From an uncultured Chloroflexia bacterium (GTDB lineage Bacteria; Chloroflexota; Anaerolineae; B4-G1; SLSP01), in NCBI GenBank assembly GCA_963751345.1, contig CAVVUS010000010.1:32001-96000 (forward strand): a stretch of DNA of 64,000 nt, read 5' to 3'. Shown piece after piece: positions 1 through 64,000 of the stretch (the first letter of the stretch is position 1; the number at the start of each line of letters is the position of its first letter). The notes below the pieces were generated by a model, which was given only the letters and a program-made list of their open reading frames with translations, was not told the origin of the DNA and ran no database searches. A program made the translations under genes and the position numbers.

Positions 1-248
1 TTCAGGAAAAGCCGCAGGTGGATGCCTTGATCAACGGCGGGTTCATGCTCTTTGAGCAGGGGGCGCTGCCCTATTTCGCGGGAGGCGATGATCTCGTGCT
101 GGAGCACGAGCCGCTGCAGGATTTGGCAGATGCCGAGCAATTGGGTGTCTATCACCATCAGGGGTTTTGGCGCGCAATGGACACGTTTAAGGAAGCTCAG
201 GAACTGAACACACTATGGGAGCAAGCAGCCCCTTGGAAGATCTGGTGA
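1..248 (+). CDS. rfbF: Glucose-1-phosphate cytidylyltransferase, C-terminal part (5' end outside window)
   Basis: INGGF...LEHEPL...H.GFWRAMDT.KE...LN.LW...APWKIW is the typical RfbF C-terminus; overlaps next gene via TGATG. Confidence 0.85.
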   Translation, partial: QEKPQVDALINGGFMLFEQGALPYFAGGDDLVLEHEPLQDLADAEQLGVYHHQGFWRAMDTFKEAQELNTLWEQAAPWKIW

Positions 249-1267
249 TGGTGGATAGCGACCCGTCAACACCCGAGTTGGCGTTCTGGCACGAGCGGCC
301 CGTCCTGGTCACGGGCTGTACCGGCCTGCTGGGTTCGTGGCTGGTGGAGACGCTCCTTTCCGCTGACGCTATCGTCGTGGGTCTGATCCGCGATGAGGTG
401 CCGCAGTCGCAGTTGGCCAGATCCGGCGCACTCGGACGTATTCGTGTCGTCCACGGTGACGTCACCGACTATGCCACGGTCGAACGCGCGCTCAACGAAT
501 ACGAGATCGAGGCGGTCTTCCACCTGGCCGCCCAGACGATTGTGGGTATTGCCAACCGAAGCCCGCTCTCTTCCTTTGAGTCGAATATCAGGGGTACCTG
601 GGTCGCCCTGGAAGCGGCCCGCCGCAGCCCGACGGTCCATCGCATCGTTGTCGCGTCAAGTGACAAGGCCTACGGAACCCAGGCAAGGCTACCGTACACG
701 GAGGATATGCCCCTTCAGGGACAGCATCCCTACGACGTCTCCAAGAGTGCCGCAGACCTGATTGCTCAGAGCTACGCCGTGACCTACGGGCTGCCTGTGG
801 CGATTACCCGGTGTGCCAATCTCTTTGGTGGGGGAGATCTCAACTGGAACCGGCTCATCCCCGGGACCATACGAAGTGCGCTACAGGGGCAGCCGCCATT
901 GATTCGTTCCGACGGCACCTTTATGCGGGACTACCTCTACGTTCGCGATGCAGTTCGGGCTTACTTGATGTTGGCAGAAGCACTGGATCGGCCCGAGATT
1001 CGCGGCGAAGCGTTCAACTGCGGCACGGATAGCCCGATGAGTGTACTGGATATGACCCGTTTGATCCTGAAGCTCTCGCCACACCCGGAGCTTGAGCCTA
1101 TCGTGCTCGATGAGGTGCAGAACGAGATCAAGGACCAATACCTCGACAACACCAAGATCCGTCGCGCGATTGGGTGGGCGCCGGCTCACTCGCGGGAGGA
1201 CGCGCTTCGTGAGACGCTTACGTGGTACGAAGGATACCTAAAAACGTTGGAACGTCAGAACGTTTGA
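248..1267 (+). CDS. rfbG: CDP-glucose 4,6-dehydratase (extended SDR)
   Basis: FW..RPVLVTGCTGLLG, FHLAAQ, SSDKAY, YDVSK motifs; lies between rfbF and rfbH; ATG at 248. Confidence 0.8.
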   Translation: MVDSDPSTPELAFWHERPVLVTGCTGLLGSWLVETLLSADAIVVGLIRDEVPQSQLARSGALGRIRVVHGDVTDYATVERALNEYEIEAVFHLAAQTIVGIANRSPLSSFESNIRGTWVALEAARRSPTVHRIVVASSDKAYGTQARLPYTEDMPLQGQHPYDVSKSAADLIAQSYAVTYGLPVAITRCANLFGGGDLNWNRLIPGTIRSALQGQPPLIRSDGTFMRDYLYVRDAVRAYLMLAEALDRPEIRGEAFNCGTDSPMSVLDMTRLILKLSPHPELEPIVLDEVQNEIKDQYLDNTKIRRAIGWAPAHSREDALRETLTWYEGYLKTLERQNV

Positions 1268-1282
1268 ACGTTCAACCGTTGG
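1243..1282. repeat. 8-bp-period tandem array, unit ~AACGTnnn (5 units)
   Basis: aacgttgg aacgtcag aacgtttg aacgttca accgttgg; contains rfbG stop TGA 1265-1267. Confidence 0.9.
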
Positions 1283-1293
1283 GGCTGACACTT

Positions 1294-2331
1294 ATGCATT
1301 TGGAACCTACACGAGTCTTTCTCACCGGCGCCACCGGTTTCATCGGTCGGCGCCTTGCTGCGGCGCTTCTTCAGGCCGGGTGTGAGGTCGCTGCCCTCGT
1401 CCTGCCCGGCGAGGAGGATCTCCTGCCCGCGGGGGTCCGCGGCATAGTCGGTGACGTGACGGATGCGGTCGCGGTCGAGCAAGCGCTGTCGGCCACGAGA
1501 CCGGAGGTCATCTTTCACCTCGCAGCCATCGGCACCACGGATACGGGGCTGCCGATGCACGAGGCTTCCAGCGTCAATGTCGGTGGGCTGATCGCCCTCC
1601 TGGATGCCGTCCGCGCCCTTCCCAGCCCTCATCCGGAGGGAAAGGGAGAAGGAGTCCGGCGGCTGATCCTCATCGGCACATCGTATGAATACGGCGCCCG
1701 GCGCGCGGACGATGGCCTGGATCCCTTCAATCCTTACAGTGCCTCGAAGGTAGCTGCCTGGGCTTTTGCCCGTGCTGCCTACAATGCCTGGGGCCTCCCC
1801 GTGGTCTCCGTCCGCCCCTTTCAGGTCTATGGTCCCGATCAGCGGCGTGAGGCGTTGGTGCCGGCGGCAATCCTGGCGGCTCTCAACGGCGAGGACTTCC
1901 GCATGACGAAAGGTGAGCAGCAGCGAGACTTCGTCTTCGTCGATGACATCGTTGAGGGTCTGCTCGCGGCGATGGTCGCCCCCGGCATTGAAGGACGGGT
2001 GGTGGATCTGGGTACCGGCAAATTGACGCGGGTGCTGGACGTCGTCGAGCGAATCTGGGAACTGACGGAGGCACGTGGGCGCGTGCTTGCGGGGGCGCTC
2101 CCGTATCGCCCCGGTGAGGTCACCGCGATCCCCGCCGATGTCGGGCGGACGCGGTTGCTGACCGGATGGGAGGCGCGTGTCTCGCTTGACGAGGGACTGG
2201 CGCGCACGATTCGTGCGTTTGAGCCCTACGCCCCGCAGGCCGAACGTGCCAACGTGCCAACGTCGCCAACGTGCAGACGTTTCGGTCGAGAAGTCTCGCC
2301 TGCGCGACGAGATTCTCGCCAAGGTCGGTGA
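1294..2331 (+). CDS. NAD-dependent epimerase/reductase (possible CDP-dideoxyhexose 4-reductase); may be fused to rfbH
   Basis: FLTGATGFIG, FHLAA, YSASK, RDFVFVDD; context in CDP-sugar cluster. Confidence 0.75.
   Translation: MHLEPTRVFLTGATGFIGRRLAAALLQAGCEVAALVLPGEEDLLPAGVRGIVGDVTDAVAVEQALSATRPEVIFHLAAIGTTDTGLPMHEASSVNVGGLIALLDAVRALPSPHPEGKGEGVRRLILIGTSYEYGARRADDGLDPFNPYSASKVAAWAFARAAYNAWGLPVVSVRPFQVYGPDQRREALVPAAILAALNGEDFRMTKGEQQRDFVFVDDIVEGLLAAMVAPGIEGRVVDLGTGKLTRVLDVVERIWELTEARGRVLAGALPYRPGEVTAIPADVGRTRLLTGWEARVSLDEGLARTIRAFEPYAPQAERANVPTSPTCRRFGREVSPARRDSRQGR
2243..2283. repeat. 8-bp-period ACGT array (5 units, one of 9 bp)
   Basis: aacgtgcc aacgtgcc aacgtcgcc aacgtgca gacgtttc. Confidence 0.9.
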
Positions 2332-3592
2332 GTACTACCAGGTCGCACATCGGGAGAAGCCCTTTGTCCCCGGCGAGACGTTCGTGAACTACGGCGGGCG
2401 GGTCTACGATGCCCGCGAGCTGCAGAGTGCCGTGGATGCGATTCTCGACTTCTGGCTGACGGATGGGCCGCGGGTGGAGACGTTTTCCGAGGCGCTGGGC
2501 GCCTACCTGGGTGTCAAACATATCCTGACGGTCAATTCCGGCTCGTCGGCCAACCTGGTGGCGATGACGACCCTGCGCTCGCAGCAGCTTGGCCATCCGC
2601 TCCAGGAGGGCGATGAGGTCATCACGCCGGCTGCGACGTTCCCCACAACGGTGGCCCCGATCGTGCAAAATGGGCTGGTCCCGGTCTTCGTCGACTGCAA
2701 GGTGGGTACCTACAACATCGACGTCGATCTGCTCGACGCGGCGCTCTCCGAGAGGACGCGGGCGATTTTCGTCCCGCATATCCTCGGCAATCCGGTGGAG
2801 ATGGACGTCGTCATGGCCTTTGCCAAAGCCCACGATCTCTACGTCATCGAGGATACCTGTGATGCCCTCGGAAGTATCTACGACGGCACGCCGTGCGGTG
2901 CCTTTGGCGATCTGGCCACGTTTAGCTTCTACCCGGCGCATCACATCACCACCGGAGAGGGCGGGGCCGTCGGCACCAACGATGCCCGGTTGCACCACAT
3001 CGCGCACGCCATGCGCGACTGGGGTCGCGATTGCTGGTGTGACCACCGGAGCAGCCGCGATGGCGAATGCGGACGCCGCTTCGACTGGGAGATTCCCGGC
3101 CTCGGCGAGCCCTACGATCATCGCTACTATTTCACGGAGATCGGTTACAACCTGAAAATGACCGATATCCAGGCCGCGATCGGCATTCCGCAGATCGACA
3201 AACTGGATGACTTTGTTGCCGCGCGTAAGCGGAATTTCCGCGTCCTCTATGATGCGCTCTCCCGCTATGAGGACCGGCTGATCTTGCCGGCATGGAGCCC
3301 GAAGGCCGACCCGGCCTGGTTCGCCTTCACGCTTGCCGTTCGGGAGTCTGCCCCCTTCTCGCGGCGCGAGCTGAACGAGTATCTTCGCGAGCGCAAGGTT
3401 GAGACGCGCTACCTATTTGCCGGGAACATCCTGCACCAGCCGGGATATCGCAACATTCGACATCGCGTCGCTACCCCCCTGACCGAGACCGACCGCGTGC
3501 TCAAGTCCGCCTTCTTCATCGGGGTCTATCCCGGGATGGACGACGCCCGCTTGGGCTATATGCTGCAGGTCTTTGAGGACTTCCTGGGATGA
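2246..3592 (+). CDS. rfbH: CDP-4-keto-6-deoxyglucose 3-dehydrase E1 (RfbH/DdhC), start uncertain
   Basis: LDFWLT.G, VNSGSSANL, SFYPAHHITTGEGG (His in place of the PLP Lys), WGRDCWC..C Fe-S motif, YDHRY. Confidence 0.9.
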   Translation: MPTCQRRQRADVSVEKSRLRDEILAKVGEYYQVAHREKPFVPGETFVNYGGRVYDARELQSAVDAILDFWLTDGPRVETFSEALGAYLGVKHILTVNSGSSANLVAMTTLRSQQLGHPLQEGDEVITPAATFPTTVAPIVQNGLVPVFVDCKVGTYNIDVDLLDAALSERTRAIFVPHILGNPVEMDVVMAFAKAHDLYVIEDTCDALGSIYDGTPCGAFGDLATFSFYPAHHITTGEGGAVGTNDARLHHIAHAMRDWGRDCWCDHRSSRDGECGRRFDWEIPGLGEPYDHRYYFTEIGYNLKMTDIQAAIGIPQIDKLDDFVAARKRNFRVLYDALSRYEDRLILPAWSPKADPAWFAFTLAVRESAPFSRRELNEYLRERKVETRYLFAGNILHQPGYRNIRHRVATPLTETDRVLKSAFFIGVYPGMDDARLGYMLQVFEDFLG

Positions 3593-4329
3593 AGCTTTCG
3601 CTCATCATCTGCGCCTACAACGAGAGAGAGACGATTCTGCCTGTGCTCGACCGCGTCCATCGCGCCCCCCTGTTCCCGGGATGGGAGCGCGAGGTCGTCG
3701 TCGTGGACAACGCCTCGACGGATGGGACGCAAGACCTGCTGCAGAGCATCGACTACGCCGACACGCGCGTGATCTATCAGCCCCGGAATATGGGGAAGGG
3801 AACGTCGATCCGCACCGCGATTCCTGAATGCACCGGCGACTATGTCTTTATCCAGGACGCGGATTTCGAATACGATCCCGGCGACTATCCGCTCTTCCTC
3901 GAACGAGCGACGCGGGATTGTCCGGCGGCCATTTTCGGGTCGCGGACGCTGGGGGGACGTGCTATCTACAAGTACGTCGCCAACTATTGGGGCGTGCGAT
4001 TCCTTACGGGCTTGACCAATCTGCTTTACGGCGGACACCTGACCGATGTCGCTACGGCATCAAAGATGGTGCGTACGGATATCCTGAACCAGCTCTATCT
4101 CACGGGAAGCGGGTTCGACCTTGACTTCGAACTGCCGGACAAACTGCTGCGCGCCGGCTATGAAATCGTCGAGGTCCCCATCCGCTACACGCCGCGCACC
4201 GTCGAGCAGGGCAAGAAGATCCGACCTTGGGATGGCCTGTGGGCGTTGCGGGTCATCCTGCGTGATCGTTTCATCCCGATGAATAGGGTTGTCCAGTTCC
4301 GTTCAAACGTTCAGACGTTTCCACGTTGA
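3589..4329 (+). CDS. Glycosyltransferase family 2 (DPM1-like)
   Basis: LSLIICAYNE, VVDNASTDGT, N.GKG, IQDADFEYDP, GSR. Confidence 0.85.
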   Translation: MKLSLIICAYNERETILPVLDRVHRAPLFPGWEREVVVVDNASTDGTQDLLQSIDYADTRVIYQPRNMGKGTSIRTAIPECTGDYVFIQDADFEYDPGDYPLFLERATRDCPAAIFGSRTLGGRAIYKYVANYWGVRFLTGLTNLLYGGHLTDVATASKMVRTDILNQLYLTGSGFDLDFELPDKLLRAGYEIVEVPIRYTPRTVEQGKKIRPWDGLWALRVILRDRFIPMNRVVQFRSNVQTFPR

Positions 4330-4337
4330 CGCGTCTT
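4298..4337. repeat. 8-bp-period ACGT array
   Basis: tccgttca aacgttca gacgtttc cacgttga cgcgtctt; contains GT2 stop TGA 4327-4329. Confidence 0.85.
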
Positions 4338-4360
4338 CGACGCACGCAAAGGAGCATCAC

Positions 4361-5323
4361 GTGAATATTGTCGTTACCGGCTCGATTGCCTTCGACTACC
4401 TGATGAACTTCCCGGGCAACTTCCTGGAGCACGTCAAGCCTGACCGGATTAACAAGCTCAGCCTGAGCTTCCTCGTCGACGAGATGGTAAAGCGGCGCGG
4501 CGGGTGTGCGCCCAATATCGCCTACAGCCTCGCCCTCCTGGGAGAGCATCCTGTGGTGATGGGCACGGCCGGCCAGGATTTCGGGGAGTACGGGGCCTGG
4601 TTGGCCGCCCACGGCGTGGATATCTCGGGCATCAAGATCGTGCCCGATGTGTTCACTGCCTCCTTCTTCGCGACGACGGATCAAGAGCTCAACCAGATTG
4701 CCAGCTTCTACACGGGTGCGATGGCGTATGCTCGCACGCTGTCGTTTCACGACCTCCCGGCACCGGTGGACCTGACCATTGTCTCGCCCAACGATCCGGA
4801 GGCGATGGACAAGTATCCCCGCGAGTGCCGTGACCTCGGCATTCCCTATATCTATGATCCCGGCCAGCAGGTGGTGCGGGCCACGCCGGAATCGCTCTGC
4901 AACGGGGTGGTCGGGGCCGACATCCTCGTGGTGAACGACTATGAGTATGAGTTGTTGAAGGACCGCACCGGGATGAGTGACGCCGACTTGCAGCAGGCCG
5001 TCAAGCGCGCCGTGATCGTTACGCTGGGAGCAGAGGGTGCCGTGATCCGGCTCGGTGGAGGATCCGAGATCCACGTGCCGGCGGCGCCACCCACGCAGAT
5101 CGTGGACCCCACGGGCGTAGGGGACGCCTTCCGGGCTGGGTTGATCAAGGGACTGGCTCTGGGGCTGCCGTGGAGCGCTTGTGGCCGAATCGGCAGCTTG
5201 GCCGCGACTTATGTTCTCGAGACAAAGGGGCCACAGACGCACGCATACACGCTGGGCGAGTTCGTGGCGCGGTATCGCGCCACCTTCGGTGAGGATGAGG
5301 CAACGGACGCGTTAGCACGTTAG
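4361..5323 (+). CDS. PfkB-family nucleoside kinase, probably adenosine kinase
   Basis: VTGSIAFDYLM.FPG.F...LSLSFLVD...RRGG.A.NIAY; DPTGVGDAFRAG; directly upstream of ahcY; RBS AAGGAG before GTG. Confidence 0.8.
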   Translation: MNIVVTGSIAFDYLMNFPGNFLEHVKPDRINKLSLSFLVDEMVKRRGGCAPNIAYSLALLGEHPVVMGTAGQDFGEYGAWLAAHGVDISGIKIVPDVFTASFFATTDQELNQIASFYTGAMAYARTLSFHDLPAPVDLTIVSPNDPEAMDKYPRECRDLGIPYIYDPGQQVVRATPESLCNGVVGADILVVNDYEYELLKDRTGMSDADLQQAVKRAVIVTLGAEGAVIRLGGGSEIHVPAAPPTQIVDPTGVGDAFRAGLIKGLALGLPWSACGRIGSLAATYVLETKGPQTHAYTLGEFVARYRATFGEDEATDALAR

Positions 5324-5364
5324 CACGTTGGAACGTGCTCAACGTTCAAACGTGTCAACGTTCT
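5308..5364. repeat. 8-bp-period ACGT array (7 units)
   Basis: cgcgttag cacgttag cacgttgg aacgtgctc aacgttca aacgtgtc aacgttct; contains kinase stop TAG 5321-5323. Confidence 0.9.
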
Positions 5365-5376
5365 ACATACGACTAA

Positions 5377-6651
<1,275 letters not shown>

Positions 6652-6657
6652 ACTACA

Positions 6658-6719
6658 GGCGTTTACACGTTGGCACGTTTGAACGTTTCAACGTGTTAAC
6701 GTTCAAACGTGCCAACGCC
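6658..6719. repeat. 8-bp-period ACGT array forming a perfect 20-bp inverted repeat
   Basis: cgttggcacgtttgaacgtt (6668-6687) / aacgttcaaacgtgccaacg (6698-6717), 10-nt loop. Confidence 0.9.
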
Positions 6720-6754
6720 ATCAACCTATCATCGCTGAAAGAGTCAACGCAGCC

Positions 6755-9702
6755 ATGAGTGAACGGGTCACGACGTGGGGCGACCTGCTCGAACGTCGCA
6801 TGGGGCAATGCTTCGTCGGGCGGCGCCGGGAGATCGAACCTTTTCGGCTCAACTTTCTCTACACCGTCCCTCCCACGCTTCTCTTCATCGCCCAAGGTCC
6901 ACCCGGCATCGGCAAAAGTGCCTTGCTGGCGCAGTACCGTGCTATTGCCAGGGAACATGGCTTTGTGACGGCATCTGTGGAACGGTGGGACATCCGTCTG
7001 CCCGGGGAGTTCGCCGCCGTGCACGCGATGTCTGTGTTGGCCAGGCAGTTGTCGACTGCAGGCGTGCCGCTGACCACATTCAGCGAGGTCTACCGCGAGT
7101 ACACGGGTGCGCTCCAGGCCATCGAGCGGGATACTTCGGCGCCCGGTCACGTATGGGATCTCTTTGGCGGAGTCGCCGACGCGGACCCCTGGGCCGCGCG
7201 CGCATGGGACGAGTACCTCGTGCGCACGTTCCCGCTGCGGCGGTCCCCTCTGATCAGGGATCCTGTCGGATCCTTGACCGAGCGCTTCGTCCTGGATCTG
7301 AATGCCTGGGCCACCGTGCGCCGGATTGTGCTCTGCTTTGATGATTGGCAGATATCCGCCGAGCAAGGTTGGGTGGAGGCGGCACGACTCGACCAGGAGC
7401 CGGCCGAGGCTGCGGGCGCCCACCGCGCTGGTTTCTACCTCGAGGACTGGCTTTATGCACTGCTGGCCCACGGCGGGCTCAGCACCAACATCTGGTTTCT
7501 GTTGGCGGATCGCCACCCCCTTCCGGATGTCTGGGAGTCCCTCTCCTCTGTCACGACCACCTTCGATCTCCAGCCGCTCTCGCACCGCGAGAGCATCGCC
7601 TTGCTCCGCGATGCCGGCGCCACGAACGACGCCGTCGCCTCACGAGAGGCGGACCAGGCAGAGGGCAACCCTCTGTGGCTCACGCTGCTGGCGAGCGGCT
7701 CCGACCACGTCGCGGCCGACGCAGGTGTGACACCCCTCGAGAGTTATATCGCCTCCCTGGAGCCGGTCCTGCGCGCGGCTGTTCTGAAGTGCGCAGCGGC
7801 TCGGTGGCTGGACGAGGGCGTGATCGCCGTTCTGTTGGGAGATGAGGCTGTGGCCCGCGTGATGGCATGGCTCAAACGCACGCCGCTGGTGGCGAAGTGT
7901 GGGGAGGGCTGGCGGTTCCAGCAGGCGATCCGCGCCCCACTCGAGGAGCTTGCCAGGCTTGCGGGTAGTTCTACGTGGGAGGCAGCGCACCAGACGCTGT
8001 CGGCCTATTACCGCCAGCGGTCCGAATTATCCGGCGTGGAGCCTCAGTACCTCGAGCCCGAGTGGCAGCGAGATCACCTGGAGGCCCTCTACCACAATTT
8101 CATCATCGGCGACGAGGCCACGGCCCTCAATGCAGGGATGCTCAGCTTTCTGAATGGCGTACGCCAGTTCTATCCCTGGGCCGGTGCCGTCGCCGAAGTG
8201 TGGACAGAAGCCTCTAACGTGATCTGCGCCGGGCAGGCGTGCGATCCTCCGGGTGCCGTACAGGTCTGGGAACAGCGTGTCAGCGGCGGCTGGCAGGCGC
8301 TTGCAACCCGCGATTGGGCGGCGATTTACACTTTTGCAGACGAGGGTCTTGAGGCCGACACGTGGGACCCCGAGGTTCGCCAGTCCCTGCGCGCGCTGAG
8401 TCAGCTCGCCGCGGGGCGCCTGGCGTTACCTGTCGAGGAGGAGGAAGCGCCTGAGCTTTCCCTCCCCGTCCCTCCCCGCGGCTTCGTGCAGGACAAGCCC
8501 TCCGAAAGGGAGGAGGCCCAGACGCCGTCCGCGGCGCATCCGCCGTCCGAGGCGCGACGCCGTCCGAGGCGCGTACGCCGTCCGAGGCGCGTACGCCGTC
8601 CGCGGCGCCTGAACCTTCCGTCGCCTGTGAGTTGCCGGTCAGCGAGGCCACATCACAATCGGATGGCGTTCCTATAGAGGAGCTTGCTTCGGATCAGGCC
8701 GAGGCGGATCGTGCCCTTGCGACCGTTGAGGAAATGTCCGTCGAGCACTGCGGATATGCCAATGCGCGCCTGGATGAGGGCGCCTATGACGCGGCGATCG
8801 AGGCCTACGATCAGGCACTGGCGCTGAACCCCGACTACATTGCTGCCTTTTACAATCGGGGGGTGGCATATGCCCGCATAGGGGTCCTGGACGGAGCTAT
8901 AGCGGATTTCACGCACGTGATAGAGCTGGACCCGGACCAGATCCAGGCATACCGCCAGCGAGGCCTGATATTTGCCCGAAAGGGTGAGTTCGATCGGGCG
9001 ATCTCCGACTACGACACCGTGCTCCGCAGCTCTCCGCCTCTCAGGTCTCCCCGAGTAGCGGGACTCTCTTCAACCGAAGAAGAAGCAGGAGAGGCAACGC
9101 TCGCCGCATCGGTCTACTATGACCGTGCCAACGCCTACTTCCGGCTGCGCTCCTACGTGCGGGCAATTGAGGACTACACCGAAGCCCTGGAGCGGGCGCC
9201 GGGTCATGTTGAAGCCTATCTCAATCGCGGTCTGGCTTACGCTGCGCAGGGCAACTATCCGGAGGCGCTGCGCGACTACAACCAGGCGATTGCGCTGGAC
9301 CCCAACCGGGGAATCGCCTACAGTCACCGTGGGCAGGCGTATGCGCGGCTCGATCGACACACAGAGGCGCTGGCGGACTATGAGCATGCCCTGGCCCTCA
9401 ACCCGCGTGACGCTGCGGTGCTCAACAACCGTGGCCTGCTCTACGTTCGGATTGCGGCGTATCCCGAGGCCATCGAGGCCTATCAGCGGGCGATGGCTAT
9501 TGAGCCGGATTGGGCCACGCCCTACTACAACGCAGCCTGTGCTGCGGCGCTCATGGAGGATCCTGAGCATGCCACAATTTGGCTGGCGAGGGCGATTGGG
9601 CTGCGTGAGGGCTATCGAGCGATGGCGCTGAAGGATCCGGACTTCAACCCTATCCGCGAGGAGACACGCTTCAGGGCGCTTGTTGGCCTGGGAGATGCTT
9701 AG
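6755..9702 (+). CDS. P-loop (AAA_16/STAND-like) ATPase fused to TPR repeats; one frameshift at ~8556
   Basis: FVGR..E, GPPGIGKS, IVLCFDD; multiple TPRs in 8632-9702; restoring 1 nt in a 17-nt repeat unit joins the two ORFs. Confidence 0.75.
8522..8610 (+). repeat. 18-bp tandem repeat x5 (ACGCCGTCCGAGGCGCGT, encodes TPSEAR)
   Basis: units at 8522, 8540 (17 nt), 8557, 8575, 8593. Confidence 0.9.
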
Positions 9703-11246
9703 CCGTCTTCGTTCGCACCTGCTGCCAACTGCTCCTCGATGGATGCCGCGAGGTCCCTTAGGCGGACAGGTTTGCTGATGTAGGCGTTTGCCCCTGCTTC
9801 CAGACACCGCTCCTGATCGCCGGGCATCGCCAGGGCTGTCAGGGCTATGATCGGGATGTCGGCGGTCTCTTTGTTGCCCCGGATGCGTCGGGTGGCCTCG
9901 AGGCCGTCCATCACCGGCATCTGGATGTCCATCAGGATGATGTCGGGGTGATCCTCGATGGCGTGACGGATGGCCTCCGCACCGTCTCTGGCTCGAAGGA
10001 CGTGATATCCTCGGGAGACCAGAAACTTCTCTATCGGGCGCAGTGCCGCTTCGTGATCCTCCACGAGCAAGACGTGCGCCTGGGCGAATGCAGTTGTTGC
10101 GGACTCTGCGGCTTGTTCTTCCAGTGGCGCCTGCTGTCCGCCGGTCGCGGGAACCTCCCAGGGCAGTGACACCGTGAATCTACTTCCCTTGCCCATCTCG
10201 CTCTCCACCGCTATGGTTCCGTTGTGGAGCTCCGTCAAGCGCTGCACCAGGGCCAAGCCCAAGCCCGTGCCCTCGTACCGCCGCGTCAGTGAGCTGTCCA
10301 GTTGCACGAAAGGCTGAAAGAGACGCTCCATATCATCGGGCGCGATGCCGATGCCGTTGTCCCAGACGACAAAGTGCACGGACCGTGTCTCGGCGTCCCC
10401 GACCACACGGAGGCCGAGCGCGCCCTCGGTGGGCGTGAATTTGACGGCGTTGCTCAGCAGGTTGACGAGGATCTGCTTCAGGCGACGCTCGTCGGCCTGG
10501 ATCGTCGTGACCGCCGGATCGAGCGCCAGATCGACGGATAGCCGTTTCCTCTTGGCCTGTGGCTCGATCAGCTGAATGCTCGATCGACAGACGCCTTCGA
10601 CCGTCGCCGGCGAGATCTCGAGCGCCAGCATACCGGCCTCGACTTTCGAGACATCCAGGATATCCGTGATCAGCGAGAGCAGGTGTTCGCCGCTCTCTTG
10701 AATAGCCTGCATAGGTTTTTCCTGTCGCGGGTCGAGCGGCCCGTAGATCCCGCTCTGCAGGATCTCCGAAAACGTCAGGATGACGGTCAGCGGCGTCCGG
10801 AGTTCGTGGCTCATATTCGCCAGAAACTCATCTTTCATACGCCCTGCCCGTGCAAGCTCTGCGTTGACCTTCCGCAGCTCCTCCGCATGTACTCGGATTT
10901 CCTCGACGGACGCATCTTGGATCAGTTGGTGTACGTGGTGCTCCGATTCCTGGTAACGCCTGATGTAGAGTGCGGTCACGAGCCCGAACGCCAGACACAC
11001 GATCAGGAACGTTAGCCTGACCAGAAGTGCATGACGCGGAACGGTAAGCAGCAGAGCGTCGATCAGTGAACGATAGTGCTCGTCGGAGATGGGCACGACG
11101 CCGGCCCTCGCATCATAGAAGTGATGCACGGCGTCGGCCAGCCAGAAGAGAAGGCCCGCAGCGACGGATATCTCCAAAGGGATAAGAGCGTGACCAGGTC
11201 GGTCCGGATGTGCAACCGAATCGGGCTTGGCAGCAGGCGACTTCAT
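9699..11246 (-). CDS. Hybrid sensor histidine kinase/response regulator
   Basis: N-terminal TM segments, FLANMSHELRTPL, NLLSNAVKFT, GTGLGL, C-terminal REC (LMDIQMP). Confidence 0.92.
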   Translation of the reverse strand: MKSPAAKPDSVAHPDRPGHALIPLEISVAAGLLFWLADAVHHFYDARAGVVPISDEHYRSLIDALLLTVPRHALLVRLTFLIVCLAFGLVTALYIRRYQESEHHVHQLIQDASVEEIRVHAEELRKVNAELARAGRMKDEFLANMSHELRTPLTVILTFSEILQSGIYGPLDPRQEKPMQAIQESGEHLLSLITDILDVSKVEAGMLALEISPATVEGVCRSSIQLIEPQAKRKRLSVDLALDPAVTTIQADERRLKQILVNLLSNAVKFTPTEGALGLRVVGDAETRSVHFVVWDNGIGIAPDDMERLFQPFVQLDSSLTRRYEGTGLGLALVQRLTELHNGTIAVESEMGKGSRFTVSLPWEVPATGGQQAPLEEQAAESATTAFAQAHVLLVEDHEAALRPIEKFLVSRGYHVLRARDGAEAIRHAIEDHPDIILMDIQMPVMDGLEATRRIRGNKETADIPIIALTALAMPGDQERCLEAGANAYISKPVRLRDLAASIEEQLAAGANEDG

Positions 11247-11471
11247 GATTGTAGATTCACTCCTCCGGTGGGAGGTCGATCGGGATGGTCACCGCCTCTC
11301 CTCCGTCCAGGAGAGCGACACGCCGTTCCCCAGTATACAGGCCAACCCGTAGTTTGCACTGGTCGCAACCCTCACGCCCAATCATACTTGTGGCACTGGC
11401 TACAAAAAGCGGGGAATTACAATATAATCATAGGCAAAAATCAGCAGGCTAGTGAATGAGCGAGTCAGCGA

Positions 11472-12965
11472 ATGAGCGAATCGGGGAGACAGACAATGGG
11501 CGGGGGATCACCCCACCTTCTGATCCGGGGCGGTACAGTCGTAACGCCTGAAGCTATGTATGCAGCGGATGTGTTGATTGGTGGCGAAACGATCCAGGCC
11601 ATCGGCACGCATCTTCCGGTGTCGGCAGGCGTCGAGGTCGTCGATGCCGGCGGCCTGTTAATACTGCCGGGCCTGGTTGATGCGCACACGCATATTCAGC
11701 TCGACACGGGGCTCTACAAGACGGCCGACACGTGGGCGGAGGGCAGCCGTGCCGCCGCATTTGGCGGCATCACGAGCGTGGTGGATTTTGCGACTCAGAA
11801 GTCGTCCGCGACTCAGACGGCGTCTGCGACTCAGACGTCGTCGGCGCTTCCCCGCTCATCCGGAGTGAGTGGGGAAGGCCGGGGCGTCCACTCGACCTTC
11901 GAGCAGGCGCTGGAGGAGCGGCTGGACGAAGCTGCGGTGTCGTCCATCGACTATGCATTCCATATGATGGTCACGGACCTGCCTCCGGGGCAGGAGGAGG
12001 AACTCGGCATCCTGCCCGAACTCGGCGTCCAGAGCATCAAGCTCTACACGACCTACCGGCCGATCTACTACGCGGACGACGCCACGGTGCTCCGTTGGTT
12101 CGAGGCCGCCGCCAGATACGGCCTGATCAGCCTCGTGCACTGTGAGAATGACTCGCTCGTGACCGCGCAGACGGCAGCGCTCGTCGCCGCAGGGCGTACG
12201 GGCTGGGCCTATCACGGGGCTTCCCGTCCGCTCCTGGCCGAACAGGAGGCTACGTCGCGAGTTCTTCTCCTTGCCGGGGCAGCGGGCGCGCCCGTGGTGA
12301 TCGCCCACGCTTCCACGGGGCGGACCGTTGAGATGGTGGCCACGGCACGAGCGTCGGGCCAGGTTGCGTTTACGGAGACTACGCCCCAATACCTGCTGCT
12401 GGACAGCACCCTGTATGAGGGAAACGAGCCCTGGCGTTACGTCCTCCAGCCGCCCCTTCGCCCGCCTGCAGAGAGCGAGGCGCTCTGGTCTCTCGTCTCT
12501 GACGGGCAGGTAGATATGGTTGTCACGGATCACTGCGACTACAAGCGGGCGCAGAAGCTCGCTATGAATGATTTCACCAAGACGCCGGGTGGGTTGCCGG
12601 GGACGGAGACCTCACTGCTGCTGATGGCCACCTATGGCGTGTCGGCCGGACGCCTCGAATGGACCGATCTCGTCCGCCTGATGGCAGCTAACCCGGCGCA
12701 GATCTATAATCTTTGGCCGCGAAAGGGCGCCCTGATGCCGGGATCCGACGCCGATCTGGTCCTCTTCGACCCGGCCTTTGAGGGTGTGATTGACGCTGAG
12801 GAGCTGCACATGGTGGCCGGCTATAGCCCATTCGAGGGGATGCCGGTCCAGGGACGAGTGGTCAGTACCCTCCGCCGGGGTGAGTTCCTGGTGCGAGATG
12901 GTTCATATGTAGCCCGTCCGGGAAGCGGCGCGTTTATCCGACGCGACCCGCGGTTCTGGGAATAG
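11472..12965 (+). CDS. hydA: Dihydropyrimidinase/hydantoinase-family amidohydrolase with ~27-aa insertion
   Basis: LPGLVDAHTH, AAAFGGITSVVDF, VHCEN, TDHC, NPA.IY.L.PRKG...GSDADLV. Confidence 0.8.
   Translation: MSESGRQTMGGGSPHLLIRGGTVVTPEAMYAADVLIGGETIQAIGTHLPVSAGVEVVDAGGLLILPGLVDAHTHIQLDTGLYKTADTWAEGSRAAAFGGITSVVDFATQKSSATQTASATQTSSALPRSSGVSGEGRGVHSTFEQALEERLDEAAVSSIDYAFHMMVTDLPPGQEEELGILPELGVQSIKLYTTYRPIYYADDATVLRWFEAAARYGLISLVHCENDSLVTAQTAALVAAGRTGWAYHGASRPLLAEQEATSRVLLLAGAAGAPVVIAHASTGRTVEMVATARASGQVAFTETTPQYLLLDSTLYEGNEPWRYVLQPPLRPPAESEALWSLVSDGQVDMVVTDHCDYKRAQKLAMNDFTKTPGGLPGTETSLLLMATYGVSAGRLEWTDLVRLMAANPAQIYNLWPRKGALMPGSDADLVLFDPAFEGVIDAEELHMVAGYSPFEGMPVQGRVVSTLRRGEFLVRDGSYVARPGSGAFIRRDPRFWE
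11790..11843 (-). repeat. 18-bp tandem repeat x3 inside hydA, adjacent to hairpin 11847-11877
   Basis: gcgactcagaagtcgtcc gcgactcagacggcgtct gcgactcagacgtcgtcg. Confidence 0.85.
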
Positions 12966-12979
12966 ATAGGTCCGGCACG

Positions 12980-13691
12980 ATGGACATTGTCTGGGTGCTT
13001 CTGGGGATCGTGATGGGGGTTGCCATCTCCGCTTGGCTCTTTCGAACGCGTGATCGTGCTCAGCGCGAGAATCTGCATGCCGATCTCGCCACGGCAGAGC
13101 AGCGAATTGCTGCAACCTACGCCGCGCGAGCGGAGACCGAGCAGGCGCGGATCGTGCGCGCCTACGAGACCAGGATGCGCGATCTACAGGATCAGCATCG
13201 TGTCGATGTGGCGCAGGCCCGTATGAACACGGTGAATCGCAGTCGCGCCGTGCTCAAGGGCAAGATGGCGGAGCAGGTCGCGCCATTGCTTCCCGGTTTC
13301 GCCTACTGGCCATCCGACGCTCGATTTCTCGGCGATCCGATCGACTATGTGGTCTTTGATGGCTACAGCGACTGCAAGGACAACCACACGGATGGGCGCG
13401 ACATCGAGGTGGTCATGTCTGGATATCAAGCACGGCAAGTCTATGTTGACGCGCGAACAACGTCGCATCGCAGATGCCGTGGCCGAAGGTCGGGTGCGCT
13501 TTGAGGTGGTGAGGATCTTCGCTGATGGTACGGTGAGATCGCGGGTATGGCGCCCGCAGACCCTGCTCGCCTCCCCGTCGGGACCTACGCTTGGGCAATC
13601 CACCATGTGGTGGAAGGCTCATGGGGAGGTTGGGGAGGGCGAAGAATCAGGGGTAGACGATGATGGTCCGCCCGGTCTTGCGACCGAGTAG
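12980..13691 (+). CDS. Holliday junction resolvase-like protein (Endonuc_Holl type) with N-terminal TM; frameshift ~13415
   Basis: SRAVLKGK.AEQ.AP..P.F...P.DARFLGDPIDYVVFDG then, in the next frame, LDIK.GKS.LT.EQRRI..AV..GRV.FE. Confidence 0.75.
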
Positions 13692-13706
13692 TTGAGGAGA
13701 CTTTCG

Positions 13707-14747
13707 ATGAGGGATATCATCCCGGATCTAAGACGTTGGCAGGAAGCGGGAAAGACCCGCATTGCACTGGCCACGATCCTGGAGACCCAGGGATCCTCCC
13801 TGCGTCCGCCGGGAACGCGTATGGCCATCACGGCCGAGGGGGATGTGGCGGGATCCGTGAGCAGTGGCTGTGTGGATGGCGATGTGATCGCCGAGATGGA
13901 GGCGGTCCTGACGGGCAACGTGTCGATACGGCGTCCGTCCTACGGTATCAGCGACGAACAAGCCTGGGATGTGGGACTCTCCTGTGGTGGCGCGATCGAC
14001 TTGATGGTCGAGCGTTGGAGTGACCTGTACGGCGTGCTGATGGAGGAGATCGAGGCCAAGCACGCAGTTGGTTTTGCTTCTCGGACTGATCGTCCGGTGC
14101 ACCTGCTCCACCGGCTTGACGGCGAGACCCTGGGAAGCCTCGGGAATGCGGACCTGGACGGCCAGGTGCTGATGGACATCGCCGCAGCTTGGCCGGGTCC
14201 CTATACCAAGAGACACACGTATCCCCAGGGAGAGGTGTTGATCGAGGTGATCCCACCGCCGCCCGTACTGCTGATCTTCGGAGCCACCGATATCGCGATA
14301 CCCCTCGCCGAGATCGCGCGGGTGACCGGCTTCGAGGTAGTCGTGAGTGATGCCCGGCGTACGTTCGCCCGTGAAGAACGCTTTCCCGGTGCGGACCTCC
14401 GCATCGGTTGGCCCGAGGATGTTTTCAGTGCGGAGGATTTCGGCCCCGGATGGGCAATTGTGGTGCTCTTCCACGATCCGAAATTCGATATCCCGGCGCT
14501 GACCCTTGCACTGCGGAGCGAGGCGTTCTATATCGGCTTCCTGGGCAGTCGAAAGACCCAGGCCGACCGGCGTGAGGACTTGATCAAGGCCGGGTTCAAA
14601 GAGAGCGATATCGCGCGGATTCACGGCCCCGTGGGGCTGGACATCGGTGGCAAGGCGCCGTCCCTGATTGCGTTGTCGATCATAGCCGAGGTTGTTGCCG
14701 TGCGGCATCGACGCCGGGGCGGGTCTATGGCCGAGCGACATGCTTAA
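13707..14747 (+). CDS. xdhC: XdhC/CoxI family molybdoenzyme accessory protein
   Basis: LAT....GSS.RP.G..M, GSVSSGCV, GLSCGG, YIG.LGSRK, IHGPVGLDIGG. Confidence 0.85.
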   Translation: MRDIIPDLRRWQEAGKTRIALATILETQGSSLRPPGTRMAITAEGDVAGSVSSGCVDGDVIAEMEAVLTGNVSIRRPSYGISDEQAWDVGLSCGGAIDLMVERWSDLYGVLMEEIEAKHAVGFASRTDRPVHLLHRLDGETLGSLGNADLDGQVLMDIAAAWPGPYTKRHTYPQGEVLIEVIPPPPVLLIFGATDIAIPLAEIARVTGFEVVVSDARRTFAREERFPGADLRIGWPEDVFSAEDFGPGWAIVVLFHDPKFDIPALTLALRSEAFYIGFLGSRKTQADRREDLIKAGFKESDIARIHGPVGLDIGGKAPSLIALSIIAEVVAVRHRRRGGSMAERHA

Positions 14748-14809
14748 GCGCAGGTTGAGCGTGAGTGATGGTCGTGGCCTTGCGCTATCGACGAATGGAG
14801 AGGTGGACT

Positions 14810-15397
14810 GTGGCTGACGACCAGAAACAAGCGCGGCTTCCCAAGCCCGTGCCGGCGGAGCGTTTTCATCCTTCGGGCGAGGATGCCGGCGCATGGGCCA
14901 ACATCAACCGCGCCCCTCATGATCGTGTCTCGGGCGTGGTCTACAAACGCGCGGTGAATATTGCTTCGGTACGATACGAGCCCTTCCCCTTCCCCGGCCC
15001 GCTTCCGAAGGGGGAGGGTGCTGTTGACGTGAGGTGGCTCTTCAGCGAACACCCCGGCACCGAAGAGGATCTGTTGGCCGGGCGCCCCTTTAGTTACCTG
15101 CAGGATCTTACGTTGAGTCCGGGTGCTCGTACCGGAGAGCAGGCTCATTCAGGGCTCGATATGCTCATCTATGTCATCGAGGGTGGTGGCGATCTGCTCC
15201 ACCGACCTACGGCGGGCAGCCCCATCTTTTCGCGCCCGCTGCGCCCGGGCGACGCCGCGCTGGTCGCAGGCGGCGAGCTTTACAGCGTGTCAAATACCCA
15301 TAGCCGTTCATCATTGCGGCTGATGGTCCTTGCCCTGCAGGCGGAGGGCCCACGACAGGCAGATGGTGCGCCGGGGACGTCGAGTACCGGTGGCTAA
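14810..15397 (+). CDS. Cupin-domain protein
   Basis: LSPG....QAH....LIYVIEG.G ... LRPGDA..V..GE..SV.N; GTG start after GGAGAGG. Confidence 0.6.
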   Translation: MADDQKQARLPKPVPAERFHPSGEDAGAWANINRAPHDRVSGVVYKRAVNIASVRYEPFPFPGPLPKGEGAVDVRWLFSEHPGTEEDLLAGRPFSYLQDLTLSPGARTGEQAHSGLDMLIYVIEGGGDLLHRPTAGSPIFSRPLRPGDAALVAGGELYSVSNTHSRSSLRLMVLALQAEGPRQADGAPGTSSTGG

Positions 15398-16685
15398 GCA
15401 GATCGTGGTGGTGGGCGCCGGTGCTTCCGGGTTGATAGCCGCAGGGCGCGCGGCGGAGCTCGGGGCCAAGGTCATCTTGCTGGACAAGATGGATGAGGCG
15501 GGCAAGAAGATTCTCGTCAGTGGCAAATCGCGGTGCAACATCACCAATGCGGCGCCTCTGCGTGAGTTCCTCACCTACTATGGGCGCAACGGACGGTTCC
15601 TGACCAACGCCTTCCATCGCTTCTTCAGGGATGATCTGCTGGCGTTGCTGAGCCGGTACGGCGTCGAGACCCAGACGGAGCGGGGTGGTCGTATTTTCCC
15701 CGTCTCGGGGCAGGCCTCCGATGTGCGTGATGCCCTCCTCCGCTATGTCCGGGACAACGGCGCCGAGATCCGCTATCTAAGCGAGGTGCACGAGGTCGTG
15801 ACCACCGGCGGCGCTCGCCCGGACGAGCGCCAGGTCCAGGGCGTCGTGCTTTCCAAGGGCACCCAACTGCCCGCCGATGCCGTGATCCTCTCTACCGGTG
15901 GAGCCTCCTGGCCGGATACCGGATCGACCGGCTACGGTTACGTGATGGCTCGCGCGTTGGGGCACACCATCGAGCCCCTACACGCAGCTTTGGTGCCGCT
16001 GACCGTGGTCGAGCGGGCGACGGCAAGGGCTCTCCAGGGTGTGAGCCTACGGAACGTGCGGTGCACGTTCTGGGTGCACGATACGAAGGGTCGTGATCGT
16101 CCCCTCCGGATTCCCTATCCGATGCCCGATACGGGCGAGATGCTTTTCACCCACTTCGGGGTGTCGGGGCCGCTGATCCTTTCTGCATCGCTCGCCGTCG
16201 TGGATGCGTTGAGAGCCGGAAACAAGATAACGCTGTCGATCGACCTCAAGCCGGGGATGACGGACGACGAAGTCCATAGACGTCTTCAGCGTGAGTTTGA
16301 GGAGCATCCGCATCAACATCTCCCTGCCCTGCTCCAGGGGTGGGTCCCGGGAAGCCTGGCGGACGTGCTTGCCGACCTGAGCCCTATCGAGGAGGAGCGC
16401 CAAGTGCACCAGATCCTGTCCGAGGAGCGCGCTACGTTGGTCGCGCTGATCAAGGATTTCCGCTGGACGATCTCCGGTTCGCTGCCGATTGCAGCGGGCA
16501 TGGTCACGGCAGGGGGGGTAGCGCTCAAGGAGGTCGATCCCATCACGTTTGAGTCCCGGCTAGTTGGGGGTCTCTACGTCGTGGGAGAGCTCCTGGACCT
16601 CGCCGCCGATACCGGCGGATTCAACTTGCAGGCGGCGTTCAGCAGCGGCTATCTTGCGGGCAGCGATGCGGCACGTGCCACGTGA
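15390..16685 (+). CDS. HI0933/YhiN-family flavoprotein oxidoreductase
   Basis: VVGAGASG, GKKILVSG..RCNITN, GRIFP, TGG.S.P.TGSTG, LFTHFGVSGP, TGGFNLQ.AFSSG. Confidence 0.92.
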   Translation: MAKQIVVVGAGASGLIAAGRAAELGAKVILLDKMDEAGKKILVSGKSRCNITNAAPLREFLTYYGRNGRFLTNAFHRFFRDDLLALLSRYGVETQTERGGRIFPVSGQASDVRDALLRYVRDNGAEIRYLSEVHEVVTTGGARPDERQVQGVVLSKGTQLPADAVILSTGGASWPDTGSTGYGYVMARALGHTIEPLHAALVPLTVVERATARALQGVSLRNVRCTFWVHDTKGRDRPLRIPYPMPDTGEMLFTHFGVSGPLILSASLAVVDALRAGNKITLSIDLKPGMTDDEVHRRLQREFEEHPHQHLPALLQGWVPGSLADVLADLSPIEEERQVHQILSEERATLVALIKDFRWTISGSLPIAAGMVTAGGVALKEVDPITFESRLVGGLYVVGELLDLAADTGGFNLQAAFSSGYLAGSDAARAT

Positions 16686-16769
16686 CGAGTAGATCGTAAC
16701 CCGAAGGCTTAGCCTCCCACGAGTCACGAGTGATCGGAGTCGTTCACCGTGATTCGTTCTGCCCGTTCT

Positions 16770-16797
16770 TTGACAATTCCTTACCTGAGAGTATGCT
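16770..16797 (+). promoter_or_regulatory. Sigma70-type promoter for deoxynucleoside kinase pair
   Basis: TTGACA-16 nt-TATGCT about 30 nt upstream of ATG 16828. Confidence 0.55.
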
Positions 16798-16827
16798 CTG
16801 GTCACCGTCAACCTCAGAGGATGTCCG

Positions 16828-17745
16828 ATGACCATGCCGGCTGAACGTCCGTATATTGCGATCGAGGGTGTCATTGGTGTGGGCAAGACCACCCTGGCAC
16901 GACTGCTACAATCTCGTTTCGGGTCTCGCGATCGTATGGCGGCTGAGACGATCCTCGAAGCCTTTGACGAGAACCCGTTCCTCTCGGATTTCTATGGTGA
17001 CCGCGCCCGCTATGCATTCCAGACGCAGATCTTCTTCCTGCTTAGCCGGTATCGCCAGCAGCAGCGTGCACCGGAGCTGCTCAAGCAGGGCGCGTTGCTG
17101 TCCGACTACATCTTTGACAAAGACAAGCTCTTCGCCCATCTGAACATCCGGGGGGAAGACGAGCTGGAGATGTACGACCGGCTCTATGAGGCGCTTGCCG
17201 AGAAGGTGCATCCCCCGGACCTGGTTGTCTATCTGCGCGCTAAGGTCGATACACTGATGGCACGCATTGCGATGCGTGATCGCACATACGAGCGCCAGAT
17301 GGACCGCAACTATATCGCTGCGCTGCGGCAAGGATACGAGCACCTCTTCGCCGACTATGAGGCGGTGCCGCTTCTGGTCATTGAGTCCGATGCCCTGGAT
17401 TTCGTACAGAGCCCAAATGACCTCGATGCCATTGAGCAGCAAATACGCTCGATGTTGGCCGGCGTCCGACAGCCGATGCTGCCCACAATCTCGATCTCAC
17501 AGCCGCAGAGCCCGGCCTGGCGGCTGGTCCCGACATCGTCAGCCGAACCGCATACGGAGGCAAACTGGCAGGCACTCGGCGATTTCCTGGCTCTGGCCGA
17601 GTCGGTAGGGCGGGTGGGCGGCGCCCTGGCCCAGCAACCTCCCGTCGGTCCCGACGGCGCGCCCGCGGTGATTCGCACGGCCTTGGAGGATGCGCATCAC
17701 GCTTTGCAGGTTCTGGCGCGGCGCACGGGCATCCAACTCGAATGA
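16828..17745 (+). CDS. Deoxynucleoside kinase with C-terminal degenerate MazG-like helical domain
   Basis: IAIEG.IGVGKTT, ENPFL..FY, QIFFLLSR, PDLVVYL; ~85-aa extension. Confidence 0.85.
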   Translation: MTMPAERPYIAIEGVIGVGKTTLARLLQSRFGSRDRMAAETILEAFDENPFLSDFYGDRARYAFQTQIFFLLSRYRQQQRAPELLKQGALLSDYIFDKDKLFAHLNIRGEDELEMYDRLYEALAEKVHPPDLVVYLRAKVDTLMARIAMRDRTYERQMDRNYIAALRQGYEHLFADYEAVPLLVIESDALDFVQSPNDLDAIEQQIRSMLAGVRQPMLPTISISQPQSPAWRLVPTSSAEPHTEANWQALGDFLALAESVGRVGGALAQQPPVGPDGAPAVIRTALEDAHHALQVLARRTGIQLE

Positions 17746-17799
17746 TCTGTCCGAAACCTTCGCAAGGTTCGGTGCGGGTAAGCCTGAAAGGGAGCAGCT

Positions 17800-18453
17800 G
17801 TGACCAAGTACTTCATTGCTGTGGCGGGTAGCATCGGCGTCGGCAAGTCGACGCTCACATCGCTCTTGAGCCAGCGCCTCAAGTGGGAGCCTTTTCTGGA
17901 AGGGGTAGGGGACAACCCTTACCTCGCAGATTTCTACGAGGATATGGAGAAATGGAGCTTCCATTCCCAGGTGTTCTTTCTGGCGAGACGGCTGCTGCAC
18001 CATCGACAGCTTCTGGAACGTCCAAACTCCGTGATACAGGATCGGACTGTCTACGAGGATGCCGAGATCTTCGCCCGCAACCTCTATATGCAAGGGGCGA
18101 TGAGCGAGCGTGACTATGCGACCTATTCAGAGCTCTACCGCGCCGTGACCTCCATCCTACCGCCGCCGAATCTCGTCATCTATCTACGTGCCTCCGTGGC
18201 CACCTTGCAGTCGCGGATCCGGTTGCGTGGGCGAAACTACGAGCGCCAGATCAGCGATGATTATCTGCAGCAGTTGAACCGGCTCTACGAAGACTGGTTC
18301 GATCATTTCTCGCTCTGTCCGGTCTTGACGGTTCCTGCAGACCGGCTCGACTTTGTCGCTAATCCTGATCACCTTGACTTGGTGACCGATCGAATTCTGG
18401 AACGTCTTCGCGGTAAGGAAGTCGTCCAGCTCAGCGATACAGGCCAAGCATGA
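17800..18453 (+). CDS. Deoxynucleoside kinase
   Basis: IAVAG.IGVGKST, NPYL.DFY, QDRTVYED, RGR.YE. Confidence 0.9.
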   Translation: MTKYFIAVAGSIGVGKSTLTSLLSQRLKWEPFLEGVGDNPYLADFYEDMEKWSFHSQVFFLARRLLHHRQLLERPNSVIQDRTVYEDAEIFARNLYMQGAMSERDYATYSELYRAVTSILPPPNLVIYLRASVATLQSRIRLRGRNYERQISDDYLQQLNRLYEDWFDHFSLCPVLTVPADRLDFVANPDHLDLVTDRILERLRGKEVVQLSDTGQA

Positions 18454-19548
18454 ACTACGAACGGTTTTTCGAGGCATACCCCGACGCTGTCGTTGTGCTT
18501 GACCACGAAGGGCGGATTCTCCATGCGAACCACGCTGCTCAGGCACTCCTGGGAGTGCCTGTACCGGCTCGCGCTGAGGAGCCTGTCACCATAGATTTGG
18601 CCAAGCTTGGCATCGTTGAGGAAGACTTCGAGGAGCTCCGCCGGAAAACCTTGGATGGGAGTGCGCTCGCTTGGGAGTTCGAGTCACCGAGGGCCGAGGG
18701 GGAGGCGCAGCTCTGGCTGCAGGCGAGGTTCTCTCCTTTGGTCGATGACATCGTCGCGGCCGACTACCTACCTGTGGACAGGGCACGACATCACGGATCG
18801 GGTCGACCTGGAGCGGAGACGTCAGGATTTTGTCTATATGATCGTTCACGATCTACGGGTCCCTCTGGGGAATATCCAGAACAGCCTGGATCTCGTGCTC
18901 TCCGCATGGCGCGAGCGGGACCTAACCATCCCGGTCGAACAGATTCTGATCATCGGGCTGCGCAGCACCCGCAAAATGGAGCTGCTGGTGAGCGATATTC
19001 TGGACGTTGCCCGCCTCCAATCCAACCAGCGGACCCTGGCCGTGGCCGAGATTGATGTAGTTGGTATGGTAAGAGAGGCCGTTGAGGCGGTCACGTCGAC
19101 TGCCAATCGGCATGGCCACACGATAAGCGTTGACACGCCCCCCGATTTGCCGACCTTGGATGGGGATCCGGATCTATTGACACGCATCCTCGTGAACCTG
19201 CTCTCCAATGCGGTCAAGTATGTGCAGGATGGCGGCAGGATCGCCGTGGGTGTCCAGGCTGACGATGAGGTCTTCCGGTTTAGCGTCATCGACAACGGGC
19301 CAGGTATCCCGCCTGAGAGCCAGGATTACGTCTTTGAGCTCTTTTCCCGGGGACAGTCGAAGCGTGTGTCGGGCGCAGGCATTGGCCTGGCCTTCTGCAA
19401 GCTGGCTGTGAATGCGCATGGGGGGCGGATTTGGGTGGAGAGTGAGCTGGGGGCGGGCTGCTCATTCTATTTCACGATCCCCCGTGTCCTCCCGGGAGAT
19501 GCCGTCTATGCCGCAGACTATTACGGAAACCGGGGGCTCGAGGCATGA
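18450..19548 (+). CDS. PAS-domain sensor histidine kinase; frameshift ~18750-18770
   Basis: PDAVVVLD..GRI...N.AA then HDLRVPL, NLLSNAVKY, DNGPGI, GIGLAFC. Confidence 0.8.
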
Positions 19549-20819
19549 CGCTGCGGCTCTACTATCGAGATGCAAAGCTGCTGGAGTTTACGGCTCAGAT
19601 TCTTGAGCGGAAGATGATGCAGGTCCAGGAGGCGCATCTGCAGGAGCAGAGCGAGTTTCTGCCCGCGGTGCGGCTCGATCAAACCGCATTCTATCCGACG
19701 TCCGGCGGCCAGCCCTATGACACCGGGTCGCTCGGTGGTGTGCCGGTCGTCGAGGTGCAGGAGGATGACGGTGGCGAGATCTGGCATCTGCTTGCACGAT
19801 CGCTTGACACGTCAGGCCCGGTAGTGGGTCATGTTGATTGGCCACGCAGGTTTGATCATATGCAGCAGCACTCCGGACAGCATCTGCTTTCTGCCGGCCT
19901 TGAAGATCACCTCTCCGCTCACACAATTGGTTTCCACCTCGGAAGTGAAGTCAGCACGATTGATCTTGATATTCCTGACCTGACTTGGGATCAAGCTGCC
20001 GATGTGGAGCGCGTGGTCAACACGGTTGTGTGGGAGAACCGGGCTGTCGTGATCCGGGATCTGGATCAGGCGCAGGTGGCCGATGCTGCCAATGTGCTCG
20101 GCCTGCCGCTGCGAAAGCCCCCGGCGGTGACGGGCGAGATCCGTGTGATCCTGATTGAGGGCTATGACGCCTCAGCCTGTGGCGGCACGCACGTACAGGC
20201 CACCGGAGAGATCGGGCTCACAAAGATCGTGGGTATCGAGCGACACAAGGGTGGCGTGCGCATCGACTTTCTCTGTGGGGGACGTGCGCTGCGTGCTTAC
20301 CAGCGCGATCTACAACTCCTGCGGACGTCGAGTCTGGGGCTCTCTGTGGGGCCGGTCGAGTTACCTGAGGCCATCGATCGCCTGGAGGAAGAGGTCAAGG
20401 AGGGGCGGCGTGAGTTGCGCCAGCTCCGGGCGACGCTTGCGGACTACGAAACGGAAGCACTCTGGGCTTCCGCTCCGGTGCGGGAAGGGGTGCGCGTGAT
20501 CTTGGCGCATTGGGACGATCGATCCTTCGCCGATGCACGGGCCATCGCCGGGAGATTGCGCGAGCGCCCCAGGGCGCTGATCCTGATGGCCGTAACCGAG
20601 GAGAAGGGGGTCCGGCTCGTGGTCGCCCGAAGCGATGATTTGCCGGCGTGCGACGCTGCCGCCATTCTGGGTAGCGCAATGACGTCGCTTGGCGGACGGG
20701 GTGGTGGTACGTCGAGCCTGGCACAGGGCGGTGCCCCGCCGCAGGCTGCTGTCGATATCCTGGCTGCTCTGCGACACGCGCTTGAGGAATGTGGCCTGGC
20801 CTTCGACGGGCTGGGATGA
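19545..20819 (+). CDS. Alanyl-tRNA editing protein (AlaX-like with DHHA1 domain)
   Basis: TAFYPTSGGQP.D.G, HMQQHSGQHLLS, CGGTH, GRGGG...AQGG. Confidence 0.88.
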   Translation: MTLRLYYRDAKLLEFTAQILERKMMQVQEAHLQEQSEFLPAVRLDQTAFYPTSGGQPYDTGSLGGVPVVEVQEDDGGEIWHLLARSLDTSGPVVGHVDWPRRFDHMQQHSGQHLLSAGLEDHLSAHTIGFHLGSEVSTIDLDIPDLTWDQAADVERVVNTVVWENRAVVIRDLDQAQVADAANVLGLPLRKPPAVTGEIRVILIEGYDASACGGTHVQATGEIGLTKIVGIERHKGGVRIDFLCGGRALRAYQRDLQLLRTSSLGLSVGPVELPEAIDRLEEEVKEGRRELRQLRATLADYETEALWASAPVREGVRVILAHWDDRSFADARAIAGRLRERPRALILMAVTEEKGVRLVVARSDDLPACDAAAILGSAMTSLGGRGGGTSSLAQGGAPPQAAVDILAALRHALEECGLAFDGLG

Positions 20820-20873
20820 CATGAAACTTGCCTTCGCGAGTTGATCGCGTAGACTAGAATCTTGGAGGCGCCA

Positions 20874-21764
20874 ATGGAAGAAGTTGTACCCGGTCTTTTT
20901 GTAGAGTCCTCGTATGCCCCATATAATCTGGTGCTGATTCGGACCGCGCGGGGTGGCATCATGGTGGACATGCCGCCCAATCCTATGCAAGCGATGAGTT
21001 GGATCGAGCAGGCCCGCGCGATCCTTGGCGATCTGCGATATGTCGTGATGACCGATGCTCAGCGCGAGCGTCAACTGGCGACCATGCTCTGCGATGTCCC
21101 GATTGTGGCCGCCGAAGCGACCCTGCGACTGATGGATGTCTATGATGAGGAGCGACCGAGGCGAGATCTCCTCGACGACCTTGCCGGCCGTTTTCCTGAT
21201 GGGGTGGAGGCCTTCGACAATCTGCGGCCCCACAAGCCGGCCTTTGCCTTCGAAGATGCGTTCACCCTCTATTCCGGGGATCGCGTGCTCCAATTCCAGG
21301 TCGTGGATGGGGCCGCAAGGGGTAGCCTGTTGCTTCTCCTGGAGAACGAGGGTGTCCTGATTGCCGGCGATACCGTCGTGGCTGATGATGTGCCACTTAT
21401 GGCCGAAACGCTCGACTCGAAGGCGTGGCTCAATACGATGACCTCGCTGGCGCATCGACAGGACGTGCACACAGTGATTCCGGGGCGCGGGACATCGACG
21501 ATTACGCTCGGGGATCTGGAGCCACAGCGGGAGTTTATGCGCGTGATGCGACGGGCTGCCCGGACCTTGGCCCATAGGGGTGGACCGTCGCTTAGCCTTA
21601 CACAAACCGCCCAGGAGTTGGGGCAGACCTTCTTCAACCGGCAGGGCCAGAAGGCAGTCAAGAAGATCAGGGCCGGTTTGGAGAACCTGATCGCCGAGAT
21701 CGAAGCCGCCAGGGCAGCCGAGGAAGCAGCGTCGGTGGAAGAGGAATCTGGGGCGCAGCAGTAG
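20874..21764 (+). CDS. Metallo-beta-lactamase-fold protein with degenerate metal motif
   Basis: Fold cues (N..LI....G..MVD.P, VLIAGD.V, VIPGRG) but HxHxDH replaced by DAQRER. Confidence 0.55.
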   Translation: MEEVVPGLFVESSYAPYNLVLIRTARGGIMVDMPPNPMQAMSWIEQARAILGDLRYVVMTDAQRERQLATMLCDVPIVAAEATLRLMDVYDEERPRRDLLDDLAGRFPDGVEAFDNLRPHKPAFAFEDAFTLYSGDRVLQFQVVDGAARGSLLLLLENEGVLIAGDTVVADDVPLMAETLDSKAWLNTMTSLAHRQDVHTVIPGRGTSTITLGDLEPQREFMRVMRRAARTLAHRGGPSLSLTQTAQELGQTFFNRQGQKAVKKIRAGLENLIAEIEAARAAEEAASVEEESGAQQ

Positions 21765-21769
21765 CCCGC

Positions 21770-22248
21770 TTACCTCAGGTACGTCAATAAGTGCGACAGC
21801 GCCGCAGTCGCGGCGCTGTCGTTGTTCTCCTGTCGGTCACCCGTAAAGTGATGCCGCCATGCCCAGCACTCGCCTGGGACGGCCAGCCCGATGTAATAGA
21901 GCCCCAAGGGCTTGTGAATCGTGGCGCCTGTTGGGCCGGCGATTCCCGTGATGCTCATCGCGACTTCGGTGCCTGCAGCCTGGCAGGCCCCGCGGGCCAT
22001 CTCCAGGGCCACCTGTGCGCTGACGGCGCCCCAACGGCCGAGACTCTCCTCCCGAACGCCCAGGAGACCCACCTTGACCTCGTTGGCATAGGCGATGACG
22101 CCGCCCTGGAAATATGCCGAGCTACCCGGCTCTGACGTGATCAGGTGCCCAAGCAGCCCGCCGGTTGCAGACTCCGCCACAGCGAGTCGCCACCTACGTG
22201 CCAGCAGGCGTGGATGCGATTTGCTTGACGAGCATCCGGTCCTCTCAT
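21770..22248 (-). CDS. CinA C-terminal domain / NMN deamidase (PncC-like); start uncertain, probable indel ~22210
   Basis: LAVAES.TGG, PGSS.YF.GG.IAY.N..K, GAVS..VA..MA, SITGIAGP.G. Confidence 0.85.
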
Positions 22249-22251
22249 TCT

Positions 22252-23217
22252 CTAGGCAGATAGCTGATTGCGCACCATCGTGACAAGCGAGTTGGCTCGC
22301 AGCGAGGCCAGGTTGTAGCACGTACCGCCCAGATGATCGGCCAGAGCCTGGGCCAAACCCTTGTCATAGTCCACGCTCTCCATGTTGATGACGATCGACC
22401 TGATCTTCTCTTCCTGGATCTGTTCGGCGATGTGATAGGCCTCAACCTGGGGGGGCAGGTCGCCCATCGAGACGTTGCCTGCTCCATCTGTCAGAATGAC
22501 GAGGAGCGGAACGAGTTCGGGGTAGTGGCGAATCTCCTTGTCAATCGTATGGTGAGCCAACCACAGACCCGCCGCAAGTGGGGTCTTCCCGCCGACCGGC
22601 AGGTTCGTGAGCATCCGCTTCGCGAGATCGACGCTGTTGGTGGGCGGCAGCACGAGCGTGGCGCGGTCCTTCTGAAAGACGACCATCCCCACGCGGTCCC
22701 GACGTTGGTAAGCGTCCGTGAGCAGCGACAGGATCGCTCCCTTGGTTGCCTCCATTCGCTCGGAGACTGCCATCGACCACGACGCATCGACGATGAAGAT
22801 GATCAGATTCGCTGAGCGGCGCACCCGGACTTTCTTCTGATAGTCACCGGGGCGAAGCAAGAGTGCACGTTCCTCCGGGTCGTCGCACGCGCGGGCGATT
22901 TGGAAGGGGGCTGCGGCTCGCAAGGTGGCGTCAAACGCCAAATCCGACGCATCGCTCGGAGAGGATTCGAAGCCAGAATACCTGCCGCGCTTCCGTGTCG
23001 TACGGGTGCGGCTGCGCCGCCCGCCCGTGGAACGCACCATGCGATCCTGCGGGGTCTCGAACCTGCGTGGCTGAAAGATCTCACCAGGGTCGATAAACTT
23101 GCCGCCTTCCCACCACTTGCCATCGGTGGGCCATTCGGGGACGTCTTGCTCGAAGGGTTCCGGTTGAGCCGAGTCTGAGGCCTGCGCCTCTGCGTCACTC
23201 GGCTCAACCTCTAGGCT
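22252..23217 (-). CDS. Chelatase D-subunit linker + VWA domain, in the -1 frame of the upstream ChlI-like ORF
   Basis: Frame open from the A8 run to TAG 22252; DATLRAAAP, VDASWSM (MIDAS), GGKTPLA, LTDG..N. Confidence 0.85.
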   Translation of the reverse strand, partial: SLEVEPSDAEAQASDSAQPEPFEQDVPEWPTDGKWWEGGKFIDPGEIFQPRRFETPQDRMVRSTGGRRSRTRTTRKRGRYSGFESSPSDASDLAFDATLRAAAPFQIARACDDPEERALLLRPGDYQKKVRVRRSANLIIFIVDASWSMAVSERMEATKGAILSLLTDAYQRRDRVGMVVFQKDRATLVLPPTNSVDLAKRMLTNLPVGGKTPLAAGLWLAHHTIDKEIRHYPELVPLLVILTDGAGNVSMGDLPPQVEAYHIAEQIQEEKIRSIVINMESVDYDKGLAQALADHLGGTCYNLASLRANSLVTMVRNQLSA

Positions 23218-23238
23218 TTTTTTTCTCGGCCCTCCCCT
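23162..23238 (-). promoter_or_regulatory. Putative -1 programmed frameshift signal
   Basis: AGGGGAGG (23238-23231), A8 run (23224-23217), 7-nt spacer containing TAG, 13-bp stem 23209-23197/23174-23162. Confidence 0.75.
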
Positions 23239-24332
23239 GAGACATCTCCCTCATAGGTCGTTTCCCGGTTTTTGGGCTGGGATTCCTCTGCGCGTTCCCT
23301 GGAAGCAGCGACCATCTTGTCCAGTTGCTCGATCGAGGTCTGCACTTCGTCGAAGGGTCTCCGTTTGAGCCGGTGCGGTAGGGCCAGCTCTGCGGCCAGA
23401 AGGATATCCCTGTCTGTGACGTAACGGCGGTCTTCCCATGCTGCGTGTGCGACTGCGGTCTTGAGAATGACGAGATCGCCCCGATGACCGTCCACCCCGA
23501 GGCCCGCCATCATCTCGGCAATGGTGGCCATGTCGGCCCGCGTGTAGCGTACCTCAGGAAGAAGATGCCGGGCCACCTCTATGCGTTCAGCGAGTGAGGC
23601 TTCCTGTGGGGCCCATTCCTCGTAGAAGGCCTGTCCGTACTGCTCATAGGTCAGATTTCTCTCCATGATCGCCATACGAGCGCGTGCATCGTGAACCCCC
23701 GTCACGTCCACACACAGGGCGAAGCGATCGAGGAGTTGTGGCCGCAGGTCGCCCTCTTCCGGATTCATCGTTCCGACGAGGATGAAGCGCGCCGGGTGCT
23801 GGAAGGAGATTCCCTCCCGCTCGACATTGTTCACACCCATCGCGGCAGCGTCCAACAGAACGTCCACGATATGGTCATCCAAGAGGTTTACCTCGTCGAC
23901 GTAGAGAATGCCGCGATTCGCCGCTGCGAGGACACCCGGTTCGAAACGCCGCTCGCCTTTTTGGATAGCTCGTTCGATGTCCAGCGTGCCGACAACCCGA
24001 TCCTCGGTCGCGCCGATCGGCAGTTCGACAAACGGGACCTGTCTCGTCGCCGCCGGGAGGGTTTCGCCTTGCTGAACTCGGGTCCGGCAGTTCGTGCACC
24101 AGGTGGCTGGTTGATCGGGATCGCAGTTGAACGCGCCATCCGCCACGACCTTGATCTCGGGCAGCAGAGCTGCGAGACCACGGGCAGCCGTAGACTTCGC
24201 TGTGCCGCGCTCACCTCGGATCAGCACGCCGCCGATACGGAAGTTGATCGCATTGAGGATGAGCGCGCGCTTCATCCTCTCCTGATTGACAATTGCTGTG
24301 AAGGGAAAGACTAATCGTTCGTGGTCGGCCAC
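23211..24332 (-). CDS. Chelatase ATPase subunit I-like (ChlI/BchI AAA+)
   Basis: FPFTAIV.Q..MK.AL, GERGTAKST, ATEDRVVG.LD, LYVDEVNLL, NPEEG.LRPQLLDRF. Confidence 0.92.
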   Translation of the reverse strand: MADHERLVFPFTAIVNQERMKRALILNAINFRIGGVLIRGERGTAKSTAARGLAALLPEIKVVADGAFNCDPDQPATWCTNCRTRVQQGETLPAATRQVPFVELPIGATEDRVVGTLDIERAIQKGERRFEPGVLAAANRGILYVDEVNLLDDHIVDVLLDAAAMGVNNVEREGISFQHPARFILVGTMNPEEGDLRPQLLDRFALCVDVTGVHDARARMAIMERNLTYEQYGQAFYEEWAPQEASLAERIEVARHLLPEVRYTRADMATIAEMMAGLGVDGHRGDLVILKTAVAHAAWEDRRYVTDRDILLAAELALPHRLKRRPFDEVQTSIEQLDKMVAASRERAEESQPKNRETTYEGDVSGEGREKKA

Positions 24333-24681
24333 ATATCCTCCTTGCTACGACGCCGAAGCCGACATACTGCGCATCTGAGCTGCGTCAGGCGCGACATGCC
24401 TCGGCCCTGAATGAACCGTCTGTCGGAGTAAGCTGTTATCAGTGCGAGAGGGATGTAGCCATACCGCTGTCTGATGGCTCGGTAGGGGTTCATAAGTATC
24501 TTCTATAGTTCTTTCATAAAGTCCCGGGTAGATTATACCACCTCACCCTCTCTTTCCCACCGTCGGCCCGATTTCGTTCCTTTTTCAGCCTCCCGATTGT
24601 CACTATAATGTGGCTGAGTCCCATCTCATTAGGCAAAGCGTCGGGCACGGGTGCTCGACCGAATGATACGGAGGATCTTCC

Positions 24682-26373
24682 ATGGGTGACGAAAAATACG
24701 CAATTGGCGTGGATTATGGCACGGAGTCCGGGCGTGCCGTCTTGGTGGATGTAGCGGATGGAAGCATTGTTGCTATGGCCGTGCACGCCTATGCCAACGG
24801 CGTGATAGATGAGGTGCTGCCCGGTACCGATATCCACCTGGAGCCCGATTGGGCACTTCAGGATCCCAATGACTATCTGGAGGTGCTCAAGCGGACGATC
24901 CCGGCCGTGCTGGAGGAGAGCGGTGTAGATCCGGCCGACGTGATCGGTCTGGGCGTAGACTTCACCGCCTGCACGGTGGTCGCCACCAAGGCGGATGGCA
25001 CACCGCTTTGTTTCCTGCCCGAGTGGCGAAATCATCCTCATGCCTGGGTCAAGCTATGGAAGCACCACGCCGCGCAACCCGAGGCCAACAAACTCAATGA
25101 GGTCGCCCGCGACCTGCACCAGCCCTGGCTGGCTCGCTACGGCGGCAAGATCAGTTCCGAGTGGTTTTTCCCAAAGGTGTGGCAGACGCTTGACGAAGCC
25201 CCCGAGATCTACGCGGCCGCGGACCGCTTCATTGAGGGTGCCGACTGGATCGTGTGGCAGATGACGGGAACGGAGACGCGTAACAACTGCACGGCGGGCT
25301 ACAAGGCCATCTGGTCAAAGAGCGATGGCTTCCCCTCCAACGCATTCCTCAAGGCGCTCGATCCACGCCTGGAAAATGTGGTGGACGAAAAGATGTCCCG
25401 CGATATCCGGTTCCTGGGGAGCAAAGCCGGCGGTCTGACGGAAACCGTGGCCCAGTGGACCGGCCTCAAGCCGGGCACCGCAGTTGCCGTGGCCAACGTC
25501 GACGCGCACGTCTCTGCGCCTGCGGCGACGGTGACCAAGCCGGGCACGATGGTCATCATTATGGGCACCTCCAATTGCCACTTGATCCTCAGCAAGGAGG
25601 AGCACGCGGTTCCGGGTATGTGCGGTTACGTGGACGGGGGTATCATTCCCGGCTACTTCGGCTATGAGGCCGGCCAATCTTGTGTGGGTGATCATTTCGC
25701 CTGGTTTGTCGAGAACTGTGTGCCCGCGTCCTACCAGCGTGAGGCAGCGGACAAGGCCGTCACGATTCACGAGCTATTGGAGTCCAAGGCGGCGCTTCAA
25801 GAGCCGGGGGAGCATGGTCTTGTGGCCCTCGATTGGTGGAACGGCAACCGCAGTGTGCTGGTCGACGTCGATCTGACCGGCTTGCTGGTGGGGGCGACGT
25901 TGGCGACCAAGCCCGAGGATATCTACCGCGCGCTGATCGAGGCCACTGCCTATGGCACCCGCATGATCGTGGAGACCTTCGAGAAGAGCGGCGTCTCTGT
26001 CGACGAGATCGTTGCCACCGGGGGGCTGCCCGATCGAAACAAGCTGTTGATGCAGATCTACGCTGACGTCACGGGTCGCGAGATCAAGATCGCCGCCGCC
26101 ACCCAGACGCCGGCCCTGGGCTCGGCGATGTTTGGCGCCGTGGCTGCCGGCAAAGCTGCCGGTGGTTACGACACCATCGAGGAGGCCAGCGTCGCGATGT
26201 CGCGCTTGCGCGATGAGGCCTATACGCCGATCCCGGCCCACACCGAGGTCTACAACGAACTCTACGCAGAATACGTTACCCTTCACGACTACTTCGGCCG
26301 TGGTGCCAACGACGTGATGAAACGTCTCAAGGCGCTGCGCCTCGGTTCTCGTCGCGCCGGCCCGCAGGTGTAA
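24682..26373 (+). CDS. araB: Ribulokinase
   Basis: [55 protein letters not shown]. Confidence 0.93.
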
Positions 26374-26380
26374 GAGGTAG

Positions 26381-27025
26381 ATGATGCTGGAGGCCTTACG
26401 CGAAGAACTCTGGACGTTACATCAGGAACTGCCCAAGAACTTGCTGGTGAAGTGGACCGGGGGCAACGTCAGCGCCCGGGACCCGGAGACGGGCTACGTG
26501 GTGATCAAGCCCTCTGGCCTGCGCTATGAGTCGCTTCGCCCCGAGGATATGGTCGTCCTGGATGTCGATGGGACGCCGATCGAAGGTGAGTTGAAACCGT
26601 CGTCGGACGTGGCGAGCCACCTCTACATCTACCGTCACCGATCTGACGTCGGCGGGATCGTCCACACGCATTCGCCCTATGCCACGGCCTTCGCAGCGGT
26701 GGGCAGACCCATCCCCGTTGTCCTGACGGCGATGGCGGATGAGTTCGGTGGCCCGATACCGTGTGGTGGGTTCGCCCTGATCGGCAGCGAGGCGATCGGC
26801 AAGGTGGTGCTGGAGTCGATCGGCACGTCGTGCGCGGTGTTGTTGAAGAACCACGGTGTCTTCACCATCGGCGCAGACGCCGAGGCTGCCGTGAAGGCTG
26901 CGGTCATGACCGAGGATGTCGCCAAGACCGTCTGGCTGGCGCTCCAGATCGGTCAGCCGGAGGAGATCCCGGCCGAGGATGTCGCCAAGCTGCACGACCG
27001 GTACACGAACGTCTACGGGCAGTGA
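26381..27025 (+). CDS. araD: L-ribulose-5-phosphate 4-epimerase (class II aldolase fold)
   Basis: WT.GNVS, IKPSG, PSSD...H, VHTHS.YAT, NHG, Y..VYGQ; follows araB. Confidence 0.88.
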   Translation: MMLEALREELWTLHQELPKNLLVKWTGGNVSARDPETGYVVIKPSGLRYESLRPEDMVVLDVDGTPIEGELKPSSDVASHLYIYRHRSDVGGIVHTHSPYATAFAAVGRPIPVVLTAMADEFGGPIPCGGFALIGSEAIGKVVLESIGTSCAVLLKNHGVFTIGADAEAAVKAAVMTEDVAKTVWLALQIGQPEEIPAEDVAKLHDRYTNVYGQ

Positions 27026-27031
27026 GGGAAA

Positions 27032-27146
27032 GGGCGACGAGTGACGATTGGCGGGTGACCGGAAGCCGGTGATCTGCGTGAAGCGGTGGTTTGCTCCTTG
27101 CTGATCACTCTTCTTCCGATCAATTGTCACCTGTCACTCGTCGCCC
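27032..27146. repeat. Inverted heptamer arrays with a perfect 14-bp inverted repeat
   Basis: gggcgacgagtgac (27032-27045) / gtcactcgtcgccc (27133-27146); ~GTGACGA units left, ~TCGTCAC units right. Confidence 0.75.
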
Positions 27147-27185
27147 GTCACGTCTCCACGCCAGCTTCTCACATTTGGAGCCACT

Positions 27186-29227
27186 ATGTCCGATCTTCGC
27201 GTCGAAATGCTCGTCATACCCGCAGCCGATCTCGGACCGGAGAATCCGCTGCCGCCGCTCAACGCCGGTCGAGACCTGCATGCGATCGACGAACCCGATT
27301 CCGGGCATCCCGGCGGACATGCTGCAGAACATGGCGTATGGCCGCGTCCCCAACATCCTGCCCTACACGCATGCAGGATAGCTACACCCGGACGCGTGGT
27401 GCGCGTGAGTTCCGTGTGGCGGTCCTGGAGAACGAAATCCTGCGCGCGACGTTTCTTCTGGAGTACGGTGGGCGTCTATGGTCGTTGTTTCACAAGCCTG
27501 CCGGACGCGAGTTGCTGGACAGAAATCCGGTCTTTCAGCCCGCGAACCTGGCGCTGCGCAACGCGTGGTTTAGCGGCGGTGTCGAGTGGAATATCGGCAC
27601 CACCGGGCATTGTCCGTTCACATGTTCGCCGCTCTTCGCCGCGCGCGTCGAGGGCCCGGAGGGGCTCCCTATCCTCCGCCTCTATGAATGGGAACGCCTC
27701 CGCCAGGTCCCTTTCCAGATCGATGCGTACCTTCCTGATGGTTCACCCGTCCTCTTCATCAGCGTTCGCATCGTGAACCCCCACGCTGCGACGGTGCCGA
27801 TGTATTGGTGGTCCAACATCGCCGTCCCCGAGACGCCGGAGACCCGCGTTCTTGTACCTGCTGCGTCGGCCTACAGCTTCGGCTATGGTGGTCGTGGGTT
27901 GGCCCGCGTGCCCGTCCCCGACGTGGACGGTGTGGATGTCAGCTATCCCACGAACATCGGGCGGGCGGCCGATTTCTTCTTTCACATCGATGACGGCCAG
28001 AGGCCGTGGATTACGGCACTCGATGCCGGGGGCCGAGGGCTTATCCAGGCCTCCACCCCGCGGTTGAGGGGCCGCAAGCTGTTCCTCTGGGGCACGGGCG
28101 AGGGTGGACGGCGTTGGCAGACGTTCCTCGCGGAGCCGGGGCACGCCTATATCGAGATACAGGCGGGTCTGGCTCGGACCCAGTTGGAGCACCTGCCGAT
28201 GCCCGCCCGGGCCGAATGGACCTGGGTCGAGGCCTACGGATTGATGGAGGCCGATCCCGAGGTGGTGCACGGACCCGACTGGACGCAGGCTGTGGCAGAG
28301 GTGGGGGCCCGGCTCGAGACGTTGGTCACGATGCCGAAACTGGAGGCCGAGTTGGCCAGGTGCCGCCAATGGCGCGACGCACCGCCCACGGACCTGCTCC
28401 AACGGGGATCTGGTTGGGGAGCCCTGGAACGTCTACGACGCCAGGCCGCCGGCGAGCCCCCCTTCTCAGGTCCGGGCCTTGTCTTTGATGACGCCTCTCT
28501 CACCGATGCCCAGACGCCTTGGCTCGAGCTGCTGCAGAGTGGAACCTTCCCGGATGCCGATCCCACCGCCGAGCCTCTGGGCTACATCATCCGGGAGTCC
28601 TGGCGTGAGATGCTGGAAAAAGCTCTCCGGACGGGCGGCGACAACTGGCTGGCGTGGCTGCATCTTGGCGTCATGGCCTACGCCGCCTCCGAGCCCGAGC
28701 GGGCGCCAGCAGCCTGGCGGGCACAGGAAGCGTGGCGACGTTCGATGTCTGCGAGGCGCAACCCGTGGGCTGCCCGAAACCTTGCTCTCACGGCGTGGGA
28801 AGAGCACCGGTTCGATGATGCGACGCAGCTCTACGTGCAGGCAATGGAGATGGCACCTTCACTGCTACCGCTGGCGATCGAGTGTGGGCAGCGGCTGATT
28901 GCGATGGGCCGGTCCTCGACCTGGCTGGAGCTACTGCCAAACCTTCCCGCCTCGGTCAGGGCGGCGGGACGCATGCGTCTCCTGGAGGGTCAGGCGGCCC
29001 TGAACGTTGGAGACCTGGCTCGTGTCGCGCCGCTTTTCGACGGGGGCCTCGTTGTAGAAGATCTGCGGGAGGGCGAGCGGTCGCTCTCTGACCTCTGGTT
29101 CGACTACCACATGCAGCGGCTAAGCCGGCTCGAAGGGATTCCCATAGACGAGGTGTTGAAGGCCCGGGTTTGGCGCGAGTACCCCCTTCCCTCCTTCCTC
29201 GACTTCCGCATGTCGCCCGCGTCCTGA
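27186..29227 (+). CDS. DUF5107-like protein with C-terminal helical/TPR-like region; indels ~27295-27375
   Basis: LG.ENPLP, LENE.LRA.F....GGR..SL, NPVFQPANLALRNAWFSGG.EWN, GRKLF.WG, YIEIQAG. Confidence 0.7.
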
Positions 29228-29310
29228 CGGAGCGTCAAGCTCCGGGGTCTCGGCCTGCAGCGGATGCGTCTGTGCCGGCGTGAGAAGGGACGCCATATGT
29301 GCCCTCCCTC

Positions 29311-30681
29311 CTATGGGCTCTGATACACCGTCCCCGCTCTCGCCTCCAGATCGATCGCGACCAGGTAGGGTGGTGCTGACCCCGCGGTGATTTCGATCAG
29401 CAGTTTGCTGCGACTTCCCTGGAGAGACAATATCGCGGGCTGGGCTGCTGCGTCGGGCCACCCCACGGAGTTCCAAAGGCTTTGCTCGCACCATACTTTG
29501 CCGATGGCCTGTGTAGGAACCATATATCCCGCCGGCGGGATGATGGGAGCACATGCGTCCATCCTATCCGGCATCGTCTCCGTCCATGTGTCTTCGTAAG
29601 CCCTGGCCTCTGCCCGGTACGTGGTCGGGTCCCTGCCGTCGAGCACGTAGATCGTCTTTGTGTTGCTGCGCACGACAACGAGGCCTCGGAAGCGAACGCG
29701 AGGGTCGGAACCGTCGATATCCTGCCAGTAGAACTGGACGAGGCCCGATTCCGTCGAGATGGGGCCCGTGACACATGGAAGGCCGATCCCCAGCGTGTTG
29801 GCTTGATAGACCAGAGGACCGAATCGAGGATCGATGTCTTGGCACGGTGCATTCAAGTCCGGGCTGGGAGTTGGTAAGGGTGTCGCAGCAGGTGTCGGCG
29901 TTACTGGAGCGGTAGGACTTGCGGCGGGAGGGGGCACCTCGGTCGGTGTCGACATCGGTGTCTCCGTCGGTGCGGGTGTCGCGGTGATCGTTGGGCTGGG
30001 AGTCGGGGGCACCGCGACGAGGGTCGCGGGCGGCGCAGCGTCCATGCTCACGATCACCTCGAGGTAGACCACGGCGCCAAAAAGATGCCCGCCGGCCATT
30101 TGTAGTCGCCAAAAACTCGCGTATTTGCCCGGGCGTGTAGGAGCCTCCAAATCGACGACAATGTCGACTTCGCCGCCCGGATCCGCCGGTGACACGGGGA
30201 CTTTGCTGGGTCCGGGAATCGTGTCACCGGAGATGTGAACCAGCTCTGTCCCCTCCGGCCAAGTACAGCTACCCGTGTTGCGTATTCTCCAGGTCTTGTG
30301 GAAGGGCGTGCTGGGAGGGATCGCGGCGCCGTCCGGCAAACCCAGATCTGCCACGAAACCGGCGTCGATCTCACCCGACGGACCTTCGCACACGGGGTAG
30401 TCCACCGCAGGGACCGTGTCCACCGGCGGCAGCGGCGTGTCCGATGGCGATGGTGTGGCGGTCGGCGTGACGTCACTTATTTCGTCAGGCAGCGGGGTCG
30501 CCGTAGGATTCCCGATGGATGGGGTCAGCGTGGCGGCTACGTCAGGTTCGGTGGCTGTTGGGGAGACCTCGTGCGTAAGCGCCGTGGGCGATGCGGTGCA
30601 TCCGCAAAGGGCCAGCACAATCAGCACCCACCATAGCCACCAACGATTCCTGGGCCGTGGGGTATGTATGTCTGTCTCCAT
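29311..30681 (-). CDS. Pro/Thr-rich lipoprotein with NBR1 Ig-like domain
   Basis: Lipobox LCGC; FVAD...PDG......F.KTWRIRNTGSCTW...PG.Y...W. Confidence 0.75.
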   Translation of the reverse strand: METDIHTPRPRNRWWLWWVLIVLALCGCTASPTALTHEVSPTATEPDVAATLTPSIGNPTATPLPDEISDVTPTATPSPSDTPLPPVDTVPAVDYPVCEGPSGEIDAGFVADLGLPDGAAIPPSTPFHKTWRIRNTGSCTWPEGTELVHISGDTIPGPSKVPVSPADPGGEVDIVVDLEAPTRPGKYASFWRLQMAGGHLFGAVVYLEVIVSMDAAPPATLVAVPPTPSPTITATPAPTETPMSTPTEVPPPAASPTAPVTPTPAATPLPTPSPDLNAPCQDIDPRFGPLVYQANTLGIGLPCVTGPISTESGLVQFYWQDIDGSDPRVRFRGLVVVRSNTKTIYVLDGRDPTTYRAEARAYEDTWTETMPDRMDACAPIIPPAGYMVPTQAIGKVWCEQSLWNSVGWPDAAAQPAILSLQGSRSKLLIEITAGSAPPYLVAIDLEARAGTVYQSP

Positions 30682-30755
30682 AAAGAAGCTCTTGGACAGG
30701 TGCGACGGCATCAAGAGGACTTCATCCTTTAGTATACTCGCACCATGACCGTTGT

Positions 30756-30928
30756 CTAACCGCTGCTTGGCCAGGGCAATCGCACAGGACCTGCCGGGAA
30801 GCTGCATAGCGCCCTTCAGCGACTCTTTTTCCCGGGGTCGCAAGCGGTCCTACATCGTAATGCGCTTCGTCAGCTTCCCGGACAGGTTCTCGCACATCCA
30901 AATGCGATAGCCCTAACCGCTGCTTGGC
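30756..30928. mobile_element. Candidate MITE: 141-bp fold-back element between 16-bp direct repeats
   Basis: ctaaccgctgcttggc at 30756-30771 and 30913-30928; terminal IR agggcaatcgca/tgcgatagccct; internal IR 30789-30804/30871-30887. Confidence 0.65.
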
Positions 30929-31163
30929 GCAAGGTGCAGGTCATTCCAGGAGCTAACTGGCCGTCCCAGGTGCCGGGCACCTAAGCCACGTGGTCCCCAG
31001 GCTAGAAGGCGCCGTGTGGGTGTCGAGCGGGCCCGACGCTTTGGCTAGAGGTAGCCAGGTGAATCGCACATTTGTTGCTGCTGTTGGGAGGAATTGCGGG
31101 AATTCGGATTCCGCCGGACCGGTGCTGCTGCGGAGGCACAGAGTGTACCGGATTGTAGGGCTT

Positions 31164-31218
31164 CACCCGTCCGAGGGGCGTACCCCGTCCGATGGGCGTC
31201 CCCGGCCGAGGGGCGCTC
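31164..31218 (+). repeat. ~18-bp tandem repeat x3, related to the 8522 array
   Basis: cccgtccgaggggcgtac cccgtccgatgggcgtc cccggccgaggggcgctc. Confidence 0.75.
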
Positions 31219-31247
31219 ACGCCTCCACGGATCCACCAACGTCAGAC

Positions 31248-31267
31248 GGGGACGCCGAAGCGCCCCC
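31248..31267 (-). terminator. GC hairpin with UUCG loop downstream of sigma/anti-sigma pair
   Basis: GGGGGCGC-TTCG-GCGTCCCC on minus strand; weak U tract. Confidence 0.45.
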
Positions 31268-31320
31268 TGTCGGTTAGTCGCGGGCCGGGCCCGGCTTGGT
31301 GCGTTGAGGGGCAGAGGCAG

Positions 31321-31680
31321 CTATGCGCCGGACAGGGAGAGGTCGGACCTGGCCGGCTTACCGAGTCGTGGCGCGCCCACCGGCCTTGTTTCATCGTGGT
31401 TGTGGCTGACCAACAGCCAGATCAAAATGCCGCCCACGATGGAGATCAGCCCACCTCCCAGAAAGCCAAACAGCCGCAGCGTCTGGCTTGTGTTCCTCAG
31501 GCGGACTGCGTGCAGGCGCCCAGCCTCTGCAATCAGGTCCTGACTGAGTTGATTGATGAAGGACTGGGACGGTCCTTCACTCGGCATCACATAGACCACG
31601 GCGCGTGCTATGGCCTGCTGCTCTCCCACCGGGACATGGTCTTGCAGCACAACATACTTCTCACTGGATCTCCAGAACAT
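31321..31680 (-). CDS. Small single-TM protein, candidate anti-sigma factor
   Basis: Overlaps 3' end of ECF sigma gene; hydrophobic segment LFGFLGGGLISIVGGILIWLLV. Confidence 0.55.
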   Translation of the reverse strand: MFWRSSEKYVVLQDHVPVGEQQAIARAVVYVMPSEGPSQSFINQLSQDLIAEAGRLHAVRLRNTSQTLRLFGFLGGGLISIVGGILIWLLVSHNHDETRPVGAPRLGKPARSDLSLSGA

Positions 31681-32233
31681 CCCCTGCTCCTTCTTGCATC
31701 GCGTGCCTCAAACTGATCAAGGTCCGATGATAGAGGGCTTTGATGGCGCCCTCTGTTTTGCCAAGCACCTCTGCGATTTCCGCGTTGGTCATATGCTCGA
31801 AGAACTTAAGTAGAATGAGCGTCTTGCGGTCCTCCGGTAGTGAATCGACAACGTGCCGCAACGCCTGTTGCCTCTCGATGGTCGCTAACCAAGCCTCAGG
31901 ACTCGGCGCTTGCGAGTGTAAGGGAATCGGATCCTCCAGATCCAGTGAGATAGTAGGTCGATTCCCGTGATCACGGTACCAATTCACCAGCAGATTGTGT
32001 GCGATGCGATAGAGCCAGGCCTTGAACGGGGCCCCTGTCTCCTGATACCTATGAAGACTGCGAAGCGCACGATAGAACGTTCGTGACGTGAGATCTTCGG
32101 CCTCCGTTTGATTCGACGTGTGCCTGTAGTGGTAGCCGTAGATCTGCTTGACGTATCTTTGATAGAGCTCGCCAAACTCCTCTGGTTCGGCCTTGGCTCT
32201 AGCTATGAGGTCGCGCTCTTCACCGTTTGTCAT
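31661..32233 (-). CDS. ECF sigma-70 factor
   Basis: F..LY..Y...IY, AEDLT...F, F.AWLYRIAHN, EIAEVLGK.EGAIK. Confidence 0.9.
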   Translation of the reverse strand: MTNGEERDLIARAKAEPEEFGELYQRYVKQIYGYHYRHTSNQTEAEDLTSRTFYRALRSLHRYQETGAPFKAWLYRIAHNLLVNWYRDHGNRPTISLDLEDPIPLHSQAPSPEAWLATIERQQALRHVVDSLPEDRKTLILLKFFEHMTNAEIAEVLGKTEGAIKALYHRTLISLRHAMQEGAGDVLEIQ

Positions 32234-32530
32234 TAGATCCCCCAGGAAGAAGTATAGCATACCCATACCTTCCTGGACAATCTCGAATGATCCGGTGACG
32301 TAAACTCACGCCCTCCTTTTTCAACCCTTACAACACGCTATGCTCTCGAAAGTTGCGCTCAGTTGGCGATTTTCTCTCGATGGCAGTCATACCAATGTCC
32401 TGTCCCTCCGCTGTAGTTGCGTGGTTGTGGTAGGAGGTATAATAGGTTCTAACCTTGCCGTGACAGCCGCCGATTCTGCGCAGCAGTTCTGTCTGCAACC
32501 CAACGCGGCAGGCCAACAAGGAGTCTCGCT

Positions 32531-33376
32531 ATGGAATACGTGCCCGGCATCGATGCGTCTCGCTGGCAAGGCGCGATGGATTGGCAGGAGATCGCGGCTG
32601 GCGGCTACCGGTTCGCCATTATCCGTGCGACGATCGGCGATCAGTACACAGATCCTCAGTTCCAGGCTAACTGGGATGGCGCCCGCGAGGCCGGTTTGCT
32701 CGTCACCGCCTACCACGTTGTGACCCCCAAGGTCCCGGCCGAAGTGCAGATGGCACGCTTCTACGAGGTGCTGGACGACCGCATCTCTGACATCCCGTTG
32801 GTATTGGATGTCGAGCGCAGTGATGGTGCGAATCAGGATGAGATCTCGCGTTGTGTCAGAGACTGTCTTCGGGAGATCGAGGGGCGCGAGGCTCGAAAGC
32901 CGATTGTCTACACAGCACGTTGGTACTGGAATCGTTACGTCCTATCGTCCCCCGAGTGGCAGACGTACGATCTTTGGGTGGCAAGTTACACGCCCGATCC
33001 CCTGCTGCCCAAGGATTGGACTTCGTGGCGCTTCTGGCAGCATTCGAACAGTGGCGAGGTGTCGGGGTCGGGTTCAAGGTCGACGGATCTGAATTGGTTT
33101 GCCGGAACCTATGAGGACCTGCTCGCCTATGCGGGCAAGGAACAGCAGCCTCCTCCCGAGCCCATCGCGCCCTGGCGCATGCGCGTGGTGATCCCCAAGC
33201 TCAATGTCCGCAGCGGACCGGGCCGGACTTACAAAGACTTGGGTGACCTGCACGAGGGAGACATGATCGAGGTCTTGGCCCTTGCAGGCAAGGACGCGTG
33301 GGTCGAGTTCGAACCGGGAAGGTGGGCAGCCTTCTCACTTGATGACGATGAGCCCTATCTGGAACCGGCGCCTTAG
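32531..33376 (+). CDS. GH25 lysozyme with C-terminal SH3b-like domain
   Basis: GIDASRWQG, AYH, LDVE, LWVA.Y, W.FWQ, DLN.F; LNVRSGPG. Confidence 0.85.
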   Translation: MEYVPGIDASRWQGAMDWQEIAAGGYRFAIIRATIGDQYTDPQFQANWDGAREAGLLVTAYHVVTPKVPAEVQMARFYEVLDDRISDIPLVLDVERSDGANQDEISRCVRDCLREIEGREARKPIVYTARWYWNRYVLSSPEWQTYDLWVASYTPDPLLPKDWTSWRFWQHSNSGEVSGSGSRSTDLNWFAGTYEDLLAYAGKEQQPPPEPIAPWRMRVVIPKLNVRSGPGRTYKDLGDLHEGDMIEVLALAGKDAWVEFEPGRWAAFSLDDDEPYLEPAP

Positions 33377-33475
33377 TCGGGGGAAAGCGAGTTGCGCAAG
33401 ATTGCCGCCGACGAATTCCCTAGTTTTGGATCTGCATGCTCTTGCGTTTTCTGAATATATTGTGTAGAATAGGGT

Positions 33476-34488
33476 ATGGCATTATCCACACTGAGATCTA
33501 CGACAACTCTGCAACGCGCGTCGGCTGTCATCTGGATAGCTTTTGTCTTGGCGCTCCTCGGCCTGACCCTCCCTATGCCGCTGATGGCGCGCCAATCTCC
33601 GGATGGCCCCTCACCTGATCCTGGTCGCAGGTATTTTGCAGGAGACCGAGTTCTGGGTCAGCGGCGATTTCCTGGATTTCTACGATACCCATGGCGGTCT
33701 GGAGATCTTCGGATACCCGATCTCTGCGCCCTACAATGAGCACGGCCTCCTCGTCCAGTATTTCCAGAACGCCCGGATGGAGTGGCATCCTCAGAACCCC
33801 GACCCCTACAAGGTGCAGTTGGGGCTGCTGGGCGATGAGTTGGGGGTTCGGCAGGACCCGGTCGCACAGCGCCCACTCTCTGCAGGCCGGGTGTACTTTC
33901 CCGAGACCGGTCACAGTGTGACGTACATGTTCCTGAAGTACTTCCGCTCTCACGGAGGCGTTGATCTCTTTGGTTATCCCCTCAGTGAGATGTTCGTCGA
34001 GAACCAGAAAGTCGTCCAGTATTACCAGCGGATGAAGCTGATCTGGACGCCTCAGACCGGTCGCATCACGGTGGGTAACCTTGGCGATCTCTACGTGAAC
34101 GCTCACAGAAGCAGCCTGCCCACCGAACGCGTTGGAGTCTCTCCCCTACCGGCTCAACAGCCAGGGCATGCCGGAGCTTCGCATGGCTCTTGGGTTGTCG
34201 CGCTCGGTTGCCAGGTCGGACAATAGCCAGATTGCGACCGTCGTTGTACTCGACGACCGCAATGATGAGCCGGTGGCCAATGCCCAGGTGAAACTCTCAC
34301 TGAGCCTGGAGAATGGCGGTCCGCTCCCCGACCGGACCCGTATCCTCGGCACGGATGCCCAGGGGCGGGCAAGATTCACGGTTCCGTTGGACGGCATCGA
34401 TCCGGGTACGTGGGTGGTGGTACAGGTTGAGGCTGCCTATGGGCCGGCTACGACGTCGCAGAGCCAGCTTTTCCTCGTGTGGTGGTAG
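33476..34488 (+). CDS. Secreted protein with YFPETGH/FGYPIS repeats and C-terminal Ig-like region; indels ~33640 and ~34135
   Basis: Signal peptide, GGL.IFGYPIS, VQYFQ.AR.E.HP, YFPETGH, FGYPLSE. Confidence 0.7.
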
Positions 34489-34517
34489 GGCTCGCGTCCG
34501 GACACACTTGTCAAGCC

Positions 34518-34550
34518 AAAGCGGGCCGGTCGATCGACCGGCCCGCTTTT
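34518..34550. terminator. Bidirectional terminator-like perfect 32-bp palindrome
   Basis: aaagcgggccggtcga|tcgaccggcccgcttt between convergent genes. Confidence 0.8.
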
Positions 34551-34642
34551 CTGTGGTATATCTCGCACGTCATAGGGCCTGAAATGGCGCGCCGGCGTGG
34601 GCCGGTCAGCCTGCCTCTCCCTATGGTTTGCGCCCGATCGTG

Positions 34643-35461
34643 TCAGTCGCCTGAGGGCTGAGGCTCCGACGAGAAGACGTATCCTACGCCCCGGACGTTG
34701 AGGATATAGCATGGGTTCTCCGGCGATGGCTCCAGCTTGCGTCTCAGCCGCCGGATGTGGACCCGCACGATCGATCGAGCGCCCCAAGAATCGGTCTCAT
34801 ACCCCTGCGCACACTTCACCAGCTCCTGCGGCGAACAGACCTCGTCGGCGTGGTTGACCAGGCACTCGAGCAGTCGGAACTCGGTGGGGGTCAGATCGAT
34901 GACCTCACCGTGTGAGGTGACGATGTGCTTGGCCTTGTCGATGATCACGTCGCCGACGGAGATCAGGTCATCGTCAGGGGGAGCGATGATCGCGACTTCC
35001 TCGATATTGTCGGTCTTGACCAGTTGCTGGAGCGTGGTTTGTAGTTGCTGAACCAGGGCACGGCGGTGTCTGCCCGCCTTGAGCTCCGACAATGCCCGCC
35101 TCACCGCGCTCAGTACCTCGTCCACAGGACACGGCTTGAGCAGGAAGTCGTAGGCTCCTTTGCGGAGGGCATGAATCGCCGTCTCCAGGGTGCCGTACCC
35201 CGTGATCAAGATGACCACCAACTCGTCCGACATCTGCCGAATACCATCCAGCACCTGCAGCCCGTCGATGCCCGGAAGACGCAAGTCCAGGATTGCAATG
35301 TCGAACGGGGGCGACTGCTGTCGGGCCAGGGTCAGCGCTTCCTCACCGGAGGCGGCCAACGTGACCTGGTATCCCTCCAGCCGTAGCACTTCGCCGAGGG
35401 TAATGCGTTCGGCTGCTTCATCGTCCACGATCAGAATCTTGGCGTAGCTCTCCATGATCAT
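34643..35461 (-). CDS. OmpR-family response regulator transcription factor
   Basis: ILIVDDE, LDLRLP, KP; LTPTEF.LL, VHIRRLR.K, VRGVGY. Confidence 0.92.
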   Translation of the reverse strand: MIMESYAKILIVDDEAAERITLGEVLRLEGYQVTLAASGEEALTLARQQSPPFDIAILDLRLPGIDGLQVLDGIRQMSDELVVILITGYGTLETAIHALRKGAYDFLLKPCPVDEVLSAVRRALSELKAGRHRRALVQQLQTTLQQLVKTDNIEEVAIIAPPDDDLISVGDVIIDKAKHIVTSHGEVIDLTPTEFRLLECLVNHADEVCSPQELVKCAQGYETDSWGARSIVRVHIRRLRRKLEPSPENPCYILNVRGVGYVFSSEPQPSGD

Positions 35462-35467
35462 AGTCTA

Positions 35468-37150
35468 TTAGTCCTCTGGGTTTGGATACTCAGGTAGACG
35501 GATGATAAACGTTGTTCCTCCGCCGGTAGGGCTCTCAACCTCAATCGTGCCGCTGTGTCGTTCGACGATCCCATAGCTGATCGCCAGGCCCAGTCCCGTG
35601 CCGGTCGGTTTGGATGTGTGAAAGGGTTCGAAAAGATGATCGCGAATCTCAGGAGAGATACCCGGTCCACTGTCGCGGAATGCTGCGACGACCTGTTTTG
35701 CCTCCGCATGGTGCGCCGTTCCAACCCATAGGGTGCCCCCCTCCGGCATTGCTTCGATCCCGTTGATCACCAGATTGAGAAAGACCTGGGTCAGCTGATT
35801 TGCAGTACCGCGCACCAATGGAAGGTTGGGGTTGAGACGGGATTCCACCTGGATGCGAGACTGCTGCAGCCGCTTGCTCGCAATGGCCAGGGCGTCCTGT
35901 ACCGGGCCGTTGATATCCAGGGCCTGCATTGCCGAGGAGGGTCGATAGAAGTCCAGCATGCGGTGCACGATCTGGACCAGCCGGTTTACCTCGTTTTGGG
36001 CCATCTCCAGGAAGCGCTGTTTCTGTTCCCCGTCAAGGCTCTTGTGCGACGCCAGATGCAGGCTGTTCTGAATCGCCTGGAGGGGATTGTTGATCTCGTG
36101 CGCCAACGATGCGGTGAGGCGTCCCACCGCTGCCATCTTTTCAGCCTGGATGAGCTGATTCTGGGATCGCTCGATCTCGTCGGCGAAGGCCTCCAGGTCG
36201 TGGAATAGCCAGGCTTTCTCGACAGCGATCACCACGGTCGCCGCGACGTGCTCCGTGAGCGTGATATCCTGTTCGCGCAATGTGTTATCGCGGCCAATGG
36301 CGACCAGGGCCCCTACCGCCTCATCGTTCTTCGCCAGCGGCACACACAGGATATCCAGGGGCGAGACCTCGAGAGCGTTGGCCCAGAAACCGGATGCCAC
36401 GCGCCGCTTGAAAATCGGGCATACGTCTGAGGCCATTTGCTGAAGCGACGGATCTTCCTGGGGAATCAGCCGCCCTTCCAGCCAGACCCCCACCGGACTC
36501 CGCGCCGCTCGGATCACCCAATCGTCGGACTCCTCATCGGTGAGCACGACCGCCAGGGCATCTGCCTCGATGAGGCGCGCGAGCCCGCTGAGCGCAGAGA
36601 CCAGAACCTCGTCCAGGTTCAGGCTTGATGAGATGGCCCGGTTGATCTCGTCCAGCGCCGCCAGCTCCTGGTTGCGCTGGCGCAACATGAGCTCTGTTCT
36701 TCGAATCCTGGCGACGACGCCAACCCTTGCCAGGAGCTCCTGGGGGTCGAAGGGCTTGATGATATAGTCGTCCGCGCCCATCTCGAGACCCCGGGTCTTG
36801 GCGGAAATGGAGTTCAGCCCCGTGATCAGGATGACGGGAATCTGTTGTAGCTCGGGGTCACTCTTCATCTTGGCCAGGATGTGGAAACCATCCTCGCCGG
36901 GCATCATAATGTCGAGCAGGACGATGTCCACCGGGGCTGCTTCGAGAACCTGTCGGTGGAGGAGGCGGAGTGCCGAGTCTCCATCGTGTTCGACGAGGAT
37001 CTCGCTGGGCAACAACTCCAGGACATTCTCGATTAGCTTGATCATCTCCGGTTCGTCGTCGACGATCAGAACGCGGGGCCGAGAGATATCCCCGCGATAT
37101 GCCAGTGTGGACCCTGGAGGTCGCGTTGTAGTCAGTGGCTGAAGCGACAT
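35468..37150 (-). CDS. REC-GAF-histidine kinase
   Basis: LLDIMMP, GADDYI.KPF; EKMAAVGRL...AHEINNPL; FHTSK..GTGLGL. Confidence 0.9.
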   Translation of the reverse strand: MSLQPLTTTRPPGSTLAYRGDISRPRVLIVDDEPEMIKLIENVLELLPSEILVEHDGDSALRLLHRQVLEAAPVDIVLLDIMMPGEDGFHILAKMKSDPELQQIPVILITGLNSISAKTRGLEMGADDYIIKPFDPQELLARVGVVARIRRTELMLRQRNQELAALDEINRAISSSLNLDEVLVSALSGLARLIEADALAVVLTDEESDDWVIRAARSPVGVWLEGRLIPQEDPSLQQMASDVCPIFKRRVASGFWANALEVSPLDILCVPLAKNDEAVGALVAIGRDNTLREQDITLTEHVAATVVIAVEKAWLFHDLEAFADEIERSQNQLIQAEKMAAVGRLTASLAHEINNPLQAIQNSLHLASHKSLDGEQKQRFLEMAQNEVNRLVQIVHRMLDFYRPSSAMQALDINGPVQDALAIASKRLQQSRIQVESRLNPNLPLVRGTANQLTQVFLNLVINGIEAMPEGGTLWVGTAHHAEAKQVVAAFRDSGPGISPEIRDHLFEPFHTSKPTGTGLGLAISYGIVERHSGTIEVESPTGGGTTFIIRLPEYPNPED

Positions 37151-37281
37151 AATGGCTCGCTAGAACGAAATCCTCTCGCCTGCTACGTCCGTCTGACCGG
37201 ACACCATAGACAAAATCCGCCGTCCTGTGGGCAAGTGTGCCCCAGTCGTCGCGTTGATGGCTCTTCAGGGCGCTCGCTCAT

Positions 37282-37815
37282 CTAAGACGCTCTGCCATCG
37301 TCAAGGGCCAGGTTTACGGCCTCCTGCAAAGCCGTGAATCGTCCTGCGCTCATATCCAGCACACCAATGCGAGGTGTGTCATTCAGGCCGGCGAACACAC
37401 GCCGCCACGTCGCGTGAGTACCTGACAGCGGCACAAAGAAGACCCGCGCCTCCCTGAAGGCTTGGCGCGTATGGACGCGAACGGGCTCGTTATAGTGTAC
37501 TTCTAAGAGCCTGCCGGAATCGCGATAGAGCGCAAGGCTCTCATCTGACAGGCCGACGGCGCCTTCATATCCCGCCCAGTGGGCCACCCCATCGGAAAAG
37601 GCTGCCATGATTGCATCGTACTCCGGGTCTCCAGGGAAGAACATCACGGTCTCGCCATCCCAGTAGACGGTGATCCAGTCCGCGGGGGCATTGAATACCG
37701 TCAAGAACCATAGCGGATCCTCATTGGTGAGCGCGTTAACCCACCAGAATAGGAGGCCTCCTACTACGATCAAGATGCTGAATGCACTTAACAAACTGGG
37801 GCGTTTGCCTGGCAC
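37282..37815 (-). CDS. Hypothetical membrane-anchored protein
   Basis: ORF with N-terminal TM; GTG after GGGAGG. Confidence 0.55.
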   Translation of the reverse strand: MPGKRPSLLSAFSILIVVGGLLFWWVNALTNEDPLWFLTVFNAPADWITVYWDGETVMFFPGDPEYDAIMAAFSDGVAHWAGYEGAVGLSDESLALYRDSGRLLEVHYNEPVRVHTRQAFREARVFFVPLSGTHATWRRVFAGLNDTPRIGVLDMSAGRFTALQEAVNLALDDGRAS

Positions 37816-37861
37816 TGATGACCCTCCCATAAAGATTATAGTGTGGTTTATACAATTTGTG

Positions 37862-37913
37862 AAGCGCACACACGGGGCGGCGAGGAATTCCTCGCCGCCC
37901 CGTGTGTGCGCTT
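37862..37913. terminator. Perfect 52-bp palindrome downstream of the ABC operon
   Basis: aagcgcacacacggggcggcgaggaa|ttcctcgccgccccgtgtgtgcgctt. Confidence 0.7.
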
Positions 37914-37952
37914 AGTCCGGGTGAGCACGTGCACGTGCTCGGCCGCTGTCTC

Positions 37953-38969
37953 TTAGCCGGCCTCTTTCTCGACAAGCCAACAGGCCACATAGTGGCCGTC
38001 GCCATAGTCCTTGAAGATCGGGATCTCTTTGTCGCAGAGACCCTTCATTGCGTAGCGACACCGCGGGTGGAAGTGGCAGCCCGGCGGAGGATTGATGGGG
38101 CTGGGCACGTCGCCCTCCAGAATGATGCGATCCCGCGAGCCGGCCTTCCGGGGGTCGGCGACCGGGATGGCCGACATCAGCGCCTGCGTATAGGGATGAA
38201 GTGGGTTCTCGAAGATCTTGTCGCGGGACGCGAGTTCGGCCATCTTCCCGAGGTACATAACTGCCACGCGAGTGCTGATGTGTTCCACAACGCTCAAGTT
38301 GTGGGCGATAAAGAGGTAGGTCAGTCCCAACTGCTCTTGCAGGTCCATCAGGATGTTCAGCACCTGGGCTTGGACTGAGACATCCAGGGCTGACACCGGC
38401 TCATCCGCCACGATGAACTTGGGATCGAGCGCCAACGCGCGGGCGATCCCGATTCGCTGTCGTTGCCCGCCCGAGAACTCGTGCGGATAACGTTTGGCGT
38501 GGAAATCCTCCATATTGACCAGGCGCAGGAGGTTGATCACGCGTTCCCAACGTTCCTGGGGTGTACCAACGCGGTGCACGACCAGCCCCTCCATGATACT
38601 CTCACCGATCGGCATCCGCGGATCGAGGGAGGAGAAGGGATCCTGGAAGACGATTTGCATTTCCCTACGGACATCCTTCATCTCCCGCCTGTTCAACTGG
38701 AAGATGTCACGCCCCTCGAAGAAGACCGATCCTTCTGTATGCGGGGTCAGGCGCAGCAGGGTTCTTCCGACCGTCGTCTTGCCGCACCCGGACTCGCCCA
38801 CAAGCCCGAGCGTCTCCCCTTGTTTGATGGAGAAACTCACATCGTCGACGGCCTTGACCTGGGCCGTTACCCGCTGCAGGAAGCCACTCCGCACAGGAAA
38901 GTACTTCACGAGGTTGTTGACGACGATGAGGTTGTCTTTCTCACGCTTGCTCGTCTTGACTTCAGCCAT
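37953..38969 (-). CDS. oppF: Oligopeptide/dipeptide ABC ATP-binding protein (OppF/DppF)
   Basis: [39 protein letters not shown]. Confidence 0.9.
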
Positions 38970-39985
38970 TATGCTTCCCCCTCGTCCTCATTGTCTTCGT
39001 AGAGCCAGCAGCGAACCTTGTGACCGGGCTCATATTCAATCAGGTGCGGCTCTTGTTCTGTGCAGATATGCAGATGATGCTCAATCCTGGCAAGACACCG
39101 CGGCGCGAATTTGCACCCCGGGGGCAGATCGATGAGGTTCGGCACAGAACCGGGAATCGTATCAAGACGCTCCTTGACGACGCCCATCACGGGGATGGAG
39201 GCCAGAAGTCCCCGGGTATAGGGGTGGTATGGCCGGTCGAAAAGCTCTTGCACCCTGGCCTGCTCGACGATACGTCCGGCATACATAACCGAGACCCGCG
39301 AGGCCATCTCGGCAACCACGCCCATGTCGTGCGTGATGAGGATAATCGAGGTGCCCAACTTGGCTTGCAGACCTCGCATGAGGTCGAGGATCTGGGCCTG
39401 GATGGTGACATCCAGCGCTGTGGTCGGTTCGTCCGCAATCAGCAGCTCGGGCTCGTTGGCCAGGGCCATAGCGATCATGACGCGTTGCGCCATGCCGCCG
39501 GAAAGCTCGTGCGGGAAGGCCTCTACCCGTTTCTCGGGCTCGGGGATACCCACCGTCCGCAGCAACTCCACGGCCTGTTGCCATCCCTGTCTCTTGTCGG
39601 TCCCTCGGTGGATCTCCAGCACCTCGGAGATCTGATCGCCGATCTTGAACACCGGATTGAGGCACGAGGTCGGCTGCTGGAAGATCATCGCGAGCTGGTC
39701 TCCCCGCATCTGGCGCATTTCTGACTCGGACAGGTCCAGAAGATCGCGCCCGTTAAACAGGACCTCACCATCGACGATCTTGCCCGGAATGCCCACCAAC
39801 TGCATGATTGAGAAGGATGTGACACTCTTGCCACAGCCCGATTCGCCGACCAGGGCCACGATCTCCCCCCGGCCCACATCGAAATCTACCCCGTCGACAG
39901 CCTTCACCACGCCATCTTCGGTGAAGAAATAAGTCTTGAGACCTCGTACATCCAGAATCGTCTCATTGTGCTTCAATGTTTCCAC
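38969..39985 (-). CDS. oppD: Oligopeptide/dipeptide ABC ATP-binding protein (OppD/DppD)
   Basis: [32 protein letters not shown]. Confidence 0.9.
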
Positions 39986-40001
39986 GTCATCTCCTCCTAA
40001 A

Positions 40002-40937
40002 TCACAGCTTCAGGCGCGGGTCGAGCGCGTCACGCAGGCCGTCACCGACGTAGTTGAAGGCCAGCGATGTCAGGAAGATCGCCAGACCCGGATAGAAAAC
40101 CTTGGCCGGCTGGCCCAACAGGCCTGCTTGAGCTGCTTGCAGCATATTGCCCCATGTAGGAACCGGGGGCTGGACGCCAAACCCGAGGAAACTCAGGGCC
40201 GACTCCAGCACGATCACACCGCCCAACCCCAGTGTCGCGTGGACGATGATGGGAGCCATCGCATTCGGAATCATATGACGCAGAATAATCCGACCATTCG
40301 ACATTCCCAGCGCCCTTGCGGCCTCGGAGAAGTCGAGCCCTCGCAGGCTCAACACCATGCCACGCACAAGGCGGCAGGTGCCCATCCACCCAAAGGCGAT
40401 CAGGATGACCACGATCACGACCACGCTGGTGTATTCGTCGGGCACGAAGGGTAAGGTGAAGCCCCGCAGAATCGCGCCGAAGGCTAACAGCAGGGGAAGC
40501 AGGGGGATCGTCAGCAGGAAGTCAACGATACGTTGTGTCAGACTGTCCACCCATCCACCATAGTATCCTGAGATCCCTCCTAGAACGGCGCCAAAGACCT
40601 CACTCACGAGCGTCACCACAAACGCGACGGTGAGCGAGATCCGTGCGGCGTACAACAACCTGCTGAAGACGTCCCTTCCGACGTCATCGGTTCCGAGCAG
40701 GTGCTCAGGGCTGGGGGGCACATTCCTGCTGTACGGATCCTGGTAGGTGATGGGGTCATAGGGCGCCACAACGGGGGCAAAGATCCCCATCAAGAGAAAG
40801 GCACCCAGGACGATCATCCCCGCGACGGCCAATCTGTGGCGTCTGAACCGACGCCAGACCACGAGGAACTGGCTTTCCTTTTCAGGTGTCAACAGACCTT
40901 CTGCATCAAGTTGCTCGACCATTGGTTCTTCTGACAT
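40002..40937 (-). CDS. oppC: Peptide ABC permease (OppC/DppC)
   Basis: RRF.RH.LA, LGTD..GRD, EAARALG, H..PN, GDGLRDALDP. Confidence 0.9.
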   Translation of the reverse strand: MSEEPMVEQLDAEGLLTPEKESQFLVVWRRFRRHRLAVAGMIVLGAFLLMGIFAPVVAPYDPITYQDPYSRNVPPSPEHLLGTDDVGRDVFSRLLYAARISLTVAFVVTLVSEVFGAVLGGISGYYGGWVDSLTQRIVDFLLTIPLLPLLLAFGAILRGFTLPFVPDEYTSVVVIVVILIAFGWMGTCRLVRGMVLSLRGLDFSEAARALGMSNGRIILRHMIPNAMAPIIVHATLGLGGVIVLESALSFLGFGVQPPVPTWGNMLQAAQAGLLGQPAKVFYPGLAIFLTSLAFNYVGDGLRDALDPRLKL

Positions 40938-40956
40938 AAGTAAATACCTCGACAGG

Positions 40957-42413
40957 CTACCCGTAGCGGATCCTGGGATCCACGATGGTATAAAGAATAT
41001 CGCCCACAAGTGTGGCGATGACGGTCAGCGCGGCGCTGATGAAGAGGAAGACCATCACGATCGGCCAGTCATCCGACCCCAAGGCATCGTAATACAGGCG
41101 GCCCATACCTTGCCACGAGAAGATTGTTTCAGTGATGGTAGCACCGCTGAAGATACCCGGAATCGTGAAGACGACGATCGTCACCAGCGGAATCAGGGCG
41201 TTACGCATCGCGTGCTTGACGATGACGAGACGCTCCGCGAGCCCCTTGGCACGCGCCGTGCGGACGTAGTCTTGCCGCAGCACGTCCAGCATAGAGGCGC
41301 GCATAAAGCGGCTCCAACTGGCCATGTAGAGAAGGCTCAGCGTCACGGTGGGAAGCATCGAGGTGCACTCCCTTGTCGACGAAGCCCCCCGGGACGGCAT
41401 TGAGCGCCCTCAGCAGGCTCCCGGTCGGAGCCGTTCGCACCGAACTGATCCCGCCGGCAGGCATATAGGGAATGCCCCATTGACGGAACTTGATGGAGAA
41501 GATCAGGATAAGCATGATCGCCAGCCAGAAGACAGGCATCGCGGTGCCGAAGAACGTAAAGGTCGTCACGATGTAGTCCAGCCGCGAGTACTGCTTGACG
41601 GCTGAGTAGATACCGATCGGAATGGCAATAACGAGCGAAAACACCGTCGACGCGATCATCAGCGTGATCGTGTTACGGAGCCGGCTCTTCATAATATCAA
41701 TGATGGGTTGCCCACGCGCGACGGACCATGAAGTGCCGAAGTCGAGGCGCAGCACACCGTGGCCGGTGCCGTGAAAGTGGGCGTCCTTTCCAAGAAGTCC
41801 GTAGGGTCCAAAGAGCCAGGAGACGTTGACCCAGTTGCCCTTGGGCCAGGCCGGGGCAAGGGGCGTTACCCACTCGGTTTGCGGGGTCGTCCTGACCCAG
41901 ATGTCCTCTGTGCTGCCGGATTCATCGACCTTCACGCTGTGACCGTCGACCTCGAGGATGGTTCCATCGATCACGTTGGCGGGCTGTTCCTCGTCGGGAC
42001 GGATCCACACCTTCGTTGCCGTGTAGACGGGGAGGCCGTCGTGCGTCGTTGGTGCCGGTCTGTTGACCGGTGACCCAGATCGCATACCCCCCCTTAGCGT
42101 AGGCGATGCCCGGCGCGGCCCAAAAGCGTATGCCGTCCGGGGCGTTGAGCCCCACATACATATAGTTGGCGCCCAGCCAATCCTCACCGACCAGCCACAC
42201 CAGGTACCGCAGCACCAGGGGCTTGTCGAGGCCCAGGTACGTCTCGAGGCGCGCCTTGTCGGCCTCGCTGAACCGCGCCTTGCGGTCGCCCTGCTGGTTC
42301 AGCCCTGAAAGGGGGCCACCCGGCGCCAGGTTTAGCAGTGCGTAGATGGCCATGGTCGCGACAAGGACGACTGCCACCATCTGTATCAAGCGGCGAATAA
42401 GATAACTTGTCAT
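40957..42413 (-). CDS. oppB: Peptide ABC permease (OppB/DppB) with large extracytoplasmic insertion; indels ~42040 and ~41360
   Basis: YLIRRL, APGGP, DFG.S, DYVRTARAKG, KHA.RNALIP, DPRI. Confidence 0.85.
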
Positions 42414-42564
42414 GCACAAGCTCCTTCCAAAATCATGCTTTCACGCGGATAATACCACATTCCTACTATGCGCGCGGCCTCTCTTTACCTTCCGTCACTA
42501 TTCTACTTGCCGATTGACGGGAAGGTTCAATGCTGGAGTGACTTTCCCTGGGAGGACTTCGCAC

Positions 42565-42611
42565 TCAAGAAAACTCGTGATCGTTTCCTTCACAATCACG
42601 AGTTTTCTTGA
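42565..42611. other. 17-bp perfect inverted repeat in the oppA-oppB spacer
   Basis: tcaagaaaactcgtgat / atcacgagttttcttga, 13-nt loop. Confidence 0.75.
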
Positions 42612-42699
42612 ACGCGCTGCCAAAGATCGGGGCCGACTGACGCGCAAGTGCGGATGACTCAAACGACGAACGTGGGTGAGTGGCGTCACGGGTCTCCCC

Positions 42700-42735
42700 A
42701 AAAACGGGTGGCAGCGCTCAGGCGCTGCCACCCGT
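42700..42735 (-). terminator. Rho-independent terminator after oppA
   Basis: 14-bp stem 42704-42717/42722-42735 followed by T run on minus strand. Confidence 0.75.
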
Positions 42736-42755
42736 CAGAAGTAGATCGAGACACC

Positions 42756-44713
42756 CTACTGGGTCAGGTCAAGCACCTCGATGTTCCACAGGTCCTCGTT
42801 CTGCGTAGGATCGATCACGACGCCCTTGACCTCGGGCCGTGAGGCCGCGAGCTTGAGGCGCAGGAAGAGCGGGACCACAGGAAGTTGATCAGAGAAGATC
42901 GCCTGGGCATCCTTGTGACCCTGGATGTAGTCGTCGGTGCCGGGCAGCGCGGTGAGTGCGCGCAGGCATGCCGCGTCATAGGTCGGGATCCATGAAGCCT
43001 GGATCGTTCTGGCCACCCCAGTTATTCTCCTCGGACGGGACATTGGTGTCCAGACCCAAGTAGAGGTCGCAGGGCGGCTCCACACCGGTTAGCCAGGCGA
43101 ACGAACCCACGTCGAAGTGGCGTCCGAAGAGCGGGCCCTCGGGGCCATCGGCGAACCACTCGGCGGAGGGATAGTTCTCCAGGTCGACCTTGATGCCGCA
43201 GTCGGCCAGGTTCTGCTGGAAGATCTGCATGTACTGAACGCGCAGGGTGGCGGTGGTGGAGCCCCAGGTGAACTCGAGTACCGTTCCATCGGGAACACCA
43301 TCGACGCCATGGGCCTCGCGGACGCCATCGTCGTTGGTATCGGTCCAGCCGATCTCCTCAAGCGTGGCCATTGCGGCCTCGGTGTCGTAGTCCCAGTGCG
43401 TGAGCATATCCCCGGCGTACAGCGGGTGTTCGGGCGGGACGTAGTCGTCGATCACGACCGAGCGACCGTAGAGCAAGCGTGTCGACAACGCTCTGGCGGT
43501 CGAGACACTGCGCAAAGGCCTGGCGGAAGCGGACATCACCGAAGAAGTCGGGGCGATCGTAGCTCGGGATCGAGTTGATGCCGAAGTCCACGTGCTCCCA
43601 GGTCGTGCCGGTGACGAAGTAAGGCTGAACCACACCCTCCTGCTCCAGCGTGAGCAGCAAGGGGGCCTGATCCTCGAGTGCCACATCCTGCGTGGCCATA
43701 TCGCACTCACCCGAGATCAACTGCGCCACGGCGGCGTTGGAGTCGGGGACGAAGCGGTAGATGACCTGATCAAGATAGGGAAGCCCCTCGCTGGCGCGGA
43801 AGTAGTTGGGGTTCTTCTCCACGGTGATGTGATCGCCTGCGACCCATTCGGTGATGACGAATGCGCCCCAGCCCATCGGCATGCGGGACGATTCGGGGGC
43901 CTCGATCAGATCAGCCGCCGTGTAACCAAGATCCTCCTGCCACAACTTGCGGGGCAGCGGCTGTTGGAAGTTGATGAAGTAGGTGCTGTCGATGTAGCCG
44001 GGGAGGCCCGTCCACACGTCGGTGACGTCGTCAGGAGCCTCATAGGTGGCGGTACGCTCGACGAGGTAGCGGGAGGTGGGCGTGTCAGGATCGGCCAGCA
44101 ACTCGTAGTTGTACACCGAGTCGTCGGCGGTCAGCGGATCACCATTGGACCACATCAAGCCGTCAACCAGCTTGAACGTGACCACCATCTGATCCAGGTC
44201 GACGGGCGTGCCGTCGAAGGCCACGGCGCAGTCAGAGCTGCGGCAGCCGGCGGGGCGGATCATCGTGCCCTCGGCAAGCTCCACGGGGTTGCCGGTGTCG
44301 TCGACGACCATATCGCCGGCTTGGACCGTCACAGCATTGATGACGGCGTCGCCATCATCGAGGCTGGGCAGCTTCTGCAGGATCACTGGCTGGTAGGCAT
44401 AGGTACGGTTGTCGTAGGGGCCATCGTAGACCGCTGCTTGGACGTTGGCGGCTGCCAGCATATCCGTGCCATAAAGATACAGCGAGTCGGGTTCCTGAGC
44501 CGTGCAGACGACGAGCGTCTTCGGCCCTGCCGGTGCTGCAGGCTCTGCCGTCGGGGTGACTTCCTTCACGACCTCGACGGTATTCTGGACCTCGACGGTC
44601 TGCTGGACCACCACGGTCTCCTGGACCACGGCGGGTGTGGGGGTGGCGCAAGCGCTCAGGAGCATCGTGAATACCACAAGCGCTCCGAGCATCACCATCA
44701 ATCGCTTGACCAT
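42756..44713 (-). CDS. oppA: Peptide ABC substrate-binding lipoprotein; indels ~43475 and ~42985
   Basis: Lipobox LSAC, EP.SL, WS.G.PLTADD, NPNY, RQA....DR, P.VPLF. Confidence 0.85.
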
Positions 44714-44939
44714 GCGTTCTCCTCCTTACATAAGGATTGGGTTTGGGTTACTTCGTAGGACACAACAATATGGATCCGCAGCCACGACTTTGGATTCACT
44801 TCCTGAAGGCCATCACCTCCTTCCCGGGCTCAAATCAAAACGTGCGGGACTCACCGGGTTGGGCAAGGCCCACACGTCCCCCTCATTCTAAGGACAAACA
44901 TCCAGATGTCAAGGCCAATTGTCACAGGCCCGTACTCGC

Positions 44940-45590
44940 TCAATGCCGGCTCATCGCGCTCGGGATGGTGTACACCCTCGCCATACCCTCGATCACCTGC
45001 AGGTGCCGGCTGGTGATCAGCAACGCGCCACGCTCTCCCACCACTCTGTCGAGGTCCGTCAGCAGCGCCTGCCAACTCTCCGGTACCAGATGGTCGAAAA
45101 CGTCATCGACCAGGATCACTTGCGGCTGCCGCTTCTCGGCGTAAGCTAGCGCCAGTCGCACACGCTCCATTCCCGACAATGACCGAACCTGAAATGCCAG
45201 CACTCCGGGAGATAACCCACTCGCCATGATCTGCGCCGTCGCGGACGATTTCGCCCCGCGATTTCCAACCAAGGCACCGATCTCGGCATCTTCCGCGAAA
45301 ATCGCGTAGGGATTGGCCCATATCAACAGGATGTCGTCGCGCAGCCTTCGTGGCAATAGCCATCTGGGTCTGCGCGTAACATCCGTGCCCCGCCACGCCA
45401 GATGCCCCGCCACGGGTTGCCGCAGTCGCGCCAATACCTGCAACAGGCGGCTGGCCTCTTCTGCCTGGGTGGCCACCACGCCAACTCGATCACCCGCCCG
45501 CAAGGTCAAGTCGATCGGTCCGGATCTCTGCCCCCCTATCTGCAGCCCTTCGGCAGACAGGAGATCGTCTGTCCCTGCGCCGGTCGACAT
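44940..45590 (-). CDS. Degenerate ABC ATP-binding-like protein
   Basis: ABC layout (LSGMER.R.ALA, ILVDD, LLITS) but no Walker A. Confidence 0.55.
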   Translation of the reverse strand: MSTGAGTDDLLSAEGLQIGGQRSGPIDLTLRAGDRVGVVATQAEEASRLLQVLARLRQPVAGHLAWRGTDVTRRPRWLLPRRLRDDILLIWANPYAIFAEDAEIGALVGNRGAKSSATAQIMASGLSPGVLAFQVRSLSGMERVRLALAYAEKRQPQVILVDDVFDHLVPESWQALLTDLDRVVGERGALLITSRHLQVIEGMARVYTIPSAMSRH

Positions 45591-45596
45591 GAGTCG

Positions 45597-45974
45597 CTAA
45601 GAGGCGAGCCGCAGATCCAGGACCTGCTTAGCTGCCACACCGGCAAACGCAGACGGACGGCAGCGACCGCCGGGCTCCCTGCTGATCAATTCGTTAGTCG
45701 AGGGAGGATAGACGGTGTCCGCCCCGTGCACCCAGGAGCCCAACCTGCGCCAGTACGACGACCTGAAGACCGGTGCCCAGGATATCTGCGTGACCCACGC
45801 CTGCAGGCTGACCCTCAATGCCAGCCGAGCTGACGTCTGCTTCTCAGATGCCGGCATGGTTTGCGTTCGCTGGACGATGGACTGCCACACGGACTCGGGC
45901 GGTTCCGCTTCGGACGCCGGGAGCAGTGCTTGTCGAAAGAGCTCGTCGATCGTATGTGAGCTAGGTGAACTCAT
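45597..45974 (-). CDS. Hypothetical protein, candidate soluble anti-sigma
   Basis: Overlaps 3' end of ECF sigma gene; ID.LFRQAL....EPP..VWQ.I N-terminus. Confidence 0.5.
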   Translation of the reverse strand: MSSPSSHTIDELFRQALLPASEAEPPESVWQSIVQRTQTMPASEKQTSARLALRVSLQAWVTQISWAPVFRSSYWRRLGSWVHGADTVYPPSTNELISREPGGRCRPSAFAGVAAKQVLDLRLAS

Positions 45975-46572
45975 ACGTCATCTCGGGAACTGGGCGTTGG
46001 CGCTGCACCAGCTGGTCGCGTAGGCGTCCGCGCGCATAGTGAAGCCGTGACTTGACCGTGCCCACGGGGAGGTCCAACGTCTGTGAGATCTCCTCAATGG
46101 ATAGGTTTTCCATATAGAACAGCACGATGACCGACCGGTGTAACGGAGACAACTCCGCGATTGCCTCGCGTACGACACGCATGGTCTCCTGCTCCTCGGC
46201 CTTACGGTCCGGTGCCGGAAACGCACTCGCCAGCCCCGACAGCCACTCCAGCACGTCATCGAGCGGTCGCATCACCCGTCTCTTTGTCCAATCGTAAGCT
46301 AGATTGACGGTCACCCTGTACAGCCAGGGACGCAAGGGGCGATTCGCGTCGATCGATGCCGCGTACGTGTGCAGGCGGACAAAGCACTCCTGAAGTATGT
46401 CCTCGGCGGCGCGCTCGTCCCGTATGATCGCCAGTGCCGTGCGGTAGACGAGCATCCTGTAACGATTGAACAGACCCCCAAGCGCCTTAAGGTCGCCTTC
46501 CTGGAGACGCAGCACGAGTGCGACGTCTTCAACGTCGCTATCGTCCTGTAGGGCTCCGTTGTGCTTCTCCAT
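45961..46572 (-). CDS. ECF sigma-70 factor
   Basis: AEDILQE.F, PWLYRV.VN, EIS..L.LP.GTVKSRL..AR. Confidence 0.9.
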   Translation of the reverse strand: MEKHNGALQDDSDVEDVALVLRLQEGDLKALGGLFNRYRMLVYRTALAIIRDERAAEDILQECFVRLHTYAASIDANRPLRPWLYRVTVNLAYDWTKRRVMRPLDDVLEWLSGLASAFPAPDRKAEEQETMRVVREAIAELSPLHRSVIVLFYMENLSIEEISQTLDLPVGTVKSRLHYARGRLRDQLVQRQRPVPEMTYEFT

Positions 46573-46584
46573 ATATATACCCGG

Positions 46585-47354
46585 CTAGATCGGATCGGGT
46601 TCACTCGATTCGGCCTCGATCTCAGCCAGGAGACTCTGGTCCCCTGCCGAGAGTGCCGCATGTTGCACCAGATCGGGGCGTCTTTCCCATGTGCGCTTGA
46701 GCGCCATTCGCCGTTTCCACCGTGCGATAGCTGCGTGATCGCCTGATCGCAGTACCTCGGGGACCGCACACCCCTCGAACGTCGCCGGCCGTCGTGTACT
46801 GAGGGCCTTCGAGCAAACCCCTCGCATACGAATCGTCGTGCGCGCCTTCTGCGGCGCCCAGGACGCCGGGGATGAAGCGCGCCACCGCGTCGACCACGAC
46901 CATCGCCGCCAATTCTCCTCCGGTGAGTACATAATCGCCGATCGAGACTTCGTCGGTGACGAGATGCTCGCGGACGCGTTCGTCGATGCCCTCATAGTGG
47001 CCGCAGATCAACGCAATTCTCGGTTCCGTCGCCAATGTCTCTGCGACAGCTATGCGTGAACGGGCGTCCCTGGGGGGATAACAGGATGATGGGCAAGGAA
47101 GCCTTGCCTGCGGGCGCGGGTTCGTCGCGGAGCACGGCTCTCACCGCGCTGAAGATCGGCTCCGGCTTCATCACCATGCCTTGACCTCCCCCGTAGGGCA
47201 GGTCGTCGGTCATCTGGTGTCGATCGAATGCATAGTCGCGGATCTGGTGAAGGAAGATGGTCAGGACATCCCGCTCCTGGGCACGCTTCAGAATGCTCTC
47301 TTGGAAAGGTCCCAGGAACATTAGGGGGAACAGGGAAAAGATATCAATCCGCAT
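46585..47354 (-). CDS. trmD: tRNA (guanine37-N1)-methyltransferase; two indels (~47045, ~46790)
   Basis: [56 protein letters not shown]. Confidence 0.92.
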
Positions 47355-47443
47355 GCCACCGTATTCTAATACTTCCTCTGTCGGGATCAAGCATGGGGAT
47401 GGCCCCGCCATAGCTTGCTTCTGCGACTGCGCGACACGGCGAT

Positions 47444-47471
47444 CGTGGGTTCGAATCCCGCCTCTCCGCCA
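47444..47471 (+). pseudogene. Isolated tRNA 3' fragment (T-arm, acceptor strand, CCA; Ser-like)
   Basis: cgtgggTTCGAATcccgcctctccgCCA; no matching GGAGAG 5' half upstream. Confidence 0.65.
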
Positions 47472-47493
47472 AGTCATCACCCGGCAGTTGATG

Positions 47494-47528
47494 CAACAAA
47501 GCCCACTCAGACCGAGTGGGCTTTGTTG
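47494..47528. terminator. Bidirectional terminator
   Basis: 15-bp stem caacaaagcccactc / gagtgggctttgttg. Confidence 0.8.
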
Positions 47529-47543
47529 TGTCCTCGCAGCACC

Positions 47544-48863
47544 TTAGTCGAACTCCGTCAGCCACTTCTCCTCTGCCCTGAAGAGTTTGTCCACCATCTC
47601 CCTGATCTCTGCCATGGAAAGCAGCGCCGATGTGAGCGGGTCGTAGAGACAGGCGTGGTAGATCTTCTCGCGGTCGCCCTCCAGCGCGCCCTCCACAGCC
47701 AGCTCCTCGCATTGGGCGTTGATGCCGTTCAAGATGGCGAGTTGCGGGGGAAGCGGGCCCACGTGCATCGGCTTCAGGCCGCCCTGTGAGGCCAGCACCG
47801 GCACCTCGACGCAGCAGCCCGCGGGCAGGTTGTCGATCAGGCCCCAGTTGCGCACGTTGCCGTTGAACTCGAACATCGTGTGGTCGCCGAAGACAGCGTT
47901 GAAGATGTAGGCAGCGTATTCGCGCCCGCGCGTGAGGTCGATATCCCCGCTCATCCAGCGGTTGAACTCTGCCACGCGGCGTTCCTTATGACCGTAAGCG
48001 GGGTCATGGCGCTTCATCCAGTCTAGCCCCGGGTTCCAGCCGGTGCCGTGCGTGCAGTAGGTCTCGATGAGGTCCGGTCGCTTACGGAACCAGGCGTTGT
48101 ACTCGGAGTTATGCCCGCTCGATTCGGTGACGTAATAGCCCAGTTGTAGGAACATCTCATTGCGCACCTGTTCCTCGTTGTAGATCTCGGGGCGCTGGGT
48201 CACCGCTTCGTGGATGAGGGGATAGGCATCCTTCCCGTTCCACTTGTACTCCAGGTAGTGGGCCTGATGGTTGATGCCGGCACAGACGTAGGTCACCTCA
48301 TCCATCGGTGCGCCGATCCAGCGGGCCAGCATCTCCGCGGTGCCCTGTACGCTGTGGCACAGACCACTTGCGCGCACCTTCGAGACGCCCTGGATGGCGC
48401 GGCAGAGCATCGCCATAGGGTTGGTGTAGTTGAGGAAGATCGCGTCGGGGCAGTAGGTCTCGATGTCGCGCAGAATCTCGAGCATGGGAGGCCAGGTGCG
48501 CAGAAAACGGAAGATGGCCGAGGGGCCGCGGGTGTCTCCCACGCAGATCGAGATCCCGTATTCCTTGGGGATGGCGATATCGGTATAGATGTCCTGGTCG
48601 TCACCGGTGAGGATGGTGGTGAGGACGCCATCGGCGCCTTCCAGGGCCTTTGCGCGATCAAGGGTCGCGGTCACCTTCGCCGGGTAGTTGCCCGCCTCGA
48701 CGATGCGATCGACCACCTGTTTGGCCAGCGCGAGGTTATCCGCGTCAATGTCCATCAGGGCGATCTCACAGTCGCGGAAAGCGGGGAAGGTGAGGATGTC
48801 ACGCACCAGATTCCGCGTGAAGGTAACGCTGCCGGCACCGATAAAAGTGATCTTCCTGGGCAT
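47544..48863 (-). CDS. melA: GH4 alpha-galactosidase
   Basis: [42 protein letters not shown]. Confidence 0.85.
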
Positions 48864-48936
48864 AGTCAGTTCCTTTCGGTCATGGGGGCTGCGTGAATAG
48901 CAGCTATTTCACGGCTGGCTGCGCAAGGTCAGCGGC

Positions 48937-50286
48937 CTACGCAGCGCGGCGCCAAAGCTCCCGCGCAAGTTCGCGCGACTGCGCGGTGATGGCATCCTCG
49001 TCCAGCGTCAGGAGTTTCCGATCCCGCATCAGCACCTCGCCCCCGCTGATGGTCGTGGTCACCATGGAGGCCTCATAGCCGAAGATCATATGCCACGGCA
49101 GGTTGTCGGCTGTGAGGGGTGTCGTGGGGTGGTAGTCCACCAGGACGATGTCGGCGGCTGCGCCGGGCGTGAGTGCTCCCAATGGTTGGTCCGGCCAGAA
49201 AATCCTGGCCAGCGCTGCGTTAGCCTCATAGGCCAGGCGGAAAACGAGGTCGGCCGGCATCGCGCGTGGATCCCGACGGACCAGCTTATGCCCGAGGTAA
49301 GCCGCTTTCATCTCGGCAAACATATTGTTCGAGAATCCGTCGTTTCCCAGGGCCACGTGCACACCGTGGTCGAGCATGGCTTCCACCTGCGCGAAGCCGA
49401 CTGCATTGTTCATATTGGACCTCGGCTGGTGTGTCACCCAGGTGCCTGTATCCGCCAGCAGCGTCATCTCCTCCTCGTCGATGTGCACCGCGTGAGCCAC
49501 AATGGTGCGCGGCCCCAGGATCCCGGCGTCGTGCAGCCGCGAGATGACGCGCTTCCCTGATTTGGCCAGGCTGTCCTCGACGTCCTCGATGCCCTCGGCG
49601 CCGTGGATGTGGAACCCACACACCGCGCCGTCACGGTTCGCTCGATCGCGCGCCGCAACTGCGTCGGCCAACGTGGCATCGCTCAACGTCAGCGACGCGT
49701 GCAGTCCGAAGGATGCAGCCAGTTGCGGGTGAGGATCCTGCGCCAGCCGTCGCAGAAACCGCACGTTCTCCTCGATTCCTTCTCGGGCGCGGTCGCTTCC
49801 ATCCCGGTCGGTAACCTCATAGGCGAGTGCGGCCCGCACTCCCGACGCACATACGGCATCCGCGATAACGTCCAGCGATCCCTCAATGGCGTTGGGGCTT
49901 GCATGGTGATCGATGAGCGTGGTGGTTCCGTGGCGCACTGCGTCGGCGAGGCACACCAGCGCCGAGGCATGCACGTCCTCCAGGGTCAGGTGTTTGTCCA
50001 GACGCCACCACAGCCGCTCGAGCACCTGGCCAAATGAGGCCGCCGGTGGCCCGGGATATGCCCAACCCCGCGCAAACGCGCCGTAGAAGTGTGTGTGCCC
50101 GCAGAGACTTGCCGGCAGTGCGAGTTCTCCTCGAGCATCGATCTGCTCCTCGTCGGGATGTGCCCCCGCCAATTCCTGCGTTGTACCGGTGTCCACGATC
50201 TGCCGGTCTCGAATGAGGATTGCGCCGTCCTCGATCAGACGAGGTTCCGGCCCCAGCGTCGCGACGGTAGCGTGCGTGATCAGCAT
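48937..50286 (-). CDS. ssnA: SsnA-like amidohydrolase
   Basis: CGHTHFY....RG, L..LWWRLD, DHHASP, GLHAS.TLS, H.P.SNMNNAVG, LG.DG. Confidence 0.8.
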   Translation of the reverse strand: MLITHATVATLGPEPRLIEDGAILIRDRQIVDTGTTQELAGAHPDEEQIDARGELALPASLCGHTHFYGAFARGWAYPGPPAASFGQVLERLWWRLDKHLTLEDVHASALVCLADAVRHGTTTLIDHHASPNAIEGSLDVIADAVCASGVRAALAYEVTDRDGSDRAREGIEENVRFLRRLAQDPHPQLAASFGLHASLTLSDATLADAVAARDRANRDGAVCGFHIHGAEGIEDVEDSLAKSGKRVISRLHDAGILGPRTIVAHAVHIDEEEMTLLADTGTWVTHQPRSNMNNAVGFAQVEAMLDHGVHVALGNDGFSNNMFAEMKAAYLGHKLVRRDPRAMPADLVFRLAYEANAALARIFWPDQPLGALTPGAAADIVLVDYHPTTPLTADNLPWHMIFGYEASMVTTTISGGEVLMRDRKLLTLDEDAITAQSRELARELWRRAA

Positions 50287-50302
50287 GCGGTCCCCCTTCC
50301 CG

Positions 50303-51226
50303 TCAATGGAATCGTGGATCCTCGCGCAGAATACGCCGGAGTCCGTCCCTGAGTTTGATCTGCGGCTTGTAGTGCAGGAGCTCTTTGGCGACGGTGAGGT
50401 CGGCCTGCAAACGTGACACGCCACCGTTGCCGACCGGGCTGTAGATGATATTACTGGTGGAGTGCGTCAGGTCGAGGATCTCCTGGGCCAACTGGTTGAC
50501 GGATACCTCAATACCGCTTCCCACGTTGATGGTAAGGTGTTCGGATCCTTCGATGCTCAGGGCACTAATGAGCGCCCGCACGATGTCGCTGACATAGACG
50601 AAGTCGCGGGTCTGCTTGCCATCCCCAAAGATCACCAACGAGCCTCCCCCGAGTGCCTGGCTGATGAACCGGGGGATGACCGAGGAGTGTGAGGGAAGCA
50701 GGGGCTGACCCGGTCCGTACGCATTGAAGATCCGCAGCACGATTGCGGTCGTCCCCCAGAGCGTGCTGATGGTCCGGACGTAGTGCTCGGCTGCCAGTTT
50801 GCTGACGGCATAGGGCGAAAGTGGGTTGGGGCGGGCGCTCTCTGTGACCGGCTGACTGGCCTGGTCCCCGTAAAGTGCCCCCGACGATGTGAAGACAATG
50901 CGTGGTATCCCTACGTCACGCATCGCTTCCAAGAGGGCGACCGTGCCGCTGACGTTCGCTTCATTATATTCTCTCGGGTACAGAATGGACTCCGCTACCA
51001 AAACGCGCGCCGCCAGATGATAGACGCAGTCGACGCCCTGCAGGAGCGACCAGAGTTTCGGACGGTCCGTGATGTTGCCGCGATGGAAGAGGACGCCGGG
51101 GCCCAAGCGAGCCGGATCACCCGCGCTCAGGTCGTCGATGACCAGGACCTCGTGTCCTTCTCCAGCAAGCGTGTTAGCTAGGGCGCTACCGAGAAAACCT
51201 GCGCCACCGGTGATTAGTATTCTCAC
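50303..51226 (-). CDS. NAD-dependent epimerase/dehydratase (GalE-like)
   Basis: ITGGAGFLGS, YHLAA, SPYAVSK, GDG.QTRDFVYV. Confidence 0.85.
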   Translation of the reverse strand: MRILITGGAGFLGSALANTLAGEGHEVLVIDDLSAGDPARLGPGVLFHRGNITDRPKLWSLLQGVDCVYHLAARVLVAESILYPREYNEANVSGTVALLEAMRDVGIPRIVFTSSGALYGDQASQPVTESARPNPLSPYAVSKLAAEHYVRTISTLWGTTAIVLRIFNAYGPGQPLLPSHSSVIPRFISQALGGGSLVIFGDGKQTRDFVYVSDIVRALISALSIEGSEHLTINVGSGIEVSVNQLAQEILDLTHSTSNIIYSPVGNGGVSRLQADLTVAKELLHYKPQIKLRDGLRRILREDPRFH

Positions 51227-51360
51227 GATGCCTCCGAGGGCTGTAAATGAACGTCACCCATTGTAGCAGATCCCACGAGGGTGCCCAACCATGCAAAGGT
51301 TTCCGGCCCTTGCTGAGCCGCCTGTTTCGCGATATCATCTGGTCAACGACAAGGAGGGCC

Positions 51361-52713
51361 ATGAGCCTACGCAAGTCTATCAGGGAAACTATCGCTCCAC
51401 TGGAGAAAGCCTTTCTCGTGGGGGTCGAATGGAAAGCGAAGCCGGATGGCAAGTATGCGCCTGGTGACTGGCCCGTGGAGCAATCCCTGGTCGAGTTGGC
51501 GCGCCTGGCCGACACGGCGGGTCTGGAGGTTGTCGGTTCCACTTCCCAGAAATTGGACCGCCCACATTCGGCGACCTTCGTCGGCTCCGGAAAGGCCGAG
51601 GAGATTGCCTCCGAAGTGCATGACCTTGGGGCAGACGTCGTCATCTTCGACGATGAGTTAGCACCTCGCCATCAGCGCGGATTGGAGAAGGCCTTCGGGA
51701 CAGACATCAAGGTGATGGATCGCACCGCGCTGATCCTCGATATCTTCGCCCAGCACGCCAGCACGCGCGAGGGTGCGCTGCAGGTGGAGCTGGCGCAGTA
51801 CGTGTACCGGCTGCCGCGGCTCACGCAGGACTGGACGGACCGCTCGTATACCCGGCAGGCCGGTGGTCGTGCCGGTGGACGCACGGGTGGCGTCGGGCTC
51901 CGTGGTCCCGGCGAGACCCAGTTGGAGATGGATCGTTTTGTCATCCGTCGCCGCATTGCGCAGATCAAACGCGAGCTGGAAAGTGTGCGTGCCTCGCGGG
52001 CTCGTCAGCGCAATCAGCGCCGCCGCGACGGGTTGCCCACCGTGTCCCTGGTTGGCTATACCAATGCCGGAAAGTCAACGTTGCTCAACGCGCTGAGCGG
52101 CTCCACGATTTACGCAGCGAATCAGCTTTTCGCGACGCTGGATCCCACAACCCGTCGGGTCACGTTACCCGGAGGCGCAGTTGTCCTCTTCACCGATACC
52201 GTAGGGTTCATCCAGAAACTGCCCACCGATCTGATTGCGGCGTTCCGGGCCACGCTTGAGGAGGTCTTGGAGGCCGATCTTCTCGTCCACGTGATCGACG
52301 TGAGCCACCCCCAGGCGATGGATCAGGCCCGGGCCGTCTTTGCCACGCTCAAGAGTATCGGCGCTGAGGATCTTCCGATCGTCAACGCACTCAATAAAAT
52401 CGATCGCCTCGAAAACCCCGAGGCGGCGAGTGCCGCGCTTTGGGATCTCCCCGACAGTGTGGCCATCTCGGCGCTGGAGGGCCAGGGCCTGGGCGAGCTC
52501 CTTGCGGAGGTCGAGGAGGTCCTCGAATCTGCGATGATGCGCATCCGCGTCTTGCTGCCTTTCGACCGCGGCGATCTGGTCAACTTGATCCACGAGCGGG
52601 GGTTGATCGAAGAGGAATCCCACGGCGCCGACGGAACCCTGATTGTGGGCCAGGTGCCCGACACGCTGGCGGCTCAACTGGTCGATTTTTCGACGAAGCC
52701 TGCCGAAGGCTAG
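51361..52713 (+). CDS. hflX: GTPase HflX
   Basis: DR..LILDIFA..A...EG.LQVELAQ, GPGE.QLE.D, GYTNAGKS, FATLD.T, DTVGFI, NKID. Confidence 0.95.
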   Translation: MSLRKSIRETIAPLEKAFLVGVEWKAKPDGKYAPGDWPVEQSLVELARLADTAGLEVVGSTSQKLDRPHSATFVGSGKAEEIASEVHDLGADVVIFDDELAPRHQRGLEKAFGTDIKVMDRTALILDIFAQHASTREGALQVELAQYVYRLPRLTQDWTDRSYTRQAGGRAGGRTGGVGLRGPGETQLEMDRFVIRRRIAQIKRELESVRASRARQRNQRRRDGLPTVSLVGYTNAGKSTLLNALSGSTIYAANQLFATLDPTTRRVTLPGGAVVLFTDTVGFIQKLPTDLIAAFRATLEEVLEADLLVHVIDVSHPQAMDQARAVFATLKSIGAEDLPIVNALNKIDRLENPEAASAALWDLPDSVAISALEGQGLGELLAEVEEVLESAMMRIRVLLPFDRGDLVNLIHERGLIEEESHGADGTLIVGQVPDTLAAQLVDFSTKPAEG

Positions 52714-52720
52714 GCCGGCC

Positions 52721-53326
52721 ATGGGGCATTGGCGCAAACAGCAACATCAGGAGCAGTATTTCCGCAAGGCGAAGCAGGAGGGCTATCGTGCCCGGTCGGC
52801 CTACAAGTTGATCCAGATCCAGGATAAGTTCCACATCATCCGCCGTGGGGACGTTGTGGTGGATCTGGGTGCCGCGCCGGGTTCGTGGTCTCAGGTGGTC
52901 TCGGGGTTGGTGGGAGATCGCGGGAAGGTGGTCGCTCTCGATCTCCAGGAGATCGAGCCGATCCCGGGCGTCACCACGATCCAGGGCGATATGACCGATC
53001 CTGACGTGCAGGCCCGGGTCATCGAGATCGTGGGGGGCAGGGCGAACGTCGTTCTCAGCGATGCGGCGCCTTCCACGACCGGGGTCAAGCTGCGCGATCA
53101 CGTGCTCTCCATCGAGTTGGCCCGTGCCGCCTTCACCGTCGCCAGGGAACTCCTCGTGCGCAACGGAAACATGGTGCTCAAGGTCTTCGAGGGAGAGGAT
53201 CTCCCCGACCTGATCCGCGAGGTCAAGCTGGCGTTTCACCCCGTCAAGGTGCATACCCCGGCCGCGACCCGGAACGAGAGTTGGGAGTCCTTTATCGTCG
53301 CCCGAGGTTTCAAGGGCGTGCGCTGA
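52721..53326 (+). CDS. rlmE: 23S rRNA Um2552 methyltransferase
   Basis: AK.EGYRARSAYKL, DLGAAPGSWSQ, SDAAP, KVF.G. Confidence 0.9.
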   Translation: MGHWRKQQHQEQYFRKAKQEGYRARSAYKLIQIQDKFHIIRRGDVVVDLGAAPGSWSQVVSGLVGDRGKVVALDLQEIEPIPGVTTIQGDMTDPDVQARVIEIVGGRANVVLSDAAPSTTGVKLRDHVLSIELARAAFTVARELLVRNGNMVLKVFEGEDLPDLIREVKLAFHPVKVHTPAATRNESWESFIVARGFKGVR

Positions 53327-56053
53327 ATGATACCCGAGTCCCTTCGCCTCCGTAATTTCCTCTCACACCGCGAGACCGACCTCGATCTGCGCGGCGTGCA
53401 TCTGGCCAGCCTCGTCGGCCAAAACGGAGCGGGGAAATCCGCGCTGCTGGATGCCATCACCTGGGCGGTCTGGGGACGGTCGCGCGCGCCCTACGGGCAC
53501 GACGATGACCTGGTCTACCACGGAGAGTCGAGCCTGGAGGTTGAGTACGTCTTCCGTATGCCCTATCAGACCGGGGCCGAGCATCGCTGCCGCATTCTGA
53601 GGCGCCGTGAGGAACGTGGCCGCCGTGCGGTCAGTTCGCTTCTCGACTTCGAAGTCGAGACCGATGCCGGATGGCGCGTGCTGACGTCCGATAGTATCCG
53701 GGAGACCCAGCAATCCATTATCGATCACTTGGGCCTCGACTACGATACCTTCATCAATTCGGCCTATCTGCGGCAGGGGCACGCGGATGAGTTCACGGTT
53801 CAATCTCCAACCCAGCGGAAATCCGTATTGAGCACGGTGCTGGGGCTTGATCAATGGTCCGAGTATCAGGATCGGGCCAAGGTCAAGCTCTCTGCCGTGC
53901 AGGGGCAGATGCGCGAGCTCGATCGTCGCTTGACCGAGACCGAGGCGGAGTTGGCCCGCCGCGCTGAGTTTGAGGCTGCGCTGGCCCACGCCGAGGTCGA
54001 GGCTGCGGCTGCGGAGGCCGATCTGGCCGATGCCCAGCAGGCGATGGATGAGATGACGCGCGTCAGGGAGCAGGCTGTGGGTCTCCAGCGTCAGGTCGAG
54101 GATCTGACCCGCCGGCGCCGGGAGTTGGAGTCGGATCTCGCCAAGTTGCGCGACGAGATGGAGGCCAGACAGGATCGCCTGGCTCGCGATCAGGCGCTCG
54201 TCGCCCAGGCCGATGCGATCCAGGCCCGCTACACGGCCTATCAGGACGCGGTCGTCGAGGATCGAGGCTTCGGTCTCAAGCTGGCTGAAGCTGCGCGGCT
54301 GCAGGAGGACCGCGCTCGCCTTGAGACGGAGATTGCTGCGGCGCGTGAGGAGCTCAATGAGGCGCTGCGAGCCCTGGAGCGCGAGGAATCGCGCCTGGAT
54401 CGCGCCATAGCTGACGAGAAGGCTGCGGTCGAGCGTTCGCTCGGGGAGTTTCGGACGCAGGATGCACTTCTGGCAGAGCGGTTTGCGGACGAGAGCGTGC
54501 TCGCCGAATTCCGGACGGCGGAAGCTGCGGTCTCCGAACTGGTGTCAGTCGCGGAGGAGCTGGAGCATCAACGGGCCACCTTGCAGGAGAACGAGGTCGA
54601 GCAGAGCCGGTTGACCGAGCGAAACCGCCAACTGCGCGATCTGATGAACGAGACCAAGACCCGGCTGGACGCCCTGGCCGAAGCTGAGGCCGACTGTCCT
54701 CTCTGTGGACAGCCTCTCACGCCCGAGCACCATCAGCGACTGCTCTCCGACATCGAGGCGCAGGGCACCGAGATGGGAGATGAGTTCCGGGCCAACCGAC
54801 AGCGGCTTGCCGAACTCGATGAGGTGCAGGCTGCCCTGGGAGTGAGGCTCAAGGCGCTGGAGGCTCAGCTTCGCGCGAGGGCCGCGCGCGAGCAGGCGTT
54901 GGCACGTCTGCAGCAGCAGTTGGAACAGGGGGAGACGGCGCGTCATCGATCCGAAAAACTGCGGGACCGGATGGCAGCTCTCGAGCAGCGGATTGCCGAG
55001 CAGGATTTTGCCGGTCCCGAGCGTTTGGCCCTGGCCCACGTTATTGAGCAAAAGGCCCAGCTTCAGGCGAAACTGGCCTCGATTGACTTTGCTGCGCAGA
55101 CGCGCTCAGAGCTTGCCCGAGTACTGGCACAGCTTGCGGAGGTGGGCTACGATGCCGATGCTCATGCAGAGGTGCAGCGCCGCATCTCGGATCTCGAGGG
55201 GGCGGAAGCCGACTTCCGGGAGCTGGAGAAGGCGCGTATGGGTGTGGAGAGTGAGACCGGTGCGTTGGCGCACCTCGAGGTCCAGACCGGTATGCAGCAG
55301 GATCGTCTCGCAGGGATGGTGCAGGAGAGTGCGGACGCTGAGGCTGTGTTGGTTGGGCTCCGGAGTCACCTATCAGGGGCACCCGCGGTGGCCGAACATC
55401 TCAATGAGGTCCGGCAGGCGGCGACGGCGGCCCGTCAGCGCGTAGGAGCTGCCAGGCAGAACCTGGCGGCTCTGACCACCCTCGGGCAGCGGGTCGTGGG
55501 TATGCGGGAGCAGCGGGCCGAGTTGGGCGCGCGTATCGGAATCTATACCGAGTTGCGCGACGCTTTCGGCGTCAACGGCATCCCGGCCATGATCATAGAG
55601 CATACGTTGCCCGAGCTGGAGCGTGATGCGAACCGCATGCTGCAGCAACTCACCAGCGGGCGAATGCACGTACGCTTTGAGACGCAGCGCGAGACCAAGG
55701 CCGGCGACCTGCGGGAGACCCTCGATATCATCATCAGCGATGAGAAGGGAACCCGGCCCTACGAGGGGTTCTCAGGCGGGGAGCAGTTCCGCATCAACTT
55801 TGCGATCCGCGTGGCGCTCTCGCGGATGCTGGCCCAACGTGCCGGAGTACGACTGCGCTCGCTCTTCGTCGACGAGGGGTTTGGCGCCCTGGATGCCGAG
55901 GGACGTGAGCGCCTGGTGGAGGCCGTCAAAGCTGTTCAGGATGAGTTCGACATGATCCTCATCATCACGCACATCGACGAGCTGCGCGAGGCCTTCCCGA
56001 CCCAGATCCAGGTGACCAAGACCGACAGCGGGTCACAGGTGGAGATCCTGTAG
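53327..56053 (+). CDS. sbcC: SbcC/Rad50-like SMC ATPase
   Basis: G.NGAGKS, long coiled coil, CPLC zinc hook, FSGGE, LFVDEGFG.LD, ITH. Confidence 0.85.
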   Translation: MIPESLRLRNFLSHRETDLDLRGVHLASLVGQNGAGKSALLDAITWAVWGRSRAPYGHDDDLVYHGESSLEVEYVFRMPYQTGAEHRCRILRRREERGRRAVSSLLDFEVETDAGWRVLTSDSIRETQQSIIDHLGLDYDTFINSAYLRQGHADEFTVQSPTQRKSVLSTVLGLDQWSEYQDRAKVKLSAVQGQMRELDRRLTETEAELARRAEFEAALAHAEVEAAAAEADLADAQQAMDEMTRVREQAVGLQRQVEDLTRRRRELESDLAKLRDEMEARQDRLARDQALVAQADAIQARYTAYQDAVVEDRGFGLKLAEAARLQEDRARLETEIAAAREELNEALRALEREESRLDRAIADEKAAVERSLGEFRTQDALLAERFADESVLAEFRTAEAAVSELVSVAEELEHQRATLQENEVEQSRLTERNRQLRDLMNETKTRLDALAEAEADCPLCGQPLTPEHHQRLLSDIEAQGTEMGDEFRANRQRLAELDEVQAALGVRLKALEAQLRARAAREQALARLQQQLEQGETARHRSEKLRDRMAALEQRIAEQDFAGPERLALAHVIEQKAQLQAKLASIDFAAQTRSELARVLAQLAEVGYDADAHAEVQRRISDLEGAEADFRELEKARMGVESETGALAHLEVQTGMQQDRLAGMVQESADAEAVLVGLRSHLSGAPAVAEHLNEVRQAATAARQRVGAARQNLAALTTLGQRVVGMREQRAELGARIGIYTELRDAFGVNGIPAMIIEHTLPELERDANRMLQQLTSGRMHVRFETQRETKAGDLRETLDIIISDEKGTRPYEGFSGGEQFRINFAIRVALSRMLAQRAGVRLRSLFVDEGFGALDAEGRERLVEAVKAVQDEFDMILIITHIDELREAFPTQIQVTKTDSGSQVEIL

Positions 56054-56146
56054 CCTGCTTGCTCGAGCCCGCAGCTTCGTAAATAACCTCTCTCACCCAT
56101 GGCCCCGTCGGATCTACGTTTGGACCGTCCGGCACCAACACGTGGT

Positions 56147-57380
56147 CTATTTGGTGAACAGCGCCACATTCTCGATGTGATACGTCTGTGGGAAGAGGTC
56201 CACGGGCTGAACCCAATCCAGGTGATACCCGTGTCGCGTCAATCTGAGGCTGTCCCGCGCGAGCGTCGCCGGGTCGCACGAGACGTAGACCAGACGTTTC
56301 GGGCCGTGGCCGGCGATGGCATCGATGACCTCGGGCGCCAGGCCGGTTCGCGGGGGATCCACGACGATGGCATCCAGTGGATCCTGGATGTCGCCGATCA
56401 TGTCCTCTACAGATCCCTCCAGGAGATCCACGTTGTCGGCGCCCGCCATATTGTGATTGGCGTCGACGATGGCGGGCGGATTGGCCTCGATCCCGATCAC
56501 GTGGCAGGCTTCCTCGGCGATGAAACGCGGTGAAGAGCCCCACGCCGCAGTAGGCGTCCAACACGTATTCTGAGCCGGTGAGGTCCAACGCGCCCATCAC
56601 GATGTTCACGAGTTCCGCTGCCTGGGCAGAGTTGACCTGGAAGAAGCTTGTAGCGGAGATGCGGAATTCCCGGTCGTGGATGCGCTCCATAATGTAATCC
56701 AACCCGATGAGTGGAGCAACGGCGTCATCGTGGCGGATCTGCACGATAGACAGCGGGAAATCGACCTCCAGCAGAGGCGATTCCTCCTCCTTGGCCTGCA
56801 GGAGCAGCATCAAGTCACCGGTCGCGGTGCCCGCGCGGAGCTCGAGCCATTCCAGCTCCGGATAGGTCATATCGAGAGTCTTGAACAGCGTGCTGAGCAG
56901 CGGATGGATGATCAGGCAATCGTCGATGGGATAGACGTCGTGACTTCGCGCACCGAGAAACCCGAGCCTGCCCGCCGGATCGACGCGGAACAGGGCGTGG
57001 TTGCGATACTCCCAGCCGGTCTCATCCGGGATCGGCTCAAACACCGGTGGCTCTTTGATTTTTCCGATGCGTTCGAGCTGATCCAGCGTTACCAACCCTT
57101 TCATCCTGGGCTGTACGGCGGTGTCGATGTGCTGCCACTGGCAGCCCCCGCACTTGTCCTGTCCGAAGAAGGGACACGGGGGCGTCACCCTGACGGCTGA
57201 AGGGGTCAGAACGTCGAGGAGGGTTGCGCGAGCATAGCGCCCGTGATCCTCTACGATCTCCACTCGGACGCGCTCGCCGGGTATCGCATATGGGACGAAG
57301 ATCGCACGCCCCTCGTGGCGGCCAATCGCCTCGCCACCATGAGCCATCGCGTTCAATTCCAGGGTAATCGTCTCTGTCAT
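56147..57380 (-). CDS. rlmD: 23S rRNA m5U methyltransferase (RlmD/TrmA family, TRAM domain); indel ~56520
   Basis: C......CGGCQWQH, SFFQVN, DAYCGVG, VDPPR.G, YVSCDP.TLARD, DLFPQT.HIE. Confidence 0.85.
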
Positions 57381-57484
57381 ATCAGCCTTCCCGACACTGC
57401 GTCGCCTATACCTGCACACTCTCTTCCCTACCATTATAACGTATACTTCTGTGTCTCTCCTCGTAACCCCGTTTGCGCTGTGGG

Positions 57485-57512
57485 TTGCTAAGAACACCTT
57501 CCGTGGTATACT
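57485..57512 (+). promoter_or_regulatory. Putative rpsO promoter
   Basis: TTGCTA-16 nt-TATACT with TG extension. Confidence 0.5.
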
Positions 57513-57582
57513 GCCTTTCACGTTGACCACTGGCCGATGCGTATGAAACGGTTGGTCGGTTCCCTAAAAGGAGTGGGAAGTC

Positions 57583-57849
57583 GTGCTATCTAAGGAAGAA
57601 AAAGAACACATCATCAAGGAATATGCACAGGCGCCGGATGACACGGGGTCGTCAGAGGTTCAGATTGCGCTGCTAACGCGCCGGATCTCTGATCTGACCG
57701 AGCATCTCAAGGCGCACAAGAACGACACGCACTCACGGCGAGGCTTGCTTAAGCTCGTTGGACAGCGGCGTCGGCACCTTAGTTACTTGCAGAAGAAGAG
57801 TCCGCAGCGCTATCGAGATCTCATCCGGCGCCTCGGACTGCGCAGGTAA
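57583..57849 (+). CDS. rpsO: 30S ribosomal protein S15
   Basis: [36 protein letters not shown]. Confidence 0.97.
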
Positions 57850-57883
57850 ACCTGTATTAACGTTGTATCACGGAGTTCAATGG

Positions 57884-57929
57884 CAGGCGAGTAGGTTTGG
57901 GGCTTGATCCCCTCTACTCGCCTGTCTTT
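57884..57929 (+). terminator. rpsO terminator
   Basis: caggcgagtag / ctactcgcctg followed by TCTTT. Confidence 0.65.
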
Positions 57930-58139
57930 GTGCTTACGCCCCGACACCGTCGGGGTACGTCTCGACGTCGTCGGGACGTGATGTCGGACGGAATTGGAAG
58001 AGGATAGGTAACGATCCGACCGCCCGTATGCTAGAGGGTGGGAATTGGGAAGTGGGGTGCACCGCGCTATGGGGGCGTTGTGTACAGCAGTTCCCAGTTT
58101 CTAGCCTTCTATCACCGGGAGCGTCGGCTATAGGAGGTT

Positions 58140-60362
58140 ATGATGTTAGAGGAACATGTTTTTGAGTTCGAGTTGGGTGGTCAGACGATCACCATTAAGA
58201 CGGGCAAGATTGCCCGTCTCGCCGGCGGCGCGGTCATCGTCCAGTCCGGCGATACCGTCCTCCTGGCGACGGCCACGATGGCGCACAGCCCCCGTGAGGG
58301 GATCGATTTCTTTCCCCTGACGGTTGACTTCGAGGAACGACTCTATGCCGCGGGACGGATTCCCGGTTCGTTCTTTAGGCGCGAGGGACGACCATCCGAG
58401 AAGGCGATCCTGACCAGCCGCCTGATCGATCGCGCGATGCGACCGCTTTTCCCCAAGGATATGCGCAATGACGTGCAGGTCATCGTCCAGCCGCTGTCCC
58501 AGGGCGAATTGGAGTATGCGGACACACTGGGCGTGATCGCAGCTTCTGCAGCGCTGACGATCTCCAACGCGCCCTTCGATGGGCCGGTCGCTGCGGTGCG
58601 CATCGGCTATATCGACGGTGAGTTCGTCGTCAACCCAAACATCACGCAGATGCAGACGAGCGATCTGGACTTGGTCGTGGCAGCTCGCACGGATGCGATC
58701 CTTATGGTGGAGGCTGGCGCCAACGTTATCACCGAGGAACTGATGCTCGATGCGATGGAGCTGGCTCACAGCGCCATCCAGGATGCCATTCGTGTTCAGA
58801 ACGACATGCAACGCAGCGTCGGCAAGCCCAAGACGCTCGATTACCCGATCTTCGAGACACCGGAGACCCTCTCCCGCCGCGTCCGCGATCTGATGCTGGA
58901 CCGTGTGCGTATGTTGGTGGATACGACTCTGCTCAAGGGGGAGCGCATCGAGGCTTTGGATGACCTGCAGAGCGAGCTCAAGACGGCTTTGGCAGAAGAA
59001 GCTGAGGCCAATGGCTGGTCCTCGCGACTCATCGGTGGTGCTTTCGACGATGTCCTCAAGGAGGTCGTGCGCGAGCGCATTCTGGATAAGGGCATTCGGC
59101 CCGATGGTCGGGATCAGAGCACGTTGCGTGCTTTGGACGCCGAGGTGCATCTCGTGCCCCGCCCTCATGGCTCAGGCCTTTTCACCCGCGGTGAGACCCA
59201 GGTGATGAGCCTTGCGACGCTGGGCATGCCTGGCGAGCGTCAAGAGTTGGATGACCTCTTCCCTGAGGAGACCAAGCGATACATTCACCACTATAACTTC
59301 CCGCCCTTCTCGACAGGCGAGACCTGGCCGTTGCGTGGCCCGCGGCGCCGCGAGATTGGTCATGGCGCGCTGGCCGAGCGTGCGATCGAACCTGTGTTGC
59401 CCTCCAAAGAGGCCTTCCCTTACACCGTCCGGGTGGTAAGCGAAGTGATGGCCTCCAACGGCAGCACATCGATGGCCTCGACCTGTGCCAGCACTTTGGC
59501 CCTGATGGACGCCGGCGTACCCATCGCGGCTCCCGTCGGGGGCATTGCGATGGGCTTGGTCTCCGATGGCCAACGCTATCGTGTTTTGACCGACATCCAG
59601 GGCCTCGAGGATCATCTTGGGGATATGGACTTCAAGGTCACCGGAACACGCGAAGGCATCACCGCGCTCCAGATGGACATCAAGATCAAAGGCGTGAGCC
59701 GCAAGATCCTCAGTGAAGCGCTTGAGCAGGCCCGCGTGGCCCGCGAGCAGATCATCGACGTCATCGAATCTGCTATTGCGGCACCCCGGTCCTCGCTTTC
59801 CTCCTACGCTCCCAAGATGCTGACCACGCAGATCGATCCCGAGAAGATCGGTACTCTGATTGGCCCGGGTGGCAAGATGATCCGGTCACTTCAGGCGGAA
59901 TATGAGGTCAAGATCGACGTCGAAGAGGACGGCACCGTCTTTATCGCTGCACCGGCCGGTGACGGCGCTCAGCGGGCACTGGCTTACGTCGAGTCGATGA
60001 TGCAGACACCCAAGCTGGGCAACGTCTACACCGGCAAGGTTGTTCGGGTGGCTGACTTCGGTGCCTTTGTCGAGATTCTGCCCGGCACGGATGGCCTGGT
60101 TCACATTTCCCAGCTTTCCGATACGCGCATCGAGAAGGTAACCGATGTCGTGAATGTGGGCGATGAGATTCTCGTGATGGTGACAGCCGTTACGGATGGT
60201 AAGGTCCGTCTTTCTCGCCAGGCCGTGCTGGAAGGGTGGTCTCTGGAGGAAGCTCAAGCTCAGGATTCGCCGCCCTCTGGTGGCGGTCGCCGTGGTGGTG
60301 GTGGTGGTGGTGGCGTTCGCGCCGCCGAAACTGAGCCTGTTCGCCCTATCATCATTGTCTGA
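58140..60362 (+). CDS. pnp: Polyribonucleotide nucleotidyltransferase
   Basis: DFFPLTVD, IPG.FFRREG, RREIGHG.LA, SNGSTSMAS, GDMDFKV, KH and S1 domains; extreme C-terminus may be affected by an indel. Confidence 0.97.
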   Translation: MMLEEHVFEFELGGQTITIKTGKIARLAGGAVIVQSGDTVLLATATMAHSPREGIDFFPLTVDFEERLYAAGRIPGSFFRREGRPSEKAILTSRLIDRAMRPLFPKDMRNDVQVIVQPLSQGELEYADTLGVIAASAALTISNAPFDGPVAAVRIGYIDGEFVVNPNITQMQTSDLDLVVAARTDAILMVEAGANVITEELMLDAMELAHSAIQDAIRVQNDMQRSVGKPKTLDYPIFETPETLSRRVRDLMLDRVRMLVDTTLLKGERIEALDDLQSELKTALAEEAEANGWSSRLIGGAFDDVLKEVVRERILDKGIRPDGRDQSTLRALDAEVHLVPRPHGSGLFTRGETQVMSLATLGMPGERQELDDLFPEETKRYIHHYNFPPFSTGETWPLRGPRRREIGHGALAERAIEPVLPSKEAFPYTVRVVSEVMASNGSTSMASTCASTLALMDAGVPIAAPVGGIAMGLVSDGQRYRVLTDIQGLEDHLGDMDFKVTGTREGITALQMDIKIKGVSRKILSEALEQARVAREQIIDVIESAIAAPRSSLSSYAPKMLTTQIDPEKIGTLIGPGGKMIRSLQAEYEVKIDVEEDGTVFIAAPAGDGAQRALAYVESMMQTPKLGNVYTGKVVRVADFGAFVEILPGTDGLVHISQLSDTRIEKVTDVVNVGDEILVMVTAVTDGKVRLSRQAVLEGWSLEEAQAQDSPPSGGGRRGGGGGGGVRAAETEPVRPIIIV

Positions 60363-60382
60363 CTCGATCACAAGGAGGATTT

Positions 60383-60562
60383 GTGGACAAGAAGCCCGAT
60401 GTCAAAACGCTGGGAGAATCTGAAAACTACACGATCTGGTCGTCTCATGAAGCTGAGACAGACGAAATGATCTATCACATTGAGTTCGAGACGGTCACCA
60501 TCCACCTCTTTGAGGATGAGTGGGAGGAATTCGTCAGTGTGATACTCCAATGCGTCCGTTGA
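60383..60562 (+). CDS. 59-aa acidic hypothetical protein (absent from ORF track)
   Basis: AAGGAGG RBS, GTG 60383 to TGA 60562: MDKKPDVKTLGESENYTIWSSHEAETDEMIYHIEFETVTIHLFEDEWEEFVSVILQCVR. Confidence 0.7.
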   Translation: MDKKPDVKTLGESENYTIWSSHEAETDEMIYHIEFETVTIHLFEDEWEEFVSVILQCVR

Positions 60563-60644
60563 TCTAGCTTCGGTTCTGACCTCCGGTGGCGGCTTAGCCG
60601 CCCGTCCGGACTCCGAACGGATGCATCCAGACGCACGTGAATGT

Positions 60645-60672
60645 GGGCACGGGATTTGCTCCCGTGCCCTTT
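60645..60672 (+). terminator. Terminator after pnp and the small ORF
   Basis: gggcacggga / tcccgtgccc followed by TTT. Confidence 0.65.
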
Positions 60673-60868
60673 ACGTTTCCGTTACCTACTTCGGCACCTG
60701 TTTTATGCTATAATGAGTTCAGTTGCGGAAGTGTGTTTGACGAAAATTGATCCTCGGTGGGGCGGAAGACGCACGTTTTGCCGCCTTGCCGGAACGTATA
60801 ACGGTATATATTGATGAGGTTGCCCGCAAGTGGGGTTTGACGATGTGGGGTAGACAGAGGGTACATAT

Positions 60869-63359
60869 ATGGCCGACCCGCTAGAGAGGTTCACACCATC
60901 AGCGCAGGAGGTGCTGCGCTTCGCCCAGATTGAGGCGAAACGGATGCATCATGCAACCATCGGCCCTGAGCATATCCTGCTGGGGCTGATGTTGGAAGGC
61001 GAGGGGATTGCCGGTCGGGTGTTGCGCGATATGGGGCTGCGTCCTCAGCAAGCACTGCAGACGGTGGCTCGGCTGTCGAGTGCCAAGCCTCTGATTGATC
61101 CGGAGCCGGAGCTCCGTCATTCCACAGAGATGCTCCTGCAGATGTCGCTGGAAGAGGCGAAGCGCCACAACAGTTCGGTAGTCGATACCCAGCACTTGCT
61201 CCTGGCATTGCTGCGCCAGCATGAGGGTGTGATCATTGCGGTGTTGACCCAGGCGGGGCTCTCTGCGGAGACGATTCGCCGGCGGATCGAGAGATTCATG
61301 CCGATGCGTCCCAAGACCTCGGCTGCGCCACAGCGCAGGACCGGAGGTGCGGCGCGATCGGAGCCACGGTCGGGAGGATCGTCCGACGCGCTGCTGGAAC
61401 AGGTGGCGGTTGATCTGACGGAAATGGCGACCGAGAATCGTCTGGATCCCGTGATCGGGCGCCAGGAAGAGATCGAGCGCGTGATTCAGATCCTTGCCCG
61501 CCGCACGAAGAACAATCCTGCCCTGATCGGTGAGCCCGGTGTGGGCAAGACTGCCATTGTAGAGGGATTGGCGCAGCGCATCGTCTCCGGTGGTGTGCCG
61601 GGTCCGATCCTTGGCAAGCGGTTGGTTCAACTGGATGTCGGCTCACTGGTTGCCGGTACAATGTACCGCGGTCAGTTTGAGGAGCGCCTCAAGAAGGTCT
61701 TGGCCGAGCTAAAGGATAGCAATACCATCGTATTCATCGACGAGGTGCACATGCTCGTCGGCGCCGGATCGGCGGGTTCGTCCATTGATGCCGCCAACAT
61801 CCTCAAACCTGCGTTGGCACGTGGTGAGCTCCAGTGTATCGGTGCTACCACGTTGGACGAGTACCGAAAGCATATTGAGTCGGATGCCGCGCTGGAGCGA
61901 CGTTTCCAGCCGGTAATGGTCAACGAGCCCACCGCCGAGCAGACCATCGCGATTCTGCGCGGGATCAAGCACGCTTACGAGCAGCACCATCGCTTGTTGA
62001 TCAGCGATGAGGCGTTGCAGGCCGCGACCCAACTCTCCTCGCGCTATGTTCCTGAGCGTTTCCTGCCCGACAAAGCCATCGATGTTATGGATGAGGCGGC
62101 GTCGCGGGTGAAGATGTACAAGTCCCCGCTTTCTATCCAGTTACGTGAGGTCTTCGAGCAGATTCAGGACCTCCGCCTCAAGCAGGCCCAGTTCAGGGTA
62201 GCCGGCAAGCGCAAGGAGCTGGCCGAGCTCAAGACGGAAGAGGGCACGCTTGAAGAGCCGGATGGAGATGTTGCGTCAGATGCGGTCTGAGGAGGATGAG
62301 GGTCTCACCGTTGGCCCCGACGACGTCGCCGAGATCATCGCGATGTGGACGGGCATCCCCATGACCCAGATCGCCGAGGAGGAGTCTCGCCGTCTCCTTG
62401 ATATGGAGAATGACCTGCGCCAGCATATTGTAGGTCAGAACGAGGCGATCGAGTTGGTGGCCCAGGCTGTTCGCCGGGCTCGGGCCGGTCTTAAGGATCC
62501 CCGCCGTCCCATTGGCTCCTTTATCTTCCTGGGGCCGACCGGCGTGGGTAAGACCGAGTTGTCCAAGGCCTTGGCTCGCTTCATGTTTGGCTCCGAGGAC
62601 GCGCTGATCCAGATCGATATGTCCGAGTTTATGGAGCGACACGCGGTGGCCCGCCTGGTGGGCGCCCCTCCAGGATACGTCGGCTACGATGACGCCGGGC
62701 AGTTGACCGAGGCAATCCGGCGGCGTCCTTACTCCATCGTCGTCTTTGACGAGATCGAGAAAGCCCACCCGGACACCTTCAACATGCTGTTGCAGATGAT
62801 GGAGGAAGGTGTCCTCTCGGACGCACGGGGTCACAAGGTCGACTTCCGCAATACCCTCCTGATTATGACCTCCAACGTGGGGGCCGATGACATCCTGCGA
62901 CAGGGATCGTTGGGCTTTACTCTGGAGTCGGCGGAGACGGGCGAGAGCCAGACCTACAAGGAGATGCGTCAGAAGCTGATGGGCCGGTTGCGCAAGCTCT
63001 TCCGCCCCGAGTTCCTGAACCGGGTCGATGCGGTCGTCGTCTTCCGGGCGCTCAATCACGAGGATATCCGCGAGATCGTCGGCCTGGAGGTCGCGAAACT
63101 GCGCGATCGTCTCCTGGAGAATGGCTTCGACATCCGGCTCACCGACGCGGCCCAGGATTGGCTGGCGATACACGGCTATAGCACCGAATACGGAGCTCGC
63201 CCGCTCCGCCGTCTGATTCAGCAAGAGGTCGAGACGCCGGTCTCTGATGCGTTGTTAGCCGGCAAATACCGTATGGGCGATGTGATCATTGTCGACCAGG
63301 GCGAGGATGGCATCGAGCTCAAACCTGCCGAAGAGCCTGAGCTCGCCATCGAGCTGTAG
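60869..63359 (+). CDS. clpC: ATP-dependent Clp protease ATP-binding subunit; indel ~62255
   Basis: ClpN repeats, [29 protein letters not shown] ClpP-binding loop, YGARPLRR. Confidence 0.92.
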
Positions 63360-63384
63360 TTCTCCTGATCCTCCTACAGTGAAT

Positions 63385-63416
63385 AAGAGGCGGGACCTGA
63401 AAGGTCCCGCCTCTTT
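63385..63416. terminator. Bidirectional terminator between clpC and xer
   Basis: aagaggcgggacct-gaa-aggtcccgcctctt. Confidence 0.8.
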
Positions 63417-63451
63417 GTCGTCTTCTCGCCCCTCCGCTGATTCTGCATTCT

Positions 63452-64000
63452 CTATTCTTGCTTTTCCTCCGACCGCGGGTGCGCCTTCAGATAGATCTCC
63501 CGCGCCCGCCGCTGCGTCACACTGGCGTAGATCTGTGTCGTCGCGATGTTCTCGTGTCCCAGCAGTTCTTGTACCACTCGAAGATCCGCTCCACCGTTCA
63601 GCATATGGGTGGCGAACGTGTGCCGCAGCAAGTGAGGGGTCACCGTCTGATCGATGCCCGCGGCGACCCCGGCCTGGCGAACGATCGTATCTACAGAGCG
63701 CGCTGAGAGACGCCCACCGAACCGGTTCAAGAAGATGGCGTTGGTGGTCTGGTCACCGATGAAGGACGAACGAGCACGGTCTATATAGGCGCGCAGCGCT
63801 TCTGCCCCCGGCACGCCGATCAGCACGATACGCTCCTTATTGCCCTTTCCGATCACCCGCAGTTCCTTGGCGCTAAGGTCGAGGTCCCCCAGGTCCAGGG
63901 CGGAGAGCTCGCTGACTCGCATCCCCGAGCCATAGAGCACTTCGAGGATCGCACGATCGCGAAGCCCTTTCGGCTCGGAGACATCGGGCACCGCCAGAAG
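63452..64000 (-). CDS. Tyrosine recombinase XerC/XerD, C-terminal part (5' end outside window)
   Basis: RDRAILE.LY.SG.RVSEL, GKG.KER, PH.LRH.FATH.L..GADLR.VQELLGH..I.TTQIY. Confidence 0.92.
   Translation of the reverse strand, partial: LLAVPDVSEPKGLRDRAILEVLYGSGMRVSELSALDLGDLDLSAKELRVIGKGNKERIVLIGVPGAEALRAYIDRARSSFIGDQTTNAIFLNRFGGRLSARSVDTIVRQAGVAAGIDQTVTPHLLRHTFATHMLNGGADLRVVQELLGHENIATTQIYASVTQRRAREIYLKAHPRSEEKQE

Follow-up and report, generated by a model that had tools for sequence, protein, structure and literature searches.

A probable frameshift-dependent chlD-type gene in an Anaerolineae bacterium: a conserved −1 recoding cassette predicted to yield ChlI-like and ChlD-like proteins from one mRNA

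Introduction

The minus strand of the window, i.e., the whole 64,000-nucleotide stretch of DNA analysed here, very probably carries an Anaerolineae chlD-type gene that depends on frameshifting (fs-chlD), with a −1 slip that would be made by the ribosome. In normal decoding, ribosomes would stop at the TAG codon at 23213–23211 and release a ChlI-like AAA+ ATPase of 373 aa. A fraction of the ribosomes would instead move back one base on the heptamer A_AAA_AAA (23223–23217), a slip that is probably aided by a hairpin located 7 nt downstream and by an SD-like GGAGG located 7 nt upstream. The shifted ribosomes would then go on to translate, in the −1 frame, an acidic linker followed by a VWA/MIDAS domain, generating a ChlD-like protein of 693 aa with the same N-terminus. 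One mRNA would in this way provide the two partners of an AAA+ motor of the I/D type at a set ratio. This reading builds on the anatomy and conservation of the cassette, the covariation of its stem and the catalytic motifs, which are intact in both parts of the gene. We infer that the slip is made by the ribosome rather than by RNA polymerase, and its efficiency and the assembly of both products are likewise presumed.

The frameshifting trick and its occurrence in organisms devoid of a large chelatase subunit are already published, as the available texts of PMC3711429 and PMC9227772 make clear, and frameshifted chlD-type genes had also been mentioned as reported in the sequence-only reading of this DNA, made before the present analysis. 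The gene adds a clean and well-supported example to a recoding family known since 2013; in annotation pipelines, it would otherwise come out as a pseudogene or as two genes. The additions made here are modest, namely the covariation shown by the hairpin, the association of this structure with short runs and its lack at long ones, the class-wide numbers for the gene versus CobN, and the existence of a CobN-side paralogue.

The Two Reading Frames and Their Predicted Products

The ORF of the short product (24332–23211, minus strand) comprises 373 codons for amino acids, begins with GTG and ends in GAA (23225–23223), AAA, AAA, GCC and TAG (23213–23211). The ChlI-like AAA+ identity of the zero-frame protein is given by matches to the Pfam models AAA_lid_2, Mg_chelatase and AAA_5, together with a match to TIGR02030 (BchI-ChlI) that extends over positions 1–332 of 337 and scores 421.7 bits. 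The nearest solved structures are those of ChlI (8osf, 6l8d) and BchI (1g8p), to which the short product shows full-length similarity at the level of 54–58%, with an E value of 6e-103 for the PDB entry 8osf. The Walker B motif, ILYVDE, is intact and conserved. The Walker A motif is a variant, GERGTAKS (residues 40–47), in which Ala replaces the last Gly of the canonical P-loop. In contrast with the canonical GxxGxGKS, GERGTAKS is found in 44 of the 46 clade members examined, the other two having GERGTGKS.

The second part of the gene lies in the −1 frame, whose open stretch runs on the minus strand from 23250, upstream of which it is closed, to 22252. This frame opens only 26 nt before the A8 run, includes the sequence ...KKSLEVEPSDAE... 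and reads KKSLEVEPSDAEAQ... from the run onward. From 23223, it encodes the acidic linker and the VWA/MIDAS domain of the 693-aa product, with matches to the Pfam models VWA_2 and VWA, an intact and conserved MIDAS motif (DASWS), and the VWA domain of BchD (2x31, E 3e-19) as the closest solved structure. Against TIGR02442, annotated as ‘putative cobaltochelatase’, the zero-frame protein matches positions 1–347 and the −1 frame positions 356–640 of 641; the two frames cover the model end to end and, therefore, together represent one full-length chlD-type gene. Scored separately, the halves reach 503.7 and 261.1 bits, while the curated cut-off of 779.45 bits applies to the whole protein. If the frames are joined after residue 370, the predicted long product comprises 370 + 323 = 693 aa, with the junction peptide ...GREKKSLEVEPS... 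/ ...GREKKSLEVEPSDAE.... The translations thus agree with the sequence-only reading, which had described a −1 frame open via an acidic linker into the VWA domain and had predicted these two product lengths.

Anatomy of the Recoding Signal

The A8 run is located at 23224–23217 of the minus strand and is followed by G; its last seven bases (23223–23217) form the slippery heptamer A_AAA_AAA, placed in the zero-frame X_XXY_YYZ register. Upstream, the SD-like sequence GGGGAGGG occupies 23237–23230, with the end of its GGAGG 7 nt before the heptamer. Downstream, only one codon (GCC) separates the heptamer from the zero-frame TAG at 23213–23211, and this stop is contained in the 7-nt spacer GCCTAGA that leads to the hairpin (23209–23162). 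The 13-bp stem is formed by GGTTGAGCCGAGT (23209–23197) pairing with ACTCGGCTCAACC (23174–23162), and closes a loop of 22 nt that harbours an inner 5-bp helix, GAGGC/GCCTC. RNAfold returns exactly this structure, with −41.5 kcal/mol for the 96-nt cassette and z = −3.5, and none of 200 dinucleotide shuffles folded as well. Each element that the sequence-only reading had listed (the SD-like site and the heptamer, the stop two codons later, the 7-nt spacer, and the 13-bp stem with its inner helix) is therefore present.

The cassette is more than a product of chance: the G+C content of the window is about 61%, and relatives again show the run in its register together with the stop and the stem. 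An Rfam search of positions 23050–23350 gave nothing near a gathering score, the best hits having E values of 2–6 and belonging to unrelated families. Regarding the upstream element, GGAG or GAGG occurs in the −19 to −5 window in 23 of 28 related loci, mostly with the 7-nt spacer, while the mean frequency is 16% in equal windows elsewhere in the same ORFs. The SD-like GGAGG may thus act as a stimulator of the slip, a role that we only infer, since the element also encodes conserved Gly-Glu-Gly codons.

Conservation of the Cassette and Covariation of the Hairpin

Among 40 related genomes, an orthologue at E < 1e-95 was found in all but two members of the genus, and within the genus both halves show 75–97% protein identity. 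In the family to which the window belongs, all 21 loci with both halves exhibit the same −1 relation, and two further loci are cut by contig ends. The clade set, to which named Anaerolineae/Anaerolineales MAG records were added, consists of 28 unique short-run loci, 27 of which contain both halves. Each of these 27 has the −1 shift, the run being A7 in 10 and A8 in 17, and in every one a zero-frame codon ends where the run ends, with A_AAA_AAA in register. The zero-frame stop comes 3 nt behind the run in 25 loci, and 15 nt behind it in the other 2. A7 and A8 differ by substitution of the base preceding the heptamer, with no indel. In relatives, moreover, as few as 8 nt (L009) or 4 nt (L045) lie between the opening of the −1 frame and the run, and 3 nt beyond the run the zero frame is closed; the shift is thus confined to the run itself. 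Twenty further loci from across the class comprise 16 that are −1 shifted at runs of A7 to A10, 2 that are fused and 2 in +1 relation; they include several one-contig genomes, where the same split is seen.

The hairpin is conserved as a structure. On the alignment of the 28 cassettes, RNAalifold recovered the outer 9 pairs of the stem. Considering the 13 stem pairs in the 28 sequences, 86% of the cells are paired, compared to 29–45% when the 3’ side is displaced by 1–3 columns. Changes on both sides are found in 7 of the 13 pairs, and the cells with double changes amount to 31, versus 8.6 ± 2.5 in shuffles, none of 500 of which reached 31; the covariation score of the stem is 0.276 versus 0.111. 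Since the 28 cassettes are kin, the shuffle control overstates the covariation, a problem from which the slide control is free. Examples of compensatory changes are GAGCC/GGCTC versus GAGGC/GCCTC, AGTTGAGG/CCTCAACT and CCTGAGG/CCTCAGG. The conservation of run, stop and stem in orthologues, which had been set as a check on the cassette, is hence borne out, and the layout of the 27 loci together with the covarying stem supports the earlier proposal of a −1 recoding cassette for I-type and D-type proteins.

Ribosomal Versus Transcriptional Slippage and Other Explanations

Ribosomal shifting is probably the main route to the long product here, in view of the fixed register of the run in the clade, the occurrence of A7 as often as A8, and the covarying, 7-nt-spaced hairpin accompanied by an SD-like site. 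The principal alternative is transcriptional slippage, in which RNA polymerase would add one A (A8 to A9) in part of the transcripts and the ribosome would read these straight through. This explanation is unlikely, as a polymerase would be indifferent to the register that places a zero-frame codon boundary at the end of the run in 27 of 27 loci, and as A7 is as common as A8 in the clade (11 of 28 loci). Furthermore, the 7-nt spacing of the covarying hairpin is typical of ribosomal stimulators, and hairpins that promote polymerase realignment are generally described upstream of the run, not downstream. Nevertheless, the site is a homopolymer of 8 in which one added A would lead to an identical long protein, relatives of the same class contain A9 or A10 without a conserved hairpin, and four sister-family genomes (L028–L031) carry a fused gene with an in-frame A9. 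It also speaks for the polymerase that, according to the available text of PMC3711429, slippage sites frequently consist of at least 8 identical bases and reporter yields in this gene family increase with run length.

The remaining explanations concern the DNA itself or the start of the second protein. An assembly artefact or decay, that is, a homopolymer miscall of a true A9 in a single ORF or a pseudogene, can be excluded for practical purposes, even though the source genome is a MAG, a histidine kinase gene in the same window (18450–19548) also seems split and fused A9 orthologues exist in sister families. The A8 run is spanned with 0 gaps by two independent short Logan contigs, derived from two soil-metagenome runs of one study that may include the source sample, and these contigs differ from the window only by substitutions, none of them in the run and those at 23182 and 23195 in unpaired loop positions. 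Moreover, 27 of 27 clade loci from separate assemblies agree in the −1 layout and in the stop directly behind the run, and one-contig genomes of the class show this split as well. The Walker A, Walker B and MIDAS motifs are kept, and both halves have a protein identity of 75–97% within the genus. A reading of the locus as two separate genes, with the VWA protein initiated at ATG 23040 and no trans-frame protein, is very improbable. This ATG is indeed the first canonical start of the −1 frame, which has no ATG, GTG or TTG before it. However, the 59 codons of the −1 frame upstream of 23040 are conserved as protein, including a WPTDGKWW motif that is maintained even at 61% overall identity, and the alignment of the −1-frame protein with genus loci starts at its residue 1. 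The same stretch belongs to the fused protein in sister families and is an internal part of the fused orthologues of 680–780 aa. In addition, no SD-like sequence is seen before 23040, and such a reading would leave both the hairpin with its covariation and the constant register of the run purposeless. The two objections raised in the sequence-only reading itself, a true A9 and an independent start at 23040, consequently fail. Similarly improbable is a DNA-level phase-variation switch, in which slipped-strand mispairing would interconvert a fused A9 and a split A8 form. Run lengths do range from A7 to A10 across the class, with an A10 in +1 relation in L082 and a fused A9 in four sister-family loci, but no indel variant appears within the family (27 loci) or in the two strain-variant contigs, and the frame relation is fixed across 66–97% protein identity. 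Ribosomal slippage on the A-run accordingly remains the preferred reading.

Run Length and Downstream Structure Across the Class

The presence of a downstream structure is related to the length of the run. Calculated on the 65 nt after the run, the fold z has a median of −2.85 at A7–8 sites (n = 32; 23 below −2) and of −0.28 at A9–10 sites (n = 26; 2 below −2), a difference with a Mann–Whitney P of 1e-7 whose independence, like that of the locus counts, is overstated by kinship. The exceptions are three A8 loci of one other family (L067, L069 and L074), which lack notable structure. The −1 orthologues with A9 or A10 (L045–L057, L060, L061 and L068–L084), in which the run is mostly followed by C, contain no conserved downstream structure. 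Within the class, the occurrence of short runs with a hairpin and long runs without it fits two routes to the same end, and suggests a switch between ribosomal and polymerase slippage in the same gene. The register of the A9 and A10 runs was also considered as a means to distinguish ribosome from polymerase, and was dropped, since any A9 register holds an in-frame A_AAA_AAA.

Several orthologues depart from the −1 layout. Loci L028–L031, from sister families of the same order, are fused genes of about 700 aa whose run, an A9 that keeps the frame, is located at the corresponding domain boundary. L028 and L031 have a degraded hairpin, and their +1 frame meets a TAG immediately behind the run. 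A slip at the A9 of these four loci would yield the short product, a polarity opposite to that of the window’s gene, and homopolymer miscalls in those MAGs are possible. Two other orthologues of the class are in +1 relation, L082 (G182:C18) with A10 and L077 (G109:C4) without an A-run, and these may represent other recoding solutions, errors or decay.

The Missing Large Subunit and the Possible Client

The sequence-only reading had pointed out the lack of a large subunit or tetrapyrrole gene in the window, a statement that extends to the genome. The own genome, which amounts to 5.4 Mb in 49 contigs at 93.4% completeness, gave no match to PF02514 (CobN/ChlH), and PF02514 is found in only 1 of the 41 genomes of the search of relatives, own genome included, and over the cut-off in 11 of 151 genomes of the class; as a control, this model was positive in 5 of 14 known reference genomes. 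Likewise, PF00490 (HemB), PF02570 (CbiC), PF01903 (CbiX) and PF02654 (CobS) gave 0 matches each in the own genome, although at 93% completeness these tetrapyrrole genes count as not found and their absence is unproven. A separate chlI was not found either, the only strong TIGR02030 match in the genome being the fs-chlD gene. The orphan state that the sequence-only reading had called unusual is therefore real, though already in print for Anaerolineae, as stated in the available text of PMC9227772.

At E ≤ 1e-60, on the other hand, 133 of the 151 class genomes have the fs-chlD gene, as do 104 of the 112 that are of high quality; by a hand count of frame lengths, about 84 of the best matches are shorter than 500 aa and about 40 have at least 600 aa. 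Five CobN-bearing genomes possess a second paralogue located about 3 kb or less from CobN (G028:C85, G043:C16, G091:C69, G134:C72 and G171:C54) and 49–57% identical to the AAA+ part of the window’s gene, while the orthologue of the window’s gene sits on another contig. This separation is not absolute, as only one copy is listed for four other CobN genomes. It is quite possible, as a tentative reading, that the orphan I/D pair is no relic of a chelatase but a near-universal AAA+/VWA motor of Anaerolineae, whose client is neither ChlH nor CobN and may be no tetrapyrrole at all. This reading draws on the contrast between 133 and 11 of 151 genomes, on the CobN-side paralogue, and on the strong conservation of GERGTAKS and DASWS. 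The question of which role a ChlI/ChlD-type motor plays in bacteria without a large subunit or tetrapyrrole synthesis is sharpened by the retention of the gene in most Anaerolineae and by its duplication alongside CobN.

The gene following the VWA frame on the same strand is CinA/PncC-like (21770–22321, minus), as had been proposed. Its longest ORF reaches 70 nt into the last part of the VWA frame, and its true start is probably located later, since the Pfam match begins at residue 36. Of the 61 loci searched, with duplicates counted, 34 have a CinA/PncC-like gene downstream, all of them in the family and its nearest kin. Nine distant loci have mutually unrelated neighbours, e.g., an S1 protein, SbcC, a Na/H exchanger, TilS, an MFS protein, an M42 peptidase and others. 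No conserved partner gene was found in the neighbourhoods of the 61 loci and the nine distant ones, and the CinA neighbour is family-level synteny only, with no clue to the client.

Relation to Known Recoding Systems and Chelatases

The −1 frameshift of E. coli dnaX shares with the window’s cassette an upstream SD-like sequence, an A-rich heptamer decoded by tRNA-Lys and a stem-loop a few nt downstream, and gives rise to two proteins with a common N-terminus. The SD spacer of dnaX is 10 nt, compared to 7 nt here. The features of a dnaX-type cassette, i.e., an SD-like element, an in-register X_XXY_YYZ heptamer and a hairpin 5–9 nt downstream, are all found in the window. However, the slip in dnaX leads to the shorter product (gamma), whereas here it would lead to the longer one, the heptamer ends in A here and in G in dnaX, and the protein families are unrelated. 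The match to dnaX that had been noted stands for the three-part layout, with the polarity of the products reversed, and the likeness would be one of mechanism only. dnaX is cited as an example of −1 frameshifting in the available text of PMC3711429.

Class I chelatases (ChlIDH/BchIDH and CobNST) depend on a large subunit and on a supply of tetrapyrroles. In the window’s genome, neither a PF02514 subunit nor a tetrapyrrole pathway supplying the substrate was found, in contrast to those holoenzymes.

As regards the fs-chlD family itself, the following rests on the available texts of three papers. Antonov et al. 2013 (PMC3711429) described a cluster of 23 −1 frameshifted ‘magnesium chelatase’ genes, including that of the Chloroflexi member Herpetosiphon, and E. 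coli reporters of the same gene family gave 10% frameshift product with A7, 40% with A9 and 63% with A11. In Atkins et al. 2016 (PMC5009743), A_AAA_AAR is noted as being under purifying selection and accompanied by a downstream structure, and it is remarked that something other than Mg may be bound. Kuznetsov, Milenkin and Antonov 2022 (PMC9227772) listed fs-chlD in Brevefilum fermentans and four Anaerolineaceae; the Anaerolineae named among Chloroflexi are Brevefilum, Anaerolinea, Ornatilinea, Longilinea and Levilinea. According to this paper, such genomes lack the pathways for CHL and B12 and also chlH/cobN, and the function is given as ‘Unknown’.

The window’s gene agrees with this family in its zero-frame ChlI-like AAA+ part, its startless −1 frame with linker and VWA domain, the conserved A_AAA_AAR/A heptamer in the overlap and the downstream RNA structure, with a short and a long product predicted as in the published cases. 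Nothing differs in kind, and the uncultured genus is not named in the available published texts. The four listed Anaerolineaceae have a separate chlI, unlike the window’s genome, which would correspond to the ‘stage 1’ of PMC9227772. Neither a covariation test of the hairpin nor the difference in downstream structure between short and long runs was found in the consulted passages of PMC3711429, PMC5009743 or PMC9227772.

A Seemingly Split Histidine Kinase in the Window

Elsewhere in the window, a sensor histidine kinase is seemingly split into two overlapping frames on the plus strand (18450–19548). The switch of frame must be located near 18750–18820, where no homopolymer was seen. This locus could be a real frameshift, a pseudogene or an assembly error, and its two frames encode PAS domains (18450–19055) and HisKA plus HATPase_c (18607–19548), respectively.
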